From Flavobacteriaceae bacterium (lineage in GTDB: Bacteria > Bacteroidota > Bacteroidia > Flavobacteriales > Flavobacteriaceae): 64,000 nucleotides of DNA. The stretch spans positions 494-64,493 of the forward strand of contig CANFHF010000009.1 in the NCBI GenBank assembly GCA_947446635.1. Direction: 5' to 3'. Every line of letters begins with the position of its first letter. Positions within the stretch are counted from its first letter, which is position 1. A model generated the notes under the pieces. The model had not been told where the DNA came from. It did no database searches and saw nothing but the letters and a program-made list of their open reading frames with translations. This document shows positions 1 through 64,000 of this stretch, piece by piece. The translations under genes were made by a program, and so were the position numbers.

Positions 1-55
1 CGTTCAGTTATGGTTCGCCTTTGTTTCTATTTCACCTTATTACATTAAATCCAAT

Positions 56-2458
56 CTAATCAAAATTAATTTCGGGATATTTACAAATCTTTTTGGTTTT
101 TCTCACTATTAATCCACTGTTAATTTCGTCAACTATGTTGTGATATTTATGATATTCCTTTAAAAAAATATCCCCTTTATAATATGCGTCTTCAATTGAT
201 ACGTGATTGAATACACTATTTTTTAAATCTGTATCAAAAACATTTTCAATGTCGGTAACCACTTTTATTGAGTGCGTTTTGTACGCTTTATCAAATTGCT
301 TTGCGCCCGCCTTAATGTCATTGTTATCGGTTTTGTTAATCATATTCATTAATTCGGCTTTGAGTTGGTTTTGAATATCGACTTCTTTATTAATTTGTAA
401 ATCGCTATCACGTCCAGCAACCTCACAAAGAATTAAAAACAGTTGTTGTGCCGTGGCTCTATTATTTACTAACCGATTCAATGCCTTTAATTCATTTTCG
501 TAACTCGAAACCCTTTTCTTTAAAAATGCGTTTTGTTGTTGTGGTTTTAACGATATGCACTTAAAAGTTACGCTCTTTATACTACTATTATAAAGAGAGT
601 AACTCTTAACTCGTTTTCGTCCTTGCCTATGTAATCCACTACATAAAATATTAAACTTTTTAATAATAGCATACGTCAATAAGTTGTTGATTTTACGCCC
701 TGTTATTATAGCTTCATTCAAAAAACCATAATCATTGTTTGTTATGCGTTCCTGTAATAAATCATACAATTCAAAGTAATTATTTTTAATTGTCATTTTG
801 CCCCGTGCTTCATTTAATGCGTTAAGAAAATCAATTCTGTATTGAAAATTTAAGTTTTCTATTAAATCAAAATCCCTGGTCTTTGTTGTAATAAGTGAAG
901 CATTATATTGATACTTCATAACCTTAAAAAACATAGCACGAACATTAAAAACGTTATTACTAAATTCTCTAATGTGTTTCAATATTAAATAGACGTGCAT
1001 CGGGTTTGTAGGTTGTTTGTTTAAATATTCTAATGTAGAAAACATAACAGTGCAATTATAATTAAACGTGTCGGAATTGGCTTTAAAATTGTTTGTATTA
1101 AATCCCGCGCTTATGTATTCATACTTTGAATTGTAAAATTTAAAACCGTTTGCCGTGCCTTTAACTTTAGGTTTGATTGCTTCATACTTTGACGTTAAAT
1201 TTAAACCCTGTGGAATACTTCCGATATAAGCATAAGGCAAACGTTTATTTGACAAACTAAAACTTTCTTTTATAGCTGGGCGGTTAAGTTCTTTATATCC
1301 AAAATCACAATTTGGAATAACTTTTAAATTATAACATTCGGCTTTTGTCTTTGTGTCTATAAAATATAAAGCATCGTGCAACCGTGCGCCCCGTTCTAAA
1401 TTGTTTTGAGCGACAAAGGTCTTTATTGCTTTGTCTTCTCGACGTGTCATAAATTGAAAAAACTTTAAATGGTCATTGTGCGTGAAATACAATAACATTG
1501 TAATATGTTTTGACGCATAACCACACGATAAAAAAAAGTCAGCCGTAAAGTCTTTGGTTTTATATTCTCGACTGTTGCAAATGGTGTTATACATTTTCTT
1601 TGCTTCGCTTCGTGAAATATTTTTTGACTTCATTAAATCATTATAAACGTGGTCTTTTTGCTTTGCTCCCGTTAATGCGTCCAAGAAAGTAGGGAATGCG
1701 CTCTTTATATCACATTCAATTATTTTAAATGGCGTTAATGGTCGCAATTGTCGTGACGTTTTCGTTAATGGGTTGTATTCTCGATTATCTTTAATCAATA
1801 TATTAAAATGTGTTGTAGGTAATTTTAATTCTTTACATACCATAAACAAAATATAATAATACCATTGATTAACTAATGTAAAACCATTTATAGGTATATT
1901 TTCAGTCGTTGCCGTGTCAATATCATTGTACTTTTTATCTAAATAATTTCGATCAAAATTATAGTTGTCAATAGGTAGCTTTTGGCCTGTCGTTATGTAG
2001 TGGTTTAAATAGTCAATGTGTTGGTGATGTCCAAAATATTGCGAATTAAAAAACCACGCACTTTGAATTATTAACCAGCAATGTTTGAATAGTGGTGCAT
2101 CATTCAATTTATAAAAAGGCACGTCTATTTCGTGTATTGCCGTGTATGTGGTTAAGTTGTTCGCATCAAAAAAACCCTTTACCATTTCAACGGTGTAATA
2201 ACTATCTTTTATTTTATCCGTGAATATCTCACTATAAAAATAAGCCAATGCCAAACGCGTAATATCTGAAAACGAAACCCCGTAACCGTTTTTATTATCG
2301 CCCCGTATATCATTCAAAGCTTTTATAAATTCGGTTTCGATATTAACCGAAATTCGGTTTTGTATATCGGTTTTTAAATTAGAATAATTAAAAAAATCTA
2401 ATTCAATCCATTTTGCAATATAGGTTTTTGGCACGGCTGGTGTTGTTGCCGTGCTCAT
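56..2458 (-). CDS. 800-aa protein with a putative PolA/T7-RNAP-superfamily (TV-Pol-like) polymerase domain
   Basis: Ordered motifs REYNPLTKTSRQLR (aa 226-239), IECDIKSAFP (D250, motif A), RSEAKK (R283/K287, motif B), RLHDALYF (H361/D362, motif C). Flanking regions not recognised. Confidence 0.6.
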   Translation of the reverse strand: MSTATTPAVPKTYIAKWIELDFFNYSNLKTDIQNRISVNIETEFIKALNDIRGDNKNGYGVSFSDITRLALAYFYSEIFTDKIKDSYYTVEMVKGFFDANNLTTYTAIHEIDVPFYKLNDAPLFKHCWLIIQSAWFFNSQYFGHHQHIDYLNHYITTGQKLPIDNYNFDRNYLDKKYNDIDTATTENIPINGFTLVNQWYYYILFMVCKELKLPTTHFNILIKDNREYNPLTKTSRQLRPLTPFKIIECDIKSAFPTFLDALTGAKQKDHVYNDLMKSKNISRSEAKKMYNTICNSREYKTKDFTADFFLSCGYASKHITMLLYFTHNDHLKFFQFMTRREDKAIKTFVAQNNLERGARLHDALYFIDTKTKAECYNLKVIPNCDFGYKELNRPAIKESFSLSNKRLPYAYIGSIPQGLNLTSKYEAIKPKVKGTANGFKFYNSKYEYISAGFNTNNFKANSDTFNYNCTVMFSTLEYLNKQPTNPMHVYLILKHIREFSNNVFNVRAMFFKVMKYQYNASLITTKTRDFDLIENLNFQYRIDFLNALNEARGKMTIKNNYFELYDLLQERITNNDYGFLNEAIITGRKINNLLTYAIIKKFNILCSGLHRQGRKRVKSYSLYNSSIKSVTFKCISLKPQQQNAFLKKRVSSYENELKALNRLVNNRATAQQLFLILCEVAGRDSDLQINKEVDIQNQLKAELMNMINKTDNNDIKAGAKQFDKAYKTHSIKVVTDIENVFDTDLKNSVFNHVSIEDAYYKGDIFLKEYHKYHNIVDEINSGLIVRKTKKICKYPEINFD

Positions 2459-2462
2459 AAGT

Positions 2463-2744
2463 TTACACGTTTAAAGGTTGTAAACTTGCCTCAATTTCAC
2501 TGCGTAAAAAGTAAACGCGCGAACCAATGCCAAGCGGGTTTAATCGTTTTGACTTGCACCAGTTGTGTACCGTGCTAATGTCAACACTGAACATTTTTGC
2601 CACGTCTGAGCGTGTCAAATATTCCTTTGGTTGAACAGGGGCAAAATGTTTTAAAAAGTCGTCTAAAACTACTTTTACATCTGCTGTAATTTCATTTTTT
2701 AAATCTTGTGGCGAGGTTGCCACGAATTGAACTGTTGCGCTCAT
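2463..2744 (-). CDS. Helix-turn-helix DNA-binding protein, excisionase-like (HTH_17/MerR-like)
   Basis: YLTRSDVAKMFSVDISTVHNWCKSKRL...GSRVYFLRSEI is the typical excisionase winged-HTH pattern; lies inside the integrase-bearing element. Confidence 0.85.
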   Translation of the reverse strand: MSATVQFVATSPQDLKNEITADVKVVLDDFLKHFAPVQPKEYLTRSDVAKMFSVDISTVHNWCKSKRLNPLGIGSRVYFLRSEIEASLQPLNV

Positions 2745-2827
2745 AACTTAAGTTTTTATGTTATGAGAGCAAAGGGAATTGTTCGCTTGTTCCTTGTGAA
2801 GTACGGAATTGTACTTTTTACGGTACG

Positions 2828-3529
2828 TTATTTATTTTGAGGTTTAAACCAATCTAATGCGCTCGAATAGTCTTTTTTTCTTTGTGGACTTGTGGCTTGT
2901 AGTTTGGTTTTTATTTTTGTAAACTCCTCGCCGTATGTTTCAATAAACCATAATCTAAATGGTTCGGGTTTTTGATGTATAAATTTATCTTCAAATAAAC
3001 ATCTGTAATAATAACTTAAATCTTCATAACGCCCTGTTGTGTTTTTTGGCTTAACGTAATCGTTTAAGATATATTCAAACAATTTAAAACCATTATTTGA
3101 AAACATTTCACCATGTGGTTCATTTATTATTGTAATGTTGTTTTCGATTGTTGAGGTGTTTGATAAATTGAGGTTTTCGGGAATGGTTGTTTTACTAAAA
3201 ATACTATCTGATGCTGTTTCAAGTTCTGATTTTTTAATTTCTAAAAATGACATAATTTTATTGTAACTCGACAAATCTAATTCTATCACCCATTTTTTTA
3301 AATCAAGCTCTCCTATTTCTTCAAGTTCGCTTTTTTGATTTTCCGCTATTGGTCTGATATATTCTTTTATATATCTTATTTCGCTGTCAATAAAATTAAT
3401 TTCATCATTATCAATATGTCGTTTTATATAATATTCAATTAAATTAGGGTAATCACTTATATATTCCTCTAATGTTTTACCCCTGAAACTATCTGAATTG
3501 TCGGAATTATTTAATTTTAGATTTCTCAT
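2828..3529 (-). CDS. Hypothetical protein (233 aa) between integrase and excisionase
   Basis: Long acidic ORF co-oriented with its neighbours; no family recognised. Confidence 0.7.
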   Translation of the reverse strand: MRNLKLNNSDNSDSFRGKTLEEYISDYPNLIEYYIKRHIDNDEINFIDSEIRYIKEYIRPIAENQKSELEEIGELDLKKWVIELDLSSYNKIMSFLEIKKSELETASDSIFSKTTIPENLNLSNTSTIENNITIINEPHGEMFSNNGFKLFEYILNDYVKPKNTTGRYEDLSYYYRCLFEDKFIHQKPEPFRLWFIETYGEEFTKIKTKLQATSPQRKKDYSSALDWFKPQNK

Positions 3530-3557
3530 TCGCTATTTCTTTTAAATCTTAATAGTA

Positions 3558-4880
3558 TTAACATACAGTGCCATTTTTAATTACTTTCATTTCGGGTGCT
3601 TTGTCTTTATGTATGTCATTGTAAAACTTCATAAACAAATCGGCATTTTCGTCTGTATCCTCCGGGGCATTAATATAAACCCTAAAAATTGATTCTTTGC
3701 TATGTCCTGAAATGCCCATTAAAACGGGTGTCGGTATCTTTTTATAGTAGTTAGTACAAAAAGAACGCCTAAAAGAATGGGTAGTTATTAGTTTGTGTTT
3801 TTCATATTTATTAAAAACTTTACGCCCTGTTTTCGCATCATATATTTTACCCTCTGTCATTGTATTTATTTTGGCAATTTCGCAAACTTTTTTAATATGG
3901 TCATTTAGTTTTTGAGTTGAGATTTTATAAGGAAAACCGTTTTCAATTATATCAATAACGTGCGGAGCGATTATTCCAATTGTTATAGGTTTTTTCGTTT
4001 TTGTTTGCACTATGTCTAAATACATATTACCGCCTTTGTATCTTATATTGTCAGGTGTGATGTCGAGTAAATCCCCACCACGTTGTCCAATTTCACATCC
4101 TATCAACAACCATTTACGGGCGTTTTGATACGCTTCACTTTTTATTTCCGCTTTCCTTATTTCATCTAATTCCGAAAAAGATAAAGTTTGAATATATCGG
4201 TCTTCATCGCTTTCTGTCGCTATGGTAATTTGTTTAGCATACGAATTAACTTGAATACCTTTGTTTTCGGCTTCAATGCAGACAGTCTTAATATTAGCTA
4301 TATGTTTTGAGGATGTATTTATAGCATAATTCTTGGTTTTAAGAAGCCAATTTTCAAACTTATCGATTAATATTTGATTTATATCGATAAAGTGAATTTG
4401 CTTTTTTGCTTTGGCTTCGTATTCCTTTAAAATATTTTTTGTCGCTATGTAACTATTTTTTCTACTCAGTGATAGTCCGTGTTTGTAACCTCCTTTTACT
4501 TTTACTTTTCGGGTGTCGGCAGTATCGATAATATTTTGAATGTAGTTTGTGATTAATCCCTCATCAGTCTTCAATACCCTTTCAAAACAATCATTAATTT
4601 TCGAATTTAGCCAAAAAGAATCTATTACAATGGTTTCGCCCAAATCATTATTTAGGCTCTTAAAAAGGAATGATTCCAATTTTTTAAGGTTGTTGAAAAT
4701 TACTTTGTTTTCAGTATTGTTTTGTTTTGGTAGGTCAGTGCTTTCGCTCCAATCTTTAGGATTAATTGAAAATCCGGTATTCAGTTCAAGGTCTTGTTTT
4801 CCTCGACCTAAAATGAGACGGACTTTAATTGAAACATTTTTGTCGGCTGTACTTCTTAATCTGAATTTAATAGATGCCAT
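3558..4880 (-). CDS. int: Site-specific tyrosine recombinase/integrase
   Basis: Catalytic set GQRGGDL (R), QTKT (K), THSFRRSF (HxxR), SGHS (H), FRVY (Y); N-terminal arm-binding-like beta region. Start placed at ATG 4880 (MASIKFRLR) because a TAnnTTTG box lies at 4907-4914. Confidence 0.95.
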   Translation of the reverse strand: MASIKFRLRSTADKNVSIKVRLILGRGKQDLELNTGFSINPKDWSESTDLPKQNNTENKVIFNNLKKLESFLFKSLNNDLGETIVIDSFWLNSKINDCFERVLKTDEGLITNYIQNIIDTADTRKVKVKGGYKHGLSLSRKNSYIATKNILKEYEAKAKKQIHFIDINQILIDKFENWLLKTKNYAINTSSKHIANIKTVCIEAENKGIQVNSYAKQITIATESDEDRYIQTLSFSELDEIRKAEIKSEAYQNARKWLLIGCEIGQRGGDLLDITPDNIRYKGGNMYLDIVQTKTKKPITIGIIAPHVIDIIENGFPYKISTQKLNDHIKKVCEIAKINTMTEGKIYDAKTGRKVFNKYEKHKLITTHSFRRSFCTNYYKKIPTPVLMGISGHSKESIFRVYINAPEDTDENADLFMKFYNDIHKDKAPEMKVIKNGTVC

Positions 4881-4906
4881 ATTTAATTTTGAAAGGTTAA
4901 TCAAGG

Positions 4907-4914
4907 CAAAGATA
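4907..4914 (-). promoter_or_regulatory. Bacteroidota -7 promoter box of the integrase
   Basis: Minus strand TATCTTTG matches TAnnTTTG, 27 nt before the ATG. Confidence 0.6.
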
Positions 4915-4940
4915 TTCATTTTACAATACGATTCCAAAAG

Positions 4941-4962
4941 TTGCCCGACATTTGCCCGACAT
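4941..4962. repeat. Perfect 11-bp tandem direct repeat TTGCCCGACAT x2, candidate integrase arm-type site
   Basis: Seen directly; lies between the integrase start and the att core. Confidence 0.65.
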
Positions 4963-5096
4963 TTTTACAATCATATTACATTTTATTCAATTTCATTCTA
5001 TCAATATGTTGTTTCAGATATTGCTATTAAGCATTGAATTTGTTGAGTTTAATAGGTTTTTATGCGATGTTTTGAGGGCTATTGAAAAATGTCAAA

Positions 5097-5126
5097 CCGT
5101 GCCGGTTCGACTCCGGCTCCGGGTAC
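5097..5126 (+). other. att site: duplicated tRNA 3' end (T-arm plus acceptor 3' strand), probably tRNA-Leu
   Basis: CCGT-GCCGG-TTCGACT-CCGGC-TCCGGGT-A-C forms a perfect T-stem/loop and acceptor 3' strand, with no matching 5' half upstream. The Leu assignment is inferred from recalled Bacteroidota tRNA-Leu ends. Confidence 0.8.
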
Positions 5127-5156
5127 AAAAACCGCTTCGAAAGAAGCGGTTTTTTT
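5127..5156 (+). terminator. Intrinsic terminator downstream of the tRNA fragment (bidirectional, also ends bioF)
   Basis: ACCGCTTC-GAAA-GAAGCGGT stem-loop flanked by A and T runs. Confidence 0.9.
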
Positions 5157-5230
5157 GTCTTCTTACTATGGATCTTCCCTAAACTTGTGAATCAAAAAAA
5201 TGAAGCAGTAATACCTGTTTCATCTCTAGT

Positions 5231-6373
5231 CTAAAAAACAAAAACACTCAACAAACCCAATACTTCCGATATTTCTTCTTTGGTATTGAAGCTATGAAGG
5301 CAAAACCGCAATCGCTCTTGCCCTTCGGGAACGGTGGGAGAGAGAATAGCTTTAACATTAAACCCTTTTCCTTGAAGTTGATTTGCCATGGCTTTTACGT
5401 TTTGGTTTCCGGGAATTATGGCGCTTTGAATTGCCGATTTACTTCGGACAAACATAGGTTTCAATCCCAACAGATTCTTTTCTTGGTTGAAATGAATGAT
5501 ATTTTCCCGAAGTTTTTCGATCGTCTGCTTTTCTGATTCCAAATGTTGATAACCCACTAAAATCGTGGCAACAGAATGCGGTGAAAGTCCCGTGGTATAA
5601 ATGAAACTTCGGGCGAAATTGAGGAGATAATCCTTCAATTTTTGCGAACCTAATATTGCTGCTCCATGACAACCCAATCCTTTTCCGAAAGTCATTATTC
5701 GGGTAAAAACTCGGTCTTGTAAACCCAATAGTTGAACCAATCCTTCTCCTTTATCGCCGAAAACCCCCAATGCATGCGCTTCATCAATTACTAAATTACA
5801 CTTGTATTTTTCGGAAATTTGTGTTAATTCTTCAAGATTTGGCGTGTCGCCATCCATAGAGAAAACACTTTCGGTGACGACGTAGACTTCTATAAGCTCA
5901 GTCTGAAAGCGTTGGATGAGTTTTTCTAGGTCTTCGAAATCATGATGCTGAAACTTATAGGATTTGGCATTCGAAAGTTGGATTCCATCTCGAATGGAAG
6001 CATGGCACAATTCATCATACAAAACCACATCGCCTTTTTGTGGAACCGAACTAAAAAAACCCACATTAGCATCGTAACCCGAATTGAAAATCAAAGCACT
6101 TTCCGTTTGATGAAATTGGGCGATACTATTTTCCGCTTCTTGATAGACTTTGTGGTTTCCGGATAATAACCGAGAACCCGTTGCTCCGTTTTGAACACAA
6201 TTATTTTCAATTAGATACCGATGCGTTTTATCGAAAATAGCTTTGTTTTTAGAAAATCCAATATAATCATTCGATGCAAAATCGATTAAATCATTAGGCA
6301 AAGACAATTTCCGTAAAGCATTGTTTTGCTTGCGAATTTCGAGTTTAGCGGAGAGACTTTTCGGAAACTTCAT
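5231..6373 (-). CDS. bioF: 8-amino-7-oxononanoate synthase family PLP enzyme
   Basis: DFASNDYIG, GATGSRLLSGN, DELCHASIRDG, SVFSMDGD, DEAHALG, TFGKGLG motifs. Confidence 0.9.
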   Translation of the reverse strand: MKFPKSLSAKLEIRKQNNALRKLSLPNDLIDFASNDYIGFSKNKAIFDKTHRYLIENNCVQNGATGSRLLSGNHKVYQEAENSIAQFHQTESALIFNSGYDANVGFFSSVPQKGDVVLYDELCHASIRDGIQLSNAKSYKFQHHDFEDLEKLIQRFQTELIEVYVVTESVFSMDGDTPNLEELTQISEKYKCNLVIDEAHALGVFGDKGEGLVQLLGLQDRVFTRIMTFGKGLGCHGAAILGSQKLKDYLLNFARSFIYTTGLSPHSVATILVGYQHLESEKQTIEKLRENIIHFNQEKNLLGLKPMFVRSKSAIQSAIIPGNQNVKAMANQLQGKGFNVKAILSPTVPEGQERLRFCLHSFNTKEEISEVLGLLSVFVF

Positions 6374-6493
6374 AAGGGCAAAGTTATTGATTTAATGTTT
6401 AAAAATCCCGCAAAATACTAATTGCCATAAGGAAACTCCAAAAAAAAAAGTCACACATTGCTGTATGACTTTATAATTTATTTGGAATTGCTT

Positions 6494-6775
6494 TTAGTCT
6501 GCTAACACAATTACTTTATTGTCTTTCATTTCTATGGTTCCAGATTCAATAGCAAGGGTGTAGTTCTGCTCGTTCACTTTCGTGAATAAATTTTCAGATT
6601 CTTTGCTGAATTTGAAACTCGGAGCCGTAATCTTTACGGTTCCCTTTTGAAGCAAAGAAACTATTGGGGCGTGATTATTTAGCATTTGAAAATGACCATT
6701 AACTCCTGGAAGGGAAACGGAAGTCACTTCGCCTGAAAATAATTTTGCTTCTGGTGATACTATTTCTAAAATCAT
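6494..6775 (-). CDS. atpC: ATP synthase F1 epsilon subunit
   Basis: LEIVSPE...LPG..G.FQMLNNHAPIVS; directly downstream of atpD. Confidence 0.93.
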   Translation of the reverse strand: MILEIVSPEAKLFSGEVTSVSLPGVNGHFQMLNNHAPIVSLLQKGTVKITAPSFKFSKESENLFTKVNEQNYTLAIESGTIEMKDNKVIVLAD

Positions 6776-6835
6776 TTTTTAATTGATAATTGATAATTGA
6801 TAATTTTCACATTATCAATTATCCATTGTTAATTG

Positions 6836-8350
<1,515 letters not shown>

Positions 8351-8430
8351 TTATGTATTTATTATATAGCTATTCCGATTTATGAAGCACACCAAATCGA
8401 AACTTTTCTATTAGATGCTTTTTCAGTGCG

Positions 8431-8438
8431 CAAAGGTA
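8431..8438 (-). promoter_or_regulatory. -7 promoter box of atpDC
   Basis: TACCTTTG on the minus strand upstream of atpD. Confidence 0.6.
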
Positions 8439-8542
8439 ATTTTTTAAAATATAAAAATCAACACTTTTTTTATAAAAAATGAAGTGCTTTTTGTAGGATT
8501 GTTTGTAAATAGAAACTAAATCAAGAAAAGTGCTTGTAAAAC

Positions 8543-8573
8543 AAAAAACCATCCCGCGATACGAGATGGTTTT
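8543..8573 (-). terminator. Intrinsic terminator of the TonB-dependent receptor gene
   Basis: AAAACCATC...GATGGTTTT hairpin with a T run on the minus strand. Confidence 0.75.
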
Positions 8574-8594
8574 AAAACTATTGTGATTCTACTT

Positions 8595-11306
8595 TTATGG
8601 ATTAATCGTCAAAGAAGCAAAATATTGCTGTCCTATTGCTCCCGCTCCTAATACTTGGGTATATTCCTTACCACCAATATTGGTAGCGCCAATTTTTAGT
8701 ACTGATTTTAATTTAGGAAGTCCATAATTAATTTGAGCATCAATAACAGTAGCAGCATCAATCATTCCATCAGCCATGGTAGATTGCCATAAATATTCGC
8801 TATTCCATCTTCCGCTTAGGTTAAACCCAAAGTTTGCGAATAAATTAGTATTGCCAAAACTCGCTTTTACTCTGTGTTTTGGGGTGTTAAATTGAGTTTC
8901 GAAACTTGGGTCTTTGGCTTGGTCAAATTTAAATTCAGCGTAGTTGTAATTAGCGCTGATTTCATAATTTCCAAAAACCTTTCTAGACACCCCCAATCCA
9001 AAACCTAAGGATTGAATTTCTGGAGTTGTATTGGTGTACAATTGATACGCTCTGTAGTTTCCATTTGCAAGAGCATGTAGTGATTGAACCGCTGGATTTG
9101 TCATATAGGCTATAGGCGAGTCTGTTGCTCCTTGAGCAAAATTGATAGACTCACTTGCTGTTCCATACAAAGGAGCAACAACAGTTAAGTTGCCAATAAA
9201 GTCATTATAAATATTATAATACCCATTTACGTCAACATAAAAATCTTTTATCTCAGATCGATAGCCTAACTCAAATGCTTTTACTTGTTCCGGTTTGACA
9301 TAACCAACGTTGGTTTTTTTCAACAAAGCGGCTGCTCCGGGAGTATTTCCAGGATTAGCTGCGGCAAATGCCCCAAACGCCCCTACTGATGCAGCAGTAT
9401 ACGAATTGGAATATGCATTTACTCCTGTCATATTTACACTGTTAGCAGGAGTAGTTATACCCCCGCCCGCATATATTTTTCCTATAGCAGGATCTCCTTC
9501 GGCTACGGGTAATGTTTCTGAATATCGTAATAAATTATCGGGTGCTGAGCCAATTAATACCGCATTTCCAACATTAAACCCGATGTATTGATCTTGTGTG
9601 CTTGGATTTCTGAAGCCTGTTTGGAAAGAGGCTCTAATATTATGTTGTTTGTTTTGACCCGCGGAATATGCTAAAGCAATTCTTGGAGAATAACTACCGT
9701 CAAAATTTTTGGATTTATCATAACGAATAGATCCCGTAAGTTTCAATTTTTCGTCCAATACTTTTTTGGTTACTTGAGTATACACTCCGTATTCGTTATA
9801 AAAAATAGGGCTATTCGCATCCGTATAAATTCGGCCATGCGAGTTCAGTTCATATTCTCTGAAAGAACCGCCCACTTGAATTTCTGCAAATTTAGCAAGG
9901 TCTTTGAAGTTGTAATTAGCATCGGAATGGTATATCCTAGAATTGTCTACCAATTTTGAACCTGACAACACGCTTGCCTCTGCGGTTACTTTATCAAAAG
10001 CATTGTTGAAAGTGGTTGTCCCAGGAATAAATCTACCCACATCTGCAGCGCCTCGGGCAAGTGCATGAGAAGCAGACGCATTGCTTGTATAAATTGGGCC
10101 AAATAAGCCAGCAAAAGCTTGGGCATAAGCTCCTGCATAGGTTCCAAACCAAGTGGCGTCTGGTTTCCATTCTCTATTGATATTGATTCCTGTAAATAAC
10201 ATATCGTATGATTTCCCCCCATCTTCGGTAGTGGTATATCCTCTTACGAAAAAGTTTTTTCCTTTTATTTCTAATTTATGCTGTTGCATAAAAAAGTCAT
10301 TCAAATAATATCTATTGGCTCCTTGATAAACCGCATTTCCGAATCCAAATTTACTTTGCCAAATAATTTCAGTATCATTCGCCCAAGGTTTAAAATGAAG
10401 AGAAAAATCTATCTTGGCGTTTCTGGCTTTATTATCTGTTAAATCGGTTTCGTTATATCCTGTCCTTGATACATTTTCATTTGGTAATAATGCTGCAAGT
10501 CCTGATGGCAATAGATTATCAGCAACCATTTTCTGCCCAACATTATAAAGATTTGTGCTCACCTCATCCCCATACACATTGATCCCATCATAATTCTGAT
10601 CACTTCTAGATATTCCTTGTCCTTGTCTATTCTTATCATCATAATTTGTGGCATACCAATCTGTTCCTTCCATGTAAGTATAGTTTGCTTTGGCGGCGAA
10701 GTATTTGTTAAAAGTGTGTGCCACTCTTATGCCGTAATCGTGAAAGTCATTAGAACCTGCTGCTTTTTGGTTGGTATTTCCGTATTTGACATAAGCCGAA
10801 ATCCCTTCAGAAGTAAAAGGACTTTTACTATTCATGAACAAAATTCCGTTAAAAGCATTGGCTCCATACAAGGCAGAAGACGCTCCCGGTAACAATTCCA
10901 CACTTTGAACATCTAGTTCCGAAATTCCAATCATATTTCCCAATACAAAGTTCAATAATGGAGAAGAATTATCCATTCCGTCTACTAATTGCATAAATCG
11001 AACATTAGAAACTGTAGCAAAACCACGAGTGTTTATAGATTTGAAAGTCAAACTGCTGGTGTTCATGTTAACTTCTTTCAGGTTTTCTAAACCGTCATAA
11101 AAAGAAGGGGAAGCCGTCTTTTTGATGTCTTTAATGGTCATTCTTTCAATAGTAACTGGGGATTCTCTAACTCTTTCTGGAGTTCTTGAGGCAGAAACAA
11201 CAATCTCATCTAGAGGTGTTGTTGCTTTAATGGAATCTGAAACTGTTTTTTGAGCAAAAGTGATGCTACAAAAAAACAAAGATAAAGTAAGTAGATACGT
11301 TCTCAT
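8595..11306 (-). CDS. TonB-dependent outer-membrane receptor
   Basis: Signal peptide, LDEIVVSASR TonB-box-like segment, plug domain (INTRGF, VELLPGASSALYG), beta-barrel C terminus. Confidence 0.92.
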   Translation of the reverse strand: MRTYLLTLSLFFCSITFAQKTVSDSIKATTPLDEIVVSASRTPERVRESPVTIERMTIKDIKKTASPSFYDGLENLKEVNMNTSSLTFKSINTRGFATVSNVRFMQLVDGMDNSSPLLNFVLGNMIGISELDVQSVELLPGASSALYGANAFNGILFMNSKSPFTSEGISAYVKYGNTNQKAAGSNDFHDYGIRVAHTFNKYFAAKANYTYMEGTDWYATNYDDKNRQGQGISRSDQNYDGINVYGDEVSTNLYNVGQKMVADNLLPSGLAALLPNENVSRTGYNETDLTDNKARNAKIDFSLHFKPWANDTEIIWQSKFGFGNAVYQGANRYYLNDFFMQQHKLEIKGKNFFVRGYTTTEDGGKSYDMLFTGININREWKPDATWFGTYAGAYAQAFAGLFGPIYTSNASASHALARGAADVGRFIPGTTTFNNAFDKVTAEASVLSGSKLVDNSRIYHSDANYNFKDLAKFAEIQVGGSFREYELNSHGRIYTDANSPIFYNEYGVYTQVTKKVLDEKLKLTGSIRYDKSKNFDGSYSPRIALAYSAGQNKQHNIRASFQTGFRNPSTQDQYIGFNVGNAVLIGSAPDNLLRYSETLPVAEGDPAIGKIYAGGGITTPANSVNMTGVNAYSNSYTAASVGAFGAFAAANPGNTPGAAALLKKTNVGYVKPEQVKAFELGYRSEIKDFYVDVNGYYNIYNDFIGNLTVVAPLYGTASESINFAQGATDSPIAYMTNPAVQSLHALANGNYRAYQLYTNTTPEIQSLGFGLGVSRKVFGNYEISANYNYAEFKFDQAKDPSFETQFNTPKHRVKASFGNTNLFANFGFNLSGRWNSEYLWQSTMADGMIDAATVIDAQINYGLPKLKSVLKIGATNIGGKEYTQVLGAGAIGQQYFASLTINP

Positions 11307-11362
11307 TTGATTAAAATTTGTTGGTTAATTAGAGCCAAAGTACAAATAATATCCATATTAAC

Positions 11363-11392
11363 AAAAAAAAGAGAGGTATTTTCCTCTCTTTT
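11363..11392 (-). terminator. Intrinsic terminator of glmS
   Basis: AAAAGAGAGG-loop-CCTCTCTTTT hairpin. Confidence 0.75.
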
Positions 11393-11416
11393 GATACAAT
11401 AGTTACTAAAATGCTA

Positions 11417-13261
11417 TTATTCCACGGTTACTGATTTAGCCAAATTTCTAGGCTGATCCACATTACACCCTCTCATCACAGCAATGTGATAGGACAATAA
11501 TTGCAAAGGAATAGTGGTTATCAAAGGGGATAAAGCGTCCGAAGTTTCAGGAATTTCAATAATATAATCTGCCAACTCACGAACTTGCGTATCGCCTTTG
11601 GTTACCACGGCAATGATTATTCCGCTACGGGATTTAATTTCCTGAATGTTGCTCACAATTTTGTCATAATGTCCTTGCTTTGGAGCAATGACAACTACAG
11701 GCATGCGTTCGTCAATCAAGGCGATTGGGCCGTGCTTCATTTCTGCTGCGGGATAACCCTCAGCATGGATATACGAAATTTCTTTGAGTTTCAACGCGCC
11801 TTCTAGAGCAACAGGAAAGTTATATCCTCTACCTAAATAGAGACAATTATGTGAATCTTTGAAAACAGAAGCAATTTCTTTTGCTTTATTGTTGGTTTCC
11901 AAAGCCTCTTTTACTTTTTCAGGAATGATTTTCAATTCTTGTAAATACTTGTGTAAATCCGTCTTAGACAACGTTCCTTTGGCTTGTGCCAATCGCAAGG
12001 CCATCATCGTTAGAACTGTGATTTGGGTAGTAAATGCTTTGGTAGATGCCACTCCAATTTCTGGACCCGCATGGGTATAAGCTCCCGCATGACTTTCTCT
12101 GGAAATAGAAGAACCCACTACATTACAAACTCCAAAAACAAAGGCTCCTTTTTCTTTGGCCAATTTTATGGCCGCCATAGTATCAGCTGTTTCACCAGAT
12201 TGTGATATGGCTATTACCACGTCTTTGCTATTTATTATAGGATTTCTATATCTAAATTCAGACGCATATTCAACTTCTACGGGAATTCGGGTAAATTCTT
12301 CAAAAATATATTCTGCTACCAAACCGGCGTGCCAAGAGGTGCCACAGGCGATAATAATAATTCTGTCGGCATTCAGAAATTTCTCTAAATTATCCTCAAT
12401 ACCTGACATTTTGATTATTCCTTCGTTGGCATTAAGTCTTCCGCGATAGGTGTCTTTTATAACGCTAGGTTGTTCGTAGATCTCCTTCAACATGAAATGG
12501 TCATAACCCCCTTTTTCAATTTGCTCCAAGTTCATTTGAAGTTCTTGAATATAAGGATCAACCAAAGAATCATCTTTAATTTTTCGAACTTTTATAGGTT
12601 TGTGCAACCTAATATTTGCCATTTCCCCGTCTTCTAAGTAAACGGCATTTGAGGTGTATTCTATAAATGGAGAAGCATCAGACGCAATGAAATATTCTTC
12701 TTCTCCAATGCCTATTGCTAAAGGACTTCCCAATCGGGCAACAACAATTTCATCTGGGTTTTTTTTGTCAAAAACAGCTATTGCGTAGGCTCCTACCACT
12801 TGATTTAATGCCACTTGAACCGCTTTCCCTAATTTTAGTTTTTCTTTTTTCTGAATTTCTTCAATAAGGTTTACCAATACTTCTGTATCGGTATCGGAGT
12901 GAAAAACATAGCCTCTTTTTAGTAGTTCCTTTTTAAGTGGGGCGTAGTTTTCAATGATTCCGTTATGAATTATTGCCAAATCGCCAGAATTAGAAAGATG
13001 TGGATGAGAATTCACATCGTTTGGCACTCCATGAGTTGCCCAACGGGTGTGCCCTATTCCAATAGTTCCGGTTATAGTAATTTCTTTGGATTGCTCTTCA
13101 AGGTCTGAAACCTTTCCTTTTGTTTTAGACAGCTTGATGTTGTTTCCATCATATAACATGACTCCTGCACTATCATATCCTCTGTATTCAAGCCTTTTTA
13201 ACCCTTTTATAACAATAGGAAAAGCCTCTCTATAGCCAATATATCCAACAATTCCACACAT
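11417..13261 (-). CDS. glmS: Glutamine--fructose-6-phosphate transaminase
   Basis: MCGIVG N-terminal nucleophile, GHTRWATHG, SQSGETADT, C-terminal PRNLAKSVTVE. Confidence 0.99.
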   Translation of the reverse strand: MCGIVGYIGYREAFPIVIKGLKRLEYRGYDSAGVMLYDGNNIKLSKTKGKVSDLEEQSKEITITGTIGIGHTRWATHGVPNDVNSHPHLSNSGDLAIIHNGIIENYAPLKKELLKRGYVFHSDTDTEVLVNLIEEIQKKEKLKLGKAVQVALNQVVGAYAIAVFDKKNPDEIVVARLGSPLAIGIGEEEYFIASDASPFIEYTSNAVYLEDGEMANIRLHKPIKVRKIKDDSLVDPYIQELQMNLEQIEKGGYDHFMLKEIYEQPSVIKDTYRGRLNANEGIIKMSGIEDNLEKFLNADRIIIIACGTSWHAGLVAEYIFEEFTRIPVEVEYASEFRYRNPIINSKDVVIAISQSGETADTMAAIKLAKEKGAFVFGVCNVVGSSISRESHAGAYTHAGPEIGVASTKAFTTQITVLTMMALRLAQAKGTLSKTDLHKYLQELKIIPEKVKEALETNNKAKEIASVFKDSHNCLYLGRGYNFPVALEGALKLKEISYIHAEGYPAAEMKHGPIALIDERMPVVVIAPKQGHYDKIVSNIQEIKSRSGIIIAVVTKGDTQVRELADYIIEIPETSDALSPLITTIPLQLLSYHIAVMRGCNVDQPRNLAKSVTVE

Positions 13262-13270
13262 AATTTTGAG

Positions 13271-14809
13271 TTAATTAGGTTTTGTATAATAAATTTCTAA
13301 TTTCAATCTTTTATCATAATTAGGGTCACTAGAAAGAATTTTATTTCCATATAGTATGGTTCCAAGAGGATTCATAACGCTTGTTTTTGGCGCAAAACCA
13401 GTTTTATCTTTAAATTCACTGAAGATAGCAGTATTTATATCTTCCGTAACCACAACTCCTAATTTTACATTATTTTTTGTAGCATCATTGATGAGATTTC
13501 TGATATGATTTGTGATTCTGATGGTGTAGGTTGATTTGGTTTTATTTAGAATCCCATCAAATACTAATTTTCCATTTTTGGAGCTGCTCCCTGAAGTAAA
13601 ATCGTTGTAATAATCGGATATGGGAACATTATTCGTCATATCGTACAAATAAATTCGTTGAGGATTTGGACTACCTCCCATGGCATCGGCATCAATATGA
13701 AAAACAAGATTTGCTTCGTTGATTAACCATTTATTGGCTCTAAGTGTTTCTAATTCCCCTGGAGTATCAAAAAGACTAATTACAGCCATAGAACCCTCGC
13801 CACCTTTTAGATATAATTTTTCATCACCAAGTGTTGTACTTGCTGAACTGATAGCAGAAGTATAAGCTTGTTTTGTATTGGATTGTTCCAACAAACTTAC
13901 GGTGTTCCCACTCAGGTTAAGAACGATAGATTTTTCCACTCTGGTTGCATCAGTTGTTGAAGTATCTTCTTTATAGGTAATAGTAATTACCCCTTTCGAA
14001 AAATCCATCATAGCCATGCTGCCCGCATCGATTCCCGATTTTTCCACTTTAAAATACAGACCTCTAAAATATTCTTTGAAAGACTCGTTAGTTAACAATT
14101 TTGCAGATGCCGCATTCGCAATTTTGGAATCAAAAAAACTTTTATTTAAATTTAATTGCATTCCCGGAGCTGTTCGCGTTGTTGTAACTGCATCTGTACT
14201 TGTTGCAACATGTTCAGCAGGATCAAAGAAAAAAGCATCATTCTGGGCAATGTTTGAATCATCATTTAAACGATTGCCAATTTTAAAATTTTCAAAATCG
14301 GTTTGATCAGTGTAATATTTTTGTGCGTTTTGAAAACCCCCAACAGGATCTAGATCTCGCATAAAATAACCCGATTCATAAATGCTTAGTTTAATTTTAG
14401 CAGTGCTTGCACCATATATCGAATCCAATTCGTACACATGACTTCCGTCGGCATTCGTTGTTTTTAAAGTGCTAAAATAAGGAATCGTCAAAACTACACT
14501 TTCCACCACAGGATTTTTCCCTATTGTTGGATTAACAGTAGCCAATGATAATTGTGTCGCAAAACTTGCCGTTGTTTTACCAAAAGCAGGATTGTCATAA
14601 ATTCCTAGGGCATTAACAGGAAGATTGTTAGATTGTATAGGTCCAATTTTTTGATTGTAGGCCACCACACTATAGTTTTCCTTATTTAGATCAAAATGAT
14701 TTGTGCCAATTAAATCCGATCCAATTTCATTATAATCTTTATCGCAGGAAGCGAAAATAATAACAACCGCCACGAATAGAACTTGCTTTAAAAAAGAATT
14801 ATTGTACAT
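13271..14809 (-). CDS. DUF4270-like lipoprotein
   Basis: Lipobox FASC; C-terminal RLKLEIYYT; usual Bacteroidota position between the glgA-like gene and glmS. Confidence 0.75.
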   Translation of the reverse strand: MYNNSFLKQVLFVAVVIIFASCDKDYNEIGSDLIGTNHFDLNKENYSVVAYNQKIGPIQSNNLPVNALGIYDNPAFGKTTASFATQLSLATVNPTIGKNPVVESVVLTIPYFSTLKTTNADGSHVYELDSIYGASTAKIKLSIYESGYFMRDLDPVGGFQNAQKYYTDQTDFENFKIGNRLNDDSNIAQNDAFFFDPAEHVATSTDAVTTTRTAPGMQLNLNKSFFDSKIANAASAKLLTNESFKEYFRGLYFKVEKSGIDAGSMAMMDFSKGVITITYKEDTSTTDATRVEKSIVLNLSGNTVSLLEQSNTKQAYTSAISSASTTLGDEKLYLKGGEGSMAVISLFDTPGELETLRANKWLINEANLVFHIDADAMGGSPNPQRIYLYDMTNNVPISDYYNDFTSGSSSKNGKLVFDGILNKTKSTYTIRITNHIRNLINDATKNNVKLGVVVTEDINTAIFSEFKDKTGFAPKTSVMNPLGTILYGNKILSSDPNYDKRLKLEIYYTKPN

Positions 14810-14832
14810 ATCTAAAGGGAAAAAAGTTTAAT

Positions 14833-15639
14833 TTATAGAACGCTGTTTTTGTAGAAATCAGTATACGCTTCAGCGAATTTTTCTTTCGGAGTGAAAGGTA
14901 AAAAAGGTTTTCCTGAAGATTCTATAAATTTTGTTAAACTTGAAGATACCTGCTCTGAAGCAATGATTACAGCATCCGAATGATTGATGGTTGCTTTCAT
15001 AATGCTTTCGTAATCAGGGTTTTTAAGATCTAGAATTGCCTCATTAGGAATGCCGTCAAACAACACCTTATTAATCATTTCAATATTTAAAGTTCCTTCA
15101 AAAGACTGACTATAAACAGATGTAACAATCTTTGTTTCCGAAAACAAAGCCTCATTTTTGTAAAAATGTTTCATATAAATAGGCAACATGGCTGCCATCC
15201 ATCCATGAACATGAATAATGTCTGGAACCCAATTGAGTTTTTTTACGGTTTCGACAACCCCTTTTGCAAAGAAAATGGCTCGCTCATCATTATCGGGAAA
15301 CATAACCCCTTCTTCATCGGTAAAAGTAGCTTTCCGTTTAAAATATTCATCGTTGTCAATAAAATAGACTTGTATTCTTTCTTTTGGAATAGAAGCAACT
15401 TTTATAATCAAGGGCATATCCAAGTCATTGACTACCAAATTCATCCCTGAAAGACGAATTACTTCGTGCAATTGATGCCTTCTTTCATTTATATTCCCAT
15501 ATCTTGGCATGAAAATTCGTAATTGCCCTCCCTGATTATTAATCATTTTTGGTGCTTCATAAGACATTGAAGACACCTCATTTTCAGCTAGATAAGGCAC
15601 CACTTCAGATGATACATATAATATTCTCTTACCTTCCAT
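14833..15639 (-). CDS. Glycogen/starch synthase N-terminal-domain protein (Glyco_transf_5 only)
   Basis: RILYVSSEVVPY, IFMPRYG, WVPDIIHVHGW; too short to include the C-terminal GT domain. Start placed at ATG 15639. Confidence 0.85.
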   Translation of the reverse strand: MEGKRILYVSSEVVPYLAENEVSSMSYEAPKMINNQGGQLRIFMPRYGNINERRHQLHEVIRLSGMNLVVNDLDMPLIIKVASIPKERIQVYFIDNDEYFKRKATFTDEEGVMFPDNDERAIFFAKGVVETVKKLNWVPDIIHVHGWMAAMLPIYMKHFYKNEALFSETKIVTSVYSQSFEGTLNIEMINKVLFDGIPNEAILDLKNPDYESIMKATINHSDAVIIASEQVSSSLTKFIESSGKPFLPFTPKEKFAEAYTDFYKNSVL

Positions 15640-15716
15640 ATTGTAAATTACTTGATTAATTGGCAATTAAAACCATGCAAAATTACGAAAATTTATGCAG
15701 TTATGGACTAAAATAT

Positions 15717-15724
15717 TATGTTTG
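15717..15724 (+). promoter_or_regulatory. -7 promoter box of panCD
   Basis: TATGTTTG; supports a start at ATG 15748 rather than 15718. Confidence 0.6.
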
Positions 15725-15747
15725 CAGTTAATTTCAATAAAATAGCC

Positions 15748-16596
15748 ATGTACATTTTCTATGGAAATGAAGCTTTAATAGCCTACTTAAAATCTATTAA
15801 AACCAGCCATTCCACCATTGGGTTTGTTCCAACTATGGGTGCTTTACACCAAGGGCATTTATCGTTGATGCAAAAATCATTGTCAGAAAATGAATGTACC
15901 GTTGTGAGTATTTTTGTGAATCCCACCCAATTCAATAATCCAGAAGACTTAGCAAAATATCCTAGAGCACTTGAAAACGATATAAAAAAAATTGCCGCAT
16001 TAAGCCCTGAAATCATAGTATATGCGCCCCCTATTGAGGATATCTATGTAGGAAAGCCTAGTTCACAATTCTTTGATTTTGATGGATTAGAAAACCAAAT
16101 GGAAGGCAAATTCAGGCCCGGGCATTTCAATGGCGTTGGCACCATTGTAAAGCGACTTTTTGAAATTGTAACCCCAACCAATGCCTATTTTGGAGAGAAA
16201 GATTTCCAGCAATTACAAATTATAAAAAAATTAGTAGCAAAAAATTATTTGAAAGTTGCTATCCAAAGCTGTCCTATTTATAGGGAGCCTAATAATTTGG
16301 CCATGAGTTCCCGAAATGAACTCTTATCCTCAAAAGAAAAACAAGAGGCTTCCTTAATTTACAAAACATTAGTTGGCGCCAAGGAAAAATTGAAAACAAC
16401 CAGCGCTGCAACTGTTGTCAAATGGGTCCAAAAATCATTTGAAAAAAATCCTAGTTTTACATTAGACTATTTTCAAATTGCTGACGAGGCAACACTTTTG
16501 CCTTGTGTGAGAAAAAACAAAAACAAAAAATACCGTGCTTTTATAGCTGTATTCGTCAACAATATCCGATTGATTGACACCCTTTCATTAAATTAA
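15748..16596 (+). CDS. panC: Pantoate--beta-alanine ligase
   Basis: [45 protein letters not shown]. Confidence 0.97.
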
Positions 16597-16610
16597 CTTA
16601 CTTTTGTAGG

Positions 16611-16961
16611 ATGCAAATTCAAGTCGTAAAATCAAAAATTCACCGGGTAAAAGTAACTGGAGCCGATTTAAATTATATTGGTAGCATTACCATTGACGAA
16701 GCGTTAATGGACGCCTCCAATATCATTGAAGGCGAGAAAGTTTCAATTGTTAACATCAATAATGGCGAACGATTTGAAACTTATGCCATCAAAGGGGCAA
16801 AAAATTCGGGGGAAATAACACTCAACGGACCCGCTGCGAGAAAAGTACAAAAGGACGATATCATCATCATCATTTCCTATGCTACATTAGACTTTGAAGA
16901 AGCCAAAACTTTCCACCCATGGATTATTTTCCCGAATGAAAAAGACAATTCCTTAACTTAA
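16611..16961 (+). CDS. panD: Aspartate 1-decarboxylase
   Basis: [17 protein letters not shown] self-cleavage site, [15 protein letters not shown]. Confidence 0.97.
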
Positions 16962-17045
16962 AGGGAACAAGGTTTTTTAATAAAATAAATTCTTTTTTTT
17001 GAATATTCTTTAGCTTAAATTTGGATTTAATTTAGTGGATAAATA

Positions 17046-18407
17046 ATGTCAAAAGTAAAAACCTCCTTTTTTTGCCAGAACTGTGGCGCTCAATACTCTA
17101 AATGGCAAGGCCAATGCAATTCTTGCAAAGAATGGAATACTATTGCAGAAGAAATTATTCAAAAAGAAGAAAAATCAGCTTGGAAAAGCGAATCAGTTTC
17201 CGCCACCAAAGCGCCAAAGCCCTTAAAAATAAACGAAATTGATTCTAGCCAGGAAATCCGAATGGACACCACCGACGGAGAACTCAACCGTGTGCTCGGT
17301 GGTGGCATTGTCCCTGGATCTTTAATCCTTTTGGGCGGCGAACCCGGCATTGGAAAAAGCACCCTTTTACTTCAAATATCCTTAAAACTGCCTTATAAAA
17401 CCTTATATGTTTCAGGCGAAGAAAGCCAAAAGCAAATCAAAATGCGTGCCGAAAGAATCACGCCAAATAGCGACAATTGCTACATTCTTACAGAAACCAA
17501 AACCCAAAACATCTTCAAACAAATTGAAGCCATCGAACCTGAAATCGTCATCATCGATTCCATTCAAACGCTTCATACGGACTATATCGACTCTACTCCG
17601 GGAAGTATTTCCCAAATTCGCGAAACTACTGCCGAACTGATAAAATTTGCCAAAGAAACCAATATTCCTGTGATTCTTATTGGTCATATTACTAAGGATG
17701 GAAACATCGCAGGGCCCAAAATTTTGGAACACATGGTTGATACTGTCTTGCAATTCGAAGGAGACCGCAATCATGTGTACCGCATTTTGCGCTCGCTAAA
17801 AAATCGTTTCGGCTCCACTGCCGAAATTGGAATTTATGAAATGTTAGGGAATGGTTTACGCGAAGTATCCAACCCATCAGAAATATTGATTTCACACAAA
17901 GACGAAGAATTATCAGGAACCGCCATCGCCTCCACTCTCGAAGGCATGCGTCCGCTGATGATTGAAATACAATCATTAGTAAGTACGGCAGTTTACGGAA
18001 CTCCACAGCGCAGCACAACAGGTTATAATGCCAAAAGGCTCAATATGATTTTAGCAGTTTTAGAAAAACGTGCTGGTTTTCGGCTTGGCGCAAAAGATGT
18101 TTTCCTTAATATTACAGGCGGAATTTCGGTAGATGACCCTGCCATCGATTTAGCAGTTGTTGCAGCCATTTTATCATCAAATGAAGATATTCCGGTAAAT
18201 AAAGATTTTTGTTTTGCGGGTGAAGTAGGACTTTCAGGTGAAATTCGTCCTGTAAACCGGGTGGATCAACGCATTCAAGAAGCAGAAAAGTTGGGGTTTT
18301 CGACCATTTTTGTATCCAAATACAATAAAATTTCCTTGAAAAATACTCTGATTAAAATTCGTTTGGTCGCTAAAATTGAAGATGTGGCTAGCGAATTGTT
18401 TGGCTAG
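17046..18407 (+). CDS. radA: DNA repair protein RadA/Sms
   Basis: CQNCG...CNSC zinc finger, GGEPGIGKST, KNRFG motif, Lon-like C terminus. Confidence 0.98.
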   Translation: MSKVKTSFFCQNCGAQYSKWQGQCNSCKEWNTIAEEIIQKEEKSAWKSESVSATKAPKPLKINEIDSSQEIRMDTTDGELNRVLGGGIVPGSLILLGGEPGIGKSTLLLQISLKLPYKTLYVSGEESQKQIKMRAERITPNSDNCYILTETKTQNIFKQIEAIEPEIVIIDSIQTLHTDYIDSTPGSISQIRETTAELIKFAKETNIPVILIGHITKDGNIAGPKILEHMVDTVLQFEGDRNHVYRILRSLKNRFGSTAEIGIYEMLGNGLREVSNPSEILISHKDEELSGTAIASTLEGMRPLMIEIQSLVSTAVYGTPQRSTTGYNAKRLNMILAVLEKRAGFRLGAKDVFLNITGGISVDDPAIDLAVVAAILSSNEDIPVNKDFCFAGEVGLSGEIRPVNRVDQRIQEAEKLGFSTIFVSKYNKISLKNTLIKIRLVAKIEDVASELFG

Positions 18408-18600
18408 CATTCTTTTATATGAAACGTTAAATTTCATAAAAGGGCTTCATTTACCTCCTCAATTCCATTTAAGTTCCATTATTTTTTCTTAAATTTAGGT
18501 GTTATTTTCTACAATAAGAAAAATTAAGCTTTATAAAACCCTTGCTTCATAAACTAAAGCTTTTTGAAATTAATTTATTTTTAACCTAATAAATAATATC

Positions 18601-19047
18601 ATGGAAAAACAAGTCGGCATCTGGATAGACTCCAAAAAAGCAATAATTGTAACTCTTGATGGTCAAAAAGAAGTCAAAATTACCGAAATAGATTCTGAGG
18701 TAGAAAATGGTGTTTACCACAACAAAGAAGGCAATAAAGGAACCTTTTCTGGAATTCATCATAGTGATAGCGAAACGAAATTTGCCAACCGAAAAAAAGA
18801 AGAGCTTAATTATTTTCTTAAATCGGTGATGTCTTATATTAAAGGATCAGATTATCTGTATGTTTTTGGCCCTGCTGAAACAAAAATAAAGTTAGAACAA
18901 AAATTACGAGCGGAAAAATCCCTTGGCAACATCAAACTTAAGGCGGTTGAAACTTCCGATAATATGACTTTAAACGAAATTGTAGCTAAGGTTAAGGATT
19001 TTTATAATCCAGTACAGCGCAAAATCAATTTGGCTAGTCAGCAATAA
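18601..19047 (+). CDS. Hypothetical protein, possible host-attachment/baeRF (eRF1-like) domain
   Basis: GIWIDSKKAIIV N terminus and YVFGPAETK segment resemble that family; assignment tentative. Confidence 0.5.
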   Translation: MEKQVGIWIDSKKAIIVTLDGQKEVKITEIDSEVENGVYHNKEGNKGTFSGIHHSDSETKFANRKKEELNYFLKSVMSYIKGSDYLYVFGPAETKIKLEQKLRAEKSLGNIKLKAVETSDNMTLNEIVAKVKDFYNPVQRKINLASQQ

Positions 19048-19050
19048 GCT

Positions 19051-19085
19051 GTAACCTTAATCCAAATTCAAACCGTAACCTTAAT
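19051..19085. repeat. Direct repeat GTAACCTTAAT x2 (19051-19061, 19075-19085)
   Basis: Seen directly at the left edge of the accessory islet. Confidence 0.7.
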
Positions 19086-19287
19086 GTTCTGGTTTTTTGC
19101 GTTTTAATTCTTAATTGAAGTCCCGTACTTTAATTGTACAATAGTACAAACAAAAAATCCGTAAAGCCTTTATATAAGCTATTACGGATTTTATTCGTAG
19201 CAAACATTACACTTACTTGCTAGTAGCATCTATATTTTAAGCAAGCCTTATTTTACTAGGGTTGGTGTTTTTTAAGTAATGCGAAAT

Positions 19288-19307
19288 CGTGCATTTTCGT
19301 GCATTTT
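19288..19307. repeat. Tandem repeat CGTGCATTTT x2
   Basis: Seen directly; followed by GCCACCTA (19308-19315). Confidence 0.7.
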
Positions 19308-19350
19308 GCCACCTATTAAGTACACCCAAGATAAATTTACAATTAAGCAT

Positions 19351-19377
19351 AAAAAAAGCTCTATCTCGAGAGCTTTT
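19351..19377 (-). terminator. Terminator after the HigA-like gene
   Basis: AAAAGCTCT...AGAGCTTTT hairpin with a T run on the minus strand. Confidence 0.7.
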
Positions 19378-19380
19378 ATT

Positions 19381-19848
19381 TTAGATTTCAACTAAATTTC
19401 GGTAGTCATATTTTTGATAATTAGCTGTCTTTTGTTTTTCTTTATTCAACTCAATGAGTTCGTTCTTAATTTGAACTCTATACCAATGTTCAGGTTTAGT
19501 ATGCGAAAAAGCACTAAGCTTCAATACCACTTCTGCATTTAATTTTCTTTCACCCGAAAGATATTTTTGAAGATTACTATCTCGCATTTCAAAATAAGTT
19601 GCCAATTTCTTTTTGGTCAAATTAAGTGCCTTCAAATACATCTTAACGAAGTCAAGAATTTTCAGCACTTCTTCGTCATCACTATCATTTTGAATATAAT
19701 CTTCTAATTTATATTGAATTGAAAGTAATTTATTGGTCAACAACCGTTCTTTGGATTGCTTAGCAGAGTGGGAACTTATAAATTCCTTTACTCCTTCTTT
19801 CTTTTTATCATTCCAAATTTCTTCAAACTGAATTTCTTTATTTTTCAT
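19381..19848 (-). CDS. XRE-family HTH protein, HigA/VapI antitoxin-like
   Basis: LTKKKLATYFEMRDSNLQKYLSGERKLNAEVVLKLS...PEHWYRVQ matches the HigA HTH and its W..Q C-terminal signature; ATGA overlap with the upstream gene. Confidence 0.75.
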   Translation of the reverse strand: MKNKEIQFEEIWNDKKKEGVKEFISSHSAKQSKERLLTNKLLSIQYKLEDYIQNDSDDEEVLKILDFVKMYLKALNLTKKKLATYFEMRDSNLQKYLSGERKLNAEVVLKLSAFSHTKPEHWYRVQIKNELIELNKEKQKTANYQKYDYRNLVEI

Positions 19849-20372
19849 AATCCGTTATAATTTAAAAATTCATTTATTAATTTTTCACCACCTTCTGGAG
19901 GTATAACCATAGTTCTTGTTTCTCCGTATCGCAAAGCATTATATTTAGTTGAATATAGTGCCATTAATTTTATTTCATCTGCTTTATCTTCTTCAAAAAC
20001 ATCAAATGCGAGCCAGCCTTTATAATCATCGTTTCCTTTCATAAAACTTAATCTACATGCAAAAGAAATGAGACAACCAGCAACCCTTTCATTCTCTTTA
20101 TTTTTACCTTGATTATGTGGTGCCGCTTCAACAAATGCCATATAAGGTTCGGTTTTGTCTTTCATCTCAAAAATCAAACAACCTTCAACAATCTTTGGTG
20201 TTTCTTCTTTCACAAGAACATAAATTTCAAAACCTTTGTTTTTACTATGCTTATTGAAATTAAATCGCCAACCATTAGCGAAAGAAGGAAGCACTATTTT
20301 AAAAGATTTTGAATCTAAAATTCGAGCATCTATTAATGTGTTGTTGCTAATCTTTAGAATCTTTACCTTCAT
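19845..20372 (-). CDS. Putative GNAT-fold acetyltransferase (candidate toxin)
   Basis: GCLIFE...YMAFVEAAPHNQG...VAGCLISFAC...WLAFD...LYSTKYNA resembles GNAT motifs A and B. Confidence 0.55.
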   Translation of the reverse strand: MKVKILKISNNTLIDARILDSKSFKIVLPSFANGWRFNFNKHSKNKGFEIYVLVKEETPKIVEGCLIFEMKDKTEPYMAFVEAAPHNQGKNKENERVAGCLISFACRLSFMKGNDDYKGWLAFDVFEEDKADEIKLMALYSTKYNALRYGETRTMVIPPEGGEKLINEFLNYNGL

Positions 20373-20393
20373 TCAGACTTTTTTTATCTAAAG

Positions 20394-20428
20394 CAAATAT
20401 ACAAATTAATTATACAATTTGTATAATT
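20394..20428 (-). promoter_or_regulatory. -7 box (TATATTTG, 20394-20401) plus perfect palindrome AATTATACAA-T-TTGTATAATT (20408-20428)
   Basis: Seen directly, immediately upstream of the GNAT-HigA operon. Confidence 0.65.
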
Positions 20429-20822
20429 TAATTTTTAGTTAAATTTCTACAAACTAAAAATCATTTATCAACTATCTTTCATTATTGATTTTAACTTTGA
20501 TTTACTTTACCAAAAAACGTTTTTAACGAAATTGCACATCAAGACAGGTTTTTTACAAAGCATGGGATACCAGAAATCGGAGAAGGTTACGTTGGGTAAT
20601 TATATTGATAAAGTTGAGGTGGTGAGGGAAGTGAATAGACAGGGATTTTCTTATTTTGGGGTTAACTTTTCATGCCAAAAAATGAGCCCAACAAAATTAT
20701 GTTGAGCTCATTAGTTTTGATTCCAATAGAATAAAGGAATTATTCTCTAGTTTGAGTTTAAATCATACTTATATTTTGATGACAACTTACAAAAGTCTAA
20801 ATTTTTTCAAAATAAATAACTA

Positions 20823-21029
20823 TCATTTTGTTGAAGCCATTCGAATGAAAAAACAATATACCAATATTAACCAAATGGAATGATTAAATGGTAATATAGA
20901 ATACAAAAAAGGATACCTTGCCCTTCTTCCTGATATATACATTTGTTCTCCTTGTGTAGTTTGAAAATAAGAAACAACACAGGCAATTAAGTAAAAAATT
21001 ATCCCTAATATGTAATATACTATTTTCAT
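20823..21029 (-). CDS. Small membrane protein (68 aa)
   Basis: Two hydrophobic segments; ATGA-coupled to the upstream 58-aa HTH ORF. Confidence 0.55.
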   Translation of the reverse strand: MKIVYYILGIIFYLIACVVSYFQTTQGEQMYISGRRARYPFLYSILPFNHSIWLILVYCFFIRMASTK

Positions 21030-21202
21030 TTTTTTAAATATTCATATATTCTACTTTCACTTAGCCCCAATTTTTTAGCAATTTCAGCAACCGTTAAACC
21101 TTTAGTTTTGAGTTCTTGAGCCCTTTTTGATTTATTCAATATTTCTTCGCTTTTAATATTGGTATAAATTCCTGATTTTGAATCCCAATTTTTTCCACTC
21201 AT
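21026..21202 (-). CDS. Small HTH protein (58 aa), absent from the supplied ORF track
   Basis: Hand translation gives MSGKNWDSKSGIYTNIKSEEILNKSKRAQELKTKGLTVAEIAKKLGLSESRIYEYLKK*, with a C-terminal G-T-EIA-KLG-S----Y-YL HTH. Confidence 0.75.
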   Translation of the reverse strand: MSGKNWDSKSGIYTNIKSEEILNKSKRAQELKTKGLTVAEIAKKLGLSESRIYEYLKK

Positions 21203-21244
21203 ATTGTTTTTAAAATTTAATTATTATGATTGCAAATAGTTTTT

Positions 21245-21775
21245 TTATTTTGTTTTCTTTTTCTTGGAATTTTCTCTAGCGATTTTCTCTTTTTCTAATT
21301 TTTCTTTTTCTAATTTTTCTTTTTCTAATTTTTCTTTTTCGGCTAATATCAATTCCATTTGAATCAACTTGTTTTTTAAATCCTCATTTTCTTGTTTTAA
21401 TTTAGTTTTTTTGAATTTATTCAAGATGCTATTTGGGTTATTTTCTTCTTCAATTCTCTCTTTTTCTAATTGTTCCTTTTCTCGTTCTTCTTTCGCTTCT
21501 TTTTCAATCCTATTTTGATTGTCTATTACTGCTTGAGCAGCATTAACTTGTGCTCTAGCTTGGATTTGAGCAGCTTCAATTTGCGATTTTCTTTGAGCAT
21601 TAGCTTGGATTGCTTGGATTGTTTGATTGGCTGAATTTCTAATATTATCTGCTGCTGTATTAGTTTGTTCTACGTGGTATATTGTTCTTCCAGTAGCTGA
21701 GCTTGGAGTAATTGTATAAGATTGAGCAATTACCGCAAAAGGAAACAAAATAAAAAGTAAAGTATATTTTTTCAT
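21245..21775 (-). CDS. Secreted coiled-coil hypothetical protein
   Basis: Signal peptide MKKYTLLFILFPFAVIAQ; Q/A-rich then E/K-rich helical body. Confidence 0.7.
   Translation of the reverse strand: MKKYTLLFILFPFAVIAQSYTITPSSATGRTIYHVEQTNTAADNIRNSANQTIQAIQANAQRKSQIEAAQIQARAQVNAAQAVIDNQNRIEKEAKEEREKEQLEKERIEEENNPNSILNKFKKTKLKQENEDLKNKLIQMELILAEKEKLEKEKLEKEKLEKEKIARENSKKKKTK
21291..21340. repeat. 15-bp tandem repeat (TTTTCTAATTTTTCT x3.3) encoding EKEKL
   Basis: Seen directly within the 176-aa ORF. Confidence 0.85.
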
Positions 21776-21782
21776 AATAAAT

Positions 21783-22598
21783 TTATTTTTTAGGATATAA
21801 TCTTAATAATTTCATATCATCCTTTTTAATATTTTCACCTTTTAATTCAATACTAACTAGACCTCCCTCTAAATTTGCAAATGTTTCTATCGAAGTTTTA
21901 TCTCCCATAAAAAACTTAGTTGAAAAAACGCCCTCAGCAGCGGTACTTTCAAAAATTGCTTTCACATCTCCTTTTTTCCATTGGAGGTAATCACTTTCAA
22001 TTATTATCGCTTTATATAAATCTCCATCTTTAAATATCCCTAATTTATAATTGGAATCCGATTGATAAGTTTTATATATACCTTCAATATCATCTATTTT
22101 TGTTGAATCAAAATAGGCTTTTAATTCATTTTCGTTTTTAGATATATTTTCTACTGTTGGAAACTCTCCCAACGATGTTAATTTTTCATCATAAGCATAA
22201 GTTGGGTTTTGGTCTAATTTTTCAAAAATTTGCAACAAAGCATCAGCATAATTTCTACCTTTAACATAAATGCTTTTTATTTTTTCCGCTTTGCAATTTA
22301 TAAATTCAATATACATATATTTTTCATTTTTTTCTACTTTAACAAATAGCCCCAAACACATATTAAATTTTAATTCTCTAGGTTTTTCAGTATCCAATCC
22401 TTTTATTACAATCATATTTTTTTTAGTAAAGTAATCCGATACTTGTTCACTAATTTTAAAATAGTCGTCTATATATTCATCGCTAGAATTAAATAAATTA
22501 CTTACTACAATATATTTATATCCATTAAACTCTTGAGCAAAATTTATGTTTGATGATAATAATATTACCAGTATTGAGATTTTTTGTATTAGTTTCAT
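21783..22598 (-). CDS. Secreted hypothetical protein (271 aa)
   Basis: Signal peptide ending NFAQ; no family confidently recognised. Confidence 0.7.
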   Translation of the reverse strand: MKLIQKISILVILLSSNINFAQEFNGYKYIVVSNLFNSSDEYIDDYFKISEQVSDYFTKKNMIVIKGLDTEKPRELKFNMCLGLFVKVEKNEKYMYIEFINCKAEKIKSIYVKGRNYADALLQIFEKLDQNPTYAYDEKLTSLGEFPTVENISKNENELKAYFDSTKIDDIEGIYKTYQSDSNYKLGIFKDGDLYKAIIIESDYLQWKKGDVKAIFESTAAEGVFSTKFFMGDKTSIETFANLEGGLVSIELKGENIKKDDMKLLRLYPKK

Positions 22599-22813
22599 AA
22601 TTTAAATTTTAAATGCGGTCAAATGATTTTAAATATTCATACTAAATTGAACTTCTGTTAAAATAGAACTTTGTTAGTCAATTCAAAGATATATTTTTTT
22701 ATTGTTTGTTTTCGGACTAATTTAGACTTTTGCACTAAAAATATATAAGTGGAGCTTCATTATTTACACTCAAACCATCAAAAAGCCACCCAATATCGCC
22801 ACCTAGACTCCAT

Positions 22814-22840
22814 AAAAAAAGCCTTACATTGCTGTAAGGC
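22814..22840 (-). terminator. Terminator of tRNA-Ala
   Basis: GCCTTACA-GCAA-TGTAAGGC followed by T7 on the minus strand. Confidence 0.8.
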
Positions 22841-22854
22841 CTTGATAATCAAAG

Positions 22855-22928
22855 TGGAGAATATCGGATTCGAACCGACCACCTCTTGCCTGCCAGGCAA
22901 GCGCTCTAGCCAAATGAGCTAATCCCCC
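22855..22928 (-). tRNA. tRNA-Ala(GGC)
   Basis: GGGGGATTAGCTCATTTGGCTAGAGCG-CTTGC-CTGGCAG-GCAAG-AGGTGGTCGGTTCGAATCCGATATTCTCCA; cloverleaf with anticodon GGC. Confidence 0.96.
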
Positions 22929-22938
22929 AATCTTGCCG

Positions 22939-22946
22939 CAAATATA
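22939..22946 (-). promoter_or_regulatory. -7 promoter box of tRNA-Ala
   Basis: TATATTTG 11 nt upstream of the tRNA 5' end. Confidence 0.7.
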
Positions 22947-23054
22947 CTATATAATTAAAGTAAAATCAAAATTTCAAAAAACAATAACACGCTATTCAAA
23001 AAAAAATGAGCTGATTTCCTTAATATTTTTAACTTTACATCAAAATCTGTGTAA

Positions 23055-23822
23055 ATGCTATCACAAAACCCAAGCGGCCTACTGCTCACGACAATCGAAA
23101 ACAACATTGCCACCCTCGAGTTTGGGCATCCGGCGAGTAATTCTTTTCCGAGTGATTTGCTGAACCGCTTGACCAACGAACTCCAGGCTTTAAGCACTAA
23201 TCCTGCTGTTTCGGTGATTGTTTTAAAAAGCAGTGGAACGGGAGCATTTTGTGCAGGGGCTTCTTTGGATGAACTTTTGGCCGTGACTAATTTGGCTGAA
23301 GCCACTGAATTTTTCTCTGGATTTGCCAATGTGATAAATGCTATGCGCCGCTGTTCGAAAATAATAGTGGGAAGAATTCATGGAAAAGCCGTGGGTGGGG
23401 GAGTAGGAATCGTGGCGGCTTGCGACTATGCCTTGGCCACTAACGAAAGCGCCCTAAAATTGCCGGAATTGGCTATCGGAATTGGGCCTTTTGTGATCGA
23501 ACCCGCCATCACTAGAAAAATAGGAAAAAGCGCTGTGGCCGAAATGGCTTTGGCCCCTCAGGAATGGAATACGGCGGAATGGGCTCTCCAAAAAGGACTG
23601 TACGCTAACGTATTTGAAAACGCGGACGCATTGGACACGGCCTTGGCTCTTTTTGTCTCAAAATTAGCCAAGAACAATCTCGAAGCGCTCACCGAATTAA
23701 AAAAAACACTTTGGGAAGGCACCGAAAAATGGGACACCTTGCTCTATGAAAGAGCTGCCATTTCCGGAAAACTCGTCCTCTCCGATTTTACCAAAAATGC
23801 CTTACGCCAAATTAATAAATAA
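23055..23822 (+). CDS. Enoyl-CoA hydratase/isomerase family protein
   Basis: AFCAGASLDEL, HGKAVGGGVGIVAACDY, LPELAIG crotonase motifs. Confidence 0.93.
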   Translation: MLSQNPSGLLLTTIENNIATLEFGHPASNSFPSDLLNRLTNELQALSTNPAVSVIVLKSSGTGAFCAGASLDELLAVTNLAEATEFFSGFANVINAMRRCSKIIVGRIHGKAVGGGVGIVAACDYALATNESALKLPELAIGIGPFVIEPAITRKIGKSAVAEMALAPQEWNTAEWALQKGLYANVFENADALDTALALFVSKLAKNNLEALTELKKTLWEGTEKWDTLLYERAAISGKLVLSDFTKNALRQINK

Positions 23823-23823
23823 A

Positions 23824-24276
23824 ATGAGCCAAATCAGAATTACCAAGCAGTTTAGTTTCGAAACCGGTCACGCCTTGTATGGCTATGACGGCAAGTGCAA
23901 AAATGTGCATGGCCACAGTTATAAATTGTCGGTTACCGTAATTGGGACGCCCATATTAGACCGAAACAACGTAAAATTTGGGATGGTGATTGATTTTACT
24001 GATTTAAAGAAAATTGTCAAAGAGGAAATTGTGGACCAGTTTGACCACGCCACAGTTTTCAACGAAACCACGCCTCATATTGAGTTGGCAAAAGAATTAA
24101 AATCGCGCGGACATCATGTAATTTTAGTTGATTACCAACCCACTAGCGAAAATATGGTAGTTGATTTTTCGAAACGCATCATCAGCCGATTGCCCGAAAA
24201 TATTGGTCTTTTTTCCTTGAAACTACAGGAAACGGAATCTTCTTTCGCCGAATGGTTCGCCAGTGACAATTTATAA
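23824..24276 (+). CDS. queD: 6-carboxytetrahydropterin synthase / PTPS family
   Basis: FETGHAL, CKNVHGHSY, VIDF, FDHA, PTSEN, LQETE. Start placed at ATG 23824. Confidence 0.9.
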   Translation: MSQIRITKQFSFETGHALYGYDGKCKNVHGHSYKLSVTVIGTPILDRNNVKFGMVIDFTDLKKIVKEEIVDQFDHATVFNETTPHIELAKELKSRGHHVILVDYQPTSENMVVDFSKRIISRLPENIGLFSLKLQETESSFAEWFASDNL

Positions 24277-24299
24277 TTCAAAATCCCTACTTTAGCTTT

Positions 24300-25052
24300 A
24301 TGCAAATCACGCCCAACAAAAAAATATATTTTGCCTCCGACCAGCATTTTGGTGCGCCAACTCCCGAATTGAGTTTTCCAAGAGAACAAAAATTTGTGAC
24401 TTGGCTTGACGAAATAAAAGGGGATGCCGAAGCCATTTTTCTGTTAGGGGATTTATTCGACTTTTGGTTTGAATACAAAACCGTGGTACCTAAAGGATTT
24501 GTTCGGATTTTAGGAAAACTAGCCGAAATTCGAGACAGCGGCATTCCTATCTATTTCTTTGTGGGCAACCATGATTTGTGGATGAGTGATTATTTCGAAA
24601 AAGAATTGAACATCCCGGTGTATCACGATAATCAAGAATATACGTTCAACGGAAAAACGTTTCTTATCGGTCATGGCGACGGCAAAGGCCCTGGCGACAA
24701 GGGTTACAAACGCATGAAAAAAGTATTCACCCATCCGTTTTCAAAATTGGTGTTTCGATGGCTTCATCCTGATATTGGCGTGAAACTGGCGCAATACCTT
24801 TCGGTAAAAAACAAACTTATCTCCGGAGCTGAAGACGTGAAATTCCTTGGCGAAGAAAACGAATGGCTCGTCTTGTATTCAAAAAGAAAACTGGAAACCC
24901 AACACTACAATTATTTTGTTTTCGGACACCGTCATTTGCCTATGAAACTTCCTATTGGAGAAAACTCCGAGTATGTGAATCTTGGTGATTGGATAGACTA
25001 TTTTACCTATGGTGTTTTTGACGGCGAGACTTTTGAATTGAAGAAATTGTAA
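24300..25052 (+). CDS. lpxH: UDP-2,3-diacylglucosamine diphosphatase
   Basis: SDQH, GDLFDFW, GNHD, HGDG, FGHRH, NLGDW metallophosphoesterase motifs. Confidence 0.88.
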   Translation: MQITPNKKIYFASDQHFGAPTPELSFPREQKFVTWLDEIKGDAEAIFLLGDLFDFWFEYKTVVPKGFVRILGKLAEIRDSGIPIYFFVGNHDLWMSDYFEKELNIPVYHDNQEYTFNGKTFLIGHGDGKGPGDKGYKRMKKVFTHPFSKLVFRWLHPDIGVKLAQYLSVKNKLISGAEDVKFLGEENEWLVLYSKRKLETQHYNYFVFGHRHLPMKLPIGENSEYVNLGDWIDYFTYGVFDGETFELKKL

Positions 25053-26321
25053 TCACTCCTGATTTTCATGTTCGTCCAAGTCTTTTTGCAAGTCTAGATT
25101 TCTAAATGCCGGCAATTTGATTCCAGTAAAAATAACAACCAAAAGGGTCATGCTGCCGCCAAAAACAACTGCGGTAACTGTGCCCATGAGCTTGGCGGTC
25201 AATCCACTTTCGAAAGCGCCCAGCTCATTCGAAGACCCCACAAATATGGAGTTTACTGCTGCCACACGCCCTCGCATGGCATCTGGGGTTTTCAATTGCA
25301 GAATCGTTTGACGGATGACCACCGAAATCCCGTCGGCAACACCACTCAAAAATAAAGCGAGTACCGAAATCCAAAACACGGTGGAAATTCCAAAAATGAT
25401 GATGCAAACCCCAAAGGCAAAAATGGCGCCTAAAAGTTTTATGCCCGCATCTTTATATAAAGGTACGTGAGCCGAAATAAACATCGTTAACAAAGAACCG
25501 ATCGCTGGTGCCGCTCTTAAAAAACCAAAACCTTCGGGTCCCACTTTTAAAATATCTTGGGCAAATATGGGCAAAAGCGCCACCGCTCCTCCAAAAAGCA
25601 CGGCAACCATATCGAGCGACAAAGCGCCTAAAATGGTCTTATTGTAGTAAACAAACTTTACGCCTTCTTTCAAACTCTCCATTATAGGTTCCCCAATTTT
25701 AGGATTTAAGATGGGTTTGGTTTCTATTTGGGTTAAAGCGAGGAGTGACAAAAGTGAACACACCACCACGAAAGCCATTGACCAGTGAATTCCGATCAAA
25801 GTGATTGAAAAACCAGCTAATGCAGGACCTACAACAGCTGCCGTTTGCCATACCGAGCTGCTCCAGGTCGCAGCGTTGGGATACACTTTTTTAGGGACAA
25901 TCAAGGACAAAAGCGAAAAAATGGTGGGCCCTAGAAAGGCACGAACCAATCCACCCAAAAACACCAAAAAGTATATGCCATATAAAATTTTGTTGATTGA
26001 AAGGCCGGATGTAATTCTGGGCCAAGTCAACAAAAACATGCCAAAACTGATTGCCGAAAAAGCCAAAATACATTTAAAAAGCATGTCTTTCTTTTCGTTT
26101 TGGTCGACAATATGCCCTGCAAATAGAGCCATCGCAATGGCCGGAATCACTTCCATTAATCCAATAATTCCTAGTGAAAGGGGATTTTTGGTCATGCTGT
26201 AGACAACCCATTCAATTACGATAAATTGCATCGACCAGGCAAAAACCATGGCGAAACGCAACACTAAAAACATGTTGAATTCTTTATAACGCAAAGCGGC
26301 GTAGGGGTCTTTTATCTTCAT
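25053..26321 (-). CDS. MFS transporter (MFS_3/EntS-like)
   Basis: About 12 hydrophobic segments; LDMVAVLFGG, RGRVAAVN, SSNELGAFESG. Confidence 0.9.
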   Translation of the reverse strand: MKIKDPYAALRYKEFNMFLVLRFAMVFAWSMQFIVIEWVVYSMTKNPLSLGIIGLMEVIPAIAMALFAGHIVDQNEKKDMLFKCILAFSAISFGMFLLTWPRITSGLSINKILYGIYFLVFLGGLVRAFLGPTIFSLLSLIVPKKVYPNAATWSSSVWQTAAVVGPALAGFSITLIGIHWSMAFVVVCSLLSLLALTQIETKPILNPKIGEPIMESLKEGVKFVYYNKTILGALSLDMVAVLFGGAVALLPIFAQDILKVGPEGFGFLRAAPAIGSLLTMFISAHVPLYKDAGIKLLGAIFAFGVCIIIFGISTVFWISVLALFLSGVADGISVVIRQTILQLKTPDAMRGRVAAVNSIFVGSSNELGAFESGLTAKLMGTVTAVVFGGSMTLLVVIFTGIKLPAFRNLDLQKDLDEHENQE

Positions 26322-26328
26322 TTGATAA

Positions 26329-28023
26329 TTATGGCTTAATATCTTTCAATCGCAATTGAACGGAAGTTTTTCCATTCCATTCGTTTTCGTCAATACAATA
26401 TACCGCTTCAAACGATTTTTTATCGGTTGTCATTTCCATTTTGTTGCCAAGTCCAAATCCAATGGCAGCCATCCCTTCGGAGTTGTCTTGTCTCACAAAA
26501 AGTTTTAAATGTTCTTCATTGGTCCCTAATTTTTGGGCATAGCCGGTGTCCTTCACGTTTTTTGTCAAGAAAACGGGCGTCATGTTTTGGGGGCCAAAAG
26601 GTTCGAATTGTTGGAGAATCCGTAGCAGTTTTGGAGTGATGTCAGAGAAATTTATTTCCGCATCAATTGAAATTTCGGGAGTTAAGCAATCGGGGTGAAT
26701 GGTTTCTTCGACCACTTTTTCGAAGGCATCCTTGAATGATTGGTAATTCTCTTGCAATAAAGTCATTCCGGCGGCATACATATGTCCGCCAAACTGCTCG
26801 AGATGTTCCGAACAACTTTCCAAGGCATTGTACACATCAAACCCTTTGACAGAGCGTGCCGAAGCGGCATATTTATCGCCACTTTTGGTAAAAACCAATG
26901 TTGGACGGTAATACGTTTCTATCAATCTCGAAGCCACAATACCAATTACGCCTTTGTGCCAATCTTCCTGAAAAACCACCGTTGTAAATCGCTCTTTCTC
27001 TAAATTTTCTTCAATTTGAAGCAGCGCTTCTTTGGTGATTTGTTTGTCCAAATCTTTTCTTTCGGAATTGTACGCCTCGATTTCCGACGCAAATTGTTGT
27101 GCTTGCTCAAAGTCAAATTCTGTCAACAATTCCACTGCATGATTGCCGTGTTTGATTCTTCCAGCGGCATTAATTCGTGGGGCTATGATAAAAACCACAT
27201 CGGTTATGTCTAAGGTTTTCTTTTTTATTTGATGAATCAAAGCCTTGATTCCGGGTCTTGGATCGGAGTTGATTACTTGCAATCCAAAATACGCCAATAT
27301 TCTGTTTTCGCCCGTCATCGGAACAATGTCGGCGGCAATTGCCGTTGCAACCAAATCCAGATAAGAAGTCAAATCTTCGATGGTTTGATTTCGGTTTTCG
27401 CCTAAGGCTTGAATCAATTTAAAACCAATTCCACAACCGCACAATTCATCATATGGATAACTACAATCCTCCCGTTTTGGATCTAAAACGGCCACAGCTT
27501 CTGGCAAAACGGCTCCCGGTCTGTGGTGGTCGCAAATGATAAAATCGATGTTTCGTTCTTTGGCATAGGCCACATGATCGATGGATTTAATCCCACAATC
27601 CAAGGCGATAATCAACGAAAAACCATTGTCGTCGGCATAATCAATTCCCTTGAAAGAGATGCCGTAGCCTTCGTCATAACGGTCGGGAATATACGTTGCA
27701 ATATTTGGGTAATACGTTTTTAAATAGGAGGAAACGAGCGAAACCGCCGTGGTTCCATCCACATCATAATCACCAAAAATCAGGATGCTTTCTTGGTTTT
27801 CAATTGCCAGTTCGATGCGTTTGACGGCTTTGTCCATATCTTTCATCAGATACGGATTGTGTAGATCGGCTAAAGTTGGTCTGAAAAACCGGCGTGCTTC
27901 CTCGAAAGTTTGAATACCACGCTGCACGAGCAGTGTTGCTACAAATTCTTCGACTTTTAAAGCCTGAGCAAGCCCTTTGACTTTGTCTTCCGAAGGTTTT
28001 GGTTTTAAGGTCCAACGCATCAT
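26329..28023 (-). CDS. recJ: Single-stranded DNA-specific exonuclease RecJ
   Basis: GDYDVDG, DCG, ICDHH (DHH), PRINAAGR, GGHMYAAG. Confidence 0.98.
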   Translation of the reverse strand: MMRWTLKPKPSEDKVKGLAQALKVEEFVATLLVQRGIQTFEEARRFFRPTLADLHNPYLMKDMDKAVKRIELAIENQESILIFGDYDVDGTTAVSLVSSYLKTYYPNIATYIPDRYDEGYGISFKGIDYADDNGFSLIIALDCGIKSIDHVAYAKERNIDFIICDHHRPGAVLPEAVAVLDPKREDCSYPYDELCGCGIGFKLIQALGENRNQTIEDLTSYLDLVATAIAADIVPMTGENRILAYFGLQVINSDPRPGIKALIHQIKKKTLDITDVVFIIAPRINAAGRIKHGNHAVELLTEFDFEQAQQFASEIEAYNSERKDLDKQITKEALLQIEENLEKERFTTVVFQEDWHKGVIGIVASRLIETYYRPTLVFTKSGDKYAASARSVKGFDVYNALESCSEHLEQFGGHMYAAGMTLLQENYQSFKDAFEKVVEETIHPDCLTPEISIDAEINFSDITPKLLRILQQFEPFGPQNMTPVFLTKNVKDTGYAQKLGTNEEHLKLFVRQDNSEGMAAIGFGLGNKMEMTTDKKSFEAVYCIDENEWNGKTSVQLRLKDIKP

Positions 28024-28240
28024 TAATTACGAATTGAGAATTAGAAAAGAGATTGAAGTGTTTAGACAAAAATAGTTTAAAACATTCAATAATTCTAAGA
28101 GATTCATTTCAAACTTTTTCAATTTTCCAACCACCTTAATTTCATACTTTAATACTAGCTCATGAATACAAATAGCCATACGATTTTAAAACAAAAAATC
28201 CCTAACTACTTATTTATAAAGTGATTAGGGAAATTTTTTG

Positions 28241-28313
28241 TGGTACCTCCAGGGATCGAACCAGGGACACATGGATTTTCAGTCCATTGCTCTACCATCT
28301 GAGCTAAGGTACC
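28241..28313 (-). tRNA. tRNA-Phe(GAA)
   Basis: GGTACCTTAGCTCAGATGGTAGAGCA-ATGGA-CTGAAAA-TCCAT-GTGTCCCTGGTTCGATCCCTGGAGGTACCA. Confidence 0.97.
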
Positions 28314-28374
28314 ATTGTTATTAGCTCACTAGACTTCTATTTTTAAAGGAGTTCGCTGAACTTGTTTGCGGGTG

Positions 28375-28382
28375 CAAATATA
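28375..28382 (-). promoter_or_regulatory. -7 promoter box of tRNA-Phe
   Basis: TATATTTG on the minus strand upstream of the tRNA. Confidence 0.6.
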
Positions 28383-28456
28383 GGATGATTTTTAATTTTT
28401 CCAAACTAAATTTTAAAAAAAATCAATTCGTACCTTCGCCTCGTTATATACAAATT

Positions 28457-29191
28457 ATGATTCTAACTATTGACGTTGGGAATACCCGAATTAAAGGAGC
28501 TGTGTTTGAGGGGGATACTCTCTTGAATACCTTTGTCTTTTTAAAAACGGAACTCCAAAAAAGCATTTGGGGGATCTTAAAAGCTCATAAAGAGCTTACG
28601 GATTTAGTGATTGCATCGGTTTCCGATGTCGAGAAACAGTCTTTTTCTATTTTTAATGAAGCTGTAAATGTCCATTTTGTATCACCTAAAGATCCCTTTC
28701 CGTTTGTCAATAGGTATGAAACTCCCCAAACTTTAGGAATCGACAGAATGGTTCTTGCTACTGGAGCAACCTTAGTATACCCTAATCAAAACCGACTGGT
28801 TATCGATGTAGGAACCTGCGTAACCTATGACTTTATTGACGAAAACGATAATTATCTGGGAGGAGCCATCAGTCCGGGATTGCGTTTGCGCTATGCGGCA
28901 TTACATAATTATACGGAGAAACTACCGTTGCTGTCCTTAGAAAGTCCAAAACATTTCATAGGAAACTCCACCTCCGAGTCGCTTCATTCGGGAGTGGTTA
29001 ATGGGTTGGCTCTTGAAATTGACGGCTTCATCAATCAATATAAGGAGCAATATTCAAACTTTATAATAATTTTAACGGGTGGAGACTCTGAATTTTTGGC
29101 TAACCGATTAAAAAATACCATATTTGCCAATTCAAATTTCCTTCTAGAAAGTTTGAACCAAACATTTCAATATAAAATCGAAAATGATTAA
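28457..29191 (+). CDS. coaX: Type III pantothenate kinase
   Basis: IDVGNTRIK, LGIDR, IDVGTCVT, GGAISPG, TGGD. Start placed at ATG 28457. Confidence 0.95.
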   Translation: MILTIDVGNTRIKGAVFEGDTLLNTFVFLKTELQKSIWGILKAHKELTDLVIASVSDVEKQSFSIFNEAVNVHFVSPKDPFPFVNRYETPQTLGIDRMVLATGATLVYPNQNRLVIDVGTCVTYDFIDENDNYLGGAISPGLRLRYAALHNYTEKLPLLSLESPKHFIGNSTSESLHSGVVNGLALEIDGFINQYKEQYSNFIIILTGGDSEFLANRLKNTIFANSNFLLESLNQTFQYKIEND

Positions 29192-30410
29192 AAAAATTAT
29201 ATTAAGCGCCTGTTTGTTTTTGTCATTAGCCTCTTTTGCGCAAGAAGGAACATCGTCACCCTATTCTTTTTATGGAATTGGAGACATACGCTTCAAGGGA
29301 GCCATAGAAAATCGTTCGATGGCGGGATTGTCAATAGCGCCCGATAGTATTCATATCAATTTGCAAAATCCAGCGGGTTATTCCGATTTAAAACTGACGA
29401 ATTTCTCCCTTGGAGGAACTTACAATACAACTCGCCAAAAAACAGATAGCCAATCCGGAAGCGCCAGAAGAACCACCTTAGATTATTTGGCTGTTGGATT
29501 GCCGTTAGGAAAATTAGGAATGGGCTTTGGATTGATTCCTTATTCTTCGGTTGGGTATAAAATAAAAACGGTTAATTTGGATGGAATTAGTAAGATTCTT
29601 GACGGGTCTGGCGGGATGAATAAGGTTTTTTTAGGATTTGGATACAAATTAGGGGAGAACCTAAGTGTTGGTGCAGACGCACAGTATAATTTCGGCAAAA
29701 TTAAAACTACAAATTTTGAGTTAGATTCTGGAAGTTCTAACGGAACAAGTGAAGTAAACACAGCAATATTGTCTGGAATAAATTTTAATCTTGGTGTGAT
29801 GTATCAAGCAAAAATTACTAAAAAAATGACTTTGTTTAGTAGTTTTGCCTTTTCTCCAGAAAGTACTTTAGCATCTCAAAACACAAGACTAACTTCTACA
29901 TCGGTTGACGACACTTCTACGTTAAATGATGCTAGATCACTAAAGTTGCCTAGCAAATTATCTTTTGGAGTAGGAGTAGGAGAGACTAGAAAGTGGCTTG
30001 TAGGCGCAGAAGTAAGTATGCAAAACACAGGTAATTTAGTCAATTTTTACAATGAAGTAAACAACCCTGCCTTCAATGTAGTTTATGGGAAAAGTTCAAA
30101 GTACACTATTGGGGGTTGTTTCACCCCAAATTATAAATCCTATACTAGCTACGCTAAAAGAATAACCTATAAAGGAGGTCTTAAATACGAAAAAACGGGA
30201 TTGGTAATCAATTCGGAATCGATAAACGACATAGGATTGACTCTAGGAATAGGATTGCCTTTATCTGGTACTTTTTCTAATATAAATTTTGGATTTGAGT
30301 TAGGAAAAAAGGGAACTACTGCAGCTAACTTAGTTCAAGAAAACTATGCCAATTTGAACATTGGGTTTTCACTTAACGATAAATGGTTTCAAAAAAGAAA
30401 ATTTGACTAG
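29184..30410 (+). CDS. Outer-membrane beta-barrel protein (FadL-like, conserved in the coaX-lptC cluster)
   Basis: Signal peptide, SSPYSFYGIG, NPAGY, C-terminal LNDKWFQKRKFD. Confidence 0.75.
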   Translation: MIKKIILSACLFLSLASFAQEGTSSPYSFYGIGDIRFKGAIENRSMAGLSIAPDSIHINLQNPAGYSDLKLTNFSLGGTYNTTRQKTDSQSGSARRTTLDYLAVGLPLGKLGMGFGLIPYSSVGYKIKTVNLDGISKILDGSGGMNKVFLGFGYKLGENLSVGADAQYNFGKIKTTNFELDSGSSNGTSEVNTAILSGINFNLGVMYQAKITKKMTLFSSFAFSPESTLASQNTRLTSTSVDDTSTLNDARSLKLPSKLSFGVGVGETRKWLVGAEVSMQNTGNLVNFYNEVNNPAFNVVYGKSSKYTIGGCFTPNYKSYTSYAKRITYKGGLKYEKTGLVINSESINDIGLTLGIGLPLSGTFSNINFGFELGKKGTTAANLVQENYANLNIGFSLNDKWFQKRKFD

Positions 30411-30458
30411 AGCCCAAAACGATCTTTATATCAACTATAACTTTGTCAAGTACAGCAT

Positions 30459-31013
30459 ATGACTTTACTGAAAAATTATAAAATTATTCCAGTTGTCACG
30501 GTTATTGCCGTGACACTGTTTTTTGGATGCGAAAGTAATTTTAAGGAAGTGCAAAAAATTAATTTCTCTGAATTTGTACCTAGCGGCGAAGCAGAAAAAA
30601 TTAACCTGAAATACACCGATTCGGGGCGTATAAAAGCTATTTTGATGAGTCCTAAAATGCTCGATTTTGCTAGTGTTAATTTTCCTTTTACGGAATTTCC
30701 AAAAGGAATCGACGTCATTTTATATGACGATAAAGGAAAGCGGACTTTCGTAAAATCAGACTATGCGGTTTCGTACAAGACAACTGGGATTATTGATTTG
30801 CAGAGAAATGTAAAAATCACATCACAAGACAGGCAAGTCCTTGAAACCCAACAATTGTATTACGACCAAAAAAACGAATGGTTTTTTACCGAAAAAAGCT
30901 TTAAATTTACAGACACAAAAGGAGTTTCAAACGGACAGGGAATCGATTTTAGTAAAGATTTTAAGATTATTAATTCACAAAAAATAACGGGCGAACTTGA
31001 TTCGACCGAATAA
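30459..31013 (+). CDS. lptC: LPS export periplasmic protein LptC
   Basis: Lipobox-like FFGC; YTDSG, FPFTEFPKG, QLYYDQKNEWFFT. Confidence 0.8.
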   Translation: MTLLKNYKIIPVVTVIAVTLFFGCESNFKEVQKINFSEFVPSGEAEKINLKYTDSGRIKAILMSPKMLDFASVNFPFTEFPKGIDVILYDDKGKRTFVKSDYAVSYKTTGIIDLQRNVKITSQDRQVLETQQLYYDQKNEWFFTEKSFKFTDTKGVSNGQGIDFSKDFKIINSQKITGELDSTE

Positions 31014-31029
31014 AATTCAAAAAGAGAGT

Positions 31030-31224
31030 ATGAGTTATTTAAAATACACACAGTACGTTTACCTTGTAGCCGCTGTTTTTTTTACATTCAAAGCGGTAGA
31101 AATTTGGAACGAAGAGAACGATCAGCATTTTCTTTTTCTAGGAATTGCAATCCTCTCTGTTTTTATGTTTTTTTTTAGACGAAGATTCGCCAAGAAATTT
31201 GAAGACAGAAATAACAAATCCTAG
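31030..31224 (+). CDS. Small membrane protein
   Basis: Two TM segments followed by FFFRRRF; tightly packed in the operon. Confidence 0.7.
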   Translation: MSYLKYTQYVYLVAAVFFTFKAVEIWNEENDQHFLFLGIAILSVFMFFFRRRFAKKFEDRNNKS

Positions 31225-31227
31225 TGT

Positions 31228-32487
31228 ATGGAAATTAGCATTATAATAGTATGTATAATACTATGTGCCTTTTTCTCTGGAATGGAAATTGCCTTCATTT
31301 CCTCCAATAAAATATACCTCGAAATAGAGAAAAAACAGGATAGTTTTCTTTCTACTATTTTAACAAAACTTACTGAAAAACCGTCTAAGTTTATTGCTGC
31401 GATGCTTATTGGAAACAATATAGCGCTCGTAATTTATGGATTTTTTATGGGTGAATTATTGATGCGCTGGATTGAAACCTTGGAATATCATTTTTCGGAG
31501 TTATTAAATTTACTAATTCAAACCCTTATATCTACAGCAATAGTTTTGATTACGGCGGAGTTTTTGCCAAAAGTCTTTTTCCAAATTTATGCCAATACTT
31601 TAATTAAATTCTTTGCCTTCCCAGCTTATATTTTTTACCTATTATTTTATTTTATATCCTCTTTTTTCATCTGGATTTCCGATTTTGTGCTAAGGCGATT
31701 TTTTAAAACCGAAGGAGATCAAGTGCCTTTGTATTTTAGCAAGGCAGAACTGGGTAATTATATTACCGAACAAATGAGTACCGTTGAAGATCACGAACAA
31801 ATGGACTCTGAGATTCAAATGTTTCAAAATGCATTGGAGTTTTCCGGGGTCAAAGCCAGAGATGTGATGAGTCCTAGAACAGAGATTGTAGCTATTGATT
31901 TGTTTGATTCTGTTGCCGATCTGAAACAATTATTTATCGAAACGGGATATTCTAAAATTGTAGTGTTTCAGAACTCCTTAGACGATATTATAGGCTACGC
32001 CCATTCCTTTGATTTATTCAAGAAACCTAAAAACATCAAATCGATTGTTATTCCTATCGAGTTCGTTCCTGAAACAATTTATATTAAGGATGCCATGAAT
32101 TTGCTTACTAAAAAGCGAAAAAGTGTAGCCGTTGTTCTGGACGAATACGGAGGAACATCGGGAATCATAACCATAGAAGATATTGTAGAAGAGCTTTTTG
32201 GCGAAATCGAAGACGAACACGATTTAGACGAGGAATTGATAGAAAAAGAACTGGGCGATGGCGTTTATATTTTTTCGGCACGCTTGGATGTGGAATATAT
32301 AAACCAAACCTATAAACTCACTATTCCCGAAAGTGATTCTTACGGAACACTCGGTGGTTTTATTGTAGATTCTACTAAAGAAATCCCTCAAAAAGGAGAT
32401 TCAATCGCTATAGGAATCTATCATTTTATCATCGAAGAGGCCACAAATAAAAAAATTGAATTGGTTAAAATGACCATAAAAGATTGA
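31228..32487 (+). CDS. Hemolysin/CNNM (TlyC/CorC) family protein
   Basis: AFFSGMEIA, EFLPK, CBS pair, VLDEYGGTSG.ITIEDIVEELFGEIEDEHD. Confidence 0.93.
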   Translation: MEISIIIVCIILCAFFSGMEIAFISSNKIYLEIEKKQDSFLSTILTKLTEKPSKFIAAMLIGNNIALVIYGFFMGELLMRWIETLEYHFSELLNLLIQTLISTAIVLITAEFLPKVFFQIYANTLIKFFAFPAYIFYLLFYFISSFFIWISDFVLRRFFKTEGDQVPLYFSKAELGNYITEQMSTVEDHEQMDSEIQMFQNALEFSGVKARDVMSPRTEIVAIDLFDSVADLKQLFIETGYSKIVVFQNSLDDIIGYAHSFDLFKKPKNIKSIVIPIEFVPETIYIKDAMNLLTKKRKSVAVVLDEYGGTSGIITIEDIVEELFGEIEDEHDLDEELIEKELGDGVYIFSARLDVEYINQTYKLTIPESDSYGTLGGFIVDSTKEIPQKGDSIAIGIYHFIIEEATNKKIELVKMTIKD

Positions 32488-32596
32488 TTTTTTTTTCTTA
32501 ATTTGATTTTTCTTGTAAAATATACCCTGACTTTTATAATTATTAATTAGATAATTGTATTTTCGCAGACTGAATATAAAATTAACAACAATAAAA

Positions 32597-34693
32597 ATGG
32601 CAGTTTTAGCAAAAATTAGACAACGTTCCGCTTTAATGATAGTAGTTATTGCACTAGCATTATTTGCATTTATAGCTGGAGATCTTTTTAAGAAAGGAAA
32701 TTTTGGTAAAAGTTCAAAAGATGTAGGAAGCATCAACGGAAAAGATATTTCATTTGAAGAATTTAGAGTTAAAGTAAGCAATGTTGAAAAAAGTCAAGAA
32801 GGAATGACTTCGACAGCAGCGGCTAATAGAGTTTGGGACCAAGAGGTTTCCATAGCGTTGCTTACGGCTGAATTTGATAAATTAGGATTGAGAGTTGGAC
32901 CGAAACACATCATGGAAGTCTTGAAAGCAGATCAAAACATTGGGAAAAACCCACTTTTTTTGAATGCAGCAGGCGTTTTTGACGAAGCAAAATTCAAGGA
33001 ATACTTCAAGTCCAATCCAGAACAAGCCCAAGTTTTAAAAGATAGAGAAAAAGATGCGGAGCTTAATGCAAAATATCAAATCTATAATACTTTGGTAAAA
33101 GCTGGTATCTATACAACCGAAAGCGAAGGGAAGCTGAAATATGAAATGGAATCCAACAAAGTAAATTTTGCATACGTTGCCGGTCTATATTCTTCGATTA
33201 AGGACGATAAAGTAAAGGTTACCGATACCGAGATTGAAGATTTCATGAAAAAGAATGAAAAAAAATATAAAGCAGATGCCACTCGCGAAATAGAGTATGT
33301 TTTGATTGAAGACAAAGCTTCTGCAGAAGATGAAAATGAGATTAAAAACAAAGTGAACGGATTGTTGTCAGGAAGTGTTGTTTATAACCAAGCCACCAGT
33401 AAAAATGATACTTTGCAAGGATTCAAATCAGCTGCAAACACAATTGAGTTTGTAAATTCAAATTCAGACATTCCTTACGATTCTACTTATGTTGCCAAAA
33501 AGGATTTGCCGGCTGCCGATGCTGAGCAATTATACAACTTGGCTCCAGGAGCCATTTATGGTCCTTATATGAATGGAAAATACTATTGCATTTCAAAATC
33601 ATTGGGCAGAAAAGTAGGTGTAAATGCAAAGGCAAGCCATATATTGATTAGTTATGAAGGAACACAAGTTCCTAATAAAAAAGAACAAAGAACGAAAGAA
33701 CAAGCTAAAGCCAAAGCAGAAGCACTTTTGGCTCAGGTTAAGGCAAATCCAGATAGTTTCTTAATGTTAGCTTTCACAGCTTCTGATGATTCATCTTCTC
33801 AACAAGGTGGTGATTTGGGTTATTTTGGTCCAAACCAAATGGTAAAACCATTTAATGATTTTGTATTCAACAATCCTGTTGGCACCCTTGGATTGGTAGA
33901 AACTCCTTTTGGTTTTCATATCATCAAAGTAACCGATAAGCAGGACGGTGTTCGTTTGGCTACCATATCTCAGAAAATTGAGGCTTCAGAGGCAACTTCG
34001 GATAAAATATTTACCCAGGCAACTAAATTTGAAATGGATGCGGCTGACAAAGATTTTGAAAAATTGGCTAAGGAGACGAAGCTTTCGGTGGCGCCAGCAA
34101 TTACTGCAAAAGTGATGGATGAATCTTTCGGTTCTTTGGGTAACCAAAGAAATATCGTAAGATGGGCTTTCGAAGATGAAACGAATGTAGGTGATGTGAA
34201 GCGATTTGAAGTAGCCAATTTAGGGCACATTATTGCCAAAGTTAAAAAAGCAAATCCAGAAGGATTGATGGCTGTTGATTTGGTTAGACCTTCTATAGAG
34301 CCAATTCTTAAAAACAAGAAAAAAGCCGAGTTGATCAAAGCAAAAATGACTGGAACTTCATTAGAAGCGATTGCTAAAGCTTCGGGTTATGGGGTTCAAC
34401 AAGCAGTAGGTGTGACAATGGAAAATCCAGTGGTGACCGGTGGTGGCCAAGAACCTAAAGTGGTTGGAAATGCATTTGCATTGGCAACGAACCAACTTTC
34501 TGCCCCTATTGAAGGAAACGGAGGGGTTTATGTTGTAAAAAATATAAATACTATAAAAGCTCCAACATTGAAAGATCATGCGCCTTATGTAGCAAAATTA
34601 AAAGCGCAAAGCGCAGGAGATAGCAATAGAGTGATTACTGCGTTAAAAGCAAATGCTAAAATCGAAGACAACAGAAGCCAATTTAATTATTAG
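32597..34693 (+). CDS. ppiD: Peptidylprolyl isomerase (PpiD-like, SurA N-terminal plus rotamase)
   Basis: MAVLAKIRQR, ASHILI, GGDLGYF, VETPFGFHII. Start placed at ATG 32597. Confidence 0.85.
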   Translation: MAVLAKIRQRSALMIVVIALALFAFIAGDLFKKGNFGKSSKDVGSINGKDISFEEFRVKVSNVEKSQEGMTSTAAANRVWDQEVSIALLTAEFDKLGLRVGPKHIMEVLKADQNIGKNPLFLNAAGVFDEAKFKEYFKSNPEQAQVLKDREKDAELNAKYQIYNTLVKAGIYTTESEGKLKYEMESNKVNFAYVAGLYSSIKDDKVKVTDTEIEDFMKKNEKKYKADATREIEYVLIEDKASAEDENEIKNKVNGLLSGSVVYNQATSKNDTLQGFKSAANTIEFVNSNSDIPYDSTYVAKKDLPAADAEQLYNLAPGAIYGPYMNGKYYCISKSLGRKVGVNAKASHILISYEGTQVPNKKEQRTKEQAKAKAEALLAQVKANPDSFLMLAFTASDDSSSQQGGDLGYFGPNQMVKPFNDFVFNNPVGTLGLVETPFGFHIIKVTDKQDGVRLATISQKIEASEATSDKIFTQATKFEMDAADKDFEKLAKETKLSVAPAITAKVMDESFGSLGNQRNIVRWAFEDETNVGDVKRFEVANLGHIIAKVKKANPEGLMAVDLVRPSIEPILKNKKKAELIKAKMTGTSLEAIAKASGYGVQQAVGVTMENPVVTGGGQEPKVVGNAFALATNQLSAPIEGNGGVYVVKNINTIKAPTLKDHAPYVAKLKAQSAGDSNRVITALKANAKIEDNRSQFNY

Positions 34694-34713
34694 ATTGCAA
34701 CTTCATTGAATAC

Positions 34714-34741
34714 AAAATCCCGATTTATTCGGGATTTTTTT
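34714..34741. terminator. Bidirectional terminator between ppiD and the GHMP kinase gene
   Basis: AAAATCCCGA-loop-TCGGGATTTT. Confidence 0.85.
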
Positions 34742-34743
34742 GT

Positions 34744-35661
34744 TTATAAGACCATCTCTTTGTATGAAATTATGGTTCGAAATCCTTTTTCCTTGAAATA
34801 GTCTGTCGGATTTTCGGTTGCAATTACCAAAACAAAATCGCCTCCCCAAGCGCCAAGACTTTTTACCGTGCCCTCGAAGTCTGAAAACAAAGATTCTTTT
34901 ACGGTCTCAATTTTAAGAATAGCGCTCATTTCGTTTTCGTGTTTTTCTATTGCCCAAGCGAATGCCTCGAGGTTTTTTGCGTTTAAAACTTCTTGTGTTA
35001 TTTTGTCATTTCCGGCAATGGCTTTTGCCAAATCGTTTTTCAGATTATCATAATAAGAGGCGATAGCCGCTTTACTGCTTTGTTTTTTATCGAGATAAAT
35101 AAAATATAGATTTTCAGAAAATATGGGGTCGAAAGCTACTCTTTCGACAATAGGATTCCCGTTTTCTAAATGATACAAAATAGGGCAATTGTTTTGAGCA
35201 CAGGCAATATCATAACCGCTACCGCCAAAACTATTTTTGAGTAAAACAAAGGCGTCAATTTGCAACCATTGTGCAATATTATTGATCAATGTCGATGAGG
35301 TTCCCAAACCCCAATTTTTGGGAAAACTAAGTTCAGTTGTAATATGATAGCCTTCAGATTGATTCATAAAATCAGGATTTAACTCAGAAGCTTCGCGAAG
35401 AATTGTTATCAAGGTGTTTCTAACCGATGTTGTTTTTTCGACCTTGTCTTTTCTGGAAATATCCTTAAATAAAAAAGTGTCTTCATACCAAACACTTCCA
35501 TCCGAATCAAAACTGGTCCATTTTATTTCTTGATTAACACCTTCCGTAACAATTAAATTTTGTCCAAATTTTGTGGGTACCGCCAAGGCTTTAGCCCCGT
35601 CCAAAACTAGATATTCCCCTGTGATTAATAGTTTTCCGTTGCTGTAAAATTCTTTTTTCAT
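34744..35661 (-). CDS. GYDIA-family GHMP kinase (mevalonate-pathway kinase)
   Basis: NGKLLITGEY, WGLGTSS, GSGYDIACA, KSLGAWGGDF. Confidence 0.9.
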   Translation of the reverse strand: MKKEFYSNGKLLITGEYLVLDGAKALAVPTKFGQNLIVTEGVNQEIKWTSFDSDGSVWYEDTFLFKDISRKDKVEKTTSVRNTLITILREASELNPDFMNQSEGYHITTELSFPKNWGLGTSSTLINNIAQWLQIDAFVLLKNSFGGSGYDIACAQNNCPILYHLENGNPIVERVAFDPIFSENLYFIYLDKKQSSKAAIASYYDNLKNDLAKAIAGNDKITQEVLNAKNLEAFAWAIEKHENEMSAILKIETVKESLFSDFEGTVKSLGAWGGDFVLVIATENPTDYFKEKGFRTIISYKEMVL

Positions 35662-35708
35662 TTGTTAGTTAGCCTTTCAGGGTTTTAAACCATGTAAGGA
35701 GTAATGTG

Positions 35709-37031
35709 TTATATTTGTCTCCTTAAATTTTGAATATAATCCACAACGCCACTGTGTGAAACAATATGGTGTTTGAAATGCTTCCGAATCAAAATGCATT
35801 CTTCTTCAGTAGCTTCCAATTGATTGAGAATGTTATTCAGGTGCATCTTCATGTGACCATCCTGAATTCCGGTAGTGGTCAACGAGCGCAAGGCGGCAAA
35901 ATTTTGTGCCAAACCTGCTACGGCTACAAATTGCATCAACTCCTCTGCGGAAGGATTTTCGAGCATTTCCAGTGAGAATTTTGACAAGGGATGGAGTGAT
36001 GTCAAGCCTCCGATTGTACCTAAAGCTAAAGGCACTTCTAGCCAAAAAGTAAAAATGCCATTTTCAATTTTGGCATGGGACAAACTAGAATAGTTTCCAT
36101 TTCGTGACGCATAGGCATGAATTCCAGCTTCAACAGCTCGAAAATCATTGCCCGTAGCAAGCACTACGGCGTCGATTCCGTTCATAATTCCCTTGTTGTG
36201 GGTTACAGCTCGGAAAGGCTCTACTTCTGCGATTTGAACCGCTTGAAGGAATCGTTTGGCAAATGCTTGAGGATTTGGAATGTGTTTTTCCACTAAGTCC
36301 TCAACTAGACAAGAAACTTCGGCACGAACAAGGCAATTGGGCACATAATTCGAGAGAATGCTCATCACAACTTCAATGTCTTTTTCTTCCTCTGAAAATA
36401 AGTCGTAGGCTGACGCTTCTTCTTTCAAGGTTTTGGCAAATTGCTCTAAACAGGAATTGATAAAATTAGCACCCATACTGTCTTTGGTGTCAAAGGTGGC
36501 GTGTAATTGAAAATAATTAGGCAGCAAATTGATTTTGTCTTTTAGTGTAATGTCAAGAATTCCACCACCGCGTTTTTGCATGTTTTTAGTAATGCTTTCC
36601 GTATCGGTAAAAAATTGGGCTTTGGTTTGGGCGAAGAATAATTCTAGTTTTGATTCGTCTCCTTTGAACGTAAAGTGGACTTGTCCTACTTTTTCTGTAT
36701 TGATGACGCTACTTTTAAATCCGCCACGAGTAGACCAAAATTTAGCGGCTTTTGATGCCGCAGCCACCACCGAACTTTCCTCAATTGCCATAGGAATAGT
36801 GCTGTATTTTCCATTTATAAGAAAATTAGGCGCAACGCCAAATGGAATGTAGAAATTCGTTAGCGTATTTTCGATGAATTCATCGTGCAGTTTTTGGATT
36901 TTTTCATCAGAATTCCAGTAGCTTTTTAGCAATGAAAAGGCTTCCGAAGGATTTGAAAAGTATTCCTTGGCAATCCAGTTTATTTTTTCTTCTTTGGATA
37001 ATTTTGAAAATCCGGCAACGGTTTTTTTCAT
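35709..37031 (-). CDS. mvaA: Hydroxymethylglutaryl-CoA reductase, class II (degradative type)
   Basis: ENT, PMAIEESSVVAA, DSMGANFIN, THNKGIMNG, QDGHMKMH. Start placed at ATG 37031. Confidence 0.95.
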   Translation of the reverse strand: MKKTVAGFSKLSKEEKINWIAKEYFSNPSEAFSLLKSYWNSDEKIQKLHDEFIENTLTNFYIPFGVAPNFLINGKYSTIPMAIEESSVVAAASKAAKFWSTRGGFKSSVINTEKVGQVHFTFKGDESKLELFFAQTKAQFFTDTESITKNMQKRGGGILDITLKDKINLLPNYFQLHATFDTKDSMGANFINSCLEQFAKTLKEEASAYDLFSEEEKDIEVVMSILSNYVPNCLVRAEVSCLVEDLVEKHIPNPQAFAKRFLQAVQIAEVEPFRAVTHNKGIMNGIDAVVLATGNDFRAVEAGIHAYASRNGNYSSLSHAKIENGIFTFWLEVPLALGTIGGLTSLHPLSKFSLEMLENPSAEELMQFVAVAGLAQNFAALRSLTTTGIQDGHMKMHLNNILNQLEATEEECILIRKHFKHHIVSHSGVVDYIQNLRRQI

Positions 37032-37225
37032 TCTCAAATTATTATAGGATGGTTGTTTGCAAATATACGGTTTTAGCTGTTTTATTTGCAGTCTATAAAA
37101 AGCTGCTGTCGATTTTATTTTATCATTTAACAGTTGAAATGTGAAATAAGTCTAAATTTTTCACTAAAATTGATGTTTATTATTCAAGAACTCCTGGCAT
37201 CATAAATAATTTACAATCCAATCGT

Positions 37226-38764
37226 ATGATTAACGAATCCCAATTGCATAAAAATGATTTTTTTGGACACCCACGCGCCCTTTTTATTTTATTTTTTACC
37301 GAAATGTGGGAACGTTTTTCGTTCTATGGGATGAAAGCTTTGCTTATTTTTTACCTTACAAAATATTATTTATTTTCTGATGAAGCAGGGAATTTACTCA
37401 TTGGGAGTTATGCTGCATTGGTATATGCCATTCCGGTTGTTGGGGGTTTTATAGCGGATAGGTATTTAGGGTTTAGAAAAGCGATTGTTTTTGGGGGAAT
37501 ATTGTTAGTGTTGGGTCACCTCGGAATGGCTCATGAAGGAAATGCCACTACCAAATCATTGACCGGGGAAATTGTAAGGGATGATTTTGCATTGCAAATA
37601 TTTTATTTGTCCTTGGCTTTTATTGTTATGGGTGTTGGCTTTTTGAAAGCTAATATTTCATCGCTCGTGGGCGAGTTGTACCCCGTAGGCGATAAACGAA
37701 GAGATTCCGGATTTACCATTTTTTATATGGGAATCAATCTTGGTTCCTTTTTGGCTACGCTAATTTGCGTTTGGCTTGGCGAAGCCTATGGTTGGAGTTA
37801 TGGATTCGCGGCTGCCGGAGTTGGAATGTCTTTTGGGTTAATCACCTTCATTTCAGGAAGGAAATTATTATTGGGCAAAGGGGAATCCAAAGTGCCCGAA
37901 TTTCTGGCCGAAAAAACCATTGGCATCAAAAACGAATGGTGTATTTATGGGGCAAGTGTCGGATCGATACTAGTGATATGGCAAATGGTTCAAAGCCATA
38001 GCGTAGTTCAAAATTTGCTTATTGTTGCTGGGTCCATTTCATTTGTTTACATACTCTATTATGCCATAACACAATTGGATAAAATTGCCAGAGAACGTTT
38101 GTTTTCTCTCACTATTTTAATTGTTTTTACGGTTATTTTCTGGGCCTTGTTCGAGCAGGCGTATACTTCTTTGAATCTTTTTGCCGATAGAATTTTAGAT
38201 CGTGGCGCTATACCTGCGGGTAATTTCTTGAGTTTAAATGCTCTTTTTATTGTTTTGTTGGCTCCTGTTTTTGCCTGGTTTTGGGTGAAATTGGGGAAAT
38301 ACAACCCGAACACGGCGGTCAAATTTTCAATTGCCTTATTGCTGGTGGGACTCGGATTCGGGTCCTTGGTATTTGGTATCAACATTTCTGAAATGGGTAA
38401 AGTAAGTATGTTTTGGTTGGTGTTAACGTATTTCCTCCACACTTGTGCGGAGCTTTGTTTATCGCCTGTCGGACTGTCTGCGGTCACCAAATTGTCACCC
38501 ATAAAAATTGTTGGTTTTATGATGGGAGTATGGTTTTTAGCCACCGCAGGATCCGAATTTATAGCCTCCATATTGGCCAATATTGCCTCTGTGGATACCT
38601 CAAACGGGGAAGCGCCCGATTTGAATTTGGCAAAACAAAGCTATTTGAAACTTTTCGAATACTTATTTTATACCGGAATAGGGTTTGGAATTGTACTTTT
38701 GGCACTATCACGACCAATCAACAAATTAATGCACGGAGTAGATAAAGAATTAAACAATGAATGA
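37226..38764 (+). CDS. Proton-dependent oligopeptide transporter (POT/PTR2), copy 1
   Basis: FFTEMWERFSFYGM, FYMGINLGS, ELCLSPVGLS. Confidence 0.95.
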   Translation: MINESQLHKNDFFGHPRALFILFFTEMWERFSFYGMKALLIFYLTKYYLFSDEAGNLLIGSYAALVYAIPVVGGFIADRYLGFRKAIVFGGILLVLGHLGMAHEGNATTKSLTGEIVRDDFALQIFYLSLAFIVMGVGFLKANISSLVGELYPVGDKRRDSGFTIFYMGINLGSFLATLICVWLGEAYGWSYGFAAAGVGMSFGLITFISGRKLLLGKGESKVPEFLAEKTIGIKNEWCIYGASVGSILVIWQMVQSHSVVQNLLIVAGSISFVYILYYAITQLDKIARERLFSLTILIVFTVIFWALFEQAYTSLNLFADRILDRGAIPAGNFLSLNALFIVLLAPVFAWFWVKLGKYNPNTAVKFSIALLLVGLGFGSLVFGINISEMGKVSMFWLVLTYFLHTCAELCLSPVGLSAVTKLSPIKIVGFMMGVWFLATAGSEFIASILANIASVDTSNGEAPDLNLAKQSYLKLFEYLFYTGIGFGIVLLALSRPINKLMHGVDKELNNE

Positions 38765-40571
38765 TATGAACCAAAATTCAACCGACCATTTTTTTAAAAA
38801 TCCAGTTTTAGGACACCCAGCGGGATTATTTGTTTTGTTTTTTACCGAAATGTGGGAACGATTCTCCTTCTATGGGATGCGTTCCTTGCTTATTTTATTC
38901 TTGACCACTTCCTTTGCTGATGGGGGCTGGGAATGGACAAGAGAAAATGCTTCGGCTCTTTTTGGGTCTTATGTTGGCTTGGTTTATTTGTCAACGATGC
39001 TAGGCGGCTATTTTGCCGATAAGATAATCGGTTTCCGATGGGCTATCGTGCTTGGTGCTACTCTAATGACACTAGGGCATGCCTCGATGGCAATGGAAAC
39101 GGAATTTTCCATCTACCTTGGATTGGTGTTATTGGTTTTCGGCAACGGATTTTTCAAACCCAATATGACTTCGATAATTTCGGAAATGTATAAAGATAGA
39201 CCCGAGAAAAAAGATGGCGCTTATACTTTGTTTTATATGGGTGTTAATGCGGGTGCCTTTTTCGGAATATTGCTTTGCGGTTATTTAGGAGAAAAAGTGG
39301 GTTGGAGCTACGGTTTCGGCTTAGCAGGAGTTTTTATGTTTTTTGGAACCTTGCAGTTTTGGTTGTCCCAAAATATCTTTGGTGAGATTGGTTTAAAACC
39401 AAGTGCCGCAAGTAAGGCAAAAGCGGAAGCCATGGACACCGACAAAAGAAATCCATTTACCCCAATACAATTGAGTGTTATAGCAATAACCTGTCTTTTG
39501 GGATTGCTCTGGATTCTGAACGATCCAGCATCAAAAATTTCGGGAGGCAAAATAAATGTTTTTGGCTTTCTGGGCGAAAACGGAAATTCCATTGCCATTG
39601 TGACGGCCCTTATTCTATTTATCATGTTGCTGATGTACCGATTTACTCAATACTCCCAAATCACGAAAGAGAAATTAATAGCGGTGACATTTTTCGCTTT
39701 TTTGACCACTTTCTTTTGGGCGATTTTTGAACAGTCTCCCAATAGTTTAACCATTTTCGCCAGCGATTATACGAATAGGGTTTTGGAAGGAAACTGGAGC
39801 ATCACCTTTTTAGTGATTAACTCCTTGATTACGATATTGCCATTGGCCATTATCACTTGGGTTCTCTATTTATTGTTCAAGCAAACTTTCAAAAATTATG
39901 CTGTAGCCAATGTGATTTTAAGCACCAGTTTCGTGATTATTTGGACAATTTCCCTTTGGATGTTGGCCAAGGATTATTATACGGCAGGCTATTTGTCTCT
40001 GTCTGACGGAACTTTGGAACTTTTAAAAATTGATAAAGTAACCACACCATTAACCGAAGTTCCCGCTACTTGGTTTTCGACTCTAAACTCCCTATTTATC
40101 ATCACATTGGCACCCTTATTTTCCAAATGGTGGGAAAGCAAATACAATCCTTCCGCAAATTTAAAATTCGGAATAGGGATGTCCTTGCTGGCTTTGGGAA
40201 TGGCTTGCGTTGCTTTTGGTGCAGACGGCATACTTCCAGGAGCTAAAACGGCATCGGTAAGCATGATCTGGCTTATCCTGGTCTATCTTTTCCATACGAT
40301 GGCCGAATTGTGTATTTCTCCGGTGGGATTATCTTATGTGAGCAAATTAGTTCCCGCCAGAATGATTGCATTTATGTTTGGAGTTTGGTATCTTGCGGTC
40401 GCAATTGGAATGAAGGGAGCCGGGATGTTCGGAGAAAACATCGATACCATTGCAAATGAACACGGATTGAGTTATTTCTTTTGGATGTTAACCCTTGTTT
40501 CTATGGCAGTGGCGGTGTTTTCGATAGTCATGTCGCCCGTCATCAAAAAATTAATGCACGGTGTTCGATAA
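38757..40571 (+). CDS. Proton-dependent oligopeptide transporter (POT/PTR2), copy 2
   Basis: FFTEMWERFSFYGM, FYMGVNAGA, ELCISPVGLS. Confidence 0.95.
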   Translation: MNDMNQNSTDHFFKNPVLGHPAGLFVLFFTEMWERFSFYGMRSLLILFLTTSFADGGWEWTRENASALFGSYVGLVYLSTMLGGYFADKIIGFRWAIVLGATLMTLGHASMAMETEFSIYLGLVLLVFGNGFFKPNMTSIISEMYKDRPEKKDGAYTLFYMGVNAGAFFGILLCGYLGEKVGWSYGFGLAGVFMFFGTLQFWLSQNIFGEIGLKPSAASKAKAEAMDTDKRNPFTPIQLSVIAITCLLGLLWILNDPASKISGGKINVFGFLGENGNSIAIVTALILFIMLLMYRFTQYSQITKEKLIAVTFFAFLTTFFWAIFEQSPNSLTIFASDYTNRVLEGNWSITFLVINSLITILPLAIITWVLYLLFKQTFKNYAVANVILSTSFVIIWTISLWMLAKDYYTAGYLSLSDGTLELLKIDKVTTPLTEVPATWFSTLNSLFIITLAPLFSKWWESKYNPSANLKFGIGMSLLALGMACVAFGADGILPGAKTASVSMIWLILVYLFHTMAELCISPVGLSYVSKLVPARMIAFMFGVWYLAVAIGMKGAGMFGENIDTIANEHGLSYFFWMLTLVSMAVAVFSIVMSPVIKKLMHGVR

Positions 40572-40610
40572 TGGCACCATTTTTGAAAAATAAATTTAAA
40601 ATTATATACA

Positions 40611-41162
40611 ATGAAATCTAAAGTTCTACTATTATTGTTCTTGGGAATGCTGCAGCTTCAGGCTCAAACTGCTAAAAAAACAGCTTCAACCAAAAAGCCG
40701 ATTCCAGCTAAAACAACAACTGAAACGTCAAAAGAATCGGGCGATAGCGAACAGTCCAAGGAATTGGTTTGGCAGACGGATATGAACAAAGCCATTGCGA
40801 TGAGCAATAAAGCCAAAAAGCCCATGTTGTTGTTTTTTACGGGTAGCGATTGGTGCGGCTGGTGCATCCGCTTGCAGAATGAAGTTTTGAAAACTCCTGA
40901 ATTTGCTGCTTGGGCCAATAAAAACGTGATTTTGGTGGAGTTGGATTACCCAAGAAGAACCCCGCAATCCCCAGAGATTCAAAAGCAAAACGCGGAATTG
41001 CAGAACGCTTTTGGAATTCAAGGATTCCCTACGGTATGGTTTGCCAATGCGGAATCTAGAGAAGGGAAAGTAAATTTTGCACCCTTAGACAAAACAGGGT
41101 ACGTTGCCGGAGGGCCTGTAGCCTGGCTGGCAGTAGCCGATGGAATTCTAAATAAGAAATAA
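40611..41162 (+). CDS. Exported thioredoxin-family protein
   Basis: Signal peptide; FTGSDWCGWC CxxC; IQGFPT cis-Pro loop. Confidence 0.9.
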   Translation: MKSKVLLLLFLGMLQLQAQTAKKTASTKKPIPAKTTTETSKESGDSEQSKELVWQTDMNKAIAMSNKAKKPMLLFFTGSDWCGWCIRLQNEVLKTPEFAAWANKNVILVELDYPRRTPQSPEIQKQNAELQNAFGIQGFPTVWFANAESREGKVNFAPLDKTGYVAGGPVAWLAVADGILNKK

Positions 41163-41242
41163 TTTTTTTTACTCCAATCTAAAAAATCCCTTTTCGCCAG
41201 TTGAGTGAAAAGGGATTTTGTTTTTCTCGCAACTAGCTTCCC
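41136..41242. repeat. Direct repeat copy 1: thioredoxin 3' end, terminator and orphan comEC 3' end
   Basis: Matches 42767-42869: first 27 nt identical, comEC part 61/74 identical by hand alignment. Confidence 0.9.
41181..41219 (+). terminator. Terminator of the thioredoxin gene
   Basis: AAAATCCCTTTTC...GAAAAGGGATTTT hairpin. Confidence 0.8.
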
Positions 41243-41244
41243 CC

Positions 41245-41346
41245 GCTAGCGCGAGCGTCACGCTCGTGACAACAATCTCTTACAGGCACGAGTTAGAAGC
41301 TCGCGCTAGCTGGGGGGTGGGTCACGAGCTTGAAGTTCGCTAGAGC
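41245..41346. repeat. REP cluster 1: inverted doublet (41245-41268, 41287-41310) plus a degenerate unit (41323-41346)
   Basis: Unit GCTAGCGCGAGC-N6-CTCGTG (24 nt) with internal hairpin CGAGCG-TCA-CGCTCG. Confidence 0.9.
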
Positions 41347-41353
41347 AGAAGGA

Positions 41354-41905
41354 TCACGAGGATTGATTTTCCCAAAATCCAATGAATGAAGTCTGAGATT
41401 TTGCATGTTTTATCGCAAATATAATTCCGATGATAAATGAAATTAAGTAAAATCCACCAATCCCGCCCCTATTGATGTAAAATAAATCTAACAAACCTGC
41501 CAATAAATCATTTTCTGTATAAGAAATTTTTATATAATAAATAAAGAAGTGGGCTGAGACAAGAAATATACTTAAAACATATGCTATTAATACTTTAAAT
41601 TTTGGTGCCATATAACTACTTGCATTCACAAAAGTGTAGCTTGTAAAAATAGGTAAAATGATAAATGCAACAATACCAATGTTTACATGACCTCCATTAT
41701 CATCCTGCGATTCAGGAACAAAAGCCAATAGTAATCTTATTGCCAAGCCTAGAACAACAAATGCAATTAATGAATAAGGTAAAATCAGAATATATCTAAG
41801 AATAATAGGTAGTTTATTAACTTTTTTTGTGATTATCCAAAATAAATAACCCAATGTTAAAATTGATATTATTATAGCATAATTAGTAATTGTATCTGTA
41901 GTCAT
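41354..41905 (-). CDS. AT-rich multi-pass membrane protein (cargo, 183 aa)
   Basis: About 5 hydrophobic segments; bracketed by REP doublets; no family recognised. Confidence 0.7.
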   Translation of the reverse strand: MTTDTITNYAIIISILTLGYLFWIITKKVNKLPIILRYILILPYSLIAFVVLGLAIRLLLAFVPESQDDNGGHVNIGIVAFIILPIFTSYTFVNASSYMAPKFKVLIAYVLSIFLVSAHFFIYYIKISYTENDLLAGLLDLFYINRGGIGGFYLISFIIGIIFAIKHAKSQTSFIGFWENQSS

Positions 41906-41977
41906 AAAATTATTATTTTAAGTTTTTAAGTATAAAAATGTAAACTTATTTTAGGACGAGACATTAAATTTGCCCCC

Positions 41978-42043
41978 GCTAGCGCGAGCGTCACGCTCGT
42001 GCCAACAATCTCTTGCGTGCACGAGCTATAAGCTCGCGCTAGC
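41978..42043. repeat. REP cluster 2: inverted doublet (41978-42001, 42020-42043)
   Basis: First unit identical to 41245-41268; spacer CCAACAATCTCTTGCGTG similar to that of cluster 1; both doublets preceded by CCCCC. Confidence 0.92.
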
Positions 42044-42062
42044 ATTAGACCCACAATATCAA

Positions 42063-42611
42063 TCAATTTAAATCTATCTCTAAAACAGTATGGTCGTCAT
42101 TGCCATAATTTCTTGCACTGCTATATTTCCAATCTATAGGGTCGGTTACAAATCCTGTTTCTACTGGATTGTTATGAATATATTCCAACTTTTGTTCAAA
42201 AACTTTTAAGGACCAAATCTCAATTGGTTTATTATTTTGTTGCCAAAATTGTCTAAATTTAACATTACTGTTTTTCTTTCCGGCTCTTTCAAACATCCAG
42301 AGCATCCATTCGCGTCTGCTTTCTTGATTATTTTCTTCAATAAATTTCAACATTTTTCTGGAAGTAAAACCTTTAAAATCTCTTATCAATCCAGATGGAT
42401 CACCTAATGTTGACCTGAAAATTAAATGAATATGACTTGGCATAATGCAATACCCATAAATGTCCATTCCTTTATTTTTTCTACAAAAGTCGAGCGATTC
42501 AATGATAATATCAAAATAATCTACTCTCGTAAACACATCTATCCAATATACCGTTGAAAAACTTATAAAATAGGCTCCTTCTTTTTCGCCAAATTTATAT
42601 TTTCTGCTCAT
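42063..42611 (-). CDS. rayT: REP-associated tyrosine transposase (RAYT, Y1 HUH family)
   Basis: YFISFSTVYW, GYCIMPSHIHLI (HUH), FWQ, KLEYIHNNPV (catalytic Y), DWKYSSA. Confidence 0.93.
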   Translation of the reverse strand: MSRKYKFGEKEGAYFISFSTVYWIDVFTRVDYFDIIIESLDFCRKNKGMDIYGYCIMPSHIHLIFRSTLGDPSGLIRDFKGFTSRKMLKFIEENNQESRREWMLWMFERAGKKNSNVKFRQFWQQNNKPIEIWSLKVFEQKLEYIHNNPVETGFVTDPIDWKYSSARNYGNDDHTVLEIDLN

Positions 42612-42622
42612 GGTCTTTTTTT

Positions 42623-42630
42623 CAAATATA
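42623..42630 (-). promoter_or_regulatory. -7 promoter box of rayT
   Basis: TATATTTG 12 nt upstream of the ATG. Confidence 0.6.
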
Positions 42631-42699
42631 AATATTTATAAAACAACAAACTACAACTTTTTTGGGTTGTAGTTGGTTTTGTTTGCTTTTGTTAGTGGG

Positions 42700-42757
42700 C
42701 ACGAGCTAGAGGCTCGCGCTAGCATTAGAACTACACGAGTTTGAAGTTCGCACCAGT
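42700..42757. repeat. REP cluster 3: one unit (42700-42723) plus a degenerate unit (42734-42757)
   Basis: CACGAGCTAGAGGCTCGCGCTAGC and CACGAGTTTGAAGTTCGCACCAGT. Confidence 0.85.
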
Positions 42758-42766
42758 AATAAGTTT

Positions 42767-42869
42767 GCCGATGGAATTCTAAATAAGAAATAATTTCAAT
42801 CCAATCTATAAAATCCCTTTTTTCCCGTCGCATGAAAAGGGATTTTCATTTTCAGGCAACTAGCTTCCC
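42767..42869. repeat. Direct repeat copy 2: orphan thioredoxin 3' end plus the functional comEC 3' end
   Basis: GCCGATGGAATTCTAAATAAGAAATAA (ADGILNKK*) identical to 41136-41162. Confidence 0.9.
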
Positions 42870-44832
42870 AAAGGCTAATATACGTTTTATAATTAGAACC
42901 ATCAGCTACCACCATTTCAGGTTTTAGGGTTTGAAACATCCGCTCCAGATTTATTTTTGGGGATTGGGTCAGCACCACAATATCAGGAGTACTGTTTTTT
43001 GGATACACGCCCAAACTATCCAAAACTAAAATCTTTTTGTCCTGGAAATAAAGGGTGTTTTGTAGCTTTTTTTTCGATTTCAAATGACTGAAATTGCCCA
43101 TTAGGTAGGAGGTTAGCGTTTTATTTTCGGATGCGGTTTTCAAAAGGCTATCATTGGCAAACAGGGTACTATTTTCTCCATTTCGTTCCGTAATCAGCGT
43201 GTTTTTTTTCGAGTGGAAAATGACGAATTCTTTTTGGCTTTGATTCGTCCAATGGGTTTCGAAATAGGTGATTTGTAAAATAAAAATGGCGATCAAAGAA
43301 AGTGCGAGTCTATTGAAACTTGGTTTTTTGAACCAAAGAACCAAGCTGACAATCAACAAATAAAAACTCACTAATAAAGGCCAGTTGAACGGAATATCCC
43401 GAATGATAAATTGCTCTAATGAGGCAATGGCGTTGATGATTTTGTTCAAAATTAAAATGCTCCATTCGAATCCTTTGGCAAGAAACAACGGCACATAATC
43501 GAAGGCCGCCAATACCATGACCAAAACGCCCAAGCCCATAATGAGGCTCAAAAATGGAATAATCACCAAATTGGTCACAAAAAACAAGCCCGGAAACTGG
43601 TGAAAATAGTAAATGCTCAACGGGAATGCGCCAATTTGCGCGGCGAAAGAAACCGTGAGAATTTCCCAAAAGTAATTTGTTACTTTATTTTTAGGCACCC
43701 AAAGTTGGGCCAATAAAGGTTGTAACCAAAGAATAAAAAATAGGGCGATATAACTTAACTGAAAACCCACGTCAAACAAAAACGAAGGTTGGAATAGCAA
43801 AATAAGCAATATCGAAACCAATAAAGTATGGTAAATGTTGGTGCTTCTTCTTAAATACATGCCAATAGCCACAAACGAAAACATCGCCACGGAACGCACC
43901 ACCGAAGGAGCCAATCCTGCAATTAATCCGAAGAGCGATAACGACAGCAGAATAATTATCAACTTGATGAAAGAACCTCGCCTGGTATTAGGAAAAGGCT
44001 TGAGGAGGAAAGTCACAAAAAGCAGTATAAACCCAATGTGCAATCCCGAAACCGACAAAATATGTACGGCACCGGCATATTGGTAATCCCGAATAATATC
44101 GGGCGAAATCTCCTGTTGCTGTCCCAGAATTAAAGCAATGGCAACGTTGAGTTCTGCTTTGTTGAAATGGTTTTTTTCTAGATTATGAATAATTTTCGTG
44201 CGCAATTTAGACGTATAGTACCAAGGGTCTTTGTCCAGTCGAGAACCCGTTTGAATTTCGGCTGCATCGGCGTAGAGTTGGGCGTAGATTTGTTTGTTTT
44301 CGAGGTATTTGCCATAATCAAATTGGTTCGGATTTTTCGCTAGACTATTTTTATAAAGTGCGCCCTTGATGCGCAAATGAGTCCCTATTTCGAAAGGATG
44401 ATTCAAGCTGTCTTTTCGGACATTCAGGAGAATTCTGCCCGAATGTTTCTTGGTGTCGATTTTGTTTACAATCGCAATATAGCGGTCGTTATAAGCGGAA
44501 CTTCTGAGTTTTTCCCGAACAGTAACCGATATAAGATGCGGTTTTTCGAAAATCGTCGGGTCATGGACATAATTCGATTGCTGATAAGAATCGGTGTGGA
44601 TAATTTGTGTGGTGGCGCCTATTCCCATAGCAAGAAAATAAGTGGCAAAACCAAAATAGAGCGGATTTATGGTGATTTGTTTCGAAAGAAAATAAGTAAT
44701 ACTAAAGACGATTCCTGCGAGCAGCAGCAGGATAAATATACATTCGGGATTGGGGTTTAGATAATAAGCGCCAAGTATGCCCGCCACAAACCCAATCGTA
44801 ATTCTCGCTAAAGGGAATGTTAATATGCTCAT
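42796..44832 (-). CDS. comEC: ComEC/Rec2 competence protein
   Basis: NPNQFDYGKYL, GAVHILSVSGLH, PSVVRS, DVGFQLSY, FSSAQ-like SFAAQIGAFPL. Confidence 0.93.
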   Translation of the reverse strand: MSILTFPLARITIGFVAGILGAYYLNPNPECIFILLLLAGIVFSITYFLSKQITINPLYFGFATYFLAMGIGATTQIIHTDSYQQSNYVHDPTIFEKPHLISVTVREKLRSSAYNDRYIAIVNKIDTKKHSGRILLNVRKDSLNHPFEIGTHLRIKGALYKNSLAKNPNQFDYGKYLENKQIYAQLYADAAEIQTGSRLDKDPWYYTSKLRTKIIHNLEKNHFNKAELNVAIALILGQQQEISPDIIRDYQYAGAVHILSVSGLHIGFILLFVTFLLKPFPNTRRGSFIKLIIILLSLSLFGLIAGLAPSVVRSVAMFSFVAIGMYLRRSTNIYHTLLVSILLILLFQPSFLFDVGFQLSYIALFFILWLQPLLAQLWVPKNKVTNYFWEILTVSFAAQIGAFPLSIYYFHQFPGLFFVTNLVIIPFLSLIMGLGVLVMVLAAFDYVPLFLAKGFEWSILILNKIINAIASLEQFIIRDIPFNWPLLVSFYLLIVSLVLWFKKPSFNRLALSLIAIFILQITYFETHWTNQSQKEFVIFHSKKNTLITERNGENSTLFANDSLLKTASENKTLTSYLMGNFSHLKSKKKLQNTLYFQDKKILVLDSLGVYPKNSTPDIVVLTQSPKINLERMFQTLKPEMVVADGSNYKTYISLWEASCLKMKIPFHATGKKGFYRLD

Positions 44833-44877
44833 ACTATTAAAAGTACAAATTTTTTAACACAAAATAACTTTTAGTTT

Positions 44878-45507
44878 TTACAATTGTATCCTATTGACCT
44901 GAGCAAATGATTTTTGATAATAGGGTTCTTTTGTCGAAGATACAATTACACCGCTGGAAGTGGCAGAATGGATGAATTTTATCTCGTCAGCGGTTACTTC
45001 AACTACCATTCCCACATGGTTGATTTGATTTCTGCCGTTGGTTCTGAAGAATATTAAATCCCCTTTTTTACTATTTTCCCGTTCGATGACAGTCCCTAAT
45101 TTGGATTGTTCCAACGAACTGTGTGGGAGTTTTATATGGTACAAATCAAAGATGTTGTACATGAATCCGGAACAGTCAAATCCCTCGTCAGTAATACCGC
45201 CACTTTTATAATTGGCACCTATTTTATTTGACGCCGAATTAATTAATTGTTCCACCAGATAGCTCGAATCGGCTGCGTTTGCAATATAATCCGAATCTTC
45301 AACTTCAATGATTTTACTCTTTTTGGCAGTTTCCTTTTTCTTTTCGGCTTTAGTGTGGGTTTCCTTTTTAGCAATTGTTTTTTTTGCAACGGGAATGGTA
45401 TAGATTCCTTTGTCTTCGGCTTCTTTCTTGGAGGTTATAATTGCCGAAGTGGGTTTGCAGGCAGTGAAAAATAATACTAAAAAAAAGAGGGATGCTATTC
45501 GTTTCAA
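44878..45507 (-). CDS. NlpC/P60 (C40) cell-wall peptidase lipoprotein
   Basis: Lipobox FTAC, FDCSGF, GDLIFF, HVGMV, FIHSATS. Confidence 0.93.
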   Translation of the reverse strand: MKRIASLFFLVLFFTACKPTSAIITSKKEAEDKGIYTIPVAKKTIAKKETHTKAEKKKETAKKSKIIEVEDSDYIANAADSSYLVEQLINSASNKIGANYKSGGITDEGFDCSGFMYNIFDLYHIKLPHSSLEQSKLGTVIERENSKKGDLIFFRTNGRNQINHVGMVVEVTADEIKFIHSATSSGVIVSSTKEPYYQKSFAQVNRIQL

Positions 45508-45551
45508 AAGAGTTTATTTTTGGCAAATTTAAACATTTTAAATCAAATAGA

Positions 45552-46664
45552 TTATTTCAAATCGGCCACAATTAATTTTGCTGTTTTTTGGCTGGCGCCA
45601 ATACCGCCTAATTTTTCTTCTAACACATCATATTTTCCCAAAAGAGTTTTGCGATAATCGGGTTCAATGATTTTTTTTAACTCTTCACTAATTCGTTTTT
45701 TAGTGCAGTCATCTTGGATTAACTCCGTGACCACTTCCTCATCCATAATCAGGTTGACCAACGAAATATATTTCAGGGTAATAATGCGTTTGGCAATTTG
45801 GTACGAAGCCCAACTGCCCTTGTAGCAAACTACTTCAGGAACTTTAAATAGGGCCGTTTCCAGTGTTGCCGTACCCGAAGTGACCAATGCTGCACTGGCA
45901 ATGCGCAATAAATCATAGGTTTTATTCGAGACAAATTTGATGTTTTCATTGGTAATAAAACCTTCATAAAAGGAATATTCCTGGCTGGGTGCTCCGGCAA
46001 TCACAAATTGATAGTCCAGAAAATCATCGATCACGCTCAACATCACCGATAGCATTTTGGTAATTTCTTGTTTTCGGCTACCGGGCAAAATGGCAACAAT
46101 GGGTTTTCCGTTTAATTGATTTTCTTTTCTAAAAGCGGCAGCATCAATTATAGGTTGGTTGTTAATGGCATCAATTAGCGGATGACCCACAAACTCAACC
46201 GGAAAATGATGCTTCACTTCGTAAAAATCTTTTTCAAAAGGGAGTATGACATACATTTTATCGACATCTTGTTTGATGTCTGTAATTCGGCTTTCTTTCC
46301 AAGCCCATATCTGTGGGGAAATATAGTAGTGGGTTTTAAAGCCGAGTTCTTTTGCCCATTTTGCAATGCGCAAGTTGAATCCGGGATAATCAATGAAAAT
46401 AATAGCATCTGGCTTAAAAGCGGCAATGTCTTTTTTGCACATTTTGATGTTATTCAGTATTGTTTTTAAATGGAAAAGGACTTCAATAAATCCCATAAAA
46501 GCCAAATCGCGGTAATGTTTCACCAAGGTTCCGCCAACAGCCTGCATCAAGTCGCCTCCCCAAAATCGGATGTCTGCGGCAGGGTCTTCTTTGTACAATG
46601 CTTTCATTAAATTAGCGCCATGCAAATCTCCCGAAGCCTCTCCTGCTATAATGTAGTATTTCAT
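45552..46664 (-). CDS. lpxB: Lipid-A-disaccharide synthase
   Basis: AGEASGDLHG, IDYPGFN, SPQIWAW, VGHPL, LPGSR, TSGTATLE. Confidence 0.97.
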   Translation of the reverse strand: MKYYIIAGEASGDLHGANLMKALYKEDPAADIRFWGGDLMQAVGGTLVKHYRDLAFMGFIEVLFHLKTILNNIKMCKKDIAAFKPDAIIFIDYPGFNLRIAKWAKELGFKTHYYISPQIWAWKESRITDIKQDVDKMYVILPFEKDFYEVKHHFPVEFVGHPLIDAINNQPIIDAAAFRKENQLNGKPIVAILPGSRKQEITKMLSVMLSVIDDFLDYQFVIAGAPSQEYSFYEGFITNENIKFVSNKTYDLLRIASAALVTSGTATLETALFKVPEVVCYKGSWASYQIAKRIITLKYISLVNLIMDEEVVTELIQDDCTKKRISEELKKIIEPDYRKTLLGKYDVLEEKLGGIGASQKTAKLIVADLK

Positions 46665-46789
46665 CTGTTTATACTATTTGTTTTTTATCGGTCAGGTGGA
46701 ACACCTATAATCATCTCCTTGTGTGTGATGAACTATTGTTACTGGTGTTTCATTTTTACTCTTTAATTGATTTGTTCTTGAAAATAAAT

Positions 46790-47062
46790 TTATGCAAATA
46801 AGGTTATAATCGCAATACAAATAACGGCCAAAACTACCCCACGAGCCATCATTTCCTTATCTAATTTCAATAAAACGGCAAAAACCACGAGATCAAGAAT
46901 GGCCCCTAATGTAATTAATTTGCCTAATTTACCCTCTGATTTCATCGTGTATATTCCGGTCATAAAATCAAAGCCGGTAAAGAAGGTGATGAAAAGATAA
47001 CTCCCCAAAATTGAGGCTATAATCCCAATTGTAAATCCTATTAACAAATCTATTTTAGTCAT
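46790..47062 (-). CDS. Small conserved membrane protein
   Basis: Three TM segments, GKLITLGA, ARGVVLA; overlaps the surE stop. Confidence 0.75.
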   Translation of the reverse strand: MTKIDLLIGFTIGIIASILGSYLFITFFTGFDFMTGIYTMKSEGKLGKLITLGAILDLVVFAVLLKLDKEMMARGVVLAVICIAIITLFA

Positions 47063-47855
47063 TCCATTTCCAGGTATTAAGTTGTTGTATGGCATGGTGC
47101 GCAGTCAAGTCAAACTGCACCGGAACTACTGAAACATAGCCATTGGCCAATGCCCATTCATCGGTGTCTTCTCCTTTGTCTTGATTTACAAATTCACCAG
47201 TCAGCCAGTAATAATCCCTTCCTTGTGGTGTTTTTCGTTTGTCGAATTTCTCCATCCAAATGGCTTTTGCCTGCCTACAAATTTTTATGCCTCGAATTTC
47301 TTTTTCTTTCAATTTTGGAAAATTAACATTCAAAACCACACTTTCGGGAAGACCATTTTCCAGAACTCCAAGGGTGATGGTTCGAATAAATGATTTTATA
47401 GGTTCAAAATTGGCATTCCAATCGTAATCCAACAAGGAAAAACCAATAGCGGGAATGCCTTCGATACCGGCTTCAACTGCAGCACTCATCGTTCCGGAAT
47501 AGATGACATTTATCGAAGAATTAGATCCGTGATTAATCCCTGACACACACAAATCCGGTTTTCTTTTCAGGATTTCATTTACCGCTAGCTTGACCGAGTC
47601 CACCGGAGTTCCGGAACAGCTGTATTCTAGAATGGGGTCGTTATCTTTAGAAATCTTGTTGATATATAAGGTGTCGTTTATGGTAATGGAATGACCCGTA
47701 GCACTTTGGGCGCTATCAGGAGCCACCACCACCACTGTCCCTATTTCTGACATAACGGCGATTAATGCCCTGATTCCGGGAGCCAAAATCCCGTCGTCAT
47801 TGGTTACTAGGATTAAAGGCTTGGTCTTTTTTTCTGGGGATGTTTTCAAAATCAT
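47055..47855 (-). CDS. surE: 5'/3'-nucleotidase SurE
   Basis: LVTNDDG, VAPD..QSA, SGTPVD.V, SGINHGSN, YSGTMSAAVEA. Confidence 0.97.
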   Translation of the reverse strand: MILKTSPEKKTKPLILVTNDDGILAPGIRALIAVMSEIGTVVVVAPDSAQSATGHSITINDTLYINKISKDNDPILEYSCSGTPVDSVKLAVNEILKRKPDLCVSGINHGSNSSINVIYSGTMSAAVEAGIEGIPAIGFSLLDYDWNANFEPIKSFIRTITLGVLENGLPESVVLNVNFPKLKEKEIRGIKICRQAKAIWMEKFDKRKTPQGRDYYWLTGEFVNQDKGEDTDEWALANGYVSVVPVQFDLTAHHAIQQLNTWKWND

Positions 47856-48040
47856 TTTTTTAAATTTTCAAAAAAGTGGAAGCCATACAAATGTCTTCAG
47901 CAAACAAAGAAAACAAAATTAATTTACTTGAATGATTAATCCCGAAACAAAAAAAACAATTTTATATCTTTAACAAAATTTTATGTGAGCCTTGTATTTG
48001 TTGGCATAGTTTTTACCGTAATTTAGTTTTTTAAATATTT

Positions 48041-50299
48041 ATGAATACTATTGTTAATTTTATGAAAAGAAATTATAAAATACTCCTTGTCATTCTATGT
48101 CTTTCGGTGACCCTATTTGCGTTTAAAATAGAGTCGAGCAAAGATGCTGATCCAGGAAGAGATAAAATGCTTTTAGAGTTATTGACTTTTGTGATTGAGA
48201 AAGGGCATTATAGTCCTGCGGTAATAGACGACACCTTCTCTAAAGGGATATATAAAGATTATATTCAGGCGTTGGATCCTTCTAAGCGATTTTTTCTCCA
48301 ATCAGACATTGACGAATTTTCGAAATTTGAAACGGAATTGGACGACGAGTTGCTTAATAAGGACTTGACTTTTTTTGACCTTACTTACAACCGTTTGAAA
48401 AAGAGGATGGCAGAGAACCAAAAACTCTACAAAGAACTATTGGCTAGCCCTTTTGATTATTCGGTTGATGAGACTTTTAATACCGATTATGAAAAGGCGC
48501 CTTATGCCCAAAATGCAGAAGAGTTAAAAGAAAGATGGCGCAAACAAATAAAATTGTCATCATTGTCATCATTGGTTGATCGTTTAAATATTCAGGAAAA
48601 TAAAGAGAAAGGGATTGTTGATAAAGATCCTAAAAGCACTTCAGATTTATTAAATCAAGGGGGATTCCAGAATTCTGTAGAGAAGGAAAAAACAGATAAA
48701 ACTCTTGATAGCGGCAAACCAAAAACTTTTGAAGAACTAGAAAAAATTACCCGTGAAAGTACCGCAAAATCTTTGGACGAGTATTTTGGATTCATGAAAG
48801 AATTAGATAGAGAGGATTGGTTTTCGATCTATGTCAATTCAATTGCAGCTCGTTTTGATCCACACACTAGTTATTTCGCCCCCGATGATAAAGAACGTTT
48901 TGACGTGAGTATCAGCGGAAAATTTGAAGGAATTGGGGCCCGTCTTCAAAAGAAGAATGACTTTACCGAAATTACGGAACTGATATCTGGAGGTCCAGCT
49001 TGGAGAGGAAAACAACTCGAGGCGGGTGATGTACTATTGAAGGTGGCTCAAGGAAATAATGAACCAGTTGATATTGTTGGGATGCGTTTGGACGATGTGG
49101 TAAAAAAAATTAAGGGACCTAAAGGTTCCGAAGTGCGTCTTACCGTTAAGAAAGTAGATGGAACGATTAAAACCATTTCTATCATACGCGATATTGTCGA
49201 AATCGAAGAAACGTATGCAAAATCTAGCGTTGTAGAAAGAAACGGAATGAAATACGGGGTGATTTATTTGCCAAAATTCTATATTGATTTTGAAAACAAA
49301 GATGGTAGAGATGCCGGTAAAGATATTGCCATAGAAGTAGAATCCTTAAAAAAAGCAGGGGTCAATGGAATAGTATTGGATGTTCGGGATGATGGTGGTG
49401 GATCCTTATCTACTGTTGTAGATATTGCAGGATTGTTTATCGAGCAAGGACCCATTGTACAAATAAAATCGGCGGGAAAAAAGAAAGAGGTGCTGTTTGA
49501 CCGAGATAAAAAAATCGAATGGGACGGTCCTTTGGTAATCATGGTTAATAATTTCTCTGCATCGGCATCCGAGATTTTGGCAGCCGCTATTCAGGATTAT
49601 AAAAGGGGAATTATCCTTGGGAGTAAGCAAACTTATGGTAAAGGAACGGTGCAAAACGTGATTGATTTGAATCAATTTGTACGCAGTAGCGACATGGGGG
49701 ATTTAGGAGCTTTAAAAACCACCACTCAAAAATTTTATAGAATAAATGGAGGTTCTACCCAATTAGATGGTGTGAGTAGCGATGTGGTTATGCCCGATAA
49801 ATACTCCTATTTAAAAATGGGAGAGCGTGATGAAGATAATGCTATGCCTTGGGATAAAATAGATCCAGCCGAATATAATGTTTGGAATAAAACGGAAAAT
49901 TTTGATAAAGCAATCGCCAATAGCAAAAGAAGAATTGCCCAGAATTCTCGATTTCAGTTGGTTGAAGAAAACGCAAAATGGGTGGACAAACGAAGCCATG
50001 AATATGACTATAGTTTGAAATTCGATAATTTCAAGAAAGATCAGAAAAAATTAGAAGAAGCTAGCAAAAAATTTAAATCAATTGCTGATTATGACTACCA
50101 TCAAAAGTTTTCTTCATTGCCTTTAGAAGCAGCATTAATGGATAAGGACGCCTCTCTTAAAGAGAAAAGGGACAGATGGCATGAAAGTTTGTCCAAGGAC
50201 ATATACGTGGAAGAAGCTTTGAATGTGTTGGATGATTTGCAAGCTAAACCAGTTGTTAAAAAAAGTAATATAAGCAAAGGGAAGTTAGTTAAATCATAA
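48041..50299 (+). CDS. prc: Carboxy-terminal processing protease (Prc/Tsp, S41)
   Basis: DPHTSYF, PDZ GIGA, DVRDDGGG, SASASEI, YGKGTVQ. Confidence 0.95.
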   Translation: MNTIVNFMKRNYKILLVILCLSVTLFAFKIESSKDADPGRDKMLLELLTFVIEKGHYSPAVIDDTFSKGIYKDYIQALDPSKRFFLQSDIDEFSKFETELDDELLNKDLTFFDLTYNRLKKRMAENQKLYKELLASPFDYSVDETFNTDYEKAPYAQNAEELKERWRKQIKLSSLSSLVDRLNIQENKEKGIVDKDPKSTSDLLNQGGFQNSVEKEKTDKTLDSGKPKTFEELEKITRESTAKSLDEYFGFMKELDREDWFSIYVNSIAARFDPHTSYFAPDDKERFDVSISGKFEGIGARLQKKNDFTEITELISGGPAWRGKQLEAGDVLLKVAQGNNEPVDIVGMRLDDVVKKIKGPKGSEVRLTVKKVDGTIKTISIIRDIVEIEETYAKSSVVERNGMKYGVIYLPKFYIDFENKDGRDAGKDIAIEVESLKKAGVNGIVLDVRDDGGGSLSTVVDIAGLFIEQGPIVQIKSAGKKKEVLFDRDKKIEWDGPLVIMVNNFSASASEILAAAIQDYKRGIILGSKQTYGKGTVQNVIDLNQFVRSSDMGDLGALKTTTQKFYRINGGSTQLDGVSSDVVMPDKYSYLKMGERDEDNAMPWDKIDPAEYNVWNKTENFDKAIANSKRRIAQNSRFQLVEENAKWVDKRSHEYDYSLKFDNFKKDQKKLEEASKKFKSIADYDYHQKFSSLPLEAALMDKDASLKEKRDRWHESLSKDIYVEEALNVLDDLQAKPVVKKSNISKGKLVKS

Positions 50300-50324
50300 A
50301 GAATTTAATCTGACAGCTTAATCT

Positions 50325-50360
50325 AAAAACGCCCTAGAGATATTTTTAGGGCGTTTTTTT
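50325..50360. terminator. Bidirectional terminator between prc and rodA
   Basis: AAAAACGCCCTA...TAGGGCGTTTTT. Confidence 0.85.
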
Positions 50361-50497
50361 GTAAACCTATTATAATTTGACTAGCAATATGTTTTTCGCT
50401 ACCATTGGTGTCAAAGGGGAAGTGTAATTAGAAAAAAGCTACACTTTAAAGTTGGGTTTCTTGGCAAACTATATTATTCTGACACCATTAGAAATAA

Positions 50498-51733
50498 CTA
50501 CCATTCATTGACTTTATTGGCATCCATTTTTATAAAAATAAAGAGCAAAATGGTGAATCCCCAAAGTCCCGAGCCTCCATAAGAAAAGAAAGGTAGTGGC
50601 ACTCCAATTGTTGGGAATATACCTAATACCATGGCAATATTTACAAAGAAATGAATGAATAAAATCCCAGCCACACAATAGCCATATACCCTGCTAAATT
50701 TTGTTTTTTGTCTTTCGGCTAGATAAATTATTCTAAGGAACAGCCCCACAAACAAACCAATTACAAATAAAGACCCTATAAATCCCCATTCTTCGCCTAC
50801 GGTTGTAAAGATATAGTCGGTATGTTGTTCGGGTACAAATCCACCTTTGGTTTGTGTTCCTTCCAGGAAGCCTTTCCCAAACCATCCTCCAGATCCAATA
50901 GCTATCTCGGATTGATTGGTATTGTATCCAATACCTTTTGTATCTACCGATTTACCCAGTAATATGTTAAAACGGTCGCGGTGATGCTGCTTGAACACAT
51001 GGGTAAACACATAATTTACTGACAGCACAAAACTAGAAATTAGCACAAAAAGAATACTGCTTAAAGCTATATTTCTTTCAGACAGCCTTGATTTGAAATG
51101 AACAAACACAAGGGTCACTAATGCCAAAATAATTACATATTGGGGTTGCATAATGAGCGTTAATACAAACAGCAAAATAGTCAAAAAACCTGTCCAAACA
51201 TACCAAGAAGGCAAACCTTCGCGATACAGAATAATAATAAAGATACTGTAGATCAAGGCGCTTCCTGGATCGGGCTGTGGTAATATTAGCATTACGGGTA
51301 AAAAAACAATAATCAATGCTTGTATTTGTCTATTGACATCCTTTAAATGGATTTGGGAATCACTTAAATATTTGGCTAATGCCAGCGCAGTTGCGGCTTT
51401 GGCAAATTCCGATGGCTGCAGCGTAAAACTTCCAATGGCATACCAACAGCGTTGTCCCGCTATAGTTTTACCAGCAACAAACAAACCGGCTAGTGATAGT
51501 AAGGAAATCCCGAAAAAGATGCTCGCATATTTTTCGTAAAATTTTCCGTCAACAGATAGTATAATAAAGATTAATGGAATCGTTAATGCAATAAAGATAA
51601 GCTGTTTTTCATAAGTGCCTTCCGTAGAGGATAACGAGGAAGAATAGATATTCAACCAACCCATGAGCACTAATAACCCATAGATAATGATACAGATCCA
51701 GTCTAGATTGTTGGTTATACTTTGATTTTTCAT
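50498..51733 (-). CDS. rodA: Rod shape-determining protein RodA
   Basis: LQPSEFAK, QPDPG, GYNTNQS.IAIGSGG, VPEQHTDYIF, LPFFSYGGS. Confidence 0.97.
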   Translation of the reverse strand: MKNQSITNNLDWICIIIYGLLVLMGWLNIYSSSLSSTEGTYEKQLIFIALTIPLIFIILSVDGKFYEKYASIFFGISLLSLAGLFVAGKTIAGQRCWYAIGSFTLQPSEFAKAATALALAKYLSDSQIHLKDVNRQIQALIIVFLPVMLILPQPDPGSALIYSIFIIILYREGLPSWYVWTGFLTILLFVLTLIMQPQYVIILALVTLVFVHFKSRLSERNIALSSILFVLISSFVLSVNYVFTHVFKQHHRDRFNILLGKSVDTKGIGYNTNQSEIAIGSGGWFGKGFLEGTQTKGGFVPEQHTDYIFTTVGEEWGFIGSLFVIGLFVGLFLRIIYLAERQKTKFSRVYGYCVAGILFIHFFVNIAMVLGIFPTIGVPLPFFSYGGSGLWGFTILLFIFIKMDANKVNEW

Positions 51734-51750
51734 TTTAAATGAATCGCTTA

Positions 51751-53682
51751 TTAATTTTCTTTAGCAGCATCTGCTTTTGGCAATGACATGGTTATATTCT
51801 TTTTTAGAATGGAATCCCTTTTTCTCATCTCAAGTTTAACAGCCGCAGATTGCCCGCCTAATTTTGCATAGCGATCCTGTAAACTTCTCTCCAGTATTCT
51901 TTTTTCCAAGTCGGTTCTCGTTATTTTATGTCTAAGGTATTTTTCAATCATCAAGCTGGCGATTGGCCCCGCAATTGTAGCTCCAAACCCACCATTTTCA
52001 ACCAAAATGGCTATGGCAATTTTCGGATTATCTTTTGGCGCAAAAGCTACAAAAATAGAGTGGTCTTCTAGTTTTGTTCTTACGCCGCCAATCTTAGCAA
52101 AATTTTCAGCAGTTCCCGTTTTGCCACAAATATCAATGCCTTCAACATTTAATCCATGCGCTGTGCCAAAATTATAAACATCAAACAACCCACTTATCAT
52201 AGGGGCAAAGTATTTTTTGTCTATTGAGGTTAGGTGTTTTGTAGTGTATTTAGGATCAATTTTCTCGCCTTTAATTCTCTTAATAATATGTGGAGTATAA
52301 TAATACCCCTCATTGGCCACGGCCGACATCATGTTGGCGAGTTGAATGGGTGTCGCCAAGACTTCGCCTTGCCCAATAGCATTAGAAACAATGGTTTTAC
52401 TATCCCATCGCCAATCAGGATACATTTTTTTATAGGTTTTTGAATCTGGTATTTTTCCTTTTCTACCCGTTGGTAAGTCGTATCCCATAAATTGTCCAAG
52501 TCCAAAACTTTTCACGTGTTCACTCCATATATCTACCGCATGAGGGGCGCTCACATATTTATTAATGGTTCGCATGTACACATTGGCAAAATAGGTATTA
52601 CAAGAATTGTATATTCCGTTATGTAATTGATGTGGCCCAAAACCATGACATTTCATGAAGCGCCCTCTGGCATAACTAAAACCATGATGACACATAAAAG
52701 TAGTTTGTTCATTTATTACTTTTTCTTGTAGCCCAACTAATCCGGTCATTATTTTAAAAGGAGATCCTGGAGGATATTCCGCCAAAAGCCCTCTGTCATA
52801 AAGTGGTTTTGCTATTGAATCATGGTACAATAAAGTGTAGTTTTTTGATCGTTGACGACCTACTAATATAGAAGGATCATAAGAAGGCGCAGTAATCAAA
52901 GCCAGTATCTCGCCAGTCTTGGGTTCGATAGCGACAATTCCGCCCCTCTTATTAATCATTAATTCCTCGCCATATTTTTGAAGTTCGAGGTCAATACTAA
53001 GATTAATGTCTTTGCCCTGAACCGCTACAGTGTCGAATTCTCCTTCTTTATACGATCCTATTTCACGATTGAACTTGTCTTTTTGATAATATTTTACTCC
53101 TTTTACACCACGCAGCACCTCTTCATAGCTTTCTTCAACGCCTTGTTTTCCAATTAAATCACCACTATTATAGTAAGGGTTTTTAGCAATTAATTTGTCA
53201 TTAACTTGGGTGATGAACCCAAATACGTTGGCTCCAAAATTTACTTGATAATCTCGTAGTGACCGTTTCTGAAAATAAAACCCTTCGAATTTTCGTATTT
53301 TTTCTTGAAATGCGGCAAATTCTTTTTTATTTAATTGGGCTAAAAACACTGATGGTAATCGAGGACTATACACTGTGGCCTTGGCAATTTTTTTAATAAA
53401 ATCTTCTTTGGTGACATCCAATAATTCACAAAACTCCAAGGTGTCTATGTTTTTTATGTCTTTTGGAATGACCATAATATCATAAGAAGGCTGGTTGGCA
53501 ACCAATAACTTCCCCTTTCGATCATAAATATATCCCCTTTCAGGATAATCATATTTTATTTTAATGGCATTATTGTCTGATTTTAATTTGAAGGTATCAT
53601 TAACCACTTGCAAATAGAATAATCTCAAGACCAATAATGAGGTTGCAATAATAATTAAGGAAGGGAACAAGATTTTTCTCAT
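51751..53682 (-). CDS. mrdA: Penicillin-binding protein 2
   Basis: PERGYIYDR, PPGSPFK (SxxK), SCN (SxN), GKTGTAEN (KTG). Confidence 0.96.
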   Translation of the reverse strand: MRKILFPSLIIIATSLLVLRLFYLQVVNDTFKLKSDNNAIKIKYDYPERGYIYDRKGKLLVANQPSYDIMVIPKDIKNIDTLEFCELLDVTKEDFIKKIAKATVYSPRLPSVFLAQLNKKEFAAFQEKIRKFEGFYFQKRSLRDYQVNFGANVFGFITQVNDKLIAKNPYYNSGDLIGKQGVEESYEEVLRGVKGVKYYQKDKFNREIGSYKEGEFDTVAVQGKDINLSIDLELQKYGEELMINKRGGIVAIEPKTGEILALITAPSYDPSILVGRQRSKNYTLLYHDSIAKPLYDRGLLAEYPPGSPFKIMTGLVGLQEKVINEQTTFMCHHGFSYARGRFMKCHGFGPHQLHNGIYNSCNTYFANVYMRTINKYVSAPHAVDIWSEHVKSFGLGQFMGYDLPTGRKGKIPDSKTYKKMYPDWRWDSKTIVSNAIGQGEVLATPIQLANMMSAVANEGYYYTPHIIKRIKGEKIDPKYTTKHLTSIDKKYFAPMISGLFDVYNFGTAHGLNVEGIDICGKTGTAENFAKIGGVRTKLEDHSIFVAFAPKDNPKIAIAILVENGGFGATIAGPIASLMIEKYLRHKITRTDLEKRILERSLQDRYAKLGGQSAAVKLEMRKRDSILKKNITMSLPKADAAKEN

Positions 53683-54185
53683 CTTCTATTCGGCTTAGTA
53701 AGGTATATGATTATCAGGCAGAGAAGAATGGTAAAAATAGAACTCAACAGGGTTCGAAGTAAAATGTCCCAAAAGAAACTGATTCGAAAAGTTTCTAGTA
53801 TAAACAAGATGGAGTGATGAATGACAACCGACAGCAATATAAAAGAAAATCTTTCGGGTGTTAGAACATCATTTAATTTTATGGTTTGGTATTCATAACT
53901 TAATCCGAAGGCAAATCGGAATAAATATGGTCTGTAATAGGCCAAAATGACACAGGCTGCTGCATGAATTCCACCTGAATTACTAAACATATCTAAAATG
54001 AGTCCGAGTAGAAAACTAGCAAAAAGCAATCCAAATTTATTCCCGTTAACTGGGTATAAGATGATGAAAAGAATATATGGGAACGGACTGATATAGCCCA
54101 AAAAATTCATATTATTAAAAATAATGATTTGAGCCGTCAACAACAGTATAAAACGAAAAATATTGACGAACAAAGTACTATTCAT
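53679..54185 (-). CDS. mreD: Rod shape-determining protein MreD
   Basis: Hydrophobic protein between mreC and mrdA. Confidence 0.88.
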   Translation of the reverse strand: MNSTLFVNIFRFILLLTAQIIIFNNMNFLGYISPFPYILFIILYPVNGNKFGLLFASFLLGLILDMFSNSGGIHAAACVILAYYRPYLFRFAFGLSYEYQTIKLNDVLTPERFSFILLSVVIHHSILFILETFRISFFWDILLRTLLSSIFTILLCLIIIYLTKPNRR

Positions 54186-55002
54186 TTTTCTCTCTCTTTT
54201 CTAGGTTTATAATTTCTTCCCGATCTTTACTTTTTATAATATACACGTGACCCAGATTAGTCATGTCGTTAAAAAGTTTTATGTCCAAAGTGTAATAATT
54301 GGTTTGATTGTCAATGTAAATTTTGTCAACAGTTCCGATATTAAGATTTTCTGGAAAGATAACCGATTGTCCGCCCGTTACAATAGTGTCCCCTTTTCGG
54401 ATGGCGGCTAATCTCGGAATGTCAATCAACTGAACAAAACCAGTGCTTTTACCGTTCCAAACTAACGATCCAAAGTGGTTTGATTTTTTAATTTTTGCGT
54501 TTATTTGAGACTTTATATTCAATAGGCTAATTACAGTTGCATACTTTGGAGAAGTGTTGTCTATGATTCCAACAATGCCCTGGCTATTGATAACCCCCAT
54601 GTCCGATTTTACGCCTTGCAGGCTTCCGGAATTGATAGTCAAATAATTTTCATACGAATCATAGGAGTTGTGAATTACTTTTGAAACGATGATATTCGCG
54701 GGACGCAATCCTTTTATACTATCCATTTTTGGGACAGAGGCGGTGTCTTTTGCATTAAAAAGAATACTTCTCAATGCTGCATTTTCTTGTGCAAGAGCAG
54801 CATTTTGAGTTTTTAAATTCAAATATTCACTAACGTTGTTGATTCTTTCATAGACGCCTCCGGTCAAACAATTAGCAGAACTGATTATTTTGCTTTTATG
54901 ATAGGAATGAGATTGAATCGTTAGGGACAACGAAATACCCAAAAGCAGCAAAAACAGCAATCGATTACTGTTTTTAAAAATAAAGTTAAATATTTGCTGC
55001 AT
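54178..55002 (-). CDS. mreC: Rod shape-determining protein MreC
   Basis: TM plus coiled coil, MGVINSQGIVG, GDTIVTGG..IFP. Confidence 0.93.
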   Translation of the reverse strand: MQQIFNFIFKNSNRLLFLLLLGISLSLTIQSHSYHKSKIISSANCLTGGVYERINNVSEYLNLKTQNAALAQENAALRSILFNAKDTASVPKMDSIKGLRPANIIVSKVIHNSYDSYENYLTINSGSLQGVKSDMGVINSQGIVGIIDNTSPKYATVISLLNIKSQINAKIKKSNHFGSLVWNGKSTGFVQLIDIPRLAAIRKGDTIVTGGQSVIFPENLNIGTVDKIYIDNQTNYYTLDIKLFNDMTNLGHVYIIKSKDREEIINLEKREKNE

Positions 55003-55078
55003 TGTGTAAAATTAAAATGTAAAATGCCAATTTATGCATCCAAAAGAAACTAAATTGGAATTTGAAATTTAGTCTTTG

Positions 55079-56107
55079 TTATTTTATAAGGATACTTTTA
55101 AATTTTTGTAGGTTTTTAAGCGCCATCCCCGTCCCTCGAACTACAGCTCTTAAAGGGTCTTCGGCGATATAAACGGGTAAATCTGTTTTTTGTGAAATTC
55201 TTTTATCAAGCCCTCTCAACATCGATCCCCCACCTGCAAGGTAAATACCCGTATTGTAGATATCCGCTGCTAATTCTGGAGGTGTTTGAGATAAAGTTTC
55301 CATTACTGCATCTTCAATTCGTTGAATTGATTTGTCTAATGCTTTTGCGATTTCGCGATAAGAAACAGCTACTTGTTTTGGTTTTCCAGTAAGTAAATCT
55401 CTTCCTTGAACCGACATTTCTTCTGGAGGAGTTTCTAAATCTTCTACGGCAGCTCCAACTTCTATTTTTATTTTTTCGGCAGTACTTTCTCCAACAAAAA
55501 GGTTGTGCTGGGTACGCATGTAATACACGATGTCATTGGTAAAAACATCACCTGCAATTTTTACTGATTTGTCACACACAATTCCGCCTAAAGCGATAAC
55601 CGCGATTTCGGTGGTTCCACCGCCGATATCAACAATCATATTTCCTTTAGGTTGCATGATGTCAATGCCAATACCTATGGCGGCTGCCATTGGCTCATGA
55701 ATCAAATATACTTCCTTGCCATTTACTCTTTCGCAAGATTCTTTCACCGCTCTCATCTCCACTTCAGTTATGCCAGAAGGAATACAAACCACCATTCTTA
55801 ATGCTGGTGTAAACATTCTTTTTTTCAATGCAGGAATGCTTTTTATGAGCATGCTAATCATTTTTTCGGAAGCATCAAAATCAGCAATTACCCCATCCTT
55901 TAAGGGTCTTATCGTCTTAATATTTTCATGGGTTTTACCTTGCATCATGTTGGCTTCCTTGCCAACGGCAATGATTTTCCCGGTAATTCTATCGCGGGCA
56001 ACTATGGAAGGACTGTCTATAACGACTTTATCATTGTGAATGATTAATGTGTTTGCGGTACCAAGGTCTATCGCAATATCCTCGGTCATGAAATCAAAAA
56101 ATCCCAT
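55079..56107 (-). CDS. mreB: Actin-like MreB
   Basis: IDLGTANT, RPLKDGVIADF, EPMAAAIG, DIGGGTTE, LAGGGS. Confidence 0.98.
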   Translation of the reverse strand: MGFFDFMTEDIAIDLGTANTLIIHNDKVVIDSPSIVARDRITGKIIAVGKEANMMQGKTHENIKTIRPLKDGVIADFDASEKMISMLIKSIPALKKRMFTPALRMVVCIPSGITEVEMRAVKESCERVNGKEVYLIHEPMAAAIGIGIDIMQPKGNMIVDIGGGTTEIAVIALGGIVCDKSVKIAGDVFTNDIVYYMRTQHNLFVGESTAEKIKIEVGAAVEDLETPPEEMSVQGRDLLTGKPKQVAVSYREIAKALDKSIQRIEDAVMETLSQTPPELAADIYNTGIYLAGGGSMLRGLDKRISQKTDLPVYIAEDPLRAVVRGTGMALKNLQKFKSILIK

Positions 56108-56161
56108 ACGTTTTTTTGGGTTTAATAGTTATAAATTTCTTAACGTACAAATCTAAACAAA

Positions 56162-57688
56162 TTAATGTTTGAAATGACGCGTTCCTGTAAATACCATTGC
56201 AACTTTATTTTCATTACAATAATTAATGCTCAATTCATCTTTTATAGACCCTCCAGGCTGAATCACAGCGGTTATACCCGCCTCTTTTGCCAAGGCGACA
56301 CAATCCGGGAAAGGGAAAAAAGCGTCACTCGCCATAGAAGCCCCTTTTAGGCTAAATCCAAAAACTTTTGCTTTCTCAATGGCTTGCAACAAAGCATCTA
56401 CTCTTGAAGTTTGACCTGTTCCAGACGAAATTAAAGTTCCGTTTTTAGCGAAAACGATGGTATTTGATTTGGTATTTTTACACACTTTTGAAGCAAATAG
56501 CAGGTCTTTAATTTCTTGTTCGCTAGGCGCAGTTAAGGTCACGGTTCGTAAGTCTTCTTTTGCGTCAGTGATGGCATTTCTTTCTTGAACTAAAATCCCG
56601 TTGAGGCAAGTTCGTACTTGTTTTTGTGGCAATTCCACTTCGTTTTGCACCAATATAATTCTGTTTTTCTTTTCCTGCAAAAGGCTAAGAGCGGCAGCAT
56701 CATAACTTGGAGCGATTACCACCTCGCAAAATAATTTGTTGATTTCAGTGGCAGTGGTTCCATCAATTTTTGTGTTTGCAATCAAAACCCCGCCAAATGC
56801 CGAAGTTGGGTCGCACGCCAAAGCGACAGCATAGGCCTCGCTAATGGTTTCTCTTGTTGCTAATCCACAAGCATTATTGTGTTTTAATATGGCAAATGTA
56901 GGGCCGTCATTTTTGAATTCAGCAATCAGATTTACCGCCGCATCTACATCAAGCAGGTTGTTGTAAGACAGCTCTTTTCCGTGAAGTTTTTGGAACATAG
57001 CCTCAAAATCCCCAAAGAAAAACCCTTTTTGATGGGGGTTTTCGCCGTATCTCAAAATCTGCCCATCGGCAATACTTACTTTATGAATCGTTTCGTCCGT
57101 GTTGAAATAGTTGAAAATGGCCGTGTCGTAATGAGAAGAAACATGAAATGCTTTTGTGGCAAACAGTTTTCTATTTTCTAATGTAGTAGCTCCGTTTTGA
57201 CGACTAATTAAATCCAAAAGCAACCCATATTCAGCAACAGATGGCACGATCACGGTGTCTTTGAAGTTTTTTGCCGCGGCACGAATTAACGAAATACCAC
57301 CAATATCTATTTTTTCGATAATGTCTTCTTCGCTAGCGCCAGAAGCCACCGTTTTTTCAAAAGGATACAAGTCCACAATAACCAAATCAATTTGCGGAAT
57401 ATTGTATTCCTGCATTTGCTGCACGTCGGATGCGTTGTCTTGACGGTTTAAAATACCACCAAAAACTTTTGGGTGCAACGTTTTTACCCTTCCCCCTAGA
57501 ATGGATGGGTAGGAGGTGACGTCTTCAACCGGAATCACCGGAATACCCAGATTTTTGATGAATTCTTCAGTGCCTCCAGTGGAGTAAAAAGTCACGTTTT
57601 GCTCGTGTAATTTTCGTATAATTGGTTCCAAGCCCTCTTTTGAAAAGACTGAAATTAAAGCCGACTGGATCGTTTTTGTAGTATTCAT
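56162..57688 (-). CDS. purH: Bifunctional AICAR transformylase/IMP cyclohydrolase
   Basis: GGRVKTLHP, IDIGG, LRYGENPHQ, KHNNACG, SDAFFPF, FTGTRHFKH. Start placed at ATG 57688. Confidence 0.98.
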   Translation of the reverse strand: MNTTKTIQSALISVFSKEGLEPIIRKLHEQNVTFYSTGGTEEFIKNLGIPVIPVEDVTSYPSILGGRVKTLHPKVFGGILNRQDNASDVQQMQEYNIPQIDLVIVDLYPFEKTVASGASEEDIIEKIDIGGISLIRAAAKNFKDTVIVPSVAEYGLLLDLISRQNGATTLENRKLFATKAFHVSSHYDTAIFNYFNTDETIHKVSIADGQILRYGENPHQKGFFFGDFEAMFQKLHGKELSYNNLLDVDAAVNLIAEFKNDGPTFAILKHNNACGLATRETISEAYAVALACDPTSAFGGVLIANTKIDGTTATEINKLFCEVVIAPSYDAAALSLLQEKKNRIILVQNEVELPQKQVRTCLNGILVQERNAITDAKEDLRTVTLTAPSEQEIKDLLFASKVCKNTKSNTIVFAKNGTLISSGTGQTSRVDALLQAIEKAKVFGFSLKGASMASDAFFPFPDCVALAKEAGITAVIQPGGSIKDELSINYCNENKVAMVFTGTRHFKH

Positions 57689-57850
57689 CGCGTAGTTAAA
57701 ATTTAATCGTGCAAAAGTAGTTTTTTTGGATAAAAATCCAATGAATTTGATTGACAATATTTTAAATATTCCTCTAAATTTTCCAGCAGAATTTCATTAG
57801 GTTCTTCAGAAATTTTTACGGAATTTTACACTTAGACAAAGCCAGTGTAT

Positions 57851-59101
57851 ATGTTGATTTATTTTCGATTGCTAATAGAGAGTTTCCGTTTTGCAACAAA
57901 TGCCTTGCGAAATAATAAATTGCGTACCCTTTTGTCGTTGTTGGGCGTGACCATTGGAATATTTTCAATTATTGCGGTACTGGCTGCCGTGGATTCCTTA
58001 AACAGAAAAATTACCAAAGATTTAAGCTCTTTAGATAAAAACACTATTTATTTGATGAAATTTTCCTTTGGCCCATCCGAAATTCCGGAATGGAAAAGGG
58101 AGCAATTCCCCAATGTAAATTATGCGGAATATATTTATTTGAAAGGGTCAATGACCCATACCGACCAATTGGGTTATCAAATTTTTACCAAAAAAGAATC
58201 CGTAAAATACGAATCCAATACGGTGACAGAGGTGAATATCATTCCGGTTTCCCACGAGTTTATAGACATCCAAGGCCTAGAATTTGAAAAGGGAAGGTTT
58301 TACACCGAATCTGAGGCCAATTCCGCCACGCGAGTGATTGTTATAGGCGACGAAATTGCCAAATCATTGTTTGGAAATGAAGAGTCATTGGGAAAAAAAG
58401 TGCGGCTGTACGGTCAACGTTTCACGGTCATTGGAGTTTTAAAAAAACAGGGGGCGGGTGTTTTTGGCGATAGCAAAGACAGTTCGGCCTACATCCCCGT
58501 TAATTTTGTCAGACAATTGTATGGCGACAATAATAAGGCAATAGTAAATGTTATTATTTTTAAACCCCAAATGGGAGTTGATATGGAAGCCTACAAAGCC
58601 GAAATCACCCAAAAAGTAAGAAGCTTTCGGGGGTTGAAATCCGGAACCATCGACACTTTTTTTATTAATGTTTTCTCGGGCTTTACCGATTTAATTGACG
58701 GAATTATCTCCCAGATGAATCTTGTGGGCTGGATCATTAGTGGTTTTTCGCTTTTGGTGGGTGGATTTGGCATTGCCAACATCATGTTTGTCTCAGTAAA
58801 AGAACGCACCAATCTCATCGGGATTCAAAAATCATTGGGCGCCAAAAACAAATTCATCCTGTTTCAGTTTCTATTCGAAGCCATTATTCTTTCTGTAATA
58901 GGCGGCCTCATAGGGTTGTTCTTGGTTTGGGTTATCGCCTTAGTTTTGACCAAGATCTTCGATTTTGAATTTATTTTAGGAATGGGAAATATTCTTTTAG
59001 GCACCGGATTAGCGGCTTTTATTGGGCTAATTTCAGGTATTTTACCCGCGATTGCCGCCTCAAAACTAGATCCTGTAGAAGCCATTAGAACCGGACTTTA
59101 G
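57851..59101 (+). CDS. ABC transporter permease (MacB/FtsX family)
   Basis: RTLLSLLGVTIGI, GGFGIANIMFVSVKERT, ASKLDPVEAIR. Confidence 0.93.
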   Translation: MLIYFRLLIESFRFATNALRNNKLRTLLSLLGVTIGIFSIIAVLAAVDSLNRKITKDLSSLDKNTIYLMKFSFGPSEIPEWKREQFPNVNYAEYIYLKGSMTHTDQLGYQIFTKKESVKYESNTVTEVNIIPVSHEFIDIQGLEFEKGRFYTESEANSATRVIVIGDEIAKSLFGNEESLGKKVRLYGQRFTVIGVLKKQGAGVFGDSKDSSAYIPVNFVRQLYGDNNKAIVNVIIFKPQMGVDMEAYKAEITQKVRSFRGLKSGTIDTFFINVFSGFTDLIDGIISQMNLVGWIISGFSLLVGGFGIANIMFVSVKERTNLIGIQKSLGAKNKFILFQFLFEAIILSVIGGLIGLFLVWVIALVLTKIFDFEFILGMGNILLGTGLAAFIGLISGILPAIAASKLDPVEAIRTGL

Positions 59102-59162
59102 TCTCGTTGTATTAAGGCCAAATACTGCTAACTTTGACAAAACTTTTTATTACATAAATACA

Positions 59163-59822
59163 TTAGGCTAGCATCATCTCCGGAATTTCACCTTCGATAA
59201 TCAAAGTAGCTTCGGTGGAATCGATAATTTGTTCAACAGAAACCCCTGGTGCCCGTTCCAAGAGCTTAAACCCTTTTGGAGTCACTTCAAGAACGGCCAA
59301 TTCGGTCACTACTTTTTTCACGCAGCCCACGCCGGTTAAAGGCAAAGTACATCGTTTCAAAATCTTTGATTCGCCAGCTTTGTTCACGTGCATCATGGCT
59401 ACAATGATGTTATCGGCCGAGGCCACTAAATCCATAGCGCCTCCCATTCCCTTGACCATTTTTCCGGGGATTTTCCAGTTGGCAATATCTCCGTTTTCGG
59501 CCACTTCCATAGCGCCCAAAATAGTCAAATCGACGTGTTGCCCGCGAATCATCCCGAAACTCATTGCCGAGTCAAAAAAACTAGCTCCCGGCAAGGTGGT
59601 TATGGTTTGTTTTCCGGCATTAATCACGTCTGGATCTTCCTCCCCTTCATAAGGAAAAGGTCCCATTCCCAGAACGCCGTTCTCGCTTTGAAACTCTACA
59701 TCAATTCCTTTGGGGATATAATTGGCCACAAGCGTTGGAATACCAATTCCCAGGTTTACATAATAATTATTTTGAACTTCTTGTGATATTCGTTTTGCGA
59801 TTTGATTTTTATCTATAGCCAT
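59163..59822 (-). CDS. scoB: 3-oxoacid CoA-transferase subunit B
   Basis: NLGIGIP, SENG, NAGKQ, GMGGAMDL. Confidence 0.95.
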   Translation of the reverse strand: MAIDKNQIAKRISQEVQNNYYVNLGIGIPTLVANYIPKGIDVEFQSENGVLGMGPFPYEGEEDPDVINAGKQTITTLPGASFFDSAMSFGMIRGQHVDLTILGAMEVAENGDIANWKIPGKMVKGMGGAMDLVASADNIIVAMMHVNKAGESKILKRCTLPLTGVGCVKKVVTELAVLEVTPKGFKLLERAPGVSVEQIIDSTEATLIIEGEIPEMMLA

Positions 59823-59824
59823 GT

Positions 59825-60526
59825 CTATGCTCTTTTACGAGTGGTAAGTTGCTCAATCCTCTTTTCGTATTTTTCGCCTTGAAAGATTCTTTGAACAAAA
59901 ATTCCGGGAGTATGAATTTGGTTAGGGTCTAGTGTTCCCGCGGGTACCAATTCTTCTACTTCGGCTATGGTGATTTTTGCGGCACCGGCCATACACGGGT
60001 TCAAATTTCGGGCTGTTCCTTTGAAAATGAGGTTTCCTGCGGTGTCGCCTTTCCAAGCTTTTACAATGGCAAAATCAGCTTTGAAAGCGAGTTCCATTAC
60101 ATGCATTTTTCCGTTGAACTCTCTAGTTTCTTTGCCAATGGCGACTTCGGTTCCAAAACCGGCAGGTGTAAAAAAAGCGGGTATGCCAGTTTGTGCTGCG
60201 CGACAACGTTCTGCTAAAGTTCCTTGGGGAAGGAGTTCTACTTCGAGTTCGCCCGAAAGCATTTGGCGTTCGAATTCATCGTTTTCTCCCACATAGGAAG
60301 AAATCATTTTTTTGATTTGTTTTTTTTGAAGTAATAACCCCAATCCAAAATCATCGACGCCCGCATTGTTAGAAATACAGCAGAGATTATGGGTTTGTTT
60401 TTTTACTAGTTCGGCAATCGCATTTTCAGGAATACCACACAATCCGAAACCACCCAGCATTAAGGTCATCCCGTTTTCGATTCCCGCGAGTGCCTCTTGA
60501 ACGTTGTTTACTTTTTTGTTGATCAT
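59825..60526 (-). CDS. scoA: 3-oxoacid CoA-transferase subunit A
   Basis: [32 protein letters not shown]. Start placed at ATG 60526. Confidence 0.95.
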
Positions 60527-60538
60527 AGCGTCTTTTTT

Positions 60539-60599
60539 TAGCCCGGGTAGAAGAGGAAAACCTTCAAATTTTCCAGCCTCGGGCGCTGGAAATAGCTCC
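60539..60599. repeat. Possible degenerate Flavobacterium intergenic repeat (TAGCCC...GGAAATAGCTCC type)
   Basis: Terminal motifs resemble a repeat recalled from Flavobacteriaceae; single copy in this window. Confidence 0.4.
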
Positions 60600-60649
60600 T
60601 CATTATACAAATCAATAACAAAAAATTGCTGCGTTCCTCGCCAAGACAA

Positions 60650-62959
60650 TTACAACTCGAATTCCCCTGTATCTTGTTGAATGTCAGTGCTATCTTTCAC
60701 TTTTGGGGCGGAATAACAATCGACTTTTATAGAAAGATTTGGGGGTCTGTCGAAATCTTCTTTAGACACCTTAAGTCCGGCATCAGCATAACAAAGTTTC
60801 ATAAAATAACCCCAAACGGGTAATGCAGCTGTTGCTCCTTGGCCATAAGTAATGGTTTTGAATCGCGCCGAACGATCTTCGCATCCTACCCAAACCCCAG
60901 TAACTAGATTGGGAACCATTCCCATAAACCATCCATCCGATTGGTTTTGTGTGGTCCCTGTTTTACCCGCAATTGGATTAGTAAAGGAATAAGGGTAGCC
61001 TGTCCAACGATTGTCCCCATTGCCGCCACCTTGGGTACGCAATCGGGCACCAGACCCTCCTTCGGTAACGCCTTCGAGTAATTTGATGACTGCAAAAGCG
61101 ATATCTTTATTCAACACATCATGCGATTCTGGAATGGGTTCGTAGATGACCACGCCACTTTTGTCTTCTATTCGGGTAACGAATTGTGGTTTGATGTAAA
61201 CGCCTTGGTTGGCAAAGGTGCTGTATGCTGCTACCATATCTTCTACGGTAATATCAACCGCTCCTAAAGCAATGGATGGTTGCACGGGAATTTCGGATTT
61301 TACCCCTAATTTATGCGCCAATTCAACAACGGCCTCAGGACCTGTTTTATCGATTAATTTAGCTGAAATGGTGTTGATAGAATTAGCCAATGCTTGTTTA
61401 AGCGTTACCATCCCGCGGTATTTGTTGTCGGAATTTCTTGGTTCCCAATCCTCGGTCACGTGATGGCGTCCTTTACGAATGATAAAGGGTCCGTCGACAA
61501 TGGTGTCACAAGGCGACATGCCCAATTGTTCGATGGCAGTGGCGTAAACAAAAGGCTTGAATGTGGAGCCCACTTGTCTTGCTCCTTGCCCTACGTGGTC
61601 GTACTGGAAATATTTGTAATTGATACCGCCGACCCAAGCTTTTATGCTACCCGTTTGTGGTTCCATAGCCATAAGACCGGATTGCAGAAAGTGTTTGTAA
61701 TATCGTATAGAATCCAAAGGGGTCATGATGGTATCCCTTTCTCCTTTCCAAGTGAAGACCGTCATTTTTGCCTTTTTGCTGAAAGAGGCAATGATTTCCT
61801 CATCGCTTTTGTCTTGATCTTTTAAAACGGTCCATCTATAGGATGCTTTCATCGCTTGTTTGAGGATGCGTTGGGTTTCGGCATCAGAGATGTTTACAAA
61901 AGGAGCGTTTTTATTGGTTTTGGCCTCAATGAAAAATTGTTCCTGAAGATTTGCCATATGTTTTTCAACGGCTTCTTCGGCATGTAATTGCATTCTGGAA
62001 TCGATGGTCGTGTAAATTTTCAAGCCGTCTTTATAGATATTATAATCCGAACCATCCTCTTTTTTGTTTTCCTCTACCCATTTTTTCATATAATCCCGTA
62101 AATATTCTCTGAAATAGGTAGCGGTTCCTTCGCGGTGGCTTTCCAATTTAAAATGTAAGGTGATAGGCAAGTTTTGCAATTTTTCTTTTTGCCCTTTGGT
62201 AATGAGGTTTCCTTTCTCCATCTGGGCAAGGACCACATTCCTTCGGTTTTTAACCCCTTGAGCGTTTTTTACAGGATTATACAAACCTGAATTTTTAAAC
62301 ATACCCACTAATATTGCCGATTCGTCAATGGTTAAGTCCTTTGGCTCTTTAGAAAAATAAGTTTTCGCGGCGGAACTTACCCCCACAGAATAATTCCCAA
62401 AATCATAGACATTGCAATACATGGCGATGATTTCATTTTTAGTATATTGTCTTTCTAGTCGAATGGCAATAATCCATTCTTTTACTTTTTGAACCATTCT
62501 AAAAGGTAAAAACTTAGAACCTTCACCATGGAACAATTGTTTTGCCAACTGTTGCGTCAAAGTGCTCGCACCACCGCTTGTTCCTAAACTAGCAATAGCT
62601 CTCAAAGTTCCTCTGCCATCGATGCCTGAATGTTCGTAAAAACGCTCGTCTTCGGTCGCAACTAATGCTTGAACAAGGGTTTTAGGCAAGTCGGAATATT
62701 TTAGTTGCGACCTATTTGTTTCGAAATATTTTCCCAAAACAACTCCGTCGGCCGAGATGATTTCAGTAGCTAAATTGGAGTCTGGATTTTCTAAATCTTC
62801 GAAGGAAGGCATTGAGCCAAAAAGTCCCCAAGAGGCAAATAAGAAAAACACTAATAGGCCACCCAAGCCATAAAAGAAAAATTTCCAAAATTTCTTTTTA
62901 TAATGATCGATGTCTTTTGCTATATCTTTTGCCGAGGCATTGTTTTTTTGAGCCGCCAT
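60650..62959 (-). CDS. mrcA: Class A penicillin-binding protein 1A
   Basis: EDERFYEH.GID, GGASTLTQQLAK, GSTFKP (SxxK), SIN, GKTGTT. Confidence 0.93.
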   Translation of the reverse strand: MAAQKNNASAKDIAKDIDHYKKKFWKFFFYGLGGLLVFFLFASWGLFGSMPSFEDLENPDSNLATEIISADGVVLGKYFETNRSQLKYSDLPKTLVQALVATEDERFYEHSGIDGRGTLRAIASLGTSGGASTLTQQLAKQLFHGEGSKFLPFRMVQKVKEWIIAIRLERQYTKNEIIAMYCNVYDFGNYSVGVSSAAKTYFSKEPKDLTIDESAILVGMFKNSGLYNPVKNAQGVKNRRNVVLAQMEKGNLITKGQKEKLQNLPITLHFKLESHREGTATYFREYLRDYMKKWVEENKKEDGSDYNIYKDGLKIYTTIDSRMQLHAEEAVEKHMANLQEQFFIEAKTNKNAPFVNISDAETQRILKQAMKASYRWTVLKDQDKSDEEIIASFSKKAKMTVFTWKGERDTIMTPLDSIRYYKHFLQSGLMAMEPQTGSIKAWVGGINYKYFQYDHVGQGARQVGSTFKPFVYATAIEQLGMSPCDTIVDGPFIIRKGRHHVTEDWEPRNSDNKYRGMVTLKQALANSINTISAKLIDKTGPEAVVELAHKLGVKSEIPVQPSIALGAVDITVEDMVAAYSTFANQGVYIKPQFVTRIEDKSGVVIYEPIPESHDVLNKDIAFAVIKLLEGVTEGGSGARLRTQGGGNGDNRWTGYPYSFTNPIAGKTGTTQNQSDGWFMGMVPNLVTGVWVGCEDRSARFKTITYGQGATAALPVWGYFMKLCYADAGLKVSKEDFDRPPNLSIKVDCYSAPKVKDSTDIQQDTGEFEL

Positions 62960-62968
62960 AATATTGTT

Positions 62969-63448
62969 TTAATCTATTTTTTCTATTCTAAAACCCACTT
63001 CAGTAATTCCATCTAAATCCTCCACCCCGGGTACTTTTCCGTTTTCTCGGACCGCTTGTTTGATGTGAACTTTATACTTTCCTTTTAAATTTATTTTTTC
63101 TTTGAAAAACAACTTACTTTCCTTAAGATCAGAAAAACCATCGCCTAGAAGCGTTCCGTCGGAATTTGCCATTTGGTACTCAAGCGTATCCACTTTTGTA
63201 AATCCATTAGGTCTTTCCATCGCCACAATTAAAAAGAGATTGTTAAAAGGATAGCTATTATTAGCTCTCAAATTAACGAATAAATTGTAGTTTTTTGTGG
63301 AATCCAATACGGGTAATTCGAATGTTACAATGCTGTCTTTATTCCATGTATTTCCCACGGATTTGTATTCGTCAAAAACTCTTTTTTTATCACATGAAAA
63401 AAAGAGAAATACCACTAGAAGTAGTAATACACTATTCTTTATTCTCAT
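62969..63448 (-). CDS. gldH: Gliding motility lipoprotein GldH
   Basis: Lipobox FFSCD; YPFNNLFL, DTLEY, G.LLG.GF, GITEVG.RIE; follows the PSP1-domain gene as is usual in Flavobacteriia. Confidence 0.88.
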   Translation of the reverse strand: MRIKNSVLLLLVVFLFFSCDKKRVFDEYKSVGNTWNKDSIVTFELPVLDSTKNYNLFVNLRANNSYPFNNLFLIVAMERPNGFTKVDTLEYQMANSDGTLLGDGFSDLKESKLFFKEKINLKGKYKVHIKQAVRENGKVPGVEDLDGITEVGFRIEKID

Positions 63449-64000
63449 TTTTAGTGATTATAATGGGTTTTCTAGCTATTACGGGTTTTGCCTCCTCTTT
63501 TCTATTAGGCCTAGAATTACTGTTTGGTTTGTTGTTATTATTATTGGCAACAATCAGATTTTCTCCGCCTGATTTGCGTTTATTATTTGATTTTTTCTTT
63601 TTCTTGGGTTGGTCAAAACGGGTTAGGCTTTCCTGACCCATGGCGTTATTAAAATGTTTTTCTGGTTCTTGAACAATTTCAATAGCATAATCTTCAAGGG
63701 AAGTGACTTTATTTTTTAGCTTGTTTTCAGAGAGAATTTCTTTTACCTGTTCGATTTTTAACACATGCCAATTGGCAAAATCATTGGTGTAAGCAAACCA
63801 CATTAATCCCTTGAAAATATCCTGTTTTTGGCAAATAGCATCTCCTTTTTCGGTTACTAATTTAGTGTCAAAATCAGGAAACCCTTTTAGGGCGTCCATA
63901 TAAGTGTCAAGTTCATAATTCAAGCAGCATTTTAATTTGCCACATTGTCCGGCTAGTTTCTGAGGGTTTAGAGATAGTTGTTGGTAACGCGCCGCGGAAG
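63432..64000 (-). CDS. PSP1/RicT-domain protein, 5' end outside the window
   Basis: The frame extends to the window edge as SAARYQQLSLNPQKLAGQCGKLKCCLNYELD. Confidence 0.9.
   Translation of the reverse strand, partial: SAARYQQLSLNPQKLAGQCGKLKCCLNYELDTYMDALKGFPDFDTKLVTEKGDAICQKQDIFKGLMWFAYTNDFANWHVLKIEQVKEILSENKLKNKVTSLEDYAIEIVQEPEKHFNNAMGQESLTRFDQPKKKKKSNNKRKSGGENLIVANNNNNKPNSNSRPNRKEEAKPVIARKPIIITKNENKE

Follow-up and report, generated by a model that had tools for sequence, protein, structure and literature searches.

RAYTs are the textbook example of a domesticated bacterial transposase, and in the accepted picture one immobile gene per genome spreads short REPINs. To our knowledge, the question of what service they perform for the host cell still has no answer. 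In a freshwater Flavobacterium, a locus between a convergent thioredoxin-like gene (trx) and comEC contains a REP doublet, an AT-rich membrane gene (referred to below as the cargo), a second REP doublet, rayT and a REP pair, in this order. Are these REPs the ends of an exchangeable gene cassette, as was proposed in the initial annotation, or points at which the locus breaks? The layout described there was recovered and lies far beyond chance, with five matches of the REP motif in the window (the whole 64-kb stretch of DNA that was analyzed) against 0.00 expected from shuffles. All five fall within the rayT/cargo locus and none elsewhere in the window. Coordinates are collected in Table 1.

Table 1. 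Features of the rayT/cargo locus and its host flanks (window coordinates).
Feature	Position	Strand	Basis and remarks
Thioredoxin-like (DsbH/Thioredoxin_7-type), left host flank	40611..41162	+	Pfam Thioredoxin_7 2e-13; NCBIfam DsbH-like match below cutoff
Junction copy 1 (J')	41136..41242	.	Functional trx 3' end and remnant of the last 24 comEC codons
REPIN 1	41240..41315	.	REP 41245-41268 and inverted REP 41287-41310; C5/G4 extensions
Degenerate REP just 3' of the cargo gene	41323..41345	.	74% identity to REP reference
Cargo, predicted 183-aa all-helical membrane protein of a rare unannotated family	41354..41905	-	ORF, AlphaFold, family alignment
Cargo upstream region, part of the cargo module	41906..41972	-	100% identical to L093; host flanks 77-91%
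REPIN 2	41973..42048	.	REP 41978-42001 and inverted REP 42020-42043; 3' end of rayT unit
rayT (TnpAREP, 182 aa)	42063..42611	-	Pfam Y1_Tnp, NCBIfam REP_Tyr_transpos; motifs SHIH, WQ, YIHNNP, SS
Hairpin upstream of rayT	42640..42683	.	Inverted repeat I16; z = -3.5; conserved in L002 and L164
5' REP of rayT unit and degenerate outer REP	42699..42756	.	REP 42700-42723; degenerate REP 42734-42756
Junction copy 2 (J)	42767..42869	.	27-nt trx 3' remnant 42767-42793, then functional comEC 3' end with hairpin
comEC, right host flank	42796..44832	-	Pfam Competence 4e-56 and DUF4131

Each doublet is composed of two 24-nt REP hairpins in inverted orientation, with GCTAG, a 7-bp stem and a 5-nt loop. The doublets (41240-41310 and 41973-42043) are indeed 71-nt direct repeats that both begin with CCCCCGCTAGCGCGAGCGTCACGCTCGTG, as the initial annotation had noted, and they share 92% identity. 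Folded as ssDNA, each doublet forms a single long hairpin (-28.6 kcal/mol with z = -7.5, and -26.2 kcal/mol with z = -6.7), and none of 200 shuffles was as stable. The degenerate REP next to the cargo gene folds no better than shuffles. Two inverted REPs (~70 nt) with a short spacer that form one long hairpin are the hallmark of REPINs (Bertels and Rainey 2011, PMC3116915), whose mobilisation is attributed to the RAYT acting in trans, and both doublets have this structure. Unlike the REPINs described there, the two copies stand in direct orientation around a gene, 733 nt apart, and copy number in the genus appears to be very low. The rayT gene itself is bordered by cognate REPs in inverted orientation, the upstream REP facing the first REP of REPIN 2, and the same arrangement is present at 10 other loci.

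The identification of the RAYT was borne out by profile and structural comparison. The rayT ORF matched Pfam Y1_Tnp (3.7e-7) and scored above the cutoff for NCBIfam REP_Tyr_transpos (93.2 bits, cutoff 80), the score for transpos_IS200 being 23.5 bits (cutoff 55). Residues H60-I-H62 and Tyr144 align with E. coli TnpAREP (PDB 4ER8), whose HUH segment reads PEHMHCIW; the segment around the catalytic tyrosine is EYIHNNPVETGFV...DWKYSS in the RAYT and DYIYINPVKHGWV...DWPFST in 4ER8. Judged by these residues and by SHIH, W123-Q124, YIHNNP and S164-S165, the catalytic motifs appear to be intact. A search at E<=1e-10 returned 5423 rayT homologs; the best 120 of the 5423 are 82-99% identical and include a 99% identical allele (P0002). 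After the hairpin upstream of rayT, on the rayT strand and ~14 nt ahead of the ATG, lies TATATTTG, which we take to fit the TAnnTTTG -7 box of Bacteroidota promoters and which may thus be a putative rayT promoter element. Low-depth contigs over parts of rayT (or of a close relative) were present in two metatranscriptomes, neither of which had a contig over the cargo; coverage of this kind is uninformative about expression.

From its sequence, the RAYT is assigned to the Bacteroidota-type enzymes of subclass 2.6, or Group 5. A table in PMC6006769 (Quentin et al. 2018) equates subclass 2.6 of TnpAY1 with Group 5 of the RAYTs as defined by Bertels et al. 2017 (PMC5581495), and subclass 2.6 is characterized as proteins of about 179 aa from Bacteroidetes with the motifs NH[LIV]H, WQ, YIH[QN]NP and SS, flanked by atypical hairpins without GT[AG]G. 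The enzyme of the window agrees with the subclass in length (~180 aa), in xH[LIV]H, WQ, YIH[QN]NP and SS, in its mostly Bacteroidetes distribution, in its atypical flanking hairpins, which for the subclass are described elsewhere in the genome as well, and in evolving more slowly than housekeeping genes; it differs in the first residue of the HUH motif, which is S and not N. Excerpts of both papers contain no account of a REP consensus, REPIN doublets, embedded genes or tandem units.

The cargo is, as first described, an AT-rich membrane gene: the GC content of its ORF is 27.9% (trx 43.8%, comEC 39.5%, whole window 36.6%), and its product is predicted to be all-helical. The AlphaFold model (pLDDT 74) consists of five long helices and has no fold match in the PDB at E<=0.001; no match to the protein was found in Pfam, NCBIfam or PADLOC. 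One relative at 97% identity was retrieved from 5.8 billion clusters, and a HMMER search of 1.84 billion representatives gave eight matches, the few relatives being 26-43% identical. The family alignment contains conserved motifs. Judged by its predicted helices and by the few distant homologs of equal length, the cargo is a real gene. Neither REP nor rayT occurs in the neighbourhood of these distant homologs, one of which sits in a small-ORF array divided by conserved repeats (L230). By exact look-up, cluster search and HMMER, no copy was detected at a second site: all exact and 97% copies sit in the trx-comEC slot. A transposon passenger should be seen, together with the element's ends, at no fewer than two unrelated sites with both flanks changed, and such a pattern was not observed for the cargo. 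It is an ORFan seen at the trx-comEC slot only, and was probably acquired horizontally. Its context invites the guess that it is possibly an immunity-type membrane protein.

At 42 of the 74 species loci at which both genes were found, trx and comEC are convergent with at most 27 nt between their aligned ends. In the window, a 1524-bp block is inserted here, and the trx/comEC junction is imperfectly duplicated over 103-107 bp on its two sides (J' and J in Table 1). The two copies are 100% identical over the first 27 nt, followed by a 4-nt indel and then by about 79% identity. The comEC remnant in J' is non-functional yet in-frame and reads EASCEKNKIPFHSTGEKGFFRLE*, and J' contains a terminator hairpin at 41183-41219 (-12.1 kcal/mol, z = -6.7). 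Variable cargo between doublets, which the initial annotation led one to expect in this slot, was not found in relatives; in other species the slot instead takes REP-free inserts accompanied by the same junction duplication. Inserts or tandem trx paralogs with the duplication occur in L010, L021, L029 and the F. soyae clade, and in the last of these the comEC remnant stems from plain tandem duplication of a trx paralog and the comEC 3' end. The slot is therefore a general hot spot, and its variability needs no RAYT. The junction duplication is probably a feature of this hot spot separate from the REPs, and it would permit block loss or inter-strain transfer by homologous recombination. As a transposon target duplication it was ruled out by its length and varying end points, and as an att site by the lack of a recombinase: neither an integrase nor another recombinase was detected in or near the block or in the other slot inserts.

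Related genomes and metagenomes contain four haplotypes of the slot, i.e. rayT with cargo (window), rayT only (L002), cargo only (L093) and a second cargo-only form (run X5), while the slot is empty in L001 and L004; joints in runs X5, X6 and X10 supply further forms. L093, a single 1074-nt contig, equals the window minus exactly 41973-42733. A cargo gene free of REPs at this locus was to have spoken against a delimiting role of the REPs; in L093, the one further haplotype with the cargo, REPs are present to its left and right. The breakpoints of the slot haplotypes coincide with REP edges; the junctions observed are 41242|41243, 41972|41973, 42733|42734, 41310|41311 and 42002|42003. Between backgrounds that diverge by 6-23% in their flanks, the modules retain 98.6-100% identity, the sequences compared being metagenome contigs or MAGs, where repeats of 24-700 nt can break contigs or join them into chimeras. 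Over the cargo block there are 9 mismatches in 654 nt (98.6-100% identity), and over its flanks 41 in 267 nt (77-91%); the rayT ORF has 3 in 549 nt (99.5%) and comEC 133 in 2037 nt (93.5%).

Against one and the same REPIN terminus the comEC remnant is cut at three differing points in the window, L093 and L002, and loose-end contigs from other contexts join precisely at 41239-41242; the same samples also yield contigs in which a REPIN has different flanks. L002 shows a pair of serial junction remnants, one additional REP, 6-7 nt of filler and an altered spacer, and it is not simply what recombination between the two doublets would produce. No common cleavage-site signature could be derived from the breakpoints, among which that of L002 has the filler bases. 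In the contigs of run X1 (the strain of the window), which drop rare variants, no joint between the two junction copies was seen. The junction duplication, the rayT-only, cargo-only and empty relatives and the differing DNA at REP termini are features beyond those recorded in the initial annotation.

A unit of the form CCCC-GCTAGCGCGAGC-N5-GCTCGTG ... rayT ... CACGAGC-N5-GCTCGCGCTAGC-GGGGG recurs at unrelated loci of other Flavobacteriia and occupies different loci in different species, CACGAGC-N5-GCTCGCGCTAGC-GGGGG being its canonical 3' terminus. Differing DNA, including orphan toxin and small-ORF arrays, adjoins the unit precisely at the REP terminus, and homology between copies of one unit ends exactly there (L094/L095/L096 and L097/L098). 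The isolate assembly of F. soyae (L103) contains three rayT units that are 94-98% identical, each adjoining a 5'-truncated toxin domain (EndoU, 8.7e-9; a weak deaminase match) and then a small ORF. Truncated toxin domains of this kind and small ORFs also follow the units of L094-L096; L097, L171 and L162 have ORFs with a rayT unit or REP on either side, and nested or truncated rayT copies occur in L097 and L183. Such recurrence of small AT-rich ORFs and orphan toxin modules directly downstream of rayT units may reflect something beyond passive hitch-hiking. A single rayT context per species was seen for P0078 (24 contigs) and for the allele of the window. REPs without rayT were seen in metagenomes at 64 of the 80 loci fetched, 19 of the 64 having at least 1.5 kb on both sides, and many metagenome matches fall at contig ends. 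No REP copy outside a REPtron was detected in 1.0 Mb from 80 related species, and with a REP family so sparse, REP homology as a general recombination substrate is confined to the locus itself.

The closest known counterpart is the E. coli REPtron (Ton-Hoang et al. 2012, PMC3333891; Corneloup et al. 2021, PMC8266576), in which a Y1 HUH gene is likewise bordered by cognate hairpins, with one or two REPs on one side and a variable number of REP pairs on the 3' side. There, too, strains exist in which the gene is precisely missing and the REPs remain: tnpAREP is excised with the BIMEs kept, or is replaced by the toxin-antitoxin pair hicAB (PMC3333891). The locus described here differs in its REP foot (GCTAG versus GTAG) with the 7-bp stem and 5-nt loop, in the sparseness of its REP family (hundreds of copies in E. 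coli), in the protein-coding gene inside the 3' REP array, and in the position of the unit, which lies at differing loci per species and reaches three copies per genome in F. soyae.

We consider it probable, if only slightly so, that the locus is a REPtron subject to REP-anchored modular rearrangement, with the cargo as a passenger in the trx/comEC insertion hot spot. Its core is a REP-rayT-REP unit. The extra REPIN would represent a rayT-less pair of unit ends beyond the horizontally acquired membrane-protein gene, which is why the gene is bracketed by two REPINs. REPs would be the points at which the locus breaks and rejoins, so that REP-bounded segments (the rayT unit and the cargo module) would have been gained, lost and exchanged among related lineages, while DNA beside the outer REPIN terminus would have been eroded to lineage-specific extents. 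The breaks might arise by RAYT nicking of REP hairpins on ssDNA, by recombination between REP copies acting as portable homology, or by both, and the cargo would be a passenger and not the substrate of a dedicated capture machine. The anatomy of the locus, its polymorphism, the breakpoints at REP edges and the higher identity of modules than of flanks are direct observations. The RAYT is a candidate for the enzyme behind the breaks; the same data are explained if the 71-bp direct repeats simply recombine with each other, or if REP hairpins are prone to breakage. Of the exchangeable REP-delimited cassette suggested at the outset, the swapping of segments as modules, the REP-edge breakpoints, the excess of module over flank identity and the differing DNA at REP termini elsewhere have stood; the wider cassette notion has not, with no other cargo between doublets and the present one known from a single locus. 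RAYT-driven capture of cassettes is unproven, and we regard it as improbable.

In an active cassette system, a sharpened version of the proposal in the initial annotation, the RAYT would cleave ssDNA at the foot of the REP hairpin and join REP-bounded segments, with the 3' REP terminus of the rayT unit as the attachment point at which accessory modules (the membrane gene at this locus, orphan toxin and small-ORF modules at others) are inserted, excised and exchanged and the distal REPIN as an alternative end allowing a gene to travel. The sharp drop of identity at module boundaries exactly at REP termini, one rayT unit followed by three different DNAs from the exact terminus onward, the threefold F. 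soyae array and the sandwiched ORFs all argue in this direction, and E. coli TnpAREP cleaves and strand-transfers REP ssDNA in vitro (PMC3333891, PMC8266576). Against such a system, these doublets were not seen to enclose a second cargo, the present one is known from this locus alone, and its distant homologs have neither REPs nor rayT. Moreover, rayT keeps to one locus in P0078 (24 contigs, one context), the arrays can come from tandem duplication and recombination between repeated units, and a 0.7-kb repeat can give rise to chimeric metagenome contigs. According to PMC3333891 and PMC6006769, REPtrons do not transpose as a unit, and an E. coli mobilome study detected no circles from REP regions or the RAYT gene (bioRxiv 10.1101/2024.07.17.603846). 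We consider an active system unlikely. It is similarly doubtful that subclass-2.6 RAYT units of Flavobacteriia go beyond a domesticated role in spreading REPs and organise accessory-gene arrays, with modules joined, lost and swapped through RAYT cleavage and strand transfer on ssDNA at the 3' REP terminus; if they did, the modules would be orphan toxin domains and immunity genes, lipoproteins and small membrane proteins such as the cargo, and the RAYT system would be an HUH-driven functional analogue of the integron.

At the other extreme, the bracket may be a coincidence, the cargo having come with or after the junction-duplication event and the REPINs having landed later and independently in both intergenic gaps; the variants would then be ordinary homologous-recombination imports and deletions or assembly artefacts, with REPs and RAYT as bystanders. 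REPs and REPINs are intergenic by nature, the 92% identity of the two doublets does not exceed that of orthologous doublets across lineages (93%), the slot varies without REPs in other species, the junction repeats are all that is needed for the whole block to be lost or to be gained in a Campbell-type event, and many REP matches lie at contig ends. Yet recombination through the flanks does not predict what is seen: on either side, the tracts of high identity stop at the edge of a REP instead of within flanking homology. A k-mer chimera of window-like sequence could not have given the L093 junction aaatttg|CACGAG, the erosion beside a single REPIN terminus has three different end points, and terminus-exact junctions recur in unrelated genomes, including the isolate assembly of F. 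soyae. We give this explanation little credence. Much less probable still is that the block is what remains of an integrative element whose att site was the trx/comEC terminator hairpin, with the duplication as attL/attR and a recombinase acting in trans or lost. Target direct repeats do flank inserts in at least four independent cases (the window clade, L010, L021 and L029), and the serial junction remnants of L002 fit such a history, but none of these inserts has an integrase in or beside it, the repeats extend to different points from case to case (between 33 and 76 nt into comEC, and between 0 and 27 nt into trx), and the remnant of the F. soyae clade is a tandem duplication.

The analogy with integron attC cassettes drawn in the initial annotation did not hold as recombination logic, there being nothing like attC x attI and no IntI. 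Integron cassettes resemble the locus in using folded single-stranded hairpins as sites, in promoter-poor small ORFs delimited by imperfect palindromes and, in some relatives (L103), in their arrays. No attI is present, the enzyme is an HUH nuclease whose sites are its REPs, no tyrosine recombinase was found in or beside the locus, one ORF per site is not the rule, and no cassette was seen at two places. The likeness is functional at most, and membership is excluded. Among HUH elements, IS200/IS605 transposons (IS608-type 'peel and paste') are similar in that subterminal hairpins are recognised on one strand and no target duplication of their own is made, and, as in one-ended capture (IS91/ISCR), a more distant hairpin used as the end would carry adjacent DNA along. 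Unlike in both of these, multiple identical copies with both flanks changed were not observed here, and the data yielded no defined target tetranucleotide. A further analogy is offered by polymorphic toxin loci, with their orphan toxin-immunity arrays, and by the recombinase-associated immunity-gene arrays of Bacteroidales. The DNA after the rayT units of L103 and L094-L096 and the L230 array with its cargo homolog resemble orphan toxin-immunity arrays, whereas the window has a single membrane ORF and no toxin fragment. In the literature searched, nothing linked RAYTs with toxin/immunity cassettes or with Flavobacterium.

In this Bacteroidota RAYT locus and its relatives, gene-sized segments are present or absent with break points exactly at REP termini, and some genomes have repeated rayT units interspersed with orphan toxin modules and with small ORFs, which may encode immunity. 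If the enzyme causes the joints, RAYTs would have a part in accessory-gene shuffling; if it does not, the locus is a clear example of REPs as passive fracture points.

The motif TAAGTTT beside the trx remnant was considered as a right-end motif of the inserts and rejected, being present in the window, in L002 (twice) and partly in L021, and absent from L010 and L029. At the trx/comEC junction, a tight convergent pair accepts inserts only when the terminator that the two genes share is duplicated as well. Such a pattern, which is easily taken for an att site, may be general.

The arrangement that the initial annotation described at 41240-42766 was confirmed by re-reading of the window sequence: a REP doublet, an AT-rich gene (the cargo), a second doublet, the gene of a REP-associated tyrosine transposase (rayT) and further REPs lie between the convergent trx-like gene and comEC. 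The two doublets are indeed near-identical 71-nt direct repeats (92% identity, shared start CCCCCGCTAGCGCGAGCGTCACGCTCGTG). In each, a 24-nt REP (foot GCTAG, 7-bp stem CGCGAGC/GCTCGTG, 5-nt loop) is paired with an inverted copy of itself, and the doublet folds, when single-stranded, into one long hairpin (-28.6 and -26.2 kcal/mol, z = -7.5 and -6.7, respectively), i.e. it is a REPIN in form. Five matches to the REP pattern occur in the 64-kb window, where none would be expected, and all of them are located at the rayT/cargo locus, with no copy elsewhere. Coordinates of the window features and of the comparison loci and contigs (L-handles) are collected in the table. A stretch of about 40 nt upstream of the cargo gene (..TTATTTTAGGACGAGACATTAAATT..) recurs with 1-2 mismatches and different flanks in further contigs from sequencing runs X1, X5 and X22, one flank containing another hairpin (CACAAGCGTGACGCTTGCG); it may represent a further family of small repeats.

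Features of the trx-comEC slot and of the compared loci
Feature	Sequence	Position	Remarks
Junction duplication	window	41136-41242/42767-42869	
comEC 3′ end/its copy	window	42796-42872/41165-41242	last ~24 codons
REP doublet (REPIN 1)	window	41240-41310	
Degenerate REP	window	41323-41345	
Cargo gene	window	41354-41905 (-)	
Small repeat	window	41926-41967	
REP doublet (REPIN 2)	window	41973-42043	
rayT	window	42063-42611 (-)	
REP	window	42700-42723	further copy besides doublets
Degenerate REP	window	42734-42756	
Extra 86 nt	L093	761-846 (+)	229-314 of reverse complement; between REPIN and degenerate REP, no window counterpart
Junction duplication	L021	7969-8046/8730-8806	insert: PIN-family toxin and small partner ORF
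Junction duplication	L010	5769-5845/8225-8299	insert: M66 peptidase with T9SS tail
Junction duplication	L029	7966-8056/10523-10610	insert: two unknown ORFs
trx-like paralog array	L074 (F. soyae)	8045-9911	paralogs without CxxC motif
Common rayT unit and following DNA	L094	770-1100	
Common rayT unit and following DNA	L095	634-1374	Gly-rich ORF runs out of REP, then lipoprotein ORF
Common rayT unit and following DNA	L096	767-930	
Internally deleted rayT with REP	L097	1-820	
Interrupted rayT	L183	1667-1899	
Three rayT units	L103 (F. soyae, JAJQXA010000007.1)	3258-7680	
rayT unit and integrative element	L099	70-4546	
Tandem repeats, then REPIN	L224	4600-5060	~350 nt of repeats downstream of another rayT unit
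Array with cargo homolog	L230	130-4123	

The identification of rayT also held. Its product matches Pfam Y1_Tnp and the NCBIfam model REP_Tyr_transpos (93.2 bits, cutoff 80), while the IS200 model scores far under its own cutoff, and the HUH motif (H60-I-H62) and Tyr144 (YIHNNP) fall on their counterparts in E. coli TnpAREP, whose structure is solved (4ER8). In length and in its motifs (SHIH, WQ, YIHNNP, SS) the protein agrees with TnpAY1 subclass 2.6, which is paired with Group 5 in the table of the paper itself (PMC6006769); a passage of PMC5581495 describes RAYT Groups 4 and 5 as evolving more slowly than housekeeping genes. At E<=1e-10 the search returned 5423 relatives; the top 120, from Flavobacterium, Polaribacter and others, are 82-99% identical, whereas ComEC identity drops to 55% within the same genus. 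Alignment of 11 rayT copies from unrelated loci gave a unit that in most of them reads CCCC-GCTAGCGCGAGC-N5-GCTCGTG, 40-90 nt, rayT, ~10 nt, CACGAGC-N5-GCTCGCGC(T/C)AGC-GGGGG. In several of the copies, including the window's own 5′ REP, the C run is absent, and some REPs are degenerate. At least 120 metagenome contigs from freshwater, marine, soil and sludge samples contain a REP match; of 80 such loci fetched, 64 are without rayT (19 of them with at least 1.5 kb on each side). The family is sparse nonetheless: no REP copy was found outside the REPtron of L002 in 1.0 Mb from 80 species.

ComEC was used to scan one genome of each species, which yielded 80 Flavobacterium loci (L001-L080), both comEC and trx being found in 74; the comparison sequences are metagenome contigs or MAGs, except for F. 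soyae and a few isolates among these loci. The aligned ends of comEC and trx are at most 27 nt apart in 42 of the 74 loci and less than 80 nt apart in 54. The nearest ComEC proteins are those of L001 (95% aa identity), L002 (94%), and L003 and L004 (89%), and since the junction is tight in the nearest relatives L001 and L004, the 1.5-kb block is an insertion. The comEC end contains a hairpin with a perfect 13-bp stem, conserved across the genus and positioned 20-30 nt downstream of the stop codon of the convergent trx, which is probably a shared bidirectional terminator embedded in the coding sequence.

The block is flanked by a duplication of this junction that had been overlooked in the initial annotation. 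The first 27 nt of the copies (the trx 3′ end) are identical, followed by a 4-nt indel and the comEC 3′ end (~79% identity). Copy 1 is still in frame (EASCEKNKIPFHSTGEKGFFRLE then stop, versus EASCLKMKIPFHATGKKGFYRLD then stop at the real comEC end), severed from the gene by the first REPIN. Imperfect duplications of the same kind (75-107 bp overall) surround unrelated, REP-free inserts in three other species (L010, L021 and L029). The end points of the repeats vary between the four cases and no integrase or recombinase is encoded in any of the four inserts; the duplication resembles an att site but is probably not one. One or two extra tandem trx-like paralogs occupy the slot in 14 of the 74 species (L074, i.e. 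F. soyae; also L037, L041, L065 and L068-L080). In the three-copy clade of F. soyae the middle paralog is succeeded by a remnant of the comEC 3′ end, so plain tandem duplication of trx with the comEC end does occur here. We infer that genes so tightly convergent would accept DNA between them only with the junction duplicated, and that the duplication would arise either first, its redundant copy being replaced later, or within the same illegitimate event. However it arose, the 103-107-bp repeat enables ordinary homologous recombination to remove the entire block and Campbell-type integration to restore it, and thus the variability of the slot does not need a RAYT.

Exact copies of the cargo and of the window rayT allele, present in several lake metagenomes and MAGs, all stand in the comEC-rayT-cargo-trx context. 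In L002, rayT (99% aa and 99.5% nt identity) has REPs on both sides and the cargo is absent; on the far side there are a shorter comEC remnant (33 nt), a second junction remnant and an XRE-type gene. Beyond these copies, the cargo (97% aa identity) was found on just one contig, the 1074-nt L093, where trx and the junction remnant are followed by a REPIN, the cargo and one REP, without rayT; L093 corresponds to the window minus exactly 41973-42733, the REP-rayT-REPIN unit. Other lake runs contain an L002-like joint in which AATAGAA connects 41310 to 42003 (depth 23 in run X5, cargo depth there 1-7; these are word depths of Logan contigs, in which rare variants are missed), a second cargo-without-rayT joint (41966 to 42648) and an empty site from a relative.

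Window and L093 differ by 9 mismatches in 654 nt over 41319-41972 (degenerate REP, cargo and upstream region; 98.6-100% identity by sub-block), and by 41 mismatches in 267 nt in the pooled surroundings (trx end 91%, junction remnant 84%, right REP region 77% and comEC end 84% identical). Between the window and L002 the 3′ REP with spacer is 100%, comEC 93.5% and the rayT ORF 99.5% identical, the last figure perhaps partly reflecting mere slow evolution of its RAYT group. Judged by these sequence identities, the REP-bounded modules appear younger than their surroundings. The high-identity tracts stop at REP edges and structural breakpoints rather than within flanking host homology. Moreover, the comEC remnant is truncated at a different point in each of the window, L093 and L002, and in all three it borders on one and the same REPIN terminus, CCCC(C)GCTAGCGCG. 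These tract ends and truncation points argue most strongly for REP-anchored rearrangement.

In other Flavobacteriia the REP terminus of a rayT unit is again the exact junction with variable DNA. Contigs L094, L095 and L096 have one common unit (96-99.6% identity), and L094 and L096 also the upstream flank; homology ends directly after the 3′ REP and G run, followed by three unrelated sequences. Homology between L098 and L097, which share another unit, begins exactly at the 5′ REP. L097 contains, in order, an internally deleted rayT (joining the 20 N-terminal to the 20 C-terminal aa), a lipoprotein ORF of 22% GC and the full unit, while in L183 the REP belonging to a second unit cuts rayT off at residue 67. 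In an F. soyae isolate a large toxin-like ORF has three REP-rayT-REP units downstream of it, one of them frameshifted, with 94-98% identity to each other. Each abuts a 5′-truncated toxin domain and then a small ORF, and the frames of the toxin fragments (EndoU, Pfam 8.7e-9; deaminase-like, weak YwqJ-deaminase match) extend directly outward from the REP terminus. Such arrays can result from tandem duplication and from recombination among repeated units, and a 0.7-kb repeat can give rise to chimeras in short-read assemblies. Within one species the unit occupies one locus. In one metagenome (L099) the unit lies at the edge of a small integrative element, adjoining genes for a tyrosine integrase, an HTH_17 protein and a D5_N/VapE-type primase-helicase. 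Many contigs of the organism of L224 (L225, L226) end at its tandem repeat stretch.

The locus is best explained as a REPtron, with a RAYT of a known subclass, that has settled in a general hot spot of insertion. In this account the passenger gene is enclosed by the REPIN of the unit itself and a further REPIN, and breakage and rejoining of the locus take place at the REP termini; the comparative data do not discriminate between nicking by the RAYT, recombination of REP copies and a combination of the two. The E. coli REPtron is a precedent: tnpAREP was precisely lost with the BIMEs retained, and replacement by hicAB also occurred (PMC3333891). The initial annotation had proposed a cassette, delimited by REP doublets and exchanged by the RAYT in a manner analogous to integrons. 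Exchangeable REP-bounded segments are supported by the rayT-only and cargo-only forms and by the breakpoints at REP edges, and comparison of the trx-comEC interval did reveal several slot states and other inserts. However, those inserts are REP-free, no second cargo was found, the cargo is known from a single site and site-specific logic is not apparent, so that integron-like capture by a dedicated, RAYT-driven system seems unlikely, although the wider pattern of terminus-exact junctions keeps the cassette idea alive.

As originally noted, the cargo is AT-rich (27.9% GC; rayT 30.8%, versus 43.8% in trx, 39.5% in comEC and 36.6% in the whole window). The gene is real but rare: searches found one relative (97% identity) in 5.8 billion clusters and, among 1.84 billion representatives, eight matches, all of 137-183 aa and with conserved motifs (LRYILxLPYS, TSYxFVNASSxMAPKFK, LLD, FAIKHxKS). 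The predicted model is all-helical with five long helices (pLDDT 74). No family was matched in Pfam, NCBIfam or PADLOC profiles and no fold in the PDB, and neither REP nor rayT was found beside the distant relatives. Our guess is a small accessory inner-membrane protein, possibly of an immunity kind. A 39% homolog in L230 sits in a series of small unannotated ORFs with copies of a repeat other than the REP (75-115 nt, 79-92% identity, both orientations) between them, possibly a different type of cassette array.
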